From: Malacoraja senta
Lineage: Eukaryota
Assembly: GCA_038087875.1 (NCBI GenBank)
Contig: CM075989.1
Location: 22,880,001-22,944,000, forward strand
Direction of reading: 5' to 3'
Length of the DNA: 64,000 nt
The notes beneath the pieces are model-generated. The model had not been told where the DNA came from. It worked only from the letters and a program-made list of their open reading frames with translations, and made no database searches. Made by a program: the position numbers and the translations under genes. Positions 1 to 64,000 of the stretch are shown here, piece by piece (the first letter of the stretch is position 1; each line of letters starts with the position of its first letter).

Positions 1-100
1 TTGGAAAGAAATTCACAAGACAGCAAGTGTAATAGGGAAAAGCGATCAAAAATACGTCAAGGTCCAATTGACCAAATGTGAAGCTACAAGGCCAGCAAGT

Positions 101-385
101 GGCGGCACAGTGGTGCAGCGGTAGAGTTGCTGCCTCACAGCACCAGACACCCGGGTTCCATCCTAACCTCGGGTGCTATCTGTGTGGAGTTTGTACGTTC
201 TCCCCGTGACCTGCGTGGGTTTTCTCCAGGTGCTCCAGTTTCCTCCCACACTCCAAAGACGTACAGGTTTGTAGGTTAATTGGCTTGTTATAATTGTAAT
301 TGGTATAATAGTAAATAGTCCCGAGTGTGCCGGATAGTGTTAGTGTGCGGGGATCGCTGGTCGGCACGGACTCGTGCGCTGAAGG
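101..385 (+). mobile_element. HE1-like tRNA-derived V-SINE
   Basis: Head ggcggcacagtggtgcagcggtagagttgctgcctcacagc with A/B-box-like motifs, and central V-domain gtggagtttgtacgttctccccgtg...tttcctcccaca. More than 20 related copies in the window. Confidence 0.85.
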
Positions 386-399
386 ACCCAGGACAAGTT

Positions 400-800
400 A
401 TAGGATTAGAATTAGGCCATTCAGCCCATCGAGTCTACTCCACCATTCTATCATGGCTGATCTCTGCCTCCTAATCCCATTCTCCTGCCTTCTCCCCATA
501 ACCCTTGACACCCGTTCTAATCAAGAATTTGTCTATCTCTGCCTTAAAAATATCCACTGCCGGCCTCCACAGCCCTCTGTGGCAATGAGTTCCACAGGTT
601 AACTACCCTTTGACTAGAGATTAGAGAGATTAGAGAGATTAGAGAGATTCCTTTATTCCTAAAGTTCCTCCTCACCTCCTTTCTAAAAGAGCGCCATTGA
701 ATTCTGAGGCTGTGACCTCTGCTCCTAGACTCTCCCACCAGTGGAAACATCCTCTCCACATCCACTCTATCCAAGCCTTTCATTATTCTGTAAGTTTCAA
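400..800 (-). mobile_element. CR1 LINE 3' fragment with an internal 9-bp tandem expansion (about 615-650)
   Basis: Translates as GLDRVDVERMFPLVGESRSRGHSLRI...QRVVNLWNSLP (CR1 ORF2 C-terminus), followed by 3' UTR. Confidence 0.88.
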
Positions 801-979
801 CGACTCATACTCCTGATGTTGACAGCGTGATATTTTACATTGATCAATGATATAACCTTGGCAAATACATTCACTTCAGCCATGACAAACAAGGATTCAT
901 CTTTTATTATATGCACAGTGATCTGAGACTTGTGCAGTTACCATGGTGCAGTGTTAAGCCTAACCTAACCAAGCTGAGT

Positions 980-1557
980 AGGAAGGAACTGCAGAGAACT
1001 GCTGGTTTAAATCGAAGATAAGACATAAAAAACTGGAGTACCTCACCGGGACAGGCAGCATCTCTGGAGGGAAGGGATGGGTGACGCTTCGGGTCGAGAC
1101 CCTTCGTCAGACTGAGAGTCAGGGGAGAGGGAGGCACGGAGGGAAAAGCAAGTGTAAGGTGTGAAAACTAGACATCAAAGGGGATGAGATCAAGGAAGAT
1201 GTAGAATAGATCATTGTTAGGTTGAAGAAGATGACTCCGAAGCAAGCAGAGATAATACTTAAGCAGGGGAACAGTCAGACTGGTGGGAGAACTGGGAAGG
1301 GGAGGGATGGAGAGAGAGGGAAAGCAAGGGTTACTAGAAGTTAGGGAAGTCAATATTCATACCGCTGGGGTGTAAGGTGCCCAAGCGAAATATGAGGTGC
1401 TGTTCCTCCAATTTGCGCTGGGCCTCACTCTGACAATGGAGGAGGCCCAGGACAGGAATGTCAGTGTGGGAATGGGAGGAGGAGTTAAAGTGTTTAGCAC
1501 CCATCCCTTCTCTCCAGAGATGCTGCCTGTCCCGCTGAGTTACTCCAGCATTCTGTG
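980..1557 (-). mobile_element. Penelope-like element 3' end (GIY-YIG C-terminus, UTR, pseudo-LTR) plus a short inverted pLTR piece
   Basis: ORF 1334..1600 contains HFNSSSHS...LEEQHLIFRLGTLHPSGMNIDF, typical of PLE endonuclease C-termini. Hammerhead-like core at about 1083-1113. Inverted pLTR segment at 1498-1557. Confidence 0.8.
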
Positions 1558-2384
1558 CCAAACCAAGCTGAAAGGGATAATGGGCATTTTTCCCATCCAA
1601 CTGGACTGGATTATAGAGCGTAATCCCTCAGGCCAACAGGGGCAGAGTGCCCACCCTTTCTGTCGGGCTTTCGTGCAACTTTTCAGCTGAGATCTGGCCC
1701 TGTCCAACTTGACGTACAATGGATCTGCCACAGAGAGACTCTTCTTATTATTTTGGGCTGCAATTCACAAAAGATGAGCACCGAGATCGCTAAAGGATCC
1801 ACATATTAAAATATGCAGATGAGACATGGCAGAATAGGCATCAAATTCATATTACACCGAATCACAAAAAGAAATCTGATTTTTTTTTTCTCTTTTTTTC
1901 CAGAGCTCAAGTTGTTTTTTTGTGAGTGAAGTTTTCCGCCAGTTACATTATCGCTAAAGCCTTCTTGTAGCTGTCACCTGCAGTGAATATAATTACATCC
2001 TACCTACATCACGTACGCCCACATCTATCCACAGTGGGAGCAGGCAGCTTGCTGCAGGACCCAGCACACAATGGAAGAGAGAGATCCGGCTGACATGCAT
2101 CTCGGGAAGAAAGATCTGTGTGTCCGACTAATAAAAGTGACAGCTTCAGAAGGGAATGACAATCATGCCGCGCACGGTTACTGACGCGAGACGGCCGCAC
2201 TGTGCAAGTGAGTTCCATAGAGAGAGCACAGTTCATTCCACGTACAGTATCCGTCTCCAGAATTACCCCAAACGTCACCCATTCCTTTTTTTCCCCCAGA
2301 GATGCTGTCTGACCCCGTTGAGTTACTCCAGCTTTATTGAGTCTACCAACAATTTAATATCGTCGCGCTCAATTCATGTTCATG

Positions 2385-2870
2385 GGCGGCACGGTGGCGC
2401 AGCGGTAGAGTTGCTGCCCAATGGGCCTGTCCCACTTAGGCGACTCTTTAGGCGACTGCCAGGGACTACTTTTAATGGAATTCACCTACGACACCTGGCG
2501 ACAACCTACGACAGCAAAGATTGTCGCCAAAAATGTTTCAACATGTTGAACATTTTCAGGCAGTCGCCCAAAAAATCACCTAAGTGGGACAGGCCCATTA
2601 CAGCGCCAGAGACCAGGGTTCAATCCTGACCATGGGTGCTGTCTGTACGGAGTTTGTACGTTCTCCCATGAACGCGTGGGTTTTCTCCGGTTTCCTCCTA
2701 CACTACAAAGACTTGCAGGTTTGTCGGTTAAGTGGCTTCTGTAAATTGGCCCTAGCGTGAGGGAAACAAAACTGGTCTAACGTAGAACCCGTGCACGTGA
2801 GATCATTGGGCGGCACGGGCACAGTGGGCTGAAGGGCCTGTTTACATGCCGTACCTCTAAACTGAACTAA
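2385..2870 (+). mobile_element. HE1-like V-SINE interrupted by a MITE
   Basis: SINE head breaks after gttgctgcc and resumes at ttacagcgccagag (2598). Ends in a (aaact)n-like tail. Confidence 0.85.
2422..2597. mobile_element. PIF/Harbinger-like MITE
   Basis: 19-bp perfect TIR tgggcctgtcccacttagg / cctaagtgggacaggccca. Flanks caa / tta. Internal palindrome ttcaacatgttgaa. Confidence 0.8.
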
Positions 2871-3274
2871 AGGTCAGCGCACTGCCTTTTATGATCTCCT
2901 GATAGTTTGCCACATTGTCTCTGACGTTTTATTTCCAGTAAGACTCAGCGACAAGAAGGAAGAATAGGTGCACATTGCAAAAATGGGTGGAATGAGGACA
3001 AAGTATCTCGGTATTGTGAGCACACACAACAGTTTGACCATGGTGTGCAATGCAGAAGGAGCTTTCATAATCTGTGACAATGGCAACAGTCCTTAAGCCA
3101 CAGGGTCATAACAAAATATTACCTTCAGCATAAACCTTTGCAGTGTTCCTAACCTCTATAGAACACCGATAGTGGCAAACACATTGCTACTTAAATACAT
3201 CCACAAGTTTGAAGTTATTTATATATGAATGGGACAAAAGGTTATGAGGAAGACCTTCATAATCTGGAGTCTGC

Positions 3275-3870
3275 TTAGTTTAGTTTAGTTTAGTTTAGAG
3301 ATACAGCGTGGAACCAGGCCCTTTGGCCCAACGAGTCCACCCCGCCCAGCGATCACCCATACAGTAGTTCTATCCGACATTCAAGGGACAATTTACAGAC
3401 GCCCATCAACGTAACCTGTACGTCTTTGGAGAGTGGGAGGAAACCGGAGAACCTGGAGAGAACCCCCGCGGTCACAGGGAGAACGTACAAACTCCGTAGA
3501 TAAATTCGTAAGTTCTGGAGCAGAATTAGGCCATTTGGCTCATCAGGTCAACTCCGCCATTCAATCATGGCTGATCTATCTTTCCCTCTTAACCCCAGTC
3601 TCCTGCCTACTCCCCATAACCCCTGACACCCGTACTAATCAAGAATCTATCTATCTCTGCCTTAAAGATATCCAATGACGGCCTCCGCAGTCGTCTGTGG
3701 CAATGAATCCCACAGATTCACCACTAAAGAAATTCCTCCTCGTCTCCTTTCTAAAGGAACGTCCTTTTATTCTGAGGCTGTGCCCTCCGTCAGACAGCGC
3801 CCGAGGCCAGGATCGAACCCGGGTCCCTGACGCTGTTCGGCAGCATCTCTACCGCCGCCCCACGGCGCCG
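3275..3870 (-). mobile_element. V-SINE with nested CR1 3' fragment (about 3500-3785)
   Basis: Reverse SINE with (tttag)n tail. The CR1 UTR/ORF end is inserted between duplicated ctccgt. Confidence 0.8.
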
Positions 3871-4559
3871 CTCGGAATAGAAATAGTGGGGCAGAAAGTG
3901 CGGTGGTGGACTATGCCTGTCACCAGCTGGCAACTGTTCCCTAGTGGGTCATGCCACACACTGTCGTTCACTGCTGCCCATGGCTAAAACCACACATGTT
4001 GGCGCACTTCACCAACTCCAAGATGGTCAGGGAGACGACATCAGGCAAGAGGTGAAGAAGTGTGAAAGAAAGAACTGCAGATGCCGGAAAAATCGAAGGT
4101 CGTCAAAAAAAATGCTGGAGAAACTCAGCGGGTGAGGCAGCATCTATGGAGAGAAGGAATAGGCGACGTTTCTTCATAGATGCTGCCTCACCCGCTGAGT
4201 TTCTCCAGCTTTTTTTGTCCACCTCCAGATTCAGGGACAGTTCCTTCCCAGCTGTTATCAGGGAACTGAACCGTCCTCTCACCAACTAGAGAGCAGTCCT
4301 AACCTCCCCACAACCTCATTTCGAGACCCTGGGACTATCTTTAATCGGACCATAATGGACTTTATCTTACAATAGACGTTATTCCCTTCATCCTGTATCT
4401 CTACATTGCAGAGGGCTTGATTGTGATCAGGCACAGTCTCACTGCTGACTGGTTAGCATGCAACAACAAGCTTTTCACTGTCCCTTGGTACACGTGGCTG
4501 TAAACTAAACAAACCTAAATGAAGGAAATAAAACTAAAAATACTCTTCAGGTCTTCTTC

Positions 4560-5200
4560 TTGTCTATTCAATGGTGTTACACTCAGTGGTGTTCAGACCT
4601 AGTTTTACACAAAACCCCCTTGCCACTCATGTGGCCCCTAGGGTGATATCCCTTCCCTTGTCCCCAACGGACTATGCCTCTCAATGTCCAGCAGCGGAAG
4701 GACCCTAGACTGTGGTCCTCCCCCAAGGAGCCTTGGCGTTGGCTGCACCGAGCTTCAGTGCGTCCCTCAGCACGTACCCCTGCAGTGTGGAGCGTGCCAG
4801 TCGGCAACTTTCCCCGACGGACATCCCGCTCTACTGGGAGTTCAACGAGTTTCAGGCAGACCAGCGATGGCTGTCTTTCACTGAACTGATGTTCTTCCAG
4901 CAACATTTGACGTCCGTCTCCGAGTGTGTCCCTGGGAACAGTCCGTAAATCGGAGAGTCTTCTGCTATGGAGTTGCTTGGGATGAACTGTGACAAGGATC
5001 CATGCATCATTCCCCAGACACCTTGCCACATATCCATACTCTGTGAAGTGGTGGGCAGCCGTCTCCTCTCCAGAGCAGCCTCCCAGAGGACAATGGGCCT
5101 CGGTGGTAAAGACAACGAGGCTGCAGGTGGGATCAGACCGAGATGTCCCTCTCTCTGCCAGCTGAGAGGGGTCTTGGTGCATTGTGCATTGTGCATTGGA
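4560..5200 (-). mobile_element. Degenerate L1/Tx1-clade retrotransposon ORF2 3' end
   Basis: Frameshifted translation gives CPLGGCSGEETAAHHF (zinc-knuckle-like) ... SLSQFIPSNSIAEDSPIYGLFPGTHSETDVKCCWK ... YVLRDALKLGAANAKAPWGRTTV*. Resembles Tx1-type ORF2 C-termini as recalled. Confidence 0.7.
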
Positions 5201-5640
5201 AAATTGGACGACTTGTGTATTGGAAGATTGGGCACTGAGCTGCTCCCGGGGTTTTACAAGCAGCCCACGCTAGTTCCACCGATGAAAATCAACCCCTGAG
5301 CCTTCGAGGGAATGGAGTGCCTCAGGATTATCATGATAGTTCCCAAGGGTTCGAAGGAATTCCCTGTTTTAGCATTTAATTCAAAAGCCATCTGATGCCC
5401 AGGATTATAAAGAAGAGGGAGGAAGCCTTGTGCATTATCTTCATGAATCAAGGGGCTATAAACATGTACATCATCTAACACAGAGATCATTTGTGTATCG
5501 GAAACAAAGGGATTTACTACAGGAAGACAGTGCACCGTGCCTGAAGGCATTTTTCTAATCTTCCATTTGCTGCCATTATCTAACAGAACACTGCACTTCT
5601 TGTTAAATGCAAACTAGAAAAGTGGAATGAAATGACCTAC

Positions 5641-5760
5641 CAAAAAGGCGATTAAACTTCTCAGAGTGGATTCCCACTCAAAGCAACTCTGGACGTAACG
5701 CGCCGTGCCCAATAACGTTCTAGTGATGTTGCGCACTCGCCTAAGGTTCCTCGTCAACAC
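5641..5760 (-). CDS. MCTP2: MCTP2 coding exon (120 nt): VLTRNLRRVRNITRTLLGTARYVQSCFEWESTLRSLIAFL
   Basis: tttgcag acceptor, gtaggt donor. SCFxWESTLRS motif preceding the transmembrane region. Confidence 0.95.
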
Positions 5761-6410
5761 CTGCAAACATCAAGTAAACAGAATGTGGAAACAAAAGATC
5801 TGGTTTATACCAAAGATGGACACCAGAGTGCCAGAGCAACTCAGCGAGTCAGGCAGCATCTTTGGAGATAAAAAGGTTAGGTGACGTTTCAGGTCGGGAA
5901 CACTTCAGATTGAACAAGTATCAGAAGGAGGGTCTCGACCCAAACATCACCCATCCTTTTTCTCCAGACATGCGGCCTGACCCACTGAGTTACTGTCTAT
6001 CTTTAGAATGAGAACAGAGTACCACGGCTCTGCTCTACAGCAGCACCTGCCTACCCGTGCATCGCTTGTGGCTCGATGGGATCTGGTTTCTATGAAAGGA
6101 TTTGGTTCCACACTGGGCACCGTCGCAGAGGTAGACAAGGACGGAGTTTACATGCACCGCTCCGTATCTCATCCTCTTTCAGCTTTCAGATGTGGTGTTA
6201 AACTGCGATTGGTCCTGGGGGGCTTTGATGGGCAGTGGAGAATCCCACCGCATTTATCCCACCATCAATACCTCAAACGTGTGATCCAGTTGTTATCAGG
6301 TTTCTGCTTGAGGAACCTTGCTGCGTTGTGTACAAACGGGCTGTGGTTGCACAATGACTTACACTTCACAAGCATTCCATGAGCTGCTGTAAAAGTGGGT
6401 GCATCTGTCT

Positions 6411-6870
<460 letters not shown>

Positions 6871-7399
6871 CTGTATAAATACAATAGACCCTAATAGACA
6901 CTGGTGTGTCATGGCATAAGCTAGTGATACAGAACAGCCTTAGTGGGAATTGTTTACTCACTGAAAGAAAGATGAGAATAGCTGGGCTTTCAAATATAAA
7001 AACATTGCTTTCACATATCTTGACTGAATGGTTTGAAGGTATAGTATTATAGTCTGCTTCAAAAGGTAATAACACACATTTTGAAGACTGCAGTGCTTTC
7101 AAAAATAATGGCTACATTTCACAATGGGAAGGTTGGTACATGCGATGTAATTCACCCTCTTCTCCCTTTCAGTTTGGTTCATTTCATGCATTGTCCACAG
7201 TGACGGGAGGCAATCGGAACTTTATCCCCTACTTCCGAGACCATGTGGTTGGTGTTGGGATTTGAGGAGGCTCCACTCACAACAAGCCGACTTACAAGAC
7301 CTGCCGATATCCTCACCCTGCCTGCTGCTATATCATGCTATTCAAGGGGCAATACAGATTTGGTGAACAAAAGCAGAGAATCAAGATTGAAACACGAGG

Positions 7400-7720
7400 A
7401 ACACAGTCTCTTGCCCAGAGTAGGGGAATCAAGAACTAGAGGACACAGGTTTAAGGTGCAGAAGGAAAGATTTAATAGGAATCTGAGGGGTAACATTTTC
7501 ACGCAAAGGGTGGTGGGTGTATGGAACGAGCTGCCAGAGGAGGTAGTTGAGGCAGGGGACTACCCCAACATTGAAGAAACATTTAGACAGGTACATGGAT
7601 AGGACAGGTTTAAAGGGATGTGGGCCAAACTCAGGCAGGTGGGACTAGTGTAGATGGGGCATGTTGGTCGGTGTGGGCAAGTTGGACCAAAGGGCCTGTT
7701 TCCACGCTGTATGACTCTAT
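7400..7720 (+). mobile_element. CR1 LINE 3' fragment (HER1-like tail shared with the SINE)
   Basis: PRVGESRTRGHRFKV...QRVVGVWNELPEEVVEAG. Tail gaccaaagggcctgtttccacgctgtat resembles SINE 3' ends. Confidence 0.85.
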
Positions 7721-8407
7721 GAAGTATAGACGATGGAACCTTGAGCATGCCATGAAGTGCTGGAGGAACTCAGCAGGTCAGGCAGCATCTGCAGAGGGAA
7801 TGGACGGGTGATGTTTTGACACGGGACCCTTCTTCAGATTAATGGAGAGATTTTCCAAAAAAATAAGATAAGGACTAGGAATTGACTCGTCTTCTTTTTA
7901 CACGTTGTTTTATTGCATGGATCTAAGTAGAAATAGAAACTAGTCCTGAGGAGAGAATTCTGGTCGGCCCTTTGAGATTGTCACTGTACATCTCTACAAA
8001 TAAATGAGAGTAACATAAGAAAGATTAATGTTTCTGTATTTTTCCTGCAACTTTTCAAGAGAGAGTTAGATTTAGCTCTTAGGGCTAACGGAATCAAGAG
8101 ATATGGGGAAAAAGCAGGAACGAGGTACTGATTCTGGATGATCAGCCTTGATCATATTGAATGGCGGTCCTGGCTCGAAGGGCCAAATGGTCTACTCCTG
8201 CGCCTGTGTTCTATGTTTCTATGTTTTCTATGTAACTTTCACTTAATCCAAACGTTCCTCTATGAGCATTAATGCTCGATTATTTGTTGCTGTAAAACAG
8301 GGAGTCCTTGAAGCAGCACAAATCTCAGAACACATGGACTTTAAAAACAGTGATTGCAAATCTGCAGATTTATCAATTATAGTTGTTCGTCGAAAAAGTT
8401 GAAATAC

Positions 8408-8482
8408 CTTCTTTGAAAACTTGGGATTTTCATCCAACTTCCTTGGTTCCTTTGGTTTGAAAGTTCTGAGGCTGGCCTTAAT
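8408..8482 (-). CDS. MCTP2: MCTP2 coding exon (75 nt): IKASLRTFKPKEPRKLDENPKFSKK
   Basis: ttttccag acceptor, gtattt donor. KASxRTFxP.E motif. Confidence 0.94.
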
Positions 8483-8509
8483 CTGGAAAATAAAAATAAC
8501 AAATATTGA

Positions 8510-8920
8510 GCATTATTGTCACGTGTACCGAGGTACAGTGAAAAGCTTTTGTTGTGTGCTAACCAGTCAGCGGAAAGACTATACAGGATTACAATCGTGC
8601 CATCCACACTGTACAGATATATGATAACGGGTGGAACATGAATAACATCCAGTGCCAGGTAAAGTCTGGTAAAATCTGATTAAAGATAGTCCAAGGGTCT
8701 CCAATGAGGTAGATAGTAGCTCACGCCTGCTCTCTAGTTGGTGATAGGACGGATCAGTTGCCTGATAACAGCTGGGAAGAAACTGTCCCTGAATCTGGAG
8801 GTGTGCGTTTTCACACTTCTGTACCTCTTGCCCGATGGGAGAGGTGAGAAGAGGAAGTGAGACTGGTCCTTAATTATGCTGCCGGCCTTGCCGAGGCAGC
8901 GTGAGGTGTAGATGGAGTCA
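8510..8920 (-). mobile_element. Rex1/Babar-type LINE 3' fragment
   Basis: DSIYTSRCLGKAGSIIKD...LPSGKRYRS...[14 protein letters not shown] followed by UTR ending gtgacaata. Confidence 0.75.
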
Positions 8921-10887
8921 ACACAATCAGGATTGATGGCCATGTCTCTGGTGCTGCAAGGCAGCGCCACCGTGCCGCCCTTAAGACCACTTAGCGCCAG
9001 TCCCACATGCTCCCAGTATTCCAGACATCTCTACCGCTCTCTGCTCCAAGCTCTCAGCAAGTGAATTAGCAGAACTCATTAACCAGAATTTATTCCAGAG
9101 CCCCAATCTAACTTCATGAGTTCAAGGCACAGAATTAGGCCATTCAGCCCACCAAGTCATAACGCCCCGACACCCTGTTCATTTCCCCCTCCAGTTGCTG
9201 CCTGACCTACTGAGTTCTTCCAGCAGTTTGTCTTTTAATTAGCAGAACAGGGCTCACAGGCGTCTAGGGAATCTGCTTTGGAAGGATTTAGTTCCTCGTG
9301 CGAGAGAAATGCGTAAATCAGCCGTGAATAGCTGCGGGAGCACTCGGCAGCTACAACTCTGACCTTAGGATACGCTCTTCCGACGTGTGGAATGCTTCCC
9401 AATTTATGGCATGGCTGCGCTGAACTGAAGGTTCTTCTCACATGCGGAAGGTTTCCTGTCCCAGTGGGACAGCCGCAGATTGGGGAACATAAGCAAACAG
9501 TGTTCTAAGAAGTTCAAACGAGGTACATGTGACTGAGAGCATCCAGCCAGGCCTTTGATCTTCTGCCCTGAGCGATTCCCAGAGTTTTGCCGCTCCAATA
9601 TCCAACTCTGCCAATGGTCCCACAGAAGCAATAATGAAAAGAAATGCAAAGCAATATTGCACTTCCCTTTTTAACGTACTGTGGTCTGGAAGAACTGAGA
9701 CTAGCCACCATTTCCTGCTGCCCCCCTCAAAGAAAATTAGGAACTACCAATATTAGACAATGTTACGCTCCTGTATATTTTCCTCGGTTATTTAAACACT
9801 GCTTGGTTGCCTCTGGCAAAACCATCCTGGCTCATTAATACAGCACAGGCACCGCAGCGGCAGAGTTGCTGCCTCACAGTGCCGGAGACCCGGGTTCGAT
9901 CCTGGCCGCGGGCGCTTGCCTGTACGGAGTTTGTACGTTCTCCCCTTGGAATGCGCGGGTTTTCTCCGGCTGCTCCGCTTTCCTCCCACATTCCAAAGCC
10001 GTACGTGATTGTAGGTTAATTGGCCTGGTATCGCTGGCCGACACGGACTTGGTGGGCCGAAGGGCCTGTTTGCGCGCTGTATCTCTGATCTGAAAAGTTA
10101 CCATTCCATCTTTACACAAAGAAAAAGTGAATTTCACCACTGTCATGGTCAAACACTATTTTCAATTATCAAAGAAAGTGTTTCAGAAATGTCAATGATT
10201 GCATGTCCTCAAGCTCAAGGGAAATAGATACCTTGCTGAGGCTTTACAAGATGTTGGTGAGGCTACGTTTGGAGAATTGTGAGCAGTTTTGGGCCCCATA
10301 TCTGACAAAGGAAGTGCTGGCTCTGGAGAGGGTCATAAGGTCCTAAGGAATAGCAATAGAATTAGGCCATTCAGCCCATCAAGTCTACTCCGCCCTTCAA
10401 TCATGGCTGATCTATCTCTCCCTCCTAAGCCCATTCTCCTGCCTTCTCCCCATAACCTCTGACACCTGTACTAATCAAGAATCTATTTATCTCCGCCTTA
10501 AAAATATCCACAGACTTGGCCTCCACAGCCTTCTGCAGCAAAGAACTCCACAGATTCACCACCCTCTGACTAAAGAAATTTCTCCTCATCTTCATAAAAG
10601 AACATCCTTTTATTCTGAGGCTGTGGCCTCTAGTTCTAGACTCTCCCACTGTTGGTTTGTACCGAAGATAGACACAAAATGCTGGAGTAACTCAGCAGGT
10701 CAGGCACCATCTGTGTGGAGAAGAGGATGGGTGGTATTTCGGGTCAGAGGGAGAACTGGCTTTAAGTGGCAAATGTAGCTCCTCATCATTCATCACTGTG
10801 GTCACCAAGTCCTCTTGGCAAATTGGTGGCAGACGCCCACCATCAAGCATGGTTACGAAACAGACCTGCAGGGCCAGAGTCACTCAC

Positions 10888-10989
10888 TGGGTTAGAGATT
10901 ATGTCCATCTGTAAGTAGAGAACTCCTTTCCCCGCTTGTCCCAGCTTCCTGTTCTTCAGCACGTATCCAGTCCGCTGCCCATTCTTGAT
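10888..10989 (-). CDS. MCTP2: MCTP2 coding exon (102 nt): [34 protein letters not shown]
   Basis: ctctag acceptor, gtgagt donor. YVLKN...KGVxYL marks the end of C2C. Confidence 0.95.
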
Positions 10990-11534
10990 CTAGAGTCACA
11001 AAGCACAGCACACCATGGAATCAGGAGTGAAGGATGAAACATCACAAGGTCCCTTCAACATCAACCAGCAAGTCACCGCAATGGTTAATGGGCAAATGGA
11101 CTGTTACACTCAAGGTAGACACAAAATGCTGGAGTAACTCAACGGGACAGGAAGCATCTCTGGAGAGAAGGAATGGGTGACGTTTTGGGTTGAGACCCTT
11201 CTTCAGACTCAAGGCATTTGAATGTGACTGGAACTGTTCTGCATTACCCATTCCTTCTCTCCAGAGATGCTGCCTGACCCGCTGAGTTACTCCAGTGTTT
11301 AGTGTCTATCTTCAATGTAAACCAGTATCTGCAGTTCCTTCCAACATTGTTCAGTGTCAATGCTTCATTTCACATTAAGGTTGGTGAGAAAGTTCATTTC
11401 GATCACTTCCTTCATAAACCACATTACTTTATTTCAAACTCTCAGGCTGGATTATTGTAGTTATTATAATTATTGATGATGGACTTCGCTCATTTTAAGC
11501 CTGAAGAAGAGTCCCAACCCGAAAAGTCATGGTC

Positions 11535-11980
11535 GGGTGGCGCAGCTTTGTTCAAGAAGGATCTGCAGATGCTGGAACATCGAAGGTAGACAAAACTGCT
11601 GGAGAAACTCAGCGGGTGCAGCAGCATCTATGGAGCGAAGGAAATAGGCAACGTTTCGGGACGAAACCCTTCAGGAAGGAACGTTGCCTATTTCCTTCGC
11701 TCCATAGATGCTGCTGCACCCGCTGAGTTTCTCCAGCAATTTTGTCTAGCAGCGGTAGAGTTGCTGCCTTACAGCGCTTGCAGCGCCGGATACCCGGGTT
11801 CGATCCCCACTACGGGTGCTGTCTGTGCAGAGTTTGTACGTTCTCCCCGTGGGTTTTCTCCGAGCCTCGGTTTCCTCCCACACTCCAAAAACGTGCAGGT
11901 TTGTAGGTTAGTGTTAGTGTGCGGGGATCGCGGGTCGGTGCGGACTAGGTGGGCCGAAGGGCCCGTTTCTCTAAACTAAA
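11535..11980 (+). mobile_element. V-SINE whose head is interrupted by a PLE hairpin element (about 11547-11748)
   Basis: gcagc is duplicated on both sides of an inverted-repeat insert. The SINE resumes at agcggtagagttg. Confidence 0.78.
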
Positions 11981-12769
11981 CTTGCCCGCTGAGTTACTCC
12001 AGCACTTTGGGTCTTTCCCACTCATCTCAACTAAAATAGATGCGTAGGGAGATGGGAAATGAAACGAAGTAAAGCCACGGCAAGGGATTTCCTGAGAATT
12101 ACTTCAGTAGGTACCTGCAAACCATCAAACAAGGGAACATGACGTTTTATCTGGATTTATTGAATCAGTGGGAAGATTAGCATCTAGACTGAGTACCAGC
12201 AATTCCAATCTACTTATTCCTGCATTTGTTCACACTAATCTTGACTCAAATCCACATTTCAAGGGCGGCACGGTGGCGCAGCGGTAGAGTTGCTGCCTCA
12301 CAGCGTCAAAGACCCGGGTTCGTACCGGACTACAGGTGTTTTCTTTGCACGGTCCCCCTGTGACAGAATGGGTTTTCTCCGGGTGCTCCGGTTTCCTCCC
12401 ACATTCCACAGAGTGCAGGTTTGTAGATGAATTGGCTTGTGTAAATTGTGAATGGTCCCGAGTGTATAAGATGGTGCTCGTGCACGGGCTGATCGCTGGG
12501 CGGCGCGGACTCGGTGGGCTGAGGGGCCCGTTCCCACGCTAAACCTCTAACGTCTTAAGTCTAAAGTGTTGTGGAGGCAGATGCCATAGAGGGATTTAGG
12601 AGGCTTGTAGATAAGCACATAGGGAACGGTAGAACATGGACCAGGTGCAAGCAGAGATTAGTTTAACTTGGCATCATGTTCAGCTTGGACATTGTGGGCC
12701 GAAGGCTCTGTTTCTGCTCCAACTGCAAAGTCCGATCCTGGCACAAGGTATCTCTCCTAAAAAATGTAG

Positions 12770-12865
12770 CCACTGGTTATTAGTTGACCACTGGTTATTA
12801 GTTGACCACTGGTTATTAGTTGACCACTGGTTATTAGTTGACCACTGGTTATTAGTTGACCACTG
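12770..12865. repeat. Tandem 18-mer ccactggttattagttga, about 5.3 perfect copies
   Basis: Directly visible. No spacers. Confidence 0.95.
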
Positions 12866-13129
12866 TCAGTCGAGTGAATGGCAGGTGCTCACTCTTTAGA
12901 AATGTTCAGCGTGTACTTAATCCGAGGGGAAGGAGTTTCTTGTACTGATTTTACACTTGTTTAAATAGTGTTGACTATTGCCTTGTAAATGCAACCTTGT
13001 TAGAAGCTCCTCAAGTTAATAAACCCCAAGGGTCTCATTATGGTTAACAGAGTGGCTTCATTGATTGATAGAATACTTCTCTCATGTTCCCAACTCATAG
13101 CAACCACCAATATAATTTGGAGATACTTA

Positions 13130-13763
13130 TGGCCCTGTCCCACGGGCAGGTGGTTACTGGCGGTGAAGCGCGGCGTCGCTGGAAGCGGGGTCCGCGCGGC
13201 TACCGCGAGAGCGCCGCGCGTATGCCGCGGGAGCGCCGCACGGATGCCGCGCGGGGGCCGAGTGATCTCCGTACGGCCGGTCCCAAAGCTTGCGGTAAGT
13301 AAAAAAAAATTTAACCTGTTGCCGCTGTTGCCGCGCGTATGCCGGGTGATCACCGCAGGGCCTGTCCCATGAGCGCCGCGTCGGGTGATGACGACATCGC
13401 GCAACGCTACGCGCTACGCTATGACGTCAATTCGGCTCGCGCCGCTGTGGCGGCGGCTGTGGTGGTGCTCGTCCCGCACTGGCACCGGCTGTGGCGGTCT
13501 CGTGCCGCACTGGCGGCGGCTGTGGCGGTCTCGTGCCGCACTGGCGGCGGCTGTGCGGTAGGACAACATTTTTGAACGTTGTCGACTTTTTGTCAGCACC
13601 GTGCGGTGTTGGGACCAACACCGCACGGTCCCGGCGGTGTGCGTGGGACCGACCCCGCGGGCCATGCGCGGTCTCTGGCGGTCCACGAGCGGTCCCAACT
13701 TCCTGCTTCACCGCCAGTAACCGCCAGTAACCGCCAGTAACCGCATACCCGTGAGACAGGTCT
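13130..13763. mobile_element. GC/CpG-rich Harbinger-like MITE with internal 30-bp and 10-bp tandem repeats
   Basis: Imperfect TIR tggccctgtcccacggg / cccgtgagacaggtct, with tta on both flanks. Confidence 0.75.
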
Positions 13764-14947
13764 TTAAGCCTCAGAATTGTAATGGTGAGGTTTGATTGTT
13801 TGCTGGGGGCTGATGATGAGCCGAGCCAAATCTCCCCATTCCACATTCTATCACAACTCTATCTATGTCGGGAATCTCCACGAGTGGTGCGGTAGTCAGT
13901 GGGGTCAAAGGCAGGTCGTTTTAATAACATGAGCCAAGTGACAATAGACAATAGGTGCAGGAGTAGGCCATTTGGCCCTTCGAGCCAGCACCGCCATTCA
14001 ATGTGATCATCCACAATCAGTACCCCGTTCCTGCCTTCTCCCCCTATCCCCTGACTCCACTGTGTAGACTCCAGACTATCAGGGACTAGTAGTAGAAAGC
14101 CTCGTCCCATCCAACATAACTTCATGCTCTCTCCCCCTCTCCCTCCCTCTCTTCCCCCATCTCCTCCTCTCCCTACCCCCCACCCACCGCCACCAATGTG
14201 ATGCTGCATTAAAAGCGTTTTATGTGTCAAGCTTAAGACTGACTCCACAAAATGAAGACCATCCCTTTAAGGGTGGCAGCAGTGTTAGTTGCCGACTTAC
14301 AGACCCAGAGATCCAGGTTCGATCCTGACCCCATGTGCTGTCTATACCGAGTACGTACATTCTCCCTGTGACCGCGTGGGTTTTCACCGGGTGCACCTGG
14401 TTTCCTCGCATATTCCAAAGACGTGCGGGTTTGTCGGTAAATTCTGTAAAATCCCCCAAGTGTGCAGCATGCAACAGTAGAATAACATGGAACTAGTGCA
14501 CAGCTGATTGCTGGTCGGCATGGACCCGATGGTCAGAAAGACCTGCTTCCATGCTGTATCTCCAAAGTAAACTAAACTAACCCTCTCCTAACATGATGAG
14601 ATGGATTAACTCACTGCATTGGGACCACAGATTTAGCCTTGTTTTTACTTAAATTAATAAAAAAAGGTTGAAAACACACAGCAGGTCAGGAATAAGAGGT
14701 AATCAGCATGTCCAGCAGCATCTGTGGAGAGAGAATGTGAAAGCTTTAGGTGATTATTTCCTAATGACTTTATTTCTCTCCCCACAGACGCTGCCTGGCC
14801 TGCTGATTATTTCTTATTGATTTCAGCTCCTGAGCTTTGGCCTTGGGTGGAACACTTTTGTGGCACCACACGTAGGATGATGTGACTGAGAAATAGCTGG
14901 GACTAGCAAACTAACTTAACACCGGACCCAGAATACTGAGAGCTTAC

Positions 14948-15050
14948 AGAAAGCAGCGGTATTGCAACTTTGCCGAGGAAGTCCGGTGGCTTGTCCCCGT
15001 CTTCATCGAAGACTGTAACTTCCAGAACGTCGTGGATGTCCCGAACATTG
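14948..15050 (-). CDS. MCTP2: MCTP2 coding exon (103 nt): (F)[34 protein letters not shown]
   Basis: tgcag acceptor, gtaagc donor. [20 protein letters not shown] matches MCTP2 rather than MCTP1 as recalled. Confidence 0.97.
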
Positions 15051-15839
15051 CTGCAAGAGAGGAGAGTCGGAGGCAGTTATCCAACGCGCTATACAACATG
15101 TAGCACGCAGTGCATCCTCAGCCACTAACACAAAGTACATGATCCATTCCAGCTTTCTGCAACAACCCTTCGCGTCAGTTTTTCACAAATTTAATTCACA
15201 TGATTCAGTTTTCACGTGATTCAGGGACAGTTTCTTCCCAGCAGTTATCAGGCAACTGAACCATCCAACCAACAACTAGAGTGCGGCCGTGACTTCACGT
15301 CTACCTCAATGGGGACCTTCTGACCGTCTTCAATTGTACTTTACCTTGCACTAGATGTTATACCCTTTATATCCTGTATCTGTACACTATGGACAGCTTC
15401 ATTGTAATCATGTGGCTCCTTCATGCCCACGTTGGTTTTGCAAACAGCCTCACGAGAAGGTCCAGCCACGAGAGCTCAATAACAACTCCACGGTCAGATG
15501 TGAGAATGTAGGTAACAGGGGCTTCTGGAATAAACGTGACACAAGGTGGCGTCTGGCTCAGCTAAGTGTCGTTTGTTCTTTGCTTCCTGTCCTGGGATAC
15601 AGTCGATCCTACAATACTGGGTAGTCTTCCCGCTGACTGAATAACACACAACAAAAATGCTTTTTCCTGTACCTCGCTACACGCGGAAATAATGAATTAA
15701 GCACTCCTGACTTTTGGATGTTGAAAAGGCCCAGAGGTGTTCGGAGGCACGTCAGTCACCACTACAAGGTACCCAGCCCCTAGCTTGCTCTTACAACCCA
15801 ATAATATATACGTATGGACTTTATATAGATAGAGCATTT

Positions 15840-16410
15840 AAACAGGCCATTGGCCCACTGAGTCCATGCCATCCATCGACTACCCGTTTACACTAGTTCT
15901 ATGTTACTCCCCTTTCATAACTCCCTATACATAGAGGCAATTTAACAGTGGCTAATTAACCTACAAACCCACACATCTTTGGGATGTGGGAAGAAACTAG
16001 AGCATCATAAACCCAAGCAGTGACGGGGAGAAAGTGCAAACTCCACACAGACAGCAGCCGAGGTTGGGATCGAACCTGTGTCCCTGGCGTAGAGAGGCAG
16101 CAGCAATACTGCTGCATCACTGTGCTGCCTTAAGACTGACGATGTTGAACTGCCAGAGCTGCTGCCTTATAGCGCCAGAGACACGTGTTCGATCCTGACC
16201 ACGGGCGCTGTCTGTACGGAGTTTGCACGTGACAGCGTGGGTTTTCTGCGGGTGCTCTGGGTTTCCTCCCACACTCAAAAGTCATGCAAGTTAATTGGCT
16301 TCGGTAAAAATTGTAAATTGTCCCGGGAGTGTAGGATGGTGCGGGTGTACGGGCATCGCTGGTCGGTGCGGTCATGGTGAATCGAAGGGCCTGTTTCTGC
16401 ACTGTATCTC
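15840..16410. mobile_element. Two V-SINEs head-to-head (minus 15840-16128, plus 16155-16410)
   Basis: SINE head and V-domain motifs in opposite orientations. Confidence 0.75.
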
Positions 16411-16680
16411 TACACTGGTTTTGGCAACGGTTGTGGGATCAACCAAGATATTGAGCGTAATGCTGGCTGCCCCATCACAGTGGCACGGCTAATTGACTCA
16501 TTGCCTCCCAGTGTCAGAGACCACAATCCAATCCAGACCATACAATCCTGAAATAATGTGAAAAACTGGTTCATCGCTACAGTCTTATATCAGACAAGAA
16601 GAAAATTCAATTATTCAGCATCTCTGAAAACACATTCACACGAGTAGGACAACTTTTCAGTTGTTATAAATATAACCTAC

Positions 16681-16783
16681 AATGAGAAAACTTTGTTCCA
16701 TTCGGGATTGAGATTCTTGTAGATGGTATGGGTTTGTAGACGATCGTTCCCCAGCTCCAAAACGCAAAACGGATCACTCTTTC
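16681..16783 (-). CDS. MCTP2: MCTP2 coding exon (103 nt): (G)[33 protein letters not shown]
   Basis: tgtag acceptor, gtaggt donor. Highly conserved MCTP C2C peptide. Confidence 0.97.
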
Positions 16784-18599
16784 CTACAGAGCAAGTAGAC
16801 ATTGATTAGCACAAGAGCCCATGGGTTTTACAGTAAATTAATGCGGCATTTAGTTCAAGATACAAGATACATCTATTTGTCACATGTACCAGTTGGTACA
16901 GTGAAGTGTGTGTTCACCGTACAGCCATAGAATAATAGAACACAACACAGGATAGAGTCCAACATAAAACATCCCCACACAGCAGAATCAAAGTGTCCCA
17001 CTGTGAGGGAAGGCACCAAAGTTCACTCATCTTCCTCTGATGTTCTTGATGCTCAGCACTCAGCTTAGAGATACAGCATGGAAACAGGCCCTTCGGCCCA
17101 CCCCTCACCATGTCATCCATACAGTAGCTCGATGTCCTACATACTAGGGGGCAATTTACAGAAGCTAATTAACCTAAGACGACTTTGGAATGTTGATGGA
17201 AACCCGAGCACCCGGAGAAAACCCACGCGGTCACTGGGAGAAGGTACAAACTCCATACAGACGGCACCCGTAGTCGGGATTGATCCCGGTTCCGTGAGGC
17301 AGCAGCTCTATCTACCACTTCACCACTGTAGTTTACAGATACAGCATGGAAATAGGTCCCTTGTCCCACTGTGACCAATCACCCATTCACACTCATTCTA
17401 TCTTACGCTACTTTCACAACCTTTCCCTACACATGAAAAGCAATTCAGAGGCCAGTTTAAACTGTGTACCCACAACTCTCGAGATGCACACACCTGCAGA
17501 CACACACACGCGTACACAGTAACACACACAGACTCACGCACGAATACAGACACAGGCACACACACCTTTCACTATACATCAGGAGTTCTCTGCCACAAGG
17601 AGGCCAATTCACTGGATGTATTCAAGAGAGAGTTTGATTTAGCTTTTAGGGCTGATGGAATCAAGGGATATGGGGAGAAAGCAGGAACGGGGTACTGATT
17701 CGGGATGATCAGCCATGATCATATTGAATGGCAGTGAGGGCTCGAAGGGCCTACCCCGGCACCTATTTTCTATGTTCCTATCTATAATTCTAAGAAAGAT
17801 AACTGCCAGAGGGGTGTGCGCCAAAATAACATGTGAAAGATTCTTTAAAAAAACAATTCAATTTTGCATATCTTCGAATACATATACAAGAGGCCTTATT
17901 AATGATGTCGCAGAGTCTGGTGTTTCATGTTGACATCGAGGAGGTAAAAGACACTTTCAAAGCAATAAGCCAAAGTTGAGTGTGGTGATTTTATATGATA
18001 GCGTTTCCTACGGTCAGTCCCCTTGACCTTTGCGTCAAAGCAAGGCGGACTGAGTGACCAGTCAAGGTTAAAGGTCGTTCGCTAGTTGGCATCGTGAATC
18101 TGACTGTAGTGTAGGTGACAAAAGGCACAGAATTTCAGCGCGCACACACACACATACTGTCTTACGAGGCAATGAATCATGCAGCACTTATTGGCCTTTG
18201 TTTATGAACGGGTTCACATGCTCCATTAGCAGGTAGTGCCGGCATTATTACTTCAGTGTGATGGTTTATACTGCAGCTCAAAGAGCCATCACCAGTAGAA
18301 TTCTTCCACAGCTTGTTTAAGTACTGACTAATTCGGATCGCACGCCACCATAGAGCACAAACAATAACATTTACCTCGGCAGCCTGTATCGTTTGTCCCA
18401 GCCGAAGCATGTGTTATTTATTGAAGAGATAAAAATATGGATGACAAATTACAACTAATTAAAAGGCATCGTGTTTAAGGGCTGGGATTGCTCACTGGTG
18501 CAAACAGTTCCTAATTTCCACACGTTAATATTCAAGAGGTGCACGCAGCAACCCACTCAATAAAACTGCTGCATTGACGGCCAGAATTGTCTCAAAGAG

Positions 18600-18990
18600 A
18601 ACAGAATCACAGCCGTTGGAGAGAAGCTGCTCCTGAACGTTAGTTTTCAGGCTCCTGTACCTTCTTCCCGATGGCAGGGGTGAATGAGAGCGTGGCCAGG
18701 GTGGTGTGGGTCCCTGATGATGCTGCCTGCCTTTTTGAGGCAGCGACTCCTGTAGATCCCTTCGATGGTGGAGAGGTCAGTACCCGTGATGGCACGGGCA
18801 GTGATCACCACCTTTTACAATCTTCTTTGTTCTTGGGCGTTTTGAGTTGCCGATCCAGGCCATGATGCAACCAGGCAATAGGCTCTCTACTCTACACCTG
18901 CAGGCGTTCAAGAGAGCATTCACTCCAAATCTCCCGAGTCTTCTGAATAGAGGTGTTGAATGGCTTTCTTTACGATTGCATCAATGTGCC
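18600..18990 (-). mobile_element. Rex1/Babar-type LINE fragment
   Basis: Reverse-strand similarity to 34594-34930 (gcagcgact...tttttgagg, gatgatgctgcctgcc). HIDAIVKKAIQHLY in translation. Confidence 0.7.
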
Positions 18991-19499
18991 GGGTACAAAT
19001 GAGACATCCTAGCCACATCGCACTTTTCCAAAATTGCTCAGGATCCTGAAGACTCATCATGACGAGAAATGAGGTGCAAGACCCAGTCTGAAGAAGCGTC
19101 CCAACCCGAAAGGTCATCTATCCATGTCCTCCAGAGATGCTGCCTGGCCCGCTGAGTTACTCCAGCACTTTGTGCTCTCTGCAAGATTCCAGCATCTCCA
19201 GTTCCTTGCGTCTGCAAGACCCCTTCTAGGTCTCAAACAACACAATCTGTTCACTGCCCTCAATACCCTTGCAAACTTGCAACAGACAGCAAAGCCATAC
19301 CTATACCTCAGCAAACCATCTGTCAAAGACTATCAGTTCTAAGCACAACATTCAGAGAAAATAAACTATCCAAAATGGAATCATTGAAACATTTCCTGAC
19401 CCTCGGTGCTGTCTGTGTGGAGTGCGCACGTTCTCCCTGTGATGTTGTGGTCAGTAAGTTAATTGGCCTTCACAAATTGCCCTGCGTGCTCTGGGTGGC

Positions 19500-20060
19500 A
19501 TTCGGCCCTTCGAGCCAGCACCGCCATTGAGTATAATAATGGCTGATCATCCAAACTCAGTACCCCATTCCTGCTTTCTCCCCATATCCCTTGATTCCGT
19601 TAGCCCCAAGAGCTAAATCTTAAACTCTCTCTTGAAAACATCCAGTGAATCGGCCTCCACAGATTCATACTCCTCTGGGTGAAAAGGTTTTTCCTCATCT
19701 CAGTCCTAAATGGCCTACCCCTTATTCTTAAACTGTGGCCCCTGGTTCTGGACTCCCTTAACATCGGGAACATTTTTCCTGCATCTAGCCTGTCCAATCC
19801 CTTTAGAATTATTTATGTTTCTATAAGATCCCCTCTCATCCTTCTAAATACCAGCGAACACAAGCACAGTCGATCCATTCTTTCAACATATGACAGTCCC
19901 ACCATCCCGGGAATTAACCTGGTGAACCTACGCTGCACTCCCTCAATAGCAAGAATGTCCTTCCTCAAATTAGGAGACCAAAACTGCACACAATACTCCA
20001 GGTGCGCTCTCACCAGGGCCCTGTACAACTGCAGAAGGACCTCCTTGCTCCTATACTCAA
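19500..20060 (-). mobile_element. CR1 LINE ORF2 C-terminal fragment plus UTR
   Basis: LYRALVRAHLEYCVQFWSPNLRKDILAIEGVQRRFTRLIPG. Confidence 0.92.
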
Positions 20061-20904
20061 CTACGCGCGCATATTAATAGATGAGATTAGTGCAGGACTT
20101 GTACGAGTGGGTCTTTGGTGGCCTGCCCGTGTCTATCTTCAGTGTGAAGCAACACCTGCAGTCCCTTCCCACACACACCTTCAATCCAGAGAGCTCGTTT
20201 CACTTGCGGGGATGGACTGATTTGCAGCCAAATCACATCACCAAATATTTACTCACTCTCCTAAATACAGAGTGCTCCACTTAAGACAATATTAAAACGA
20301 TGCCCCAAACATAATCAGATTTATTGCAAATCTCCACATGGTTTCAGAGATCTGGTGCCAAACTGCTCTGACTGAAAGAGTGGGGGAGGTGGGGAAAGGC
20401 TTATTATGGAGAAATCGCGCCTGACAGACAGACAAGACAGCAGCTTGATGTGTACAGGCTACAGGGCATCTATCATGGTCACCGCAGACATCATCAGCTT
20501 CCAAATCAAGGCTCTAAATTGCAAAGAATGATGACAGCAGGTGAATAAATTCGACCTCCTGCTGCAGATCACCAGCAGACAATGAAGCTGCAGTGTATTA
20601 GACTGAAATATCACAGTCCCTCCCATCCTGAGTTACAGCAACTTCATTAATACAGCTCATCTCTTCGACAAAGTCAATGCTTTGTGGATTTGTTCCGAAT
20701 GCTGCATTACTCATCTGCTTGTTGTGGTGGAGATTACATAAATTGGTCAGACGCAGTCATGTGTGGCCTCGGTTCACGCCCCTCAGCGCAGTCTTTAGGC
20801 AAAGGGATTTCGATCTCGCAACAGCTATCCCAATGGTTAATGAGGAGGATCCCTTCACAAACTGGAATGGTTTTAACCTTCTGATGCTTCTCACTAATGG
20901 CCGG

Positions 20905-21246
20905 AAGAGCCACTGCCTCACAGCACCAGAGACCCAAGTTTGACCCTGACCTCAGGTCCTGCCTGTGTGGAGTTTGCACGTGCGCGCGCGTGTATGTGTG
21001 TGTGAGTGTGAGTGTGAGTGTGAGTGTGAGTGTGAGTGTGAGTGTGAGTGTGAGTGTGAGTGTGAGTGTGAGTGTGAGTGTGAGTGTGAGTGTGAGTGTG
21101 AGTGTGAGTGTGAGTGTGAGTGTGAGTGTGAGTGTGAGTGTGAGTGTGAGTGTGAGTGTGAGTGTGAGTGTGAGTGTGAGTGTGAGTGTGAGTGTGAGTG
21201 TGTGAGTGTGAGTGTGAGTGTGAGTGTGAGTGTGAGTGTGAGTGTG

Positions 21247-21323
<77 letters not shown>

Positions 21324-21560
21324 GTGTGTGTGCGTGTGCATGTGTGTGTGTGTGTGCGTGTGTGTGTGCGTGTGTGCGTGTTTCCTCCGGGTGCTCTGGT
21401 TTCCTCCCACATCCCAAAGATGTACAAGATTGCAGGCTAATTGGCCCTCTGTAAAATTGCTGCTAATGGTGTAAGGCGTGGGACAACTTAGAACCAGTGT
21501 GAACGGGCGGCCTATGGTGGGTGTGGACTCGATGGGCCAGTTTCCATGCTGTACCCATAA
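20905..21560 (+). mobile_element. V-SINE split by a microsatellite
   Basis: V-domain gtggagtttgcacg (about 20980) resumes at tttcctccgggtgctctgg (21381). Confidence 0.8.
20981..21380. repeat. (GAGTGT)n plus (GT)n compound microsatellite
   Basis: Directly visible. Confidence 0.97.
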
Positions 21561-21819
21561 ATCTACTGAAAGGAAGTTCACATTTCCAGACGCAGTTCTG
21601 AGACGGACATTCCGACGCGATGCTGGAAAAATACTCATTTTATAAATGATGTGAGCAGTTCTGGTTGTCCCCAACACAGGAAAGATGTGGGGGCTTTGGA
21701 GGGGATGCAGAACGCTGCCTGGATAGGAGGATTTCAGCAACAGGGAGAGGTTGGATAGACTTGGATTGTTTTCTCTGGAATGTCAGAGGTTGAGGGGAGA
21801 CTTAGAGTCATAGATTCAT

Positions 21820-22380
21820 TGAGTCGTACAGCATGCCAACAGGCCCTTCGGCCCAACTTGCCCACAACAGCCAACATATCCCATCTACACTAGTCCCACC
21901 TGCCTGCGTTTGGGCCTTATCCCCCTCAACCTGTCCTATCCATGTACCTGTCTAAATGTTTCTTAAACATTGTAATAGTACCAGCCCTCAACTACCTCCT
22001 CCGGCAGCTCGTTCCGTATACCTACCACCTTTTGCATGAAAATGTCACATTTTTTGATTCATTACATCTTTCCCTCCTCACCTTAAACCTATGTCTTCTG
22101 GTTCTCGGTTCCCCTACTCTGGGCAAGAGACTCTGGGCGCCTTCCAATCTATTCCTCACATGACTTTATACTTCTCTATAAGATCACCCCCCCCATCCTC
22201 CTGCACTCCAAGGAATAGAGTCCCAGCTTGCTCACCTTTCCCCATGGCTGAGGCCCTCAAATCCTGGCTACATCCTTGTAAATCTGCGCCCTTTCCAGCT
22301 TGACAACATCTTTCCTACAACATGACGCCCAAAACTGAACGCAATACTCTAAATGCGGCCTCAACAACGTTTTATACATC
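21820..22380 (-). mobile_element. CR1 LINE 3' fragment
   Basis: YKTLLRPHLEYCVQFWASCCRKDVVKLER followed by a HER1-like tail. Confidence 0.85.
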
Positions 22381-22633
22381 TGCAGTTCCTCGTTTCTCCA
22401 GCTGTCGCTTGCCATCCTTGTTCTCACCCCAATCTCTTTTCCAGCGTTCACCCCTCTACCTCCGATGGGAACTCTACCACAATCAATCCAAAGAAGGGTC
22501 CCGACCCGCAACGTCGCCTGTCCGTTCCCTCCACAAGTGCTGCCTGACCCGCTGAGTTACTCCAGCACTTTGCGTTTTGCTCAAGATTCCAGCGTCTGCA
22601 GTTCCTTCTGTCTGCAGGGAACTCACCAGCGTG

Positions 22634-22636
<3 letters not shown>

Positions 22637-22667
<31 letters not shown>
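22637..22667. repeat. (AT)n microsatellite about 27 nt from an exon donor
   Basis: Directly visible. Confidence 0.95.
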
Positions 22668-22670
<3 letters not shown>

Positions 22671-22693
22671 TGTAAAGGTTCATGAAACAGTAC

Positions 22694-22787
22694 CTGCAAA
22701 ATCAGCAGCCAGCAGGTTACACGCTTTGATCACTTGTACTTGGAGAAAGCCAATGTCACTCATATCTTGGAAAGTGTTTCGCAACCT
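22694..22787 (-). CDS. MCTP2: MCTP2 coding exon (94 nt): RLRNTFQDMSDIGFLQVQVIKACNLLAADFA
   Basis: cccag acceptor, gtact donor. GFLQVxVIKAxxLLAAD marks the start of C2C. Confidence 0.94.
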
Positions 22788-23800
22788 CTGGGATCAAAAA
22801 TAAAAATAAAACACTCACTGAATTGTACAGAGAGAAATTCCCCAGCTCATCCCCCTCGCCAGGCACCACACTGTGATTATACATAACTTTCATATTTTCT
22901 CATGACACATGAGGCCGTTGATGTCAACACCATCTCACACGGTCATATTATTAGCCCCATCCCCACCGGTTTATCACTTGTGCCCAACACCCCCTGCTTC
23001 CCCACACTTCCGCAGGAGCAGTTTACTTCAGTTTAATGTAGAGATACAGCGCGGCCCACCGAGTCGGCACCGACCAGCGATCCCCGCACATTAACACTAC
23101 CCTACACACCCTAGGGACATTTCTTTACGCTTATACCAAGCCAATTAATGTACAAAGGAAACTGAAGATCCGGGAGAAATTCCACGCAGGTCACGTGGAG
23201 AACGTACAAACTCCACACCGACAGCACCCATAGTCGGGATCGAACCCGGGTCTCTGGCGCTGTAAGGCAGCAACTCTACCGCTGCGCCACCGTGCCGCCC
23301 AACTTGGACAGTAATTTATAGAAGCCAATTAATCGATCAACCCGTGTGTCTTTGGAAGGTAGGAAGACGATAGATCGCCCCACAGAAACTGGGAGAAGGT
23401 GCAGACTCCACACAGACAGCACTGCAGGTCAGGATAGACTCAGATCACAATAGTTGAGAGGCAACCGCACTACCCGCAGCATGTGTGTGCCACACTACAA
23501 ATAGAGCTCCGCTGGGAATTCCTCTGCTCTCTCGCTGTGAAGTTAGCCGAGGTGGGAGCGCAGGTCCGAGACATGTTTGGCCAAAGTTAGGCTCTTCAGA
23601 ATAGCACCTGTTTGTCCTCTTCCATGCCAACTGTGTTTAATTGAGCTAAGATCATTTGACGGGCTGACAATTCACTTCAAGACTTTTTGTTTTGCAAATG
23701 CAAAAGATTAACTTCATCTCCAGAGTTTTGGCGACTGAATTATTTTGTAGACACGAGTCTTTTAGAGAAAGCTTAAATCATAACAAGAAAATCCATAATA

Positions 23801-24080
23801 CAGGTCCACCATATATTTTCCGGCAACTGGTGATCTGCCCCTTCCTTTAATCCAGACAAACCCCCCCCCCTCAATCTCAACCTCATCAGGACTTCAGCGG
23901 CCGATCGGCGGGTCAAACTGCCCCCTGCGGCCGGATCTCTGGAACTCCGGCCCAGCTGGAGCCGGCATTCCGACTTTGCGCGCCGGTATCACTGTTGCCG
24001 CGACCTCAGTTGGTCCGGCAAAACGGATAATACGGCAAGGCTCTGGAACCAAGGGTGCCGGAAAATCGGCGGTGGACCTG
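23801..24080. mobile_element. Tc1/mariner (pogo/Tigger-like) MITE
   Basis: TIR caggtccacc...ttttccggca / tgccggaaaa...ggtggacctg. Flanks ta / tg (probable mutated TA TSD). Confidence 0.7.
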
Positions 24081-24224
24081 TGCCATGAACTTGGCCTTCA
24101 ACACAGTTACTGAAGATAAAACCGGTGCTGAGAGGGGCGACAGCACAATTAGTCCAACACATTCACGTAGGAGGCCCAAACGTACCACATCCTTTGACCC
24201 GTTGAAACCTGCGCCATTACTTAC

Positions 24225-24411
24225 GTATCTCTCAATGATCTGATGCTTCTCAGTCGGATCGTCGAGCAGGCTGATGCACGGGTCTGAGATGCAGACTCCA
24301 CTACATGCTGAAAACGTCACCAGCAGAACGACCGATCCCGCTCCATTCTCCAGCGGCAAGTCCAAATGGCTGACATGTTCCTTGGGCAATGTCAAAAGAT
24401 CAACCCTGCAC
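24225..24411 (-). CDS. MCTP2: MCTP2 coding exon (187 nt): (V)CRVDLLTLPKEHVSHLDLPLENGAGSVVLLVTFSACSGVCISDPCISLLDDPTEKHQIIERY
   Basis: atttcag acceptor, gtaagt donor. Overlaps track ORF 24006..24395. End of C2B plus linker. Confidence 0.94.
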
Positions 24412-26064
24412 CTGAAATATTCGGACAGACAGTAAATCTCTACGGAAATCTACATCGACAGGAGATGCACATCTACTTAAGATATTTGGACAAGTACATG
24501 GATAGGATTCATAAAGTCATAAGTCCTGGGAGCATAATTGGGCCATTCAGCCCGTCGAGTATACTCCACCATTCAATCGTGGCAGATCTATCGTTCCCTC
24601 TCAATGCCATTCTCCTGCCTTCAGCCCATAACCCCCGACACCCTGCCTCAACTACCTGCTCCGGCAGCTCTGCATAGCTGTAGCAAACTTGAGGAATTGC
24701 AAGAGAAAAGGAAGAGACAATAGACAGGTTCACAAGTTAAAGGAGTAGAATTAGGCCATTCAGCCCATCGAGTCTACTCCGCCATTCAATCATGTCTGAC
24801 CGCTGCCTCCTAATCCCATTTTCCTGCCTTCTCCCCATAACCCTTGACACCCGTACTAAAAAAGAATCTGTTAATCTCCGCCTTAGAAATACCCAATAAC
24901 TTGGTCCACAGCCGGCCATAGGTTTAGAGGGATATGGGCCAAACGCAGGCAGGTAGGACTAGTATAGTTGGGGCACCTTGGTGGGCATGGGCAAGTTGGG
25001 CCGAAGGATCTGTTTCCGCACTGCATGACTATGACTCTGCAATCAGAGAGAACATCCCAATTTTGTAGCGGCACATTCAGAAACATACGACTGTAAATCT
25101 AATTTAAAGAAATGAAAATAACCCGAGTAGTCTGTGCATGAAAACTTGTGGTCTCAACTTCCATGAGGGTTGAAAGCTTGTGAATGAACTGAATGGATTG
25201 TCATCCCTCATACATGGAGGAAGAGAAGGACATTCATCAAGGGCACGGAAGGAGGGGACTAAATTTGGCAAATACTCAGGACGAGAGATTCAACCTCCTA
25301 TTGTGTGTTACTTCAGTCAGTGAAAGTTGTTGACCAAATGGGATGGGGGGAAAAAAAGGGAACAATTTCAAGATAAACTCAAAACACCATAAGACATAGG
25401 AGCACAATTACGCCATTCGGCCCATCGTGTCTGCTCCGCCTTTCAATCATGGCTGATCTATCCAATGGTATAAATATTGAATTCTAACCTTGTTACTTAT
25501 TACATCTCCTCTCCCCCCAAAAGTCAAAGTCAATGTGAAAGTCATTTGTCAAAGCCCCACCCCCCCCCCCCCTCATTACTCCACCCTAGTCTTTTTACCA
25601 GCTCCATAGTTCTCCACATTTTTTCTCTTGAGATCACACCTTCCCTAACCAACAATGGACCTACCAGGCACCACCCTGCCCGAGGTCATTTGTGGCCGGC
25701 CTTGATGGGTCCTGGTCTTTTCTCGCCTCCAGTCTGAAGAAGGGCCCCGACCCGAAACGTCATCCGTCCTTTCACTCCGGAGATGCTGCCTGACCCACTG
25801 GGTTACTCCAGCATTTGTCGATCTTTTCACAATACCTCCCTCCACACACATGACAAATCAAATGAGCCCAGATTCACGAGGGACACATTCAATGGGCCAA
25901 TTAACCCACCACGTCTTTGGGGTGTTGGAAGAAACCCAAGTGATCGTGGGAACGTGCAAACTCCACACAGACAGCACCAGAGGTTGGGATCGAACCTGGG
26001 GTTGTAGGAGTTGGAGGCAGTGGCACCACATTGCCACACATCATTGTGCTGGTCTTATTCTAAA

Positions 26065-26840
26065 CATAGAAAAGTAGGTGCAGGAGTAGGCCATTCGGCC
26101 CTTTGAGCCAGCACCGCCATTTAATATGATCAAGGCTGACCATCCACAATCAGTACCCCTTTCCTGTTTTTTCACCCTATCCCTTGATTCCTTTAGCCCT
26201 AAGAGCTATACCTAACTCTCTCTTGAAAACATCCAGTGAATTGGCCTCCACTGCATTCTGTGGCAGAGAATTCCACAGATTCACAACTCTCTGGGTGAAG
26301 ATGTTTTTCCTCATCTCAGTCCTAAATGGCCGACCCCTTATTCTTAAACTGTGACCCCTGCTTCTGGACTCCCCCAACATCGGGAACATGTTTCCTGCCT
26401 CTAGCGTGTCCAATCCCTTAATAATCTTATATGTTTCAATAAGATCCCCTCTCATCCTTCTAAATTCCAGTGTATGCGTCCAATCACTCCATTCTTTCAA
26501 CTTGTGACAGTCCCGCCATCCCGGGAATTAACCTTGTGACCCTACGCTGCACTTCCTCAATAGCAAGAATGTTCTTCCTCAAATCTGGAGACCAAATCTG
26601 CACACAATACTCCAGGCGTGGTCTCACTAGGGCCCTGTACTACAGCAGAAGGACCTCTTTGCTCCTATACTCAACTCCTCTTGTTATGAAGGCATACATG
26701 CCATTCGCTTTTTTCACTGCCTGATGTACCTGCATGCTTACTTTCAGTGGCTGATGTACGAGGACACCCAGGTCTCGTTGTACCTCCCCTTTTCCTAACT
26801 TGACACCATTCAGATAATAATCTGCCTTCCTGTTCTTGCT
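26065..26840 (-). mobile_element. CR1 LINE 3' fragment
   Basis: LEFRRMRGDLIETYKIIKGLD...NLWNSLPQ, upstream RPxLEYCVQ region and UTR. Confidence 0.9.
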
Positions 26841-28230
26841 GGAATCTTGTTATTAGTCTAGGGTGCTTGCCCCTCTCCCTCATCACTGGTTTAAGTTGTT
26901 GCCACTTTCCATTGTCCGCTCTCTGCGAGGATGTTGGCTTTGATCCAACTCGGATGTAACCTGTTTTTTTTGGCCTGCTCCCCCGAGTTGCACAATGCAT
27001 CCTAATCTCTCGAACATGTGAAACCACTAAACTATCCACGAGACAACATACCGAGGTGTCTGATTTATTTCTTTTTAATCAGTCCAGCGAACAGCAAGCA
27101 TAATCCTGAAATTACTGCAGAAAAATACTTTATACCCATTGCACAAAGCCCCCATCCTGCCATCTCCCATCATCATTGATTTCTGCATGACTATTATTTA
27201 CAGCTTTGTTCTCACCCTATCTTTCAATGGTTTATTTTTATCCCACCTCACCATGTCTCAGCACTCGCTTTGCCTTCTGCGTGTAATTTGCCCAGCCTCT
27301 ATCATGTCTTCATTAAACAATGACAGATTCCTCGGGCAAGTCCTGCTGATACTCATTTCCTCCTCTCCTCCACAAATATTCATCCACTTCCTCCCCATGC
27401 GTCTTTATCACCTTCTCTTGCCTTGCGATGGATGGACATTCCACAAACACTTCCCCACGCCCAAAAACCTTGTCCGTCCAAATGTACAAAAAGCACACTT
27501 TGCAGTCACAGTCATAGACGTCATACAGCATTGCCCTTAATTGAATGATGGAGTAGACTCGATGGGACGAATGGCCCAATTCTGCTCATATGACTTATGA
27601 ATCCCTTCCTATCCATGTACCTGTCCAAATGTCCTTTAAGTGGATGTGGATCTACTGTGCAGGAAGGAACTGCAGATACTGGTTCGATTGTAACCATGTA
27701 TTGTGTTTCCGCTGACTGGTTAGCACGCAACAAAAGCTTTTCACTGGACCTGGGTTACACAGGACAGTAAACCACACTCAACTCACAAGATGTGTAGGCT
27801 TGTTGGTTAATTGGCTTCTGTAATTTGCCCCTAGGGTGTAGGATGCAAAACTGGGATAACAGTACTGGGGTATGGGTGATTGATGGTTGGCATAGGCACG
27901 ATGGGCCAAAGGGTCTGTTTCCATGCTGTATCTCTGAACATTTTCATGATGTTTATCAGCCAGTTTGGCACAGACTTTTACATAACTTATTTCATAATAA
28001 CACTTAATATAATTTAGATTATCTATTGCTGTTAAACCTGTAAATGATGTAATTTGTAACAATGTATTTTTAGCATGAAGCTGTTCTCAGAACCCACTCA
28101 AATTAATTTCAAATTGATGTACAATACACAAGTGGGAAGCGATGAAGTTCAAGTTTGACAATTCCTCCATCGGTCTTCACTAGTTTCCTCACAGGAATAG
28201 ACAGGGTAGATGCTACACAAAGTAAAGTTA

Positions 28231-28464
28231 AGGGCTTGTCCCACTCGCCGATATTTTCGGCGACTGCCGGCATCATTGATTGTCGTATCAGGTCACCGAA
28301 AATACGCGGCGGTGACGTGACGTGATGACGTATGACGCGCGGTGTTTTTTCAAGTGTCGTAACATTTTTTTGTCGCTGCTGGACTTTGAAATGTTCAAAA
28401 TCTTTTGGCGACACTGATATGACGCCGGCAGTAGCCGAAAAAATCGCCAAGTGGGACAGGCCCC
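28231..28464. mobile_element. Harbinger-like MITE
   Basis: TIR agggcttgtcccactcgccga / tcgccaagtgggacaggcccc, tta on both flanks. Confidence 0.8.
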
Positions 28465-28863
28465 TTACAGTTCAACAGTACGACGATCCTCCAGTGTTGC
28501 CATTTATAAATTAATGATCCCACTAGCTCATCTGGTCTTCCCTAAAAGGTTATATTACAGTAAATTTGGGAAATATCCTGCTACTTTGAAATTAGAAAAC
28601 CATAGGTAGAGAGAAAAAAAACATCAAATTTTCAGCTCCACTGCCATTAAAACCAATAAGAGCTCACTAACCACTTTATTGCCAATGCCTTTATACGTAT
28701 AGAAAAAAATATATATATATCTGAATAAATTAAGTAATTCACCCGTCTAATTTCATTCACCCCAAAATAATTTCATTCACCCTTGGGTGAACCATTCCCC
28801 AGTTTAAGAAGCACTGCTCTACATCACCGTCTGTATCTCTCGTTTCCCTATCCCCCGACTCTC

Positions 28864-28897
28864 AGTCTGAAGAAGGGTTTCGACCCGAAACGTCACC
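28864..28897 (+). ncRNA. Hammerhead-ribozyme-like core in a PLE pseudo-LTR (representative copy)
   Basis: CTGAAGA-A-GGGT(TTCG)ACCC-GAAA-CGTC. Stem I pairing is weak and activity is unproven. Confidence 0.6.
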
Positions 28898-30709
28898 TAT
28901 TCCTTCTCTCCAGAGATGCTGCCTGTCCCGCCGAGTTACTCCAGCATTTCTTGTCTACCTCCAGATTCCAAATAGAGGGATGTGGATCATGTGCAGGCAG
29001 GTGAGGTTAGTATAACTTGGCATTGTGTTTTGTACAGACATTGTGGGCCAAATGGCCTCTTCCTGTGTAGAACTATTCTGCTTTTTCACAGATCCATACA
29101 GCGTGGAAACAAGCCCTTCAGCCCAACTTTCCCACACCAACCAACATGGCCCATCTACACTAGTCCCACCTGCCAGTGTTTGGTCCATACCCCTCCAAAC
29201 CTGTCCTATCCATGTCCCTGTCCAAATTGTGATCGTACCTGTGTTTTATGTTGCACAGGTGTATCGTGGCATTTAATGCTAACTTGCCTCCATTTAAAGG
29301 CAAACTCAGGTGCAGAGTTGGGGAGAAAAGAGCAAGATCGATAAGGTTTTATTATTAATGTTTAATGTTTTATGTGTCATTCCAAACTGTCACTGTATGT
29401 CATGTTGTCACTTGCGGGTGGAGCACCAAGGCAAATTCCTTGTATGTGAATACTTGGCCAATAAACTTATTCATTCATTCATTCATAAACAAATTAGACT
29501 TGTTAACATGATCAGTGTAGATTGTAAGTAGACAAAAATGCTGGAGAAACTCAATGGGTGAGGCAGCATCTATGGAGTCTGAAGAAGGGTCTCGACCCGA
29601 AACGTCGCCTATTCATTCTCTCCATAGATGCTGCCTGACCCGCTGATTTCCTCCAGAATTTTGCATCTATATCCCAGCCAATCTCACACACCCTTCCAGA
29701 CATTGTCTCCCCCGTTTTAAGGATAATTATGGGAAATTGCAAATGCGGCAAATGAAAACATGGGCTTCAGCGCACTGAAGGAATTGACATCTGCTGCCGA
29801 ACAAGGCAAATAATGTAACAGGACATTGAATCACTGTCCACTTCCTCACCCGCCCTGGGAATTATTTTAGCCAGGGTTTATTGTTCATGTAATGTAATCG
29901 GCCTGTTGCAATCTCCCCTCTTCTGCCATTTCACACAGATCAACGGGGAAGGTGTCCTGCTGGGTTTCAATGGCCAGACTAAAAACAGATTATCATACAA
30001 CCCAGAAGTCTGCAAGTAGGTTGCCACCTTTTCTCATAACTGCATAACAAGCGGGAATGTCAGAGTCTAGACCGAAAGGTCATAGCCTCAGAATTACAGG
30101 ACGCTCTTTTAGGAAGGAGTCGAGGAGAAATTTCTTTCATCAGAGGGTGGTGAATCTGAATGAATAAGTTTATTGGCCAAGTATTCACATACAAGGAATT
30201 TGCCTTGGTGCTCTGCCCGCAAGTGACAACATGACACACAGTGACAGTTAGGAACGACACATAAGACATTAAACATTAATAATAAAACATTATTGATTAA
30301 ACATGTGAAATGTTGATTAAATCTGTGGAATTCTTTGCCGCACAAGGCTGTGGAGGCCAAGTCAGCGGTTATATTTAAGGCAGAGATAGATAGATTCTTC
30401 ATCAGAACAGGTGCCAGAGGTTATGGGGAGAAGGCAGGAGAATGTAGTTAGGAGCGAGAGATAGATCAGCAATGATTGAATGGCGGAGTAGACTTGATGG
30501 GCCGAATGGCCTAATTCTACTCCTATTCCTTATGACTGACTCCAATTTTACATCATTGGCTAGTAAGCAACGTGGGTCAGGGGGAGAAAAATCCTATTTT
30601 GATGGAAATGTTGGTGTACAAGTTTGTCCAACTTCCGTCAGATTATACTACTGTATTTGACAACACGTACAAAAAAACAGCAGCAATGTATTTGACGTTG
30701 TACACTTAC

Positions 30710-30840
30710 ACGCCAAAGCTTTCTTCTTGCTTCATGCTGTCCTTCCCACAGACTTCTACTTCCAGAATATTTGGCCTGTCGTTGAACAGATGGAGATGAA
30801 ACCTCTCTCTCCACTGAGGGTTTGCGCACTTGTACAGGGC
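30710..30840 (-). CDS. MCTP2: MCTP2 coding exon (131 nt): ALYKCANPQWRERFHLHLFNDRPNILEVEVCGKDSMKQEESFG
   Basis: cctctag acceptor, gtaagt donor. NPQWRE C2 motif. In frame. Confidence 0.94.
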
Positions 30841-30949
30841 CTAGAGGGGAGGAAATGGACAAGATTTAATTTAATGGCCTTTAAAACTGAGTGACCACAA
30901 ATGCTGAAGTTTAATAATTATCTGCAGATGCTGGTTTACACCGAAGATA

Positions 30950-31538
30950 GACACAAAAAGCTGGAGTAACTCAGCGGGACAGGCAGCATCTCCGGAGAGA
31001 AGGAATGGGTGACCTTTCGGGTCGAAACAGTTAATCTGTGGAACTCATTGCCACAGAGGGCTGTGGAGGCCGTCAGTTGATTTTTTAAAGGCAGAGGTAG
31101 ACAAATTCTTGATTAGAACGGGTGTCAGGGGTTATGGGGAGAAGGCAGGAAAATGGGATTAGGAGGCAGAGATCAGCCATGATTGAATGGCAGAGTAGAC
31201 TCGATGGGCCGAATGGCCTAATTCTGCTCCTATAATGTCACCATTCCTTCTCTCCAGAGGAGTAGAATTAGGCCATTCGGCCCATCGAGGCCACTCTGCC
31301 ATTCAATCATGGCTGATCTCTGCCTCCCATCCCATTTTCCTGCCTTCTCCCCATAACCCTTGACACCCATTCTAATCAACAATTTGTCTATCTCTGCCTT
31401 AAAAAAAAATCAACTGACGGCCTCCACAGCCCTCAGTGGCAATGAGTTCCACAGATTAACTGTTTTGACCAGAAAGGTCACCCATTCCTTCTCTCCAGAG
31501 ATGCTGCCTGTCCCGCGGAGTTACTCCAGCACTTTGTA
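30950..31538. repeat. Long inverted repeat of a PLE+CR1 composite (arms about 30950-31231 and 31258-31538)
   Basis: Arms are reverse complements, including the chimeric junction gtcgaaacagttaatctgtgg / ccacagattaactgttttgac. Confidence 0.9.
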
Positions 31539-31557
31539 TCTGCCTGCTGATACACAC

Positions 31558-31722
31558 CTTGCTGGTATACTGTTCATCTCCCAACCTGAACCTCACGTAA
31601 CGTTGCTCAGCTGCCCTCTCCTGGAGACCCTTGCCCTCAAACAGGGTGACGCCGACAATCTCGCTCCACAGCTGGCTCTTGCGAAGGGAATCGGACAAGC
31701 GGATATTTTGGATGAAGGTCGT
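31558..31722 (-). CDS. MCTP2: MCTP2 coding exon (165 nt): TTFIQNIRLSDSLRKSQLWSEIVGVTLFEGKGLQERAAEQRYVRFRLGDEQYTSK
   Basis: Pyrimidine tract with aag acceptor, gtgtgt donor. Conserved MCTP motif RLSDSLRKSQLW. Start of C2B. Confidence 0.92.
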
Positions 31723-32859
31723 CTTCAGCACACGGGCGGGCCAGGGGGGAAAGAAGAGAGATGGTTCGGACATTAGACCAAGTGCAATTCTTAAGTCCCC
31801 AACCAATACATACAAGAGCTTCATCAGTGATTTTACAATCTTGCTAATGGATTTTGTGTTCAGTTTAGTTTAGTTTAGAAAAGAAATACTACATGGAAAC
31901 AAGCCCTTCAGGCCACAATGACCAGCAATCCCTGCACATTAACACTATCCAACACTAGGGACAATTTACATTGTATACCAAGCCAATATACCGACAAGCA
32001 TCCATAGTCAGGATCGAACCCGGGTCTCTGGCGCTGTGAGGCAGCAACTCTACCGCTGCACCACCGTGCCGCACAATTATAGGGAAAATAATATTCACAA
32101 GAAAGGGGATACAAGGAACTACAGGTGCGGGTCCTAAAAAAGACAAAGTGTTGGAGAAACTCAGTGGGTCAGACAGCATCTCTAGAGAACATGGTTTAAT
32201 TTGGTTTAGTTTTTCGTCACGTGTATCAAAGTACAGAGAAAAGCTTTTGTTGCGTGCTAACCAGTCAGGGGAAAGACAATACATGATTACATTTGAGCCA
32301 TGAACAGTGTGCAGGTACATGATGAAGGGAACAAGGTTCATAATGTTTCGTGCAAGATAAAGCCAGTAAAGTCTGATCAAAGCTAGTCTGACAGTCTCCA
32401 ATGACGTAGATAGTAGTTCAGGACTGCTCCCTAGTTGTCATAAGATGGTTTAGTTCCCCGATAACGGCTGAGAAGAAACTGTCCCTGAATCTGGAAGGAC
32501 GATTCTGGTCAGAACCCTTCTTCAGACTCAACATAGTGTACAGGTGATCGCTGGTCGGCATGGACTCAGTGGGCCGAAGGGCCAGATTCCACGCTGTTTC
32601 ACTGTAAACTAATAATGGGCCAATCAACAAAAGTCCTCTCGTAATTTAAACTAAAAATAAAACGCTGGAAGCTCTCAGCAGGTCAGGCAGCATCTGTGGA
32701 GAGAGGAACAGCTAACGATTCAGGTCCGGGAGCCTTCACCAGAATGAAAAAGATACGACCAGCTACTGCAGATGAACCGGCCTGGGCACTGGCCCCAAAA
32801 GTGTTTCCTCCAATTGTAAGAGCACAATTCACAGGGAGGGGCTTCGTCTTCATCAGGTC

Positions 32860-33310
32860 ATAAGTGATAGGGGCAGAATTAGGCCATTCGGCCCATCAGG
32901 TCCACTCCGCCATTCAATCATGGCTGATCTATCTCTCCCTCCTAACCCCATTCTCCTGCCTTCTCCCCATAACCCCCCCCCCCCCGACACCTGTACTAAT
33001 CAAGAATCTACCTATCTCCACCTTAAAAATATCCATTGACTTGGCCTCCACAGTGGTCTGTGGCAAGGATGATTAATGTTTTATGTGTCATTCCTAACTG
33101 TCACTGTATGTCATGTTGTCACTTGTGGGCGGAGCACCAAGGCAAATTCCTTGTATGTGAATACTTGGTCAATAAACATTCATTCATTCAAAGAATTCCA
33201 CAGATTCACCACCCTCTGACTAAAGAAATTCCTCCCCATCGCCTTCCTAAAGGAACGTCCTTTAATTTTGAGGCTGTGACCTCTAGTCCTAGACTCTCCC
33301 ACTGGTGGAG
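32860..33310 (-). mobile_element. CR1 3' fragment with an inserted (ATTC)n-tailed element (33073-33190, +)
   Basis: The insert matches 29355-29485 (+) and 30158-30305 (-). Confidence 0.8.
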
Positions 33311-34593
33311 CCATTCCCAGAGTTAGGCTTCAAAGTGCCAAACACTGTCCCGCATCTAGCGTTGGAGAGCACTTGTGGATTTATACGTTAGTGTGGGCAG
33401 ATTAGGGGAGCTGCTCTTCAAAACAGGATCAAAGCAGCCCGCTGCGATCTGGTATTCACTGGAGATGAACAACAGAACAACTTCTGAAATATGTCAAAAG
33501 AAATCTACAGCCTGGTATGTCTAATTTTTTAATTGAGTGTTTATCTTGGACGCGACTTCTATCTGGTTAGTTCAAAAGTCTTCTCCTCTCGGCCCTATAA
33601 TGTTTGTGAAAGTAGACTGCAGAGCTTGCTGTTAACGGGGCTGTGGATCGCGGGGGTGGGGCGCGGGGGGGGGGGGGGAGAGGCGAGATTACTTCCATAT
33701 GCTGGAACTATACGGGAGTGAGAGAGGGAGGGAGGGAGGGGAATGCGGGCAAAGTCAGGCACTATCCAGCAGGTTGTCCCGTTACATCCATTGACTGCCT
33801 CCTCGCTGCCCCCCCCCCCCCCCTACATCTGCTCCAGGGCCGCTCGCGCTGGCGAACCACGTCTCTACCCTCGTCTCAAAAGAAAGTGAAGCCCTCCCTT
33901 CCCCCAGCCGACCCCTTCCCTCCCAGCTCACCATACGACCCCGGCTCTTTGAAGGTCTCGTGGGGGGGGAGGCGGACATTCTTATTTCTCAAGAGTGAGA
34001 CTTAACAGCAGAGCAGCCTTGAAATACACCAGAGAACCATCATGCAAGGCAAGGCCGGGATACTTTCCAGTCGCAATTTGATAGCCGGAAGACATGGGGC
34101 TCATTTTTACGTTTGAGAAGATACAGGTGACTTTTGTTTTTAATGGCAATGACCCCGTTTTAGTGAGGCCTCAAATAACCTTCAGACAAATCTCAGCTGG
34201 GGACCAGTCCATGGATTTGGAGTGAGTGTGCAGAGCAGGGTGTGCCTTAGCAAGCTGAAAGAGGGCTAACTTTCCCCCCCACCCCCCCTCCCCTCCACGA
34301 TGCAGTTCATAATGACAAGTGCAGTCAGATTCTCAACCTCTCTCAGTAACATTTCACCTCATTCTCATCAATCGAGCATTGGGGGCATCGTTTTACAATT
34401 TCTCTTCCCCACTGGGTATTTTTTTGTGATGGTACACGCCTTAGTTTAGTTTAGTTAAGTTTAGTTTAGAGATACAGACCCTTTCGGCCCACTGAGTCCG
34501 CGCAGACCAGAGATCCCCGCACACTAACACTATTCTACACACGCTAGGGACAATTTACAATTTTACCAAAGCCAATTAACCTACAAGCCTGTA

Positions 34594-35130
34594 CGACTCT
34601 CTCGAACTTCTACAGGTGCACAGGAGAGAGCATGCTGACCGGTTGCATCGTGGCTTGGTTCGGCAACTTGAGCGCCCTGGAGCGGAAAAGGCTGCAGAAA
34701 GTTGTAAACACTGCCCAGTCCATCATCGGCTCTGACCTCCCTTCCATCGAGGGGATCTATCGCAGTCGCTGCCTCAAAAAGGCAGCCAGCATCATCAAGG
34801 ACCCACACCATCCTGGCCACACACTCATCTCCCCGCTGCCATCAGGTAGAAGGTACAGGAGCTGAAATCTGCAACATCCAGGTTCAGCAATAGCTACTTC
34901 CCCACAGCCATCAGAATATTAAACACAACTTCAAACAAACTCTGAACTATAACAACCTATTGCACTTTATCTGTATATTTATGTGTGTGTATATATATAT
35001 ACTCTATGGTATATGGACACACTGATCTGATCTGTATTTATGCCTGCAATATTCTGTTGTGCTGAAGCAAAGCAAGAATTTCATTGTCCTATCTGGGACA
35101 CATGGCAATAAACTCTCTCGACTTGACTTG
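34594..35130 (+). mobile_element. Rex1/Babar-type LINE 3' end nested in a minus-strand V-SINE (34440-35282)
   Basis: LSNFYRC..ESMLTGCIVAWFGN...RLQKVVNTAQSIIG...LPSGRRYRS, then a (acttg)n tail. Confidence 0.8.
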
Positions 35131-37179
35131 AGAGTGTGGGAGGAAACCAAAGCACCCGGAGAAAACCCACGCAGGTCACAGGGAAAAGGCACAAACTCCG
35201 TACAGACAGCACCCATAGTCAGGATCGAACCCGGGTCCCTGGCGCTGTGAGGCAGTATCTCTACCGCTGCGCCACCGTGCGGCTACCATGTTAGTTTAGT
35301 TTATTGTCATGTGTACCAGGGTACAGTGAAAAGCTTTTTGTTTGCGTGCGACCCAGTCAAATAACAAACGATACACGATTACAATCACGCCGTCCACAGT
35401 GTACAGATAAACATTTAGTGCAAAGATAGAATATTGAATGGAAACTTCTAAAAAACTAAAAACCAGATTTAAATATGTTTTATAATTTTGAATGTCACAA
35501 AAAAATTACTAAAGTATACAAAGTATAATGTATTAATTCAAATAGGCTGTCGGCCATTAATTAGCTGATAGGACAATGATCTACCATAGATGCCAACATG
35601 TTCATAAGATCTAGGAGCAGAATTAGGCCATTCTGCCCATCAAGTCTACTCTGCTATTCAATCATGGCTGATCTATCTCTCCCTCCTAACCCCATTCTCC
35701 GGCCCCATAGCAGAAGCGTCCACGTCGCGGGGTTGGAAACTGGAAGTATCCTGAGCTAATTCTGCTACCACCATCATCTATTGCGACAAGTGATGGCTCC
35801 CACTGATTGTTGCCGGAAGCTTGCGTCCTTTTCAGGACGGACGATGACAGCGGGGTCAACGTTTGAAACATAGAAGATGGACATGTAAGAAGAAGACCCC
35901 ATCCTCCTGCCTTCTCCCCATAACCTCGGACACCCGTACTAATGAAGAATCTATCTATCTCTGCCAAAGAAATACCCATTGACTTGGTCTTCACAGCCGT
36001 CTGCGAAGTTCAGTGCGTGTACTGCCACCTCTTTATAAAACAAAACATTACACACTTCATTTTTCTTTTAAATCGAGTAACTTTCCATCCTGTAAAATAC
36101 TGGGGAAATAAAGGACTTGAATAAAGAACGTGCTGAGAGAAATCTTCTACCAACTTTCACTGGCTTAACTACCATCAGAGTTTCAAGCAGTCGGGAGGTT
36201 ATCGACACATGTTTAAACCATTAGGGAATGCGCAGTGTTTATTTATCCACACTGTAAAACCTGCCTCAGCCCGCGGTGGGATTTTAGCAGGCGGTGTATT
36301 TATTTCGGGTGGTGTAAATGGCAACTGGCCACTCCCTCTGGGCACTGACGGAGAGCACTGAGGCACTCGGGGCCTTTGCAAGGCTTGGAAGGGTCCAAAG
36401 CAACATCAAACTGAAGAGATAGACACAACATGCTGGAGTAACTCAAAGGGTGGTGGGTGTATGGAACAAGCTGCCGGAGGAGGTAGTTGAGGCTGGGACT
36501 ATCCCAGCGTTTCAGAAACAGTTAGACAGGTACACGGATAGGACAGGGTTGGAGGGATATGGACCAAGCGCAGGCAGGTGGGACTAGTGTAGCTGGGATG
36601 TGTTGGCGGTGTGGGCAAGTTGGGCTGAAGGGCCTGTTTCCACACTGTTTCACTATTACTCTAACTCAGTGGGACAGGCAGCATCCCTGGAGAGAACTAC
36701 CATCTTCACTGTCCTCTGATTAATTTTACTGACAATATGCCTCCCTGTCACCTTCCCCTCAGCTAACAATGGACTATTCTGTTTTCCTTGTCACAGTCTG
36801 CTTTGATCTGTCGTTTTCACACCTTACCCTACCATATCTCTAAACACCCTCTCCCGATTCTCAGTCTGAACCAGGGTCTCGACCCGAAACGTCACGCATT
36901 CCTTCTCTCCAGAGATGCTGCCTGACCCGCTGAGTATCTCCAACATTTTGTGTCTATCTTCTGTGCGTAAGCAGCATCTGCAGTTTCTTCCAACACATTC
37001 AAATTGAAGAGTTGTTTCAGCACGGTCTGTAGGTGAACCAGTGCATGCTTGAGCCTCCAGAACATATTGTGCAGATAAGCTATTATTTTAAGACCTGATA
37101 CACTATAGTCAAGTGTGGGCTGAAGCGCTGATCCCTTTAAGCGCACTCTAACTCCAAAGCCAACAAGTTTAACCAAGTG

Positions 37180-37590
37180 GGAGAGGTTGAGCAGGCTGGG
37201 TCTCTATTCCCTGGAGCGCAGGAGGACCAGGGGTGATCTTATAGAGGTGTGTAAGATCACGAGAGGAATAGATCGGGTAGACGCACAGAGTCTCTTGCCC
37301 AGAGTAGGGGAATCGAGAACCAGAGGACATAGGTTTAAGGGGCAACATTTAATAGGAACCTGAGGGGTAACGTTTTCACACAAATAGTGGTGGGTGTATG
37401 GAACGAGCTGCCAGAGGAGGTAGTTGAGGCAGGTACAATCGCAACGTTTAAGAAATATTTAGACAGGTACATGTATGGGACAAGTTTAGAGGGATAATTT
37501 CGGCCAATCGCAGGCAGATGGGACTAGTGTAGATGAGACATGTTGGTCAGCGTGGGCAAGTTGGGCCGAGGGGCCTGTTTCCACACTGCA
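37180..37590 (+). mobile_element. CR1 LINE 3' fragment
   Basis: ERLSRLGLYSLERRRTRGDLIEV-type sequence and HER1-like tail. Confidence 0.85.
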
Positions 37591-40500
37591 GGACTAGGTG
37601 AGAGGAGCAAAGCTTAAAGGAGATGTGCAGGGCAGGCTGTTTGCAGAGAAGGAATACAGTCCCAGCCTGCTCAACCTTTCCCTATAGCTCAGGCCCTCGA
37701 GTCCTGGCAACATCCTCATAAACCTTCTCTGCAGCTTGATAACACGGTTCCTCTAACATGGCGTCCAGAACTGAACGCAATACTCTAAATGGAACAAGCA
37801 GCATCTCTGGATGGAAGGAATGAAAATTCAGACAGTAGGGTCCCGACCCGAGACGTCACCCATTCCTTCTATCCAGAAATGCTGCCTGTCCCGCTGAGTT
37901 ACTCCGGCATTTTGTGTCTAAAATCAGCATCTGCAGTTCCTTCCTACACAATACTCTAAATGTGGCCTTACCAATATCCTATACAACTGCAACATGACCT
38001 CCCAACTTCTGTACTCAGTGCAGTAGTTGGTATTCGATACCAGTATTTGATATTTTCATCCTGTGACAATGGTTCTGGCCATCTAACCTTGAAGAAGGGA
38101 AGACACCCATCTCTTTGCCTCCACAGAGGCTGCCTGACCCACAGGACTCTTCCAGCAGTTTTTGTTTCTTGACATTTACACTGCTCTATAATTACCTCTG
38201 CTTTTTAAGCTAGCTGATATCTGGGCAGGTTCACACACCACGATGAGTTATCTTCAGAAGGTAAATAATTGTCCTAATAGCTATAATAATGCAAAAATAT
38301 GTTTTGAAAAATTTCAAAGACAGATTATTAATTTTTAATTTCCTTTTCAAAGACACAATTTGTGCGATCTGCTAATTAGTGGCCTGTCAGAGTGCTTTAA
38401 ATAATTATACCCAGGGTGGTTAGATTGAAAAACAAAATTATAAAATATAATGCTCGCTGCAAAGCCACGGGGATCTTTAATCTTTGAGAACTCTTAAGAT
38501 AATCGAGCATTTGTCATAGGTAAAGCTTTGTAAAATAAGAGAATTGCAAAAGAAGGCGTGAAGCAGCAGCCACAAATAATGAAAGCTTACTTGGATTTTG
38601 TTTGAAATTCTAATTAATACTTAATGTCTGAACAGCATTACTGAACACTGGATCAACACCACCCCCTAGTGTTCACACGCCGACACTGTTTCAGACCATG
38701 GTCAGTCAGCGATAGGCCAGAAGGACTCTCTGCTTCTGGTCCTAGTGAAGCTGCTTTGTTGACCGTTTGTGGAGCTAAACACCTTCAACTTGCACTGGAA
38801 CAGAAAGACGTCCCAAACAAGAAGGGGCGGCACGGTGGCGCAGCGTAGAGTTGCTGTCTCACAGCGCCAGGGACCCGGGTTCGATCCTGACTACGGGTGC
38901 TGTCTGTACGGGGTTTGTACTTTCTCCCCGTGACCACGTGGGTGTTCTCCAGGTGCTCCCACACTCCAGTTTTGCGGGTTAATTGGCTTCTGTAAAAACT
39001 GTAAGTTGTCCCTAGTGTGTAGGATAGTGCGGGTGGATGGGGTGATCGCTGGTCGGCACAGATTCGGTGGGCCGAAGGGCCTGTTTCCACGCCGTTATCA
39101 AGCACATTTGTTCTCAGTTCAACTCCAGGAACTGCAGATGCTGGTTTATACCAAAGTTAGACACAAAGTGTTGGAGTAACTCAGCGGGTCAGGCAACATC
39201 TCTGGAGAAAAAGGATGGGTCATGTTTCGGGTCAGGACCCGACTATCAGTCTGAAGAGTGTCCCAAACTGCAAAGTGACCCATCCTTCTCTCCAGAGGTG
39301 CTGCCTGACCCGCTGAGTTACTCCAGCACTTTGTGTCTATCTTTGGCCACAGACATTGGTGGGATCTCAAGCCAAGGGGGATCATTCTCTTAGCACGTCA
39401 GGCTGCATATGTTGCTGCATAGGAACATTAAAAAAAATAGGTGCAGGAGTAGGCCATTCAGCCCTTCAAGGCAACACCGACATTCAATATGATCATGGCT
39501 GATCATCCAGAATCGGTACTCCGTTCCTGCTTTCTCCCCGTATCCCTCGATTCCGTTAGCCCCAAGAGCTAAATCTTTTGCTTCATCCTTTGCTAATGCT
39601 TTAACCTTGTGTTCAGCTGACATTCTGGTTCCTCCCACCAATCAGGCCCCCACTTCCAGTTGCCTGCTTAATTGCCCACAAGCAGGACTGCAGCGCGTAC
39701 ATCTGGTCTCAGCGCAAGGTAACTCATCGCCAGCATCAAGAGCGTTTAATTGCCACATGTACCGGCAATCGAATGGTGACATTTTCACTTGTTGCAACTT
39801 CACAAGACGGTTCTTGCAATTATACACAGAAATGCACAATGATCAGTAATATAATAAATGTAATAATCAGTGGTTAAATGAATTGCAGGTGGATGGGACA
39901 TGTTGGACAGTGGCAAGTGATAGGTGGACCCAGGCGGGAGGGGGGGGTGGGGGTGGCAGAAGGGTGGACAAAAACTAGAAATGACAAGAAGATAAAGGGT
40001 TGAAAGATAAGAGGCGTGAATTGAGAGGCCGGGGTAATGGATGGAAGTGGAAGGGTTGGGGGGGGGGGGGGGGAGTGGAGATGTGTTAGCGGGACAAATT
40101 CATGCGCATACAGGAGTATACAAGAGAGACTGAAGAAGTCTCTACCCAAAACGTCACGTTTTCCCCCAAGGTACCACCTGCCCTGTTGAGTTACCACAGC
40201 ACTTTGTGTCCTGTTGTGTAAAGCAGCATCTGCAGATCCTGGTTTCTGAGACAGCTGCCTCCTGTTCACATTATGTACAGCACCAAGCGAGATGCAGGAC
40301 CTGCAAAGCCACACAGCCATGCTCCTGAACTATGGTGCAAGTGTGAGAAGTGACTGAGCTCCAGTGAATGAGTCAACAACTTGCATTGACACGGGATATT
40401 TCACACGGCAGAATCTCTCAAGGTGGCACCCACTCACGCTGTTGGCAGGAATCGGACACTGGGCCAGGCAAGGCAATAATGAGAACAGATGTGTAAATGA

Positions 40501-40990
40501 GGAAGATTGGAAGAGTTGCTGAAATTGATGCTGCATGTATTTGTTCATGTTGGTACATGCTTTTGTAATTTCCAGGGTTGCAAGACACAGCATATAATAC
40601 AGCAACGTCCACTTCAGAAACCAGAGCATCATCGCCTGGTCCCCAGTATTGGTACCACTCAACACTGGGGCAGCACGGTGACGCAGCGGTAGAGTTGCTG
40701 ACTTACAACGCCAGAGACCCGGGTTCGATCCTGACCACGGGTGCTGTCTGTGCGGAGTTTGTACGTTCTCCCCGTGGCCGCGTGGGTTTTCTCCGAATGC
40801 TTCCGTTTCCTTCCACACTCCAAAAACGTACAGGTTTGTACATTAACTGGCCTCTGAGTCACACAGAGCTGAAAGAGGCCTTTCACCCAACTTGTCCATG
40901 TCGACCAAGGTGTTCCATCTACATTGGTCCCACCTGCCCAAGTTTGCCCAATATCCCTCTGAACCTGTCCAATTGTCTTTTGCAGAGTTT

Positions 40991-41837
40991 TGGGCGGTTA
41001 CGGTGGCACAGCGGTAGAGTTGCTGCCTCACAGCGAATGCAGCGACAGAGACCCGGGTTCGATTCCGATTACGGGTTCTGTCTGTACGGAGTCTGTGCGT
41101 TCTCCCCCGTGACCTGTGTGGATTTTCTCAGAGATCTTCGTTTTCCTTCCACATTCCAAAGACGTACTGATTTGTAGGTTAATTGGCTTAGTAAATGTAA
41201 AAATTGTCCCTAGTGGGTGTTGGATGGTGTCAATGTGTGGGGATTTCTGGACGGCGCGGACCTGGTGGGCCGAAGGGCCTGTTTCCGTGCTGTATCTCTA
41301 AAACTAAAAAAACAGAGGGTGGTGAATCTCTGGCACTTTCTACTCTGATGGGTAATAGGTGTATCATTTGTAGCATTGAATGGGGAGGCACACAAATGTT
41401 TGGGGGAGAGAGGGGTGTGGAGAAATAGCCCTGAACGACGTAGAATTGGTAGCATTGATTTTCTGTTTTTGCACTATTATCGTTTGTTTGTTCTTAAGAG
41501 TATGTTTAGTTTAACTTTGTTTAGTTTAGAGATACAGTGCGGAAACTGGCCCTTCGGCCCACCGAGTCTGCCCAGCCCATTAACACTATCCCGCACATTA
41601 ACACTGTCCTACACCCACTAGGGACAATTTTTACATTTACCAAGCCAATTAACCGACAAACCTGCACGCCTTTGGAGTGTGGGAGGAAACCGAAGATCTC
41701 GGAGAAAACCCATGCAGGTCACGGGGGGGGGGGAACGTACAAACTCCGTACAGACAGCACCCGTGGTCTGGATCGAACCCGGGTCTCCGGCGCTGCATTC
41801 GCTGTAAGGCAGCAACTCTACCGCCTCGCCACCGTGA
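40991..41837. mobile_element. Tail-to-tail V-SINE pair of one subfamily (plus 40991-41305, minus 41520-41837)
   Basis: Both carry the cagcgaatgcagcg head insertion and the gagatcttcg variant. Confidence 0.82.
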
Positions 41838-42055
41838 CCCACTGAGTTGATCCAGCGTGTTGTGTCCATCTTGGCCACAGTCACCTATTGGTTGGCTTGA
41901 TACATTGGCAACACAGTGTGGCCTTGAAGGTCTGAAGACTCCGCACTAAAGCGTTTTGCTTCCAAACTCGGCTAATAAAACCAGTTTCTTTTATTTTAAA
42001 CATTGGGCTGATGAAAGCATGGGGAAGATGAATGAAAGAGCAAAGCCTTACTTAC

Positions 42056-42094
42056 CTTTGTGGTGGCCCCACGTTTCTTCCTGACATGATTGGA
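42056..42094 (-). CDS. MCTP2: MCTP2 micro-exon (39 nt): SNHVRKKRGATTK, C2A-C2B linker
   Basis: Pyrimidine-rich tract ending ccacag and strong donor AAG|gtaagt. Phase 0/0 fits. Basic peptide resembles the recalled MCTP2 linker. Confidence 0.75.
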
Positions 42095-43539
42095 CTGTGG
42101 AGGCCAAGGGTACACGAGGCGTCACAGGAGGCAGGAGATAGACGGAGGAAAGGAAGAAAGGTAGATGGTTGTTAATGTTTAATTAGCTATTCCTAAAGGC
42201 ACCCAACATACGTGAAAACACTCACCAAAACATGCCTGAGTCTCCATACAGCACAGCCCAGAAGGTGCATGCCTTTTGGCCATCCATCTCTGTGGATCCT
42301 CTCCTCATGAACTGGCTCTTTGATCGTACATTGCAACACGCAAGTCAGAGATGAGCTGAGGTGATACCAAAGGTAGACACAAAATGCTGGAGAAACTCAG
42401 TGGGTGAGGCGGCATCTATGGCGAGAAGGAATTGCCCCCCGAAAGGGTCTCGACCCGAAACAGACTCACAACTCTGTGTGAAAAAGTGTTTCCTCGTCTC
42501 CGTTCTAAATGGCTTACCCCTTATTCTTAAACTGTGGCCGCTGGTTCTGGACTCCCCCAACATCGGGAACATGTTTCCTGCCTCTAGCGTGTTCAAACAT
42601 GTTAAACAATCCAGGTGTTTGAGGGTTAATGACAATAGACAATAGACAATAGGTGCAAGAGTAGGTAGACAAAAATGCTGGAGAAACTAAGCGGGTGCAG
42701 CAGCATCTATGGAGCGAAGCAAATAGGCAATGTTTCGGGCCGAAACGTTGCCTATTTCCTTCGCTCCATAGATGCTGCTGCACCCGCTGCGTTTCTCCGG
42801 CATTTTTGTCTACCTTCGATTTTCCAGCATCTGCAGTTCCTTCTTAAACAGGTGCAGGAGTAGGCCATTCGGCCCTTCGAGCCACCACCACCATTCAATG
42901 TGATCATGGCTGATCATCCCCAATCAGTACCCCGTTCCTGCCTTCTCCCCATATCCCCCGACTCCGCTATTTTTAAGAGCCTTATCTAGCTCTCTCTTGA
43001 AAGCATCCAGAGAACCTGCCTCCACATCAATTAAATTTGATTCCATCTAGGCAGGTCCGACGCAGCGGGGACCACTGCATTATCGCACGGCATTATGCTG
43101 GCGCTGGGGGATGTTATGACTCGGAAACCACAAACATCGACTTACTAACCGCATGACACCGGGAGTGGTCCTGCACGTTAGCTGCACAATTACACATTCT
43201 GGCAGCTCCGTTGAAAAGCATCGAATTTTCTCGCATGACTGATGATAACCGAGTTTATACCCCACATTGTGACAGTCTGCGATCACCCAAAGAATAGCGG
43301 CCTCACCACCTTTATTCAACTACCATCCACCTCATCGATGATCCTCCAACTGCGTTTTGTTTAAGAAAGAACTGCAGATGCTGGAAATATCGCAGGTAGA
43401 CAAAAATGCTGGGGAAACTCAGCGGGTGAGGCAGCATCTATGGAGCGAAGGAATATTCCTTGTCTCCATGGATGCTGCCTCAACCGCTGAGTTTCTCCAG
43501 CATTTTTGTCCACCTCCAATTGTCTTTGATCGGACTTAA

Positions 43540-43780
43540 GATAGACACAAAATGCTGGAGTAACTCAGCGGGACGGGCAGCTTCTCTGGAGAGAAGGAGT
43601 GGGTGACGTTTCAGGTCGAGACCTTTCTTCAGATTGAAGAAGTCAGGTCTGAACAAGGGCCTCGATCTGAAATATCACCCAATCCTTCTCTCTGGAAATG
43701 CTGCCCGTCCCGCTGAGTTACTCCAGCATTTATGACTATCTTTGGTTTAAACCAGCATCTGCAGTTGGTTCCTTCCTACA
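43540..43780. mobile_element. PLE-derived hairpin element (two inverted pseudo-LTR arms)
   Basis: acacaaaatgctggagtaactcagcgg...cttcaga followed by its reverse complement. Similar elements at about 4067, 11112, 29528, 39125, 42662, 43355, 46497 and 63255. Confidence 0.8.
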
Positions 43781-44084
43781 CATTTGATCAGACTTTACTG
43801 ACTTTATCTCGCACTAGACTTTATTCCCTTTATCCTGTATCTGTACCCTGTAAATGGATCGATTGTAATCATGTATTGTCTTTCCGCTGACTGGTTAGCA
43901 CGCAACAAAAGCTTTTCACTTTACCTCGGTACGCGTGACAATAAACTACACTAAGTTGTTCAACAGTAGATTTCCTGCAATGCATCGAGGCTCGACGCGT
44001 GCCCAAGACTCAACAATAATCCTGGGATAGAAAGTCCATTTTCAAAATGCATCCGTGGCTAATTAATAGTCGGGAAATGGAAGT

Positions 44085-44590
44085 AGAAGGAACTGCAGAT
44101 GCTGGTTTACAAAAAAGAAGGCAAAAAGTGCTGGAGTATTTCAGTAGGTCAGGTAGCATCTCTGTGGGGGACATGGTGGGGGATGTTTCAGGTGTGGAAA
44201 CCTTTTTCAGGCTGATGATTGTTGAGCAGGGGGTTGGGGGGGAAAGCAGGAAAGGGGGAATGTTGGGGTTAGCCTGCCAAGCCATAGACAGGTGCACATG
44301 TGGGGAGTGGGAGTTTGATTGCCACATGGACAGACAAAGGCTAGACATGAAAAGGAGACAGGATGATGCGAGATGAAGGGAGAGGAGGAATAAAGTGTGA
44401 TACCAGAGGAAGGGATAGAGGTGGAAGGGGGAAAGGATAGTGGGAGGAATGGGTGTGCCCCTGGGTGGGACACAAGGAACAGAGAAGGGGAAAAAGGTGA
44501 GGGTGGGGATTACCAAAAATTGGAGAATTTGATATTTATACCATTGGGTTGCAAGCTACCCTAACAGAATACAGGGTGCTGTTTCTCCAA
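44085..44590 (-). mobile_element. Older Penelope-like element 3' end
   Basis: pLTR-like start, purine-rich UTR, and degenerate match to the GIY-YIG C-terminus seen at 1334-1420. Confidence 0.65.
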
Positions 44591-45160
44591 TAAGATCATA
44601 AGACTATAAGACAAAGAAGCAGAATTAGGCTATTCATCCCATTGTCTACTCTGCCATTGAACCCCAGCTGACCTAGTTTTCCCTCTCAACCCCATTCTCC
44701 TCCCTTCTTCTTGCAACCTTTGAGATCCTTACCAACCTTTGACGCCCTTACTAATCAAGAGCCTAGTAATCTCTGCCTTCAGAATACCCACTGACTTGGG
44801 TATGAAGGAACTGCAGATGCTGGTTTAAACCAAAGATAGACTTCTTCGGATCTGAAGAAGGGTCTCGACCCGAAACGTCACCCATTCCTTCTCTCCAGAG
44901 ATGCTGCCTGTCCCGCTGAGTTACTCCAGCATTTTGTGTCTATCCCACTGACTTGGCCTCCACCACAATCTGTGGCAATGAACTCCACATTCACAACCCT
45001 CTGACTAAAGAAACTCCTCCTCATCTCCATTCTGAAGGTACGTCCTTTTAGTTTGAGGCTGTCCCGATCTCTCCCACTGCTGGAACCAGCAATGGAAAGA
45101 TACTAATAGTACATAAGTCAACAAATACGAAATGTAGTAGCCTTAGAACCTTTTACTCAC

Positions 45161-45272
45161 CTTCCTGCTACTTTCACATGGCTTGTTGATTAGTTTTAAC
45201 TCCAGGACTATTTCTCCCATATAGTCCTCCAGACTATTTGGATCATCGAGCTGCAACTCTTTCTGCACAGCA
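45161..45272 (-). CDS. MCTP2: MCTP2 coding exon (112 nt): (S)AVQKELQLDDPNSLEDYMGEIVLELKLINKPCESSRK
   Basis: ttctttcag acceptor, gtgagt donor. Phase matches. DPNSLEDxMG is characteristic of MCTP2. Confidence 0.93.
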
Positions 45273-45654
45273 CTGAAAGAAAAACTCCACAATCAAAAAA
45301 TATCTTCCCACTCTCGCACAACTTCTTCTGGTGAACATGTTAGATGTCATTTACCCCCAATCAACGTCAGAAAGGGAAAATTAGAACCATTTTGCTGGCC
45401 ACCGATTAGTACAATATGAACATGGTGCTACACAAGGACACGGCGAGGAATCAGATGGCCATGCTTCAATGGGATTATTTTTAGTTTGACTTCCCAATAC
45501 AGCAGTCCCAAAGGAAAGATGGATACAAAAAGCTGGAGTAACTCAGCGGGTCAGGCAGCATCTCTGGGGAAAAGGAATAGGTGACGTTTCGGGGTCGAAC
45601 CCCTTCTTCAGACTGAGAGTCAGGGGAAAGAGGAACGAGAGATATAGACGGTGA

Positions 45655-46200
45655 TAATTGGAGTACAATTTTGGTCGCCTAATTATAGGAAGGATGTCAA
45701 CAAAATAGAGAGAGTACAGAGGAGATTTACTAGAATGTTGCCTGGGTTTCAGCAACTAAGTTACAGAGAAAGGTTGAACAAGTTAGGTTTTTATTCTTTG
45801 GAGCGCAGAAGGTTAAGAGGGGACTTGATAGAGGTCTTTAAAATTATGAGCGGGTTAGACAGAGTTGACGTGGATAAGCTTTTTCCATTGAGAGTAGGGA
45901 AGATTCAAACAAGGGGATGTGACTTGAGAATTAAGGGACAGAAGTTTAGGGGTAACATTAGGGGGAACTTCTTTACTCAGAGAGTGGTAGCTGTGTGGAA
46001 TGAGCTTCCAGTGGAAGTGGTGGAGGCTGGTTCGATTTTATCCTTTAAAAATAGATTGGATGGGTATATGGACGGGAAAGGAATGGAGGGTTATGGTCTG
46101 AGTGCAGGTAGATGGGACTAGGGGGAAGTATTTTTTTTTTTTTAATTTTAAAATGTTCGGCACGGACTTGAAGGGCCGAGGTGGCCTGTTTCCGTGCTGT
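45655..46200 (+). mobile_element. CR1 LINE ORF2 C-terminus (intact frame) plus UTR
   Basis: Track ORF 45651..46121: VQFWSPNYRKDVNKIERVQRRFTRMLPG...WNELP. Confidence 0.92.
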
Positions 46201-47285
46201 AATGGTTATATGGAGAGATGTATTGAGAGAGAGGAAAATTGCTCTCTCAAGGAACAAATGACGGATAGAGACTTGGGAGTGGCAGCCATACAGCTCTCCC
46301 TGTTGGAGGAACAAGGTTTCTGATTTACCATTAGTCTACTGAGAAGGATCTTATCATTATGACAAGGTCCTCCTCAGCATACTAATGGTGAAGTTGAAAC
46401 CTGATCTTACAATGGAGAGAACTCAATGGAAGATTAATGCGTGGAATTAGGAAAAGGTCATTTGGCCCATTGTACCTGTTAAGTTTTCTTTTGGCTAGCA
46501 CAAAATACTGGATAAACTCAGCATCTCTGGAGAGAAGGAATGGGTGACGTTTCGGGTCGAGACTGACGTCTGAAGAAGGGTCTCAACCCGAAACGTCGCC
46601 CATTCCTTCTCTCCAGGGATGCTGCCTGTCACGCTGAGTTACTCCAGCATTTTGTGTCAACCTTCAATTTAAACCAGCATCTGCAGTTCTTTCCTACACA
46701 AGTTTTTTTTTAAATATATGTGGTATCTTCTCTGTTTCCCAGTATAGAAACCAGACATCACTTAAAAACCTACCACAGGTATGATGGGCCAAATGACCTT
46801 TTCCTAATTCCACATATTCATCTTCTAGTGGCTATAATTTTAGGTAATTGTCTATCACTGCTCGCTTGGAAGCACGGGGTCTAATTGAACCTAAAATCAG
46901 AAGGTTACATCACTCGTCAGCACTTTCACTATTCCACTGTGGGTTTAGTCAATCTATTAACACCGTCTTTTAAAACTTTGGCAAAAGTTTAGCCCAACGT
47001 TAGCTATTTTAGATCTAACAGTTCTAATTCCGGTCTCCATCAAGTTATAATTTATAACCCTTAAATTCTCAAGGCTGGCAAACAATTCTGGGCTTTTAAT
47101 AGCACTCGGTCTCAGATGACAGAGTCGGAGTGCTTTGCATCTTATTTGCTTAGCTTCAATCTGATTTACAGAGCTCAGGTAGTGTGCGTTCAATCATCAA
47201 TCACTCACTCCGTGAAGATAAACACTCTGTAGGTATTATCTGACACGATGGCTGAACGATAGCACAAAGAGTCGAAGTGTATTAC

Positions 47286-47362
47286 CTGTTTATTTCAAGA
47301 TCATTGAGATTGAGATATGCAGAACCCATAAAATCGTCAGTGGCCAAGTCTCGGTCATATAC
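47286..47362 (-). CDS. MCTP2: MCTP2 coding exon (77 nt): VYDRDLATDDFMGSAYLNLNDLEIN
   Basis: cag acceptor, gtaat donor. In frame with the previous exon. C2 loop-3 motif YDxD...DFMG. Confidence 0.95.
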
Positions 47363-47521
47363 CTGTTAGCAGAGAGATTGTCGAATTGTCATTGCCATCA
47401 CAACAAGTTTACTACAAACTAGAGGATAATGTAGAACATTTTTTCTGCTCAAATTTGAAGTGCCAGTTCCTGCACTGTCACATACGTGAGAAGATTTAAT
47501 GTCCCTGCCAGACCACACAGG

Positions 47522-48115
47522 ACCACGGTGGCGCAGCGGTAAAGTTGCTGTCTTATGGGCCTGTCCCACGGGCGATTTTTTAGGCAACTACAGGTGACCA
47601 TATGTTCGCCGGTGGTCGCGGGGAGTCGTCTCCTCAGTCGCACAAAAAGACATAATGTCTTTCGGGTCACCGCTAAATTTTTAACATGTTGAAACATTTT
47701 CGGTGACAGTTTGACGCCAATGAGCGTAGCTCGACTTCTCCTGAATTAGCTGCTGCCGTAGGTTGTCGCCAGGATGACGTAGGTTGTCGCCGGTTTTTCG
47801 GCGACCTGCTACAACTATGACAGTCGCCGGCAGTTGCCCATTACAGCGCCAGAGGCCCAGGTTCGATCCCGACTACAGGTGCTGCCTGCGCGGAGTTTGC
47901 CGTACATTCTCCCTGTGACCTGCGTGGCATTTCTCCAAGTGGAAGAGGTGATAACGAACGAATATTTTTCCCACACTCCAAATTCGCACAGGTTTGTACG
48001 TTAATTGGCTACGGCAAAATTGTAAATTGTCCCGAGTGTGTGGGATAGTGTTAGCGTGCGGGGTGAGCGCTCAGTGGGCCGAAGGGCCTGTTTCCGCACT
48101 GTATCTCTAAAGTCT
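47522..48115 (+). mobile_element. V-SINE interrupted by a MITE
   Basis: Head breaks at gttgctgtc-tta and resumes at tta-cagcgccagag (47841). Confidence 0.82.
47556..47840. mobile_element. Harbinger-like MITE with right TIR mostly deleted
   Basis: Starts tgggcctgtcccac, ends gccca, tta TSD. Interior is reverse-complementary to part of the 2422 MITE. Confidence 0.78.
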
Positions 48116-48386
48116 AAAGAAAATGATTTCATTTAACAAAATGTGATTAGTCGGAAAAAAAAAAAAAGTTGATCAAAACACAAGATGATTTGTCTGGCAT
48201 GGTGGAAGCAGTGTGATGCCCATTCAACATAGTCAAATATAGATTCATAAATCAATCGTTCCAAATGAGATTTGACAAACGTATTACAGCACAGGATGTG
48301 GCCCTTTTACCCATTCCTTGCCAGCAGGGAAACCCCATCAGTCTCGTTCCCTGTTGTCTAATTGCCCTGCAGCCCAGCAGCACTAA

Positions 48387-48959
48387 AAGGCCTGTCCCAC
48401 TTGCCGATTTTTTCGGAGACTGCCGTCATTGTTGACTGACGTATCAGGTCACCGAAAAATACATATTCGCTCGTTATCACCTCTTCCACAGCCAACAATG
48501 GACCATTGTGGGCTCCACCTCTCCTCAGTCTTCGATGCCAGCTCCGATATGTTCTGATCCTTTTCATATCTCTAGTTTCCTTCAGGCTTTCGACCCAAAA
48601 CGTTACCTATTTTTGTGTCTATCTTCGGTGTAAACCAGCATCTGCAGTTCCTTCCTACAGTCTGTCCTCTTTCCAGGTCTCATTGAAACATAGAAAATAG
48701 GTGCAAGAGTCGGCCATTCGGCCCTTCGAGCTAGTACAACCATTCGGTATGATCATGGCTGATCATCCAGAATCAGTTCCCCCCGTTCCTGTCGCGGGGT
48801 AATGCCTGTATGGTCGTGAGTAGTCGCCCAAAGAGTCGTACCTTTTTCTGGTCTCCGCTGGATTTTCAACATGTTTAAAATTTTCGGCGACCTGTTGTAA
48901 CTATGATGGGTGCTGGCAAGTCATGGGAAAAAAAAAATCGTGGAAGTGGGACAGACCCT
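48387..48959. mobile_element. Composite Harbinger-like MITE ends enclosing PLE and CR1 fragments
   Basis: Left end resembles 28231. Right end is the reverse complement of 54282-54441. taa on both flanks. Confidence 0.65.
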
Positions 48960-49038
48960 TAACAAAGCACGACCATTAACCCAAACCGGTGAACTGAACC
49001 CAAACACAGCCAATAAACATGAACAAAGAGCATAATAA

Positions 49039-49240
49039 AGCCCGTCCCACTTTCACGACCTCTGCCGAGTTTACCCTTGACTCATACTCGCAGCATGGTC
49101 GTCACGAGGTCGTAGCTAGGTCATGATGTTAGTCGTAGGTACTCGTGGCATCAAGTAGGTCGGGGCGTTTTTCTAGCCTGATGAAAAAGTCCACGAGTAA
49201 AAAAGGTCATGAATTAGGTCGTGAAAGTGGGACTGGCCCT
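49039..49240. mobile_element. Harbinger-like MITE about 65 nt from the C2A exon donor
   Basis: TIR gtcccactttcacgacct / aggtcgtgaaagtgggac. Confidence 0.78.
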
Positions 49241-49304
49241 TCACAGAATGTGGGAGGAAATCTTGGTAAAACACAAGAAAACATTTTGGCAGGGTTTTCT
49301 TTAC

Positions 49305-49447
49305 CTTGACATAAAGCTTTTGATTTAAGTTCTTGACTGGAACAACAAAGGTTTCATCCCACCGAGGATTCAGGTTTTTATAAACTATCTTGCTCTTGTA
49401 CAAAGTCTTCCCAGCAAGTTTAAACTTGACGTATGGATCACTCGTGC
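49305..49447 (-). CDS. MCTP2: MCTP2 coding exon, C2A domain (143 nt): [48 protein letters not shown]
   Basis: Acceptor ttttttcactttcag, donor gtaa. C2 motifs SDPYV and NLNPxWDE. Closely resembles vertebrate MCTP2 C2A as recalled. Confidence 0.95.
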
Positions 49448-50968
49448 CTGAAAGTGAAAAAAATATAGATGTTAAATATTGCCACAACGGTTTCTTGGCA
49501 TTTCCTTCGAGTCCCTGGGGGATAGAATTGTAAAAACGCACACCTCCACATTCAGGGACAGTTTCTTCCCCGCTGTTATAGGCAACTGAATCATCCTACC
49601 ACAACCAGAGAGCAGTGTTGAACTACTATCTACATCATTGGGCAGGACTTGCTCCCTTCAGAAAGGAGATGAGGAGGAATTTATTTAACCAGAGGGTGGT
49701 GAATCTGTGAAATTCATTGCCACAGATGGCTGTGGAGGCCAAGACATTTGGGTTTTTTTTAAAGCAGAGATTTATAGGTTCATGATTAGTAAGGGCGTCA
49801 AAGGTTTTGGGGTGAAGGCAGGAGAATGGGGTTGTGAGAGAAAGATAGATCAGCCATGATTGAATGTCAGAGTAGACTTGATGGGCTGAATGGCCTAATT
49901 CTACTCCGACATCTTCTGGTCTTGTGGAAATCCAGCTAGTGAAGCTGCCTAGACAATACTGGCCCTCGTGCTCAATACAAAGGTGATGGAAGATGGTACA
50001 CAAACATTATTTCTTCCTCATACAGACACAAACTCAGCGGGACAGGCAGCATCTCTGCAGAAAAGGAACGGGTGATGTTTGGGGTCGAGACCCTTCTTCA
50101 GACTGAGCGTCAGGGGAAAGGGCAACGAGATATGGACGGTGATGTAGAGAGATGTAGAACAAATGAATGAACAATATGCAAAAAAGTGACGATGATACAG
50201 GCCACTGTTAGCTGTGGTCAGGGTGAAAACGAGAATGGCGAGAGATGGGCTGAATGGCCTAATTCACCTCGTACGTCTTAGATACAATATAGACAGTACT
50301 TGGGACACATGAACGGAAAATACGCAAAAAGCAACAATAAACAAGGAAAGGTGGAGCCCACAATGGTCCATTGTTGGCTGTGGGATAGGTGATAATGAAG
50401 GGATACAGACAGTGAAACTCAACAGGACGACAGTGAAACTAGTACGATCCACAACACAATATTCCTCCTTCAAGCATACGGCTGCCAGCCTGACGTATCA
50501 GAGACAGACACAGAACGCTGGAGTAACTCAGCGGGACAGGCAGCATCTCAGGAGAGAAGGAATGGGTGACGTTTCGGGTCGAGACCCTTCTTCAGACTTT
50601 TCAGAGACATTGAGGCAGTGCGCAGAGTGAATGAGGGAGCCAGAGGAAAGGAATTCAGCGCCTGGCTGCTGTCAGAGTAACTGTGAAGAGGAGGAGAAGC
50701 TGGCTGCCAAATCACAGCCAGCGCTGAGGATGACCTGTGAATGGGCAGGCGGGCTGTCGGAGCTGTGAGTCATTAACGGCTGAGACAAGGGAGAGCAGTC
50801 TCTGAGTCCCATCGACAATGATCTGAGCAAATCTGATCACCCATGACAGGAAGGAATATGTCTCCTCCTTGCTGCCTGCTTTGGGAAACAGCATCAATAC
50901 TCACTGCGATTCATTTTTAAAATGCAGTTACAGAACTTGTGGCCAACAAACCAAGTTTAGTTTAGTTA

Positions 50969-51470
50969 AGGGGCTGTCCCACTGCGGCGACCTAATTGGC
51001 AAGTTTAGAAGAGTTTAGGAGAATTTGAAAAAGTGTCACGTTGAAGACCTCCTTCGACTATGTTGAAGACTAGCTACGACTAACTGGGGAAAATTGGACA
51101 CTGAATAGTGGAGAGTGAAGACGACCTCCTTCGACCTCCCTTCGACTATGATGAAGACTATCTACGACTACCTTCGACTACCCTCGAATACCTACGACTA
51201 ACATGTCGACCTACTACGACCTAACCTACGAGTAAAAAAAGTATCGATTTTTTTCCATGGCGACCTTTTTTTTTACTCACGGACATTTTTCGGCATGTTG
51301 AAAAATAAGCCGCGACATAGCTGAGGCCTCGAGTACGCGGGGACTACTCTCGAGCATGAAGGAGAGTTACAAAGACCTCCAAGGACCTCGTGTCGACCAT
51401 GCTACGAGTATGAGTCGAGGGCAAACTCTTCTGAACTCGCGGATTAGGTCGCCGCAGTGGGACAGCCCCT
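50969..51470. mobile_element. Harbinger-like MITE with internal (cgacta/cgacct) arrays
   Basis: Perfect TIR aggggctgtcccactgcggcgacctaat / attaggtcgccgcagtgggacagcccct, tta TSD. Confidence 0.85.
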
Positions 51471-51999
51471 TTACAAAGTGCTGGAGTCTGTAAAGGGGCT
51501 GTCCCACTGCGGGCCTGGCAACATCTCTGGAGAAAAGGAATAGGTGATGCTTCTGGTCGGAACCCTTCTAAACCATCGAGTCTAATCACAAAGTGCTGGA
51601 AAGTGAAGAAGGGCCTCGACCCGAAACGTCACCTATTCCTTCGCTCCATAGATGCTGCCTCACCTGCTGAGCTTCTCCAGCATTTTAAACAAAGTGCTGG
51701 GGTAACTCAGCAGATCAGGCAGCATCACTGGAGAAAAGGAACGGGTGACGTTTCGGGTCAGAAGCTTTCTAAACACTTTAGTTTAGTTTAGTGATAGAGG
51801 TTGGAAGCAGACCCTTCGACCCACCGAGTCCACACCAACCAGCAATCACCCTTGCAATAGTTATACGTTGCAACAATTTACAAATGCACAGACGACACCA
51901 CTGTTATGAGCCGGATATCAAATAATGATAAGACCTCCAGTTTAAATTCCATTTGGAATAGTTTGGAGGACCAAGAAACCAAGAACCACGAACCAAAAT

Positions 52000-52640
52000 C
52001 CTTTTGCTTTCATAGCAAAAGGATTTGAGTATAGGAGCAGGGAGGTTCTGCTGCAGTTGTACAGGGTCTTGGTGAGACCACACCTGGAGTATTGCGTACA
52101 GTTTTGGTCTCCAAATCTGAGGAAGGACATTATAGCCATAGAGGGAGTACAGAGAAGGTTCACCAGACTGATTCCTGGGATGTCAGGACTTTCATATGAT
52201 GAAAGACTGGATAGACTCGTCTTATACTCGCTGGAATTTAGGAGATTGAGAGGGGATCTTATAGAAACGTACAAAATTCTTATGGGGTTGGACAGGCTAG
52301 ATGCAGGAAGTTTGTTCCCGATGTTGGGGAAGTCCAGGACAAGGGGTCACAGCTTAAGGATAAGGGGGAAATCCTTTAAGACCGAGATGAGGAAAAACAT
52401 TTTCACACAGAGAGTGGTGAATCTCTGGAACTCTCTGCCACAGAGGGTAGTTGAGGCCAGTTCATTGGCTATATTTAAGAGGGAGTTAGATGTGGCCCTT
52501 GTGGCTAAGGGGATCAGGGGGTATGGAGAGAAGGCAGGTACGGGATACTGAGTTGGATGATCAGCCATGATCATATTGAATGGCGGTGCAGGCTCGAAGG
52601 GCCGAATGGCCTACTCCTGCACCTATTTTCTATGTATCTA
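52000..52640 (+). mobile_element. Young CR1 LINE 3' fragment
   Basis: Track ORF 52057..52551 is open to the natural stop (GEKAGTGY*), followed by UTR and a (tctatg)-type tail. Confidence 0.93.
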
Positions 52641-52647
52641 TGTATCT

Positions 52648-53340
52648 AAGTACAGGAAGGAGATCGAGAACCTCATGACCTGGTGTCGAGACAACAACCT
52701 TTCTCTCAATGTCAGCAAGACAAAGGAGATCGTGGCAGACTTCAGGAAGCAAAGCGGTGCACATACCCAAGCATACATTGACGGCACTCGAGTCGAGCTT
52801 GGTTAAATATCACCAGCATCCTGGACCAGTCACATTGAAGCAATGGCCAAGAAAGCACACCAACGCCTCTACTTAACTTGGGCTAAGGAAGTTCAGCAAG
52901 TTCCCAAAAACTCTCACCAACTTCTACAGATGCGCCGTAGAGAGCATTTTATTGGGTTGCATCACAGCTTGGTTTGGGAACAGCTCCATCCAAATCAGCA
53001 AGGAATTGCAGCGGATTGTGGACAAAGCCCAGGCCATCACAAAACCCAACCTCCCTCCCTTCCATTGACTCCATCTACACCTCACGCTGCCTCGGCAAGG
53101 CCATCAGCATAATCAAGGACCAGTCTCACCCCGGCCACTCCCTCTTCTCCCCTCTCCCATCAGGCAAGAGGTACAGAAGTGTGAAAACGCTCACCTCAAG
53201 ATTCAGGGACAGTTTCTTCCCAGTTGTTATCAGGCAACTGAACCGTCCTCTCACCAGCTAGAGAGCAGTCCTGACCTCCCATCTACATCATCAGAGTCCT
53301 TCAAACTAATCAGACTTTATCTTGCAATCAACGTTATTCC
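52648..53340 (+). mobile_element. Rex1/Babar-type LINE fragment
   Basis: YRKEIENLMTWCRDNNLSLNVSKTKEIVADFRK...KKAHQRLY...SRFRDSFFP. Confidence 0.82.
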
Positions 53341-53341
53341 C

Positions 53342-53660
53342 GTTAGTTTAGTTTAGGGATACAGTGCAGAAACAGGCCCTTCGGCCCAGCGAGTCCACAC
53401 CGACCAGCGATCCCCGCACGTTAAACCTACACACACCAGGGACAATTTACACTTATACCAAGTGCACAAACCCAAGCCAATTAACCTAAAAACCTGCACG
53501 TCTTTGGAGTGTGGGAGGAAACCGAAGATCTCGGAGAAAACCCACGCGGTCACGGGGAGAACGTACAGACTCCGTACAGACAGCACCCATGGTCAGGATC
53601 GAACCAGGGACTCAGGCGCTGCAAGCGCTGTAAGGCAGCAACTCTACCGCTGCGCCACTG
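53342..53660 (-). mobile_element. V-SINE
   Basis: Full head, V-domain and tail on the minus strand. Confidence 0.85.
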
Positions 53661-54281
53661 CGGATCTGTACACTGTGGACCGGGCTTGATTGTAGTCATG
53701 TACAGTCTGCCCCCTTGTCTTAAGGCCTAATGTTGCAAAAAGAACCATGCAGGAATGAATTTCACATCAAAAGGAATTAGGAAAAGAAAATAGAGGAAAT
53801 GAGATCGACAGAAAGTTACCTAATAGCGAATTGAGAATCAATTTTACAAAGTAATCAGTTTATTTAACTTCCACATTTACAAAGAACGATCTCAGTCATC
53901 TCACACCAATTCTAACTTGTTTCATCTCAATTTTGTGTGCTTTCTCCTCCGTTTTCAAGTGTGAAATAGGATTACTCTACTTTGTGAATAAAGATTCTGC
54001 CAATTGACATGGTGTACCACGTGCATTAGTACGGGTGTCATGGGTTACGGGGAGAAGGCAGGAGAATGGAGATGACAGGGAGATAGATCAGCCACGATTG
54101 ATTGATTGACAGAGTAGACATGATGGGCCGAATGGCTAATTCTGCTCCCAGAACTCATGACGTGCTCCGCAACCGATGAGGGACAAATAGAGTTAATGTC
54201 TCTGATCCAATCCTCTGTCACAATTTTGTCTCATTAAGACTTGGATTAACAATATGGTACAGCGGTAGAGTTGCGGCCTAA

Positions 54282-54441
54282 AGGGCCTGTCCCACTTACG
54301 CGATTTTTTCGGCGACTTGCCGGCACCCGTCATAGTCGCAGCAGGTCTCTGAAAATTTTCAACATGTTGAAAATCCAGCGGTGACTAGAAAAAGGTACGA
54401 CTCTTTGGGCGACTACTCACGACCATACAGGCGTCACCCCG
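54282..54441. mobile_element. Harbinger-like MITE left half joined to a SINE head (54255-54281) and SINE tail (54442-54482)
   Basis: agcggtagagttgcggcc-taa-agggcctgtcccactt. Contains palindrome ttttcaacatgttgaaaa. Confidence 0.75.
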
Positions 54442-55129
54442 CCAAATGGCCTGTTTCCGTGCTGAATCTCTAAACTAAACTAAGATGAAGACTTAGTTTA
54501 AAGAGACTGGAATCTGGAACAAAAACCCAGACACCATGTACATTTTGCCTTCAAAGATGCTGCTTGACCCAGTGAATTATTCTCGCGATCTGGGAGGTTT
54601 ATTTTAAGATATTTAAAGCGGCATGTTAAAATGATAATGTTTCAAGCAAATTCACACTTCATAGCATTTTAAAAGGGTTGAAAGTTTCTGTAAATGCATT
54701 CACAAGTGCCACCATTTATACAAACCAGAATATTTTGCATCAGTAACGTTTTCACCCACACCTCAGGCACGGAGATACCTTTTAATTAAAAACAAACACT
54801 TGGTTCTTCACTGGGAAATGGGGCCAAGGAAAGAGCGTTCACGTCGCGGCCCTGTTTCCACCAATCTTTCCATCACCGCACACAAGAAGCGCCAAGACAG
54901 ACACCATTGTATGCAGATGCCGAGAAGTGGCTGAGCAACTTCTAATCTTGTGTGTGGACTCAATAAGAAGAAGAAGCCTGGGAAATAAGTCTTTAGCAGC
55001 AGTTTTATTCACCATTGTGAGCAGCAAAGATTCAGCTGCAACTGCTTACGTTATGTCGATGGCATTGGATCTCAGGAATAAAATGCAAGGAACACAAGTT
55101 TACTTTACTTAAGACATTGCAGATACATA

Positions 55130-55825
55130 GAAACATAGAAAATAGGTGCAGGAGTAGGTCATTCGGCCCTTCGAGCCTGCACCGCCATTCGATATGATCA
55201 TGGCTGATCATTCAACTCAGTATCCCGTACCTGCCTTCTCTCCATACCCCCTGATCCCTTTAGCCACTAGGGCCACATCTAACTCCCTCTTAAATATAGC
55301 CAATGAACTGGCCTCAACTACCTTCTGTGGCAGAGAATTCCACAGATTCATCACTCTCTGGGTAAAAAATGATTTTCTCATCTCGGTCCTAAAAGACTTC
55401 CCTCTTATCCTTAAACTGTGACCCCTAGTTCTGGACTTCCCCAACATCGGGAACAATCTTCCTGCATCTAGCCTGTCCAACCCCTTAAGAATTTTGTAAG
55501 TTTCTATAACATCCCCCCTCAATCTTCTAAATTCTAGCGTGTATACAGCGTGGAAAGAGGCCCTTCGGCCCACCAAGTCCACGCAGACCAGCGATCACCC
55601 CATACACTTGTTCCATCCGACACACTTGGGGCAATTTACTGAAGCCAATTAACCCACAAACCTGTATGTCTTTTGGAGTGCGGGAGGAAACCGGAGCACC
55701 CGGAGAAAACCCATGCAGGTCACGGGGAGAAGGTACAAACTCCCTACAGACAGCACCCGTAGTCAGGATCGAACCGGGGTCTCTGGCGCTGTGAAGCAGC
55801 AACTCTACCGCTGTGCCACCGTGCC
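55130..55825 (-). mobile_element. CR1 3' fragment (55130-55540) abutting a V-SINE (55541-55825)
   Basis: LEFRRLRGDVIETYKILKGLDRLDAG...GEKAGTGY followed by SINE motifs. Confidence 0.87.
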
Positions 55826-57571
55826 ATTCTATTTCTTCTGTAAATATCACAACCGCTAAACATTTCCCAGACACCAAAGATGGAACTAACGGTGTGAACA
55901 GCTACTCAAAGATGGCTGAAAGACTTTGTGTGGTATTTGGACTTTAAAAAAAAACACTTTATGACCGTATCACATTCTTGTGCTTGATAAATGATGGGAA
56001 AAGGACCCCACTCCTTAATAACAAAGCCATCTGATCACAAGGTTGGTTTAATTTCCGTGGATGGGATGCAAATCTACCTGGAGTAACGTTCAAAGCGAGC
56101 TTTAGCGTTCTGCTCTAGCTTTGGAGGGGTAGGGGGAGATGGAGCGTGATTTCAGGCTTGCCTTTAATCAGAGAGCAGTCTTGGGATCGGTTGTCATGCC
56201 TGTCAGATTAAACACTAAATGAACATCTCAAAATTCTGCTCACCAGTGACACATCCCTACGTGCAAAGCAGAGTGGGTAATCTGCCTGACAGGTGGAACT
56301 GAACATTTGACAGGCTAATAATGTTGCAACTATTCCGCGGCTGAATAAGAAAACACTGGCATGAATGATGATATTAAAACCGGCGTTAATAGAGGCGGAT
56401 TATAACTCACAAAGCTGGTCAAGGAAAGTGTCAAGTCAGTGGAACCTCGACTGTTGGTAAAATAATTGGGAAGGAAAATGTGTGGTAATTGTAAACAGAA
56501 GCTAAGTGTCACTTGTCAAACCAGTAACGTCTCAACTAGGCGGCTTGTGAGGAGAGGGGAGAAAAAAAAAAAAGGGGTATATATTTGAAAAAAAAAAAGA
56601 AAGCAACTCTGTTGGTCCAAAACAAGCAGCAGCTTTGAGAATAAGTACTTCAAAATGTTAAACTTTGTTATATATTCTCACGCGATCCAGGCAGGAGAAC
56701 AGGGAGCAACAAAACTATTCAGTCAATGACACTTTTCTTTTCTAAACCTGTCGGCAGAGTAGTCGGAAAGTTCCCGGCATCCATGTGGCACTTGGGCAGG
56801 CTGCCCCGGCTATTCATTATACAACTAATATCGAGAGCGCAAGCACTCAATTAGTGCGCGATAGAAAGTTACGTCGCACACAAAGCCAACCCAAGCTGAC
56901 TCTCTCTGCCCCAAGTAATATATTCCAATGGGATTACTGCAGCCGCTTGGATCCCAGTGCAGCGTTGGAGAAGAAACACTGTCAGAGCATCCGAGCCTCA
57001 CAGATAACTACCCACACTGGGGATGTGTATCCAAGCTGAAGATGGAACAACACAAAGGGAGATTTGTCTTAAAAATAAGCAAATTTCCTTAAAAGCCGCT
57101 CACTTGCTGTTGTCCTCAATAACACGATTAGCTGAAGTCACAATAAAGAACAGGCTTGCTTTTATAGAGTGTCTTTTCAGAGACTCTTTGCATTCCAACC
57201 TGCTTTGTTCCCACCAACTTACTTTCAAGTTGAATCAGTCACGGTGTGGGAAGTTGCCACTCTCCACCGCGCCACAAGACATGGGTCATTGGCAACAAAC
57301 TCACCTGCCCTTGGCTGCCATTCCCCTATAACAAGGGATATGGGGAGAAAGCAGGAAACTATACTGATTTTGGACAATCAGCCATGATCGTATTGAATGG
57401 TGGTGCTGGCTCGAAGGGCCGAATGGCCTATCCTGCACCTATTTTCTTTGTTTCTATGACTTCCCCTTCCCCCTGGGTGACACTGTGCACGGTTAGTGAA
57501 GGACTGTGGTGACGTTCACAGCCAATACTCTCAAACATGGCTAGGGCCAGACACCAGTGGATAGAAGGTGG

Positions 57572-57868
57572 CGTGGCACGGTGGCGCAGCGGTAGACTTG
57601 TTGCCTCACAGCGCCAGAGACCCGGGTTCGATGCTGTCTACGGGTGCTGTCTGTACGGAGTTTGTACATTCTCCCTGTGACCGCGTGGGTTTTCTCTGGG
57701 TGCTCCGGTTTCCTCCCACTCTTCAATGACCTGCGGGCTTGTAGGTTAATCGGGTTCTGTAAATTGTCCCGAGTGCGTTGGATAGAACTAGTGTACGGGT
57801 GATCGCTGGTCGGCATGGACTCGGTTGGCTGAAGGGTCAGTTTCCACGCTGTATCTCTAAACTGAACT
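57572..57868 (+). mobile_element. V-SINE, near full length
   Basis: Head, V-domain and tail tgtatctctaaactgaacta. Confidence 0.87.
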
Positions 57869-59297
57869 AGATGATGTTGGCAACGGAAAAATTGGAACCA
57901 GGGGTGGTGTAGATTTGGGAATTTCTCAGCTAATTCCTCTACCCAAATAACGAGAGATAAATGAGTTATTGAAATATTGTCCAATCATCAATATAACTGA
58001 AACTAAATGCCAAGTTAGCAAGACCTTCGACCTTGCTCCGATGCTAGTGATACCACCTCAACAGCCATAGCCTCAGAATGAAAGGACATACATTTAGAAA
58101 GGAGATGGCGAGGAATTTCTTTAGTCAGAGGTTGGTGAATCTGTGGGATTCATTGCCACAGACGGCTTTGGAGGCCACGTCATTGGGTATTTTTTAAAGC
58201 AGAGATTGACTGGTTCTTGATTAATAAGAATGTCAAAGGTTCTGGGGCGAAGGCATGAGAATGGGGTTGAGAGGGAAAGAAAGATCAGCCATGATCGAAT
58301 GACAGAATAGACTTGATGGGCCAAATGGCCTAATTCTTCCTCTATAACTGATGAACTTATGACACTAAACCAGAGAGCCTGATGAAAGATAGATGTGACT
58401 TTCAGAAACTGTGTACACAAAGTTATTTCAGGCACGTGCTTAGTGACATTCCTGCACTCAAGATGAATGGATTTGCCCTCGCAGTACCTTCAGAAGAAAT
58501 CTTAGACTTTGCAAGTCAAGTTGAGAAAAATGGGATTGACAGAAAGCGCCACACTAGCATCACCTCAAAGCCATTGTCTGCAAATGATTTGAATACAAAG
58601 AGGTGCAAGGTCACAACTAAATGGTTCCAGTCCATCCCAGAGACTACCCAACAACGCACAGCTCCCCTCTTTGCCTCCTCTCACAGTGCCCGACCCGACG
58701 AAGAGCAATGACGTTAATACAATTCCAATTAAGAGCATCTCAGATCTCTCTGCACGTTTCCGGGGGTTTGTTCCCACATATCACTTCTTATAACAAATTA
58801 GAAAATCAAAAGTGTTGAGTTTCTGAAAGGAGGCCGTTTGAAGTTTACTGAAAGCAGATGTCCAAGGAAGTCAAACAATTTCAAAACATTAACATACAGA
58901 GAAGCAAGGAAGATCCCTGACCTCTGTGGGCCCACGAGCATGTGTTAAAGATCTAGATCGTAAAGGAATTGTGTACTTCTTAGATATCAAACACAGGATC
59001 TTTGCAACTCCAAAGAAGTCTTGTCAAACATTGTCACATCGACTTCTCGTGGTCTTTGGTTAGAAAAAGCATTTCTGTCATTTAGTTTCCAAATATTTTA
59101 AAGAATCTGGCAATGGGGAAATTATAAAAAATAAATCACAATAACATTTCTGGTGCCTTAATCTCAAAGCTGAAGTTTAATATTATGGACTAATTCTCCG
59201 GTAATAAGATGTCTTTGCATCTGTTGCGGGAGTCATTCGTTGCGGTTGTGAGGATGATACATTCTTTGCGGTCATTCGTTGCGGTTGTGAGGATGAT

Positions 59298-60165
59298 AGT
59301 GGAAGAGGCGGCGCCTAACGGCAGCGGCTCGACTGCAATCCGTCTGTCTTTTTGTTATTTGTGTCTAGTTAAATGTAGTTGTTTGTGTTTTTTTATATTG
59401 TTTTTAACAGTGTATATGTGTGGGGGGCGGGTGGGGGGGGGAGGGGAAACGTTTAAAATCTTTTCCCTGTACGGGGGACCCAACCTTTCTCTGTCGGGTC
59501 TCCGTTGTCGTTGGGGCCTAGCACCGTGGAGCGGCCTCCAACCGGAACGACCTGGGGCTCCAGTCGCGGAGCCTGCGGACTACTCACCATCGCGGAGCTG
59601 GCCGAGTTCGGAGCGTGGAGAGCTGCGGTGACGCGCGGCTGTGACCCGACCCTGGAACTTCGGAGGCTCCAGCCGCGGGTCTGGTGGACGGTAACATCGG
59701 GAGCTCGCGGGTCCCTGGTGGGAGACCGCTTTTCGGGGCTTCCGCAACGGCAACTTCTCCCGCCCGAGTTGCGGGGTTGAAGATGACCTGGAGCGGGGTC
59801 TAACATCGCCCGGCGCGGCTTTAATGGGCGCGGGACTTGCCATCGCCCGCCGGGGGCTCCAACATCAAGACCCGGAGCGCGGCCTTGCATCGCCCGGCGC
59901 CGCTTTAATGGCCGCGGGACTTATTTTCCATCGCCCGCCGGGGGCTCTGACTCTGACATCGGGAGGAGAATGGGGAGTGCAGGGGAGAGACAAGACTTTG
60001 CCTTCCATCACAGTGAGGAGGAGATTCGCTGTGATGGATGTTTGTGTAAATTGTGTTGTGTCTTGGTTCTTTTTACTTGTTTGTATGACTGCAGAAACCA
60101 AATTTCGTTTGAACCTCATTTGAGGTTCAAATGACAATAAATGGTATTGTATTGTATTGTATTGT
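59298..60165 (+). mobile_element. Unclassified CpG-rich non-autonomous retroelement with LINE-type 3' stem-loop and (GTATT)n tail
   Basis: Ends aatttcg-tttgaacctca(tt)tgaggttcaaa-tgacaataaa-tgg(tattg)n. Internal ~60-bp duplication. Confidence 0.55.
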
Positions 60166-60824
60166 ATTATGTCCTTCTTGCAATGAGAGAAACAAACACT
60201 AGCAAGAAATGGCGCAGCGGTAGAGTTGCTGCCTCACAGCGCCAGAGTCCCGGGTTCGATCCTGACTACGGGTGCTGTCTGTACGGAGTTTGTACGTTCT
60301 CCCCGGTGACCTGCGTCGGTTGTCTCCGGTTTCCTCCCACACTCCAAAGACGTACAGGTTTGTAGGTTATTTGGCTTCGGTAAAAATTGTAAATTGTCCC
60401 ATGTGTGTTAGTGAGCGGAGATCGCTGGTCGGCATGGACTCAGTGGGCCGAAGGATCTGTTTAGGAGCGGTGCATCTCTAAACTAAACATTGAAATTTTG
60501 AAGTCTCATAAACTATAATCTCATCTACCAGTTAATTTCTCACTTAACATTAATTTTGTTGATTGATTATACAGCATAGAGAGCATTATTATATTGGTAT
60601 CAACTCAAGTAACTCCTGTATTATCTCCCTCACCCTAATGGTCCTGCTAGTTGCACTGTTCACACCCCTGTGTCCCCTTGTTATCACCTCTTCCCCAGCC
60701 AACAATGGACCATTATGGGCTCCACCCTTCATTGGTCATTTGTTGCTGGCCCTGCTTTGTTATGGCCTTTAATTCTCTCCAATTCCCGCCCCTCTACTTT
60801 CCGTCTGAAGAAAGGTTCCAACAC

Positions 60825-61022
60825 GAAACGTCACCTATCCATGTTCTCCACAGATGCTGCCTGACCCACTGAGTTACTCCAGCACTCTGTGAAACGTCAC
60901 CTATCCATGTTCTCCACAGATGCTGCCTGACCCGCTGAGTTACTCCAGCACTCTGTGAAACGTCACCTATCCATGTTCTCCACAGATGCTGCCTGACCCA
61001 CTGAGTTACTCCAGCATTCTGT
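60825..61022 (+). repeat. Three tandem 66-bp copies of the PLE pLTR 3' half
   Basis: Units start gaaacgtcacctatcc at 60825, 60891 and 60957. Confidence 0.92.
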
Positions 61023-61189
61023 GTCTACCTTCAAAATTTCAAACGATATCCAGTCCAGGGGATTAAAACGGCTCAATCAAGATCAAGGTACCTTCTTCTG
61101 AGAAAGGGTTCCAGGTGGGAGAACAAGGAGGATCAGACCACAAGTGCCAAGGACACACCAAACGCCCAACTTCAGTAGTAAAAGCATCG

Positions 61190-61540
61190 GACACGCTAGA
61201 GGCAGGAAACATGTTCCCGATGTTGGGGGAGTCCAGAACCAGGGGCCACTGTTTAAGAATAAGGGGTAAGCCATTTAGAACGGAGACGAGGAAACACTTT
61301 TTCTCACAGAGAGTGGTGAGTCTGTGGAATTCTCTGCCTCAGAGGGCGGTGGAGGCCGGTTCTCTGGATGCTTTCAAGAGAGAGCTAGATAGGGCTCTTA
61401 AAAATAGCGGAGTCAGGGGATATGGGGAGAAGGCAGGAACGGGGTACTGATTGGGGATGATCAGCCATGATCACATTGAGTGGCGGTGCTGGCTCGAAGG
61501 GCCGAATGGCCTACTCCTGCACCTATTGTCTATTGTCTAT
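61190..61540 (+). mobile_element. CR1 LINE 3' fragment
   Basis: DTLEAGNMFPMLGESRTRGH...GEKAGTGY* followed by a (tattgtc)n tail. Confidence 0.9.
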
Positions 61541-63119
61541 CTTTCAAAACCAGGTCAAGGAAAGAGCGTTCACGTCGCGGCCCTGTTTCCACCAATCTTT
61601 CCACCACCACGCTCACGCACAAGACAGACACCATTGCATGCAGACGCCGAGAAGTGTGTTCAGCTCTGACTCTATAAGAAGATCTTTCAAAACAGGCAGT
61701 CGAACGCAACAAAGAAAATCAAATGCAAAAAGCAAAATGCTGGAGGAACTCATCACCTCTGGCAACATGTGGAGGGAAAGGAATTGTCAATGTTTCAGGT
61801 TGAAAACTTGCAGCAAAAACCACAGCGAACAGTCAGAGGTTTCAGTGAAGACAATCACAAAGCTTTATTGTTCCACAAACTCCAGGCAAAAGACGCGGAA
61901 ATATTCCGAAACTAATAGCCACAGTCTGAAGAAGGGTCTCGACCCAAAACGTCACCCATCCCTTCTCTCCAGAGATGCTGCCTGTCCCGCTGAGTTACTC
62001 CAGCTTAGTGCGTCTATCTAAGAGCCACAGGCTCTTTCAAAATGCAGTGAGTTGTGATGTTTGGAAAGCATTGCCTTAGACGCTGGTGGAAGAAGACCGA
62101 GCAGCATCTTCAAAAGAGAACTGGAGAATACTGATTGAGCAAACTACAGCACACTGGAGAACTCGCACAGAACTGGCGCCAGTCATATAACTTTGTCAAA
62201 GATGTAGTACAGTCTTATAAGTTGAATCACCTGATACTTCAAATCTTCATTTGTTGTGAAAAACAGCAGGATTTGGTTGAATGAAATGAAAAATGCTGTC
62301 GAGCTGCACACACTAAATATTTACACAACAAAAGCAGGTCAAGGAAAGAGCGTTCACGTCGCAGCCCTGTTTCCACCAATCTTTACACAACATATTGCTT
62401 CATTCACGACCCAAAACTTTCCTGTGTCAAACAAAAGGATTGATGTCAACCATCAGTCTCAAGAAGGGTCTCGACCCAAAACGTCTCTCCAGAGATGCTG
62501 CCTGTCCCGCTGAGTTACTCCAGCATTTTGTGTCTGATAGGATTGCTTTCTTAGTTTTAACATAGAAACATAGAAACATAGAAATTAGGTGCAGGAGTAG
62601 GCCATTCGGCCCTTCGAGCCTGCACCGCCATTCAATATGATCATGGCTGATCATCCAACTCAGTTTTAATGGGAGGCCAGGGAAAAAGAACAGATTTATT
62701 AGTTTGAATAACAAACCAACATATAAAACACAGCTGCTGCCTCACAGCGCCCGAGACCCGGGTTCGATCCTGACTACGGGTGCTGTCTGTACAGAGTTTT
62801 CACGTTCTCCCTCTGACCACGTGGGTTTTCTCTGGGTGCTCCGGTTTCCTCCCACACTCCAAAGATTCGTGTTTGTAGGTTAATTGGCTTCTGTAAGTCG
62901 TCCCTAGTGTGTATGATGCGAAAGTAGGAAAACAGTGTGAACGGATTATCGATGGTGGCCGAAGACTCGGTGAGTCAAAAGGCATGTTTCCATGTTTGTC
63001 TCTTCAGTTCTGGCCTTTTCCCACCTTCAGTTCCCCACCCTCTAATTCGCTGCAGAGAGTTTGATTTACACTTAGCACCTGAAACCAGCCTACAGATCTG
63101 AACATCAGGATGACACTAA

Positions 63120-63807
63120 AGCCCCTGTCCCACTTATGTGCCCTTGGCACGCTAATTACACGACCTCGTCGTCGCGTGGAGGTGCTACGGTCCCGCGAAG
63201 GTCAAGCGCGACTTAATTCGTACGCACAGCCGTCTGGAGCGCGTGACGTCATTTGAAGATGGACACAAAGCTGGAGTAACTCAGCGGGACCGGCAGCATC
63301 TCTGGAGAGAAGCAATGGGTGATGTTTCGGGTCGAGACCGTTCTTTCAGACTGAAGAAGGGTCTTGACCCAAAACATCATCCATTCCTTCTCTCCAGAGA
63401 TGCTGCCGGTCCCGCTGAGTTACTCCAGCATTTTGTGTCTATCTTCAATTTTCTTGGCCCCGCTCTGGGGAGTAGAAGCGGGGGCGGATCCGGATCCGCA
63501 ACGGCCGTGAGCCCCAGGCCGAGCTCGGCCATCGTTTGCCTGCTTCTGCTGCTGTTGGAGGTGAGACGTTGCGCTGCACCAGGGTCTTGTGCCTGTCCCA
63601 CTTTGGCCGTCAGTTACGCGACAGACCGTTGGCGCGCGAAGATTTCGTTCGCTACAAAATTTCGGAGCGCCGCGCCATACAACTACATACCCCTCCACGT
63701 TTCTCAGTGGGACCGGCCCCGCGCGGCCACACGATGCCCGTGCGCCTCAACGCAACCACGAGGTCGCGTAATTTGCGTGCCAAGGACACGTAAGTGGGAC
63801 AGGCCCT
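63120..63807. mobile_element. Large CpG-rich Harbinger-like MITE carrying a PLE hairpin (about 63255-63447)
   Basis: Long imperfect TIR agcccctgtcccacttatgtgcccttggcacgc / gcgtgccaaggacacgtaagtgggacaggccct, taa TSD. Confidence 0.82.
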
Positions 63808-64000
63808 TAACTCTTCATCAGCCATGGTCCGGGCGACACCGACTGACTTCTCCGACAGCCCAGATGTTTGTCAACCCATGCTGGGAGATTGACAGATGTG
63901 CAGGCGAAAGACCACAGGGTCAGAGGTCGCTTAGCAACACTGACCCCAGGGCAAGTTCAAAGCATCTCTGGATTGTTTCACGTTAAACTGATCACAAAAG

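Follow-up and report, generated by a model that had tools for sequence, protein, structure and literature searches.

Likely separate insertions of putative PIF/Harbinger-like MITEs at one position of a V-SINE head

In a 64,000-nucleotide stretch of Malacoraja senta DNA (assembly GCA_038087875.1, contig CM075989.1, positions 22,880,001 to 22,944,000 of the forward strand; hereafter the window), three MITEs, at 2422, 47556 and 54282, each start directly after the same triplet in the head of a SINE, between its A- and B-box-like motifs. A preliminary description of the window had placed three elements at one position of the V-SINE head, separating the two boxes, and our reading of the junctions confirmed this arrangement. 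The clustering at the SINE site within the window is real, and we lean, with some caution, towards the reading that a PIF/Harbinger-like MITE family has a sequence-set hotspot in an abundant SINE and that separate insertions filled it. We propose that three MITEs share one SINE triplet because the bases around it match a longer target preferred by the transposase. Empty heads hold a single TTA and 47556 is flanked by TTA twice, as this reading would have it; counting against it, a matching duplication is missing at two of the three SINE sites, and the loci number nine in all.

Table 1. Positions of the SINE-resident MITEs, their hosts, the empty SINE sites and, in the last six rows, the related elements outside SINE heads.
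Feature	Position	Strand	Remark
Host SINE 1, 5' head part, A-box-like TGGCGCAGCGG at 2395-2405	2384..2418	+	
Left flank triplet CAA, unlike right triplet TTA	2419..2421	+	
176-bp MITE, TIRs 2422-2460 / 2559-2597 (35/39 alike), central AACATGTT palindrome	2422..2597	.	
Right flank triplet TTA	2598..2600	+	
Remainder of host SINE 1: B-box-like motif at 2617-2626, V domain starting at 2640, tail of CTAAA type	2601..2871	+	
Host SINE 2, 5' part, ends in TTA (47553-47555)	47524..47555	+	
285-bp MITE, TTA/TTA, opposite orientation to 2422 and 54282	47556..47840	.	
TTA and remainder of host SINE 2, B-box-like 47860-47869	47841..48119	+	
Host SINE 3, short 5' part, ends in TAA (54279-54281)	54255..54281	+	
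MITE, left 161 bp, right end lost, 86% identical to right end of non-SINE 48387	54282..54442	.	
SINE tail abutting truncated MITE; remaining MITE and SINE body deleted	54443..54483	+	
Empty SINE-head TTA sites (n=7)	23263..23265 (-); 11769, 14297, 16167, 40703 (+); 41807, 53633 (-)		single TTA, the pre-insertion state
MITE, flanks TTA/TAA	13130..13764	.	
MITE, TTA/TTA, then CAG	28231..28464	.	
MITE, TAA/TAA, then CAA; other repeats nested within	48387..48959	.	
MITE, degenerate left end, TAA/TCA	49039..49240	.	
MITE, TTA/TTA, then CAA	50969..51470	.	
MITE, TAA/TAA; another repeat nested within	63120..63807	.	

The window is repeat-rich vertebrate DNA, in which nearby opposed repeats give long inverted pairs of 70–140 nt (29337–31541, 40996–41839 and 43540–44944; 214 pairs). 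Searching it with the 13-mer GGGCCTGTCCCAC returned 25 matches at up to two mismatches, as against 1.51 expected, and the matches resolved to nine MITE loci that end in DGGGCCTGTCCCAC-type sequence and are flanked by TWA, so that the end search and the inspection of flanks bore out the nine loci with shared ends, three of them in the V-SINE head, that had been described. An end at 51494 was rejected as a separate insertion, because it derives from the 51470 end by fold-back copying; it is a third terminal repeat that faces outward, and 51490–51512 repeats the 51470 end in reverse within a neighbouring repeat (region 51452–51512), the arrangement that a fold-back template switch would give. Five of the nine loci fall within 7 kb (47556–54442) and may mark a regional hotspot or have arisen by local hopping.

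The element ends begin DGGGC, and across 17 of them the first base is A in 12, G in one and T in four, or T in five and A in 11 if the deleted right end of 47556 is counted. T starts both ends of 2422, both ends of 47556 (the right one deleted) and the left end of 13130; the right terminal repeat of 47556 has an internal deletion, from which GCCCA remains. Matching TWA triplets stand on both sides of five of the eight elements that have both ends, the other three being discordant (CAA/TTA, TTA/TAA and TAA/TCA, with the discordant triplets at 2419, 13127/13765 and 49036/49241), and at 54279 the triplet is TAA where SINE heads read TTA. At 2422 and 13130 the triplet mismatch extends the inverted repeat. 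The MITEs are non-coding, with no coding capacity seen in 2422–2597, and Pfam found no transposase or Myb family among 146 of the 163 open frames of at least 85 amino acids in the window. Two open frames (45648–46121 and 51946–52551, both on the plus strand) that gave no Pfam match presumably encode the C-terminal portion of a LINE protein of the CR1 type, which they resemble. The MITE at 49039–49240 adjoins a C2-domain exon within 49176–49595 on the minus strand (PF00168, E=1e-12), whose best solved match is synaptotagmin-7.

PIF/Harbinger elements are marked by a TWA duplication and short terminal repeats (PMC4482050, excerpt). The TWA target-site duplication of a PIF/Harbinger MITE is present here, and the terminal inverted repeats at 2422, at 39 bp, compare with a length of less than 60 bp in PIF/Harbinger MITEs; the ends and flanks, the only features on which we base the superfamily, point to a PIF/Harbinger-like family. 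Chapaev3, which also uses TWA, was considered and rejected, since its ends begin CAC (PMC3014272, excerpt) and the ends here begin DGGGC. The motif GTCCCAC was absent from the three text supplementary files of PMC4482050.

Heads of the host SINE number at least 26 in the window (from 35 rows, of which six second-side rows were merged and three weak or out-of-register ones, at 17305, 24000 and 43980, were dropped), and across these 26 the target triplet is TCA in 12, TTA in seven and something else in four, the remaining three being filled by a MITE. This SINE may be HE1. Motifs resembling the A and B boxes lie 43 bases apart in an intact copy, and the tail is of the CTAAA type; ARAGORN, Rfam and folding yielded no tRNA call or cloverleaf for the head. 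In by-eye counts against the supplementary alignment of PMC6887750 (excerpt), in which the V-domain part of MER6 is aligned with V-SINE Ac1, the V domain of the host SINE at 2640–2689 matched the MER6 part in 44 of 51 columns, and that of an intact SINE copy (40745–40795) matched it in 46 of 51. HE1 has been described as a V-SINE of sharks and rays (PMC4824008, excerpt). A subfamily of the SINE in the window carries nine additional bases, CAGCGCTTG or CAGCGAATG, directly after the target triplet (11769, 41028, 41807 and 53633), and none of its four copies is filled by a MITE. The SINE tails (2832–2871, 48078–48119 and others) contain AAGGGCCTGTTTCC, whose likeness to the MITE end AAGGGCCTGTCCC is probably a coincidence.

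TTA, which had been named as the target triplet, stands on both sides of 47556 alone; 2422 has CAA on the left and TTA on the right, and 54282 has TAA on the left and has lost its right end. Presuming that the three filled heads read TTA before insertion, there are 10 TWA-type heads, three of which are filled, compared with six of the 1761 other TWA sites (Fisher p=1.1e-5). As a correction for the post-hoc choice of site, we grouped the 1770 TWA sites by homology into classes and, in each of 10,000 repeats, picked nine sites at random; under uniform TWA choice, some homologous class received at least three of the nine draws in 0.07–0.12% of the repeats (~0.001). The SINE head is the twelfth largest site class at the loosest threshold, and the other listed classes are all unfilled. 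Among the 124 TWA sites in SINE-like bases, no further filled site appeared except 50969, the left flank of which resembles the SINE tail.

An extended target preference had also been invoked, and the flanks of the six non-SINE copies, a small sample, support it: G or C adjoins TWA in 11 of their 12 half-sites, against a background of 38%, and the second base is A or T in 11 of the 12. TWA followed by CA, said to occur at 28465, 48960 and 51471, is there on inspection of the flanks. For plant PIF/Harbinger elements a target preference spanning 9 bp is reported, and for vertebrate ones a preference spanning 15 bp (PMC2836001, excerpt). The motif S-TWA-CAR fits three of the six non-SINE elements and all three SINE sites (assuming the right flank of 54282), and the SINE head offers C-TTA-CAG. 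By comparison set, the SINE excess has p=0.0013 against S-TWA-S sites, 0.015 against S-TWA-CA, 0.10 against S-TWA-CAR and 0.07 against S-TWA-CAG. Within S-TWA-CAR, a motif that was picked post hoc and misses three of the six non-SINE elements, three of nine SINE sites are filled versus three of 33 others (p=0.10), and draws limited to this motif produced at least three SINE-head picks in 22–29% of trials. Heads of the TCA type are filled in none of 12 cases, which would fit a preference for TWA but is not significant (p=0.08).

The same target data bear on the alternative that the transposase or a Myb/SANT partner recognises the SINE or tRNA-like head in the manner of Dada elements, whether by a longer sequence, a hairpin or Pol III factors, which we think unlikely. 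It would fit the occupancy of 30% of TWA-type heads, and it would fit the failure of matrices with independent positions, derived from the 12 non-SINE half-sites, to explain the excess, the SINE head having 0.6–2.2% of the target weight and a probability of 2e-5 to 8e-4 of receiving at least three of nine insertions; on its left side the SINE has C at the second base, where the non-SINE sites show A or T. Larger site classes (11–31 members) are all unfilled. Another repeat, which carries AG-TTA-CT and fits the matrix, is filled in none of its 31 copies versus three of 10 SINE heads (p=0.011); this repeat family may be younger, as one copy of it sits inside MITE 63120. Dada families, for their part, hit the anticodon region of tRNA genes and the A box (PMC8869645, excerpt). 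Against recognition of the head, six of the nine elements are not in SINE heads at all, and one of these six is the nearest kin of a SINE resident; both orientations are present, and the excess vanishes under a short local motif. The GCTG-CCTTA-CAGC stem-loop that had been put forward as a landing cue also fared badly, being no stabler than shuffled sequence (−3.5 kcal/mol, z −1.06, equalled by 24 of 200 shuffles) and belonging to a head without a cloverleaf or tRNA match. It is similarly doubtful that a vertebrate PIF/Harbinger lineage homes on the tRNA-like head of the most abundant SINE and fills up to one third of the suitable copies, splitting the Pol III promoter and silencing the retroposon.

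Whether the three SINE residents arrived separately turns on their interiors and their hosts. The elements at 2422 and 47556 had been said to share internal sequence in opposite orientations; what they share is collinear and reversed, and it amounts to only two 34-nt pieces (91% and 88%). The interior of 54282 does differ, as claimed, and is not unrelated, having in common with 47556, reversed, one stretch of 72 nt (78%) and another of 38 nt (82%). The relative orientation of 2422 and 54282 is not readable, their common sequence being palindromic. The nearest relative of 54282 is the non-SINE element 48387 (86% over 166 nt), with an alignment score of 241 versus at most 75 for the other two SINE residents. 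Because the three interiors differ, the elements face both ways and 54282 is most closely related to an element that is not in a SINE, we infer that the three SINE-site MITEs are likely to be separate insertions; these features, together with the dissimilarity of the hosts, support the independent insertion at one SINE position that the preliminary description had argued for.

We find it quite unlikely that one or two founders were instead copied along with their SINE, by retrotransposition or gene conversion, and that their interiors later diverged, swapped or inverted. Copying would suit the identical position of all three elements, the TGGGCC that starts both 2422 and 47556, and the left triplet xAA in two of the three, which has no explanation; SINE–MITE composites have also spread in the reverse arrangement, in MER6 (PMC6887750, excerpt). 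The three differing interiors and two orientations speak against it, and the 5′ flanks of the hosts differ. The two testable host SINEs are 77% alike over 100 nt, which places them near the bottom of both rankings, and they are not sisters in either tree. An AU test rejected a clade of these two hosts on 100 nt (p=0.003), but a second, on 170 nt of host SINE, did not reject it (p=0.40); because the two tests disagree, the host-SINE tree, which has no starred branch, is weak evidence. Pol III transcripts terminate at runs of T, and the T6 runs that lie some 20 bases into 47556 and 54282 would cut such a transcript short; 2422 has only T4, like most intact SINE copies. Given the T6 runs in two of the MITEs and an A-to-B distance of 222 or 331 rather than 43 bases, copying of a composite by Pol III appears unlikely.

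Contigs from four sequencing runs reach into two of the elements. A contig from run X1 (organism A, 19 differences in ~270 bases) leads out of unique flank, across the SINE half, and enters the terminal repeat of 47556 by 14 bases, and contigs from all four runs extend ~26 bases into element 48387; with both overlaps below the 31-base bridging threshold, they only suggest that the insertions at 47556 and 48387 predate the split of the compared organisms. The age of the insertions could be the cause of the decayed duplications. No empty orthologous site appeared among the 32 contig pieces listed over 47300–49300, which is no proof of absence. Between 47569 and 47570 the summed depth drops in each of the four runs; reading this drop as a count of the SINE–TIR junction was considered and rejected, depth not being copy number.

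Chance in one window, spotted post hoc, is a very unlikely explanation: there are just three events in one window of many, and if flanks are biased towards G/C, three of nine fall on some repeated site in 1.4–7% of draws, but under uniform TWA choice the figure is only the 0.07–0.12% given above, and the SINE-head class itself reaches 0.07–0.13% under the G/C-bias models.

On the reading that we favour, a sequence-set hotspot filled by separate insertions, a PIF/Harbinger-type transposase would have inserted the elements by cut and paste in separate events. This transposase is predicted to favour TWA within a longer sequence, approximately S-TWA-CAR, of which every TTA-type SINE copy would supply one, and the site would be set by primary sequence and not by SINE structure or Pol III factors. 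With the insertions, the B box follows the A box by 222 or 331 bases in place of 43, and T runs are added; Pol III could probably no longer use a filled SINE as a template, which would make the SINE a passive landing pad, not a carrier. Against this reading stand the matrix result, the C at the second base on the left side of the SINE and the unfilled AG-TTA-CT repeat.

So understood, the clustering would be a neat consequence of a known property, with no new mechanism. Were it to hold genome-wide, the SINE site would present a great number of almost identical target copies and serve as a natural reporter, from which the target code of a vertebrate Harbinger-type element could be read base by base (TTA versus TCA heads, point variants, and SINE subfamilies by age). 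Presence/absence markers at the SINE site carry a warning, in that parallel origin is possible. If targeting exceeds local sequence, there would be a second DNA-transposon route to small-RNA genes besides Dada, of interest for site-directed transposon tools.

A full-text literature search, judged by titles and the openings of abstracts, turned up no TWA MITEs at a fixed V-SINE site; subscription papers, Repbase and supplementary repeat libraries may include such families. Thirteen metagenome loci that combine an element end with TWA were taken as chance, since none matches the window over more than 24 nt and one of them proved unrelated beyond the motif, and viral contigs contained no SINE–TIR junction.

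Among known systems, PIF/Harbinger elements and Tourist-like MITEs (PIF, mPing and Harbinger3_DR) resemble the family here in their TWA duplication, short TIRs, small non-coding elements and flank preference (PMC4482050 and PMC2836001, excerpts). They differ in that their first base is usually A or G, whereas two of the three SINE-resident copies here have T; the preferred site here, moreover, is inside a SINE head, and no autonomous element was seen. Plants likewise have hotspots of nested MITEs, with rice Ditto serving as a target for other repeats and carrot DcSto having parallel insertion sites; in these, different MITEs entered one repeat family or one exact position independently (PMC5172404 and PMC6881990, excerpts). 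Here, unlike in the plant cases, the target is the head of a vertebrate retroposon; in rice, MITEs are reported to have seldom inserted into class I elements (PMC5172404, excerpt), and carrot DcSto is a Stowaway found at orthologous sites, whereas the sites here belong to paralogous repeats (PMC6881990, excerpt).

Dada elements, too, are DNA transposons that keep to one place within Pol III units of tRNA or tRNA-like type, the anticodon region being one such place (PMC3706591 and PMC8869645, excerpts); the word SINE is absent from the main text of these two papers. Dada elements lack TIRs, make 6–7 bp duplications and target near-strictly (PMC3706591, excerpt), whereas the family here has TIRs, 3-bp flanks and six of its nine elements outside SINE heads, and membership of Dada was ruled out on these grounds. 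The host, a putative HE1, resembles the V-SINE superfamily in having a head with A- and B-box-like motifs followed by a V domain (PMC4824008, excerpt). MER6 likewise combines a MITE with a V-SINE, but in the reverse nesting, with a piece of V-SINE inside a Mariner MITE that spread as a single composite (PMC6887750, excerpt).
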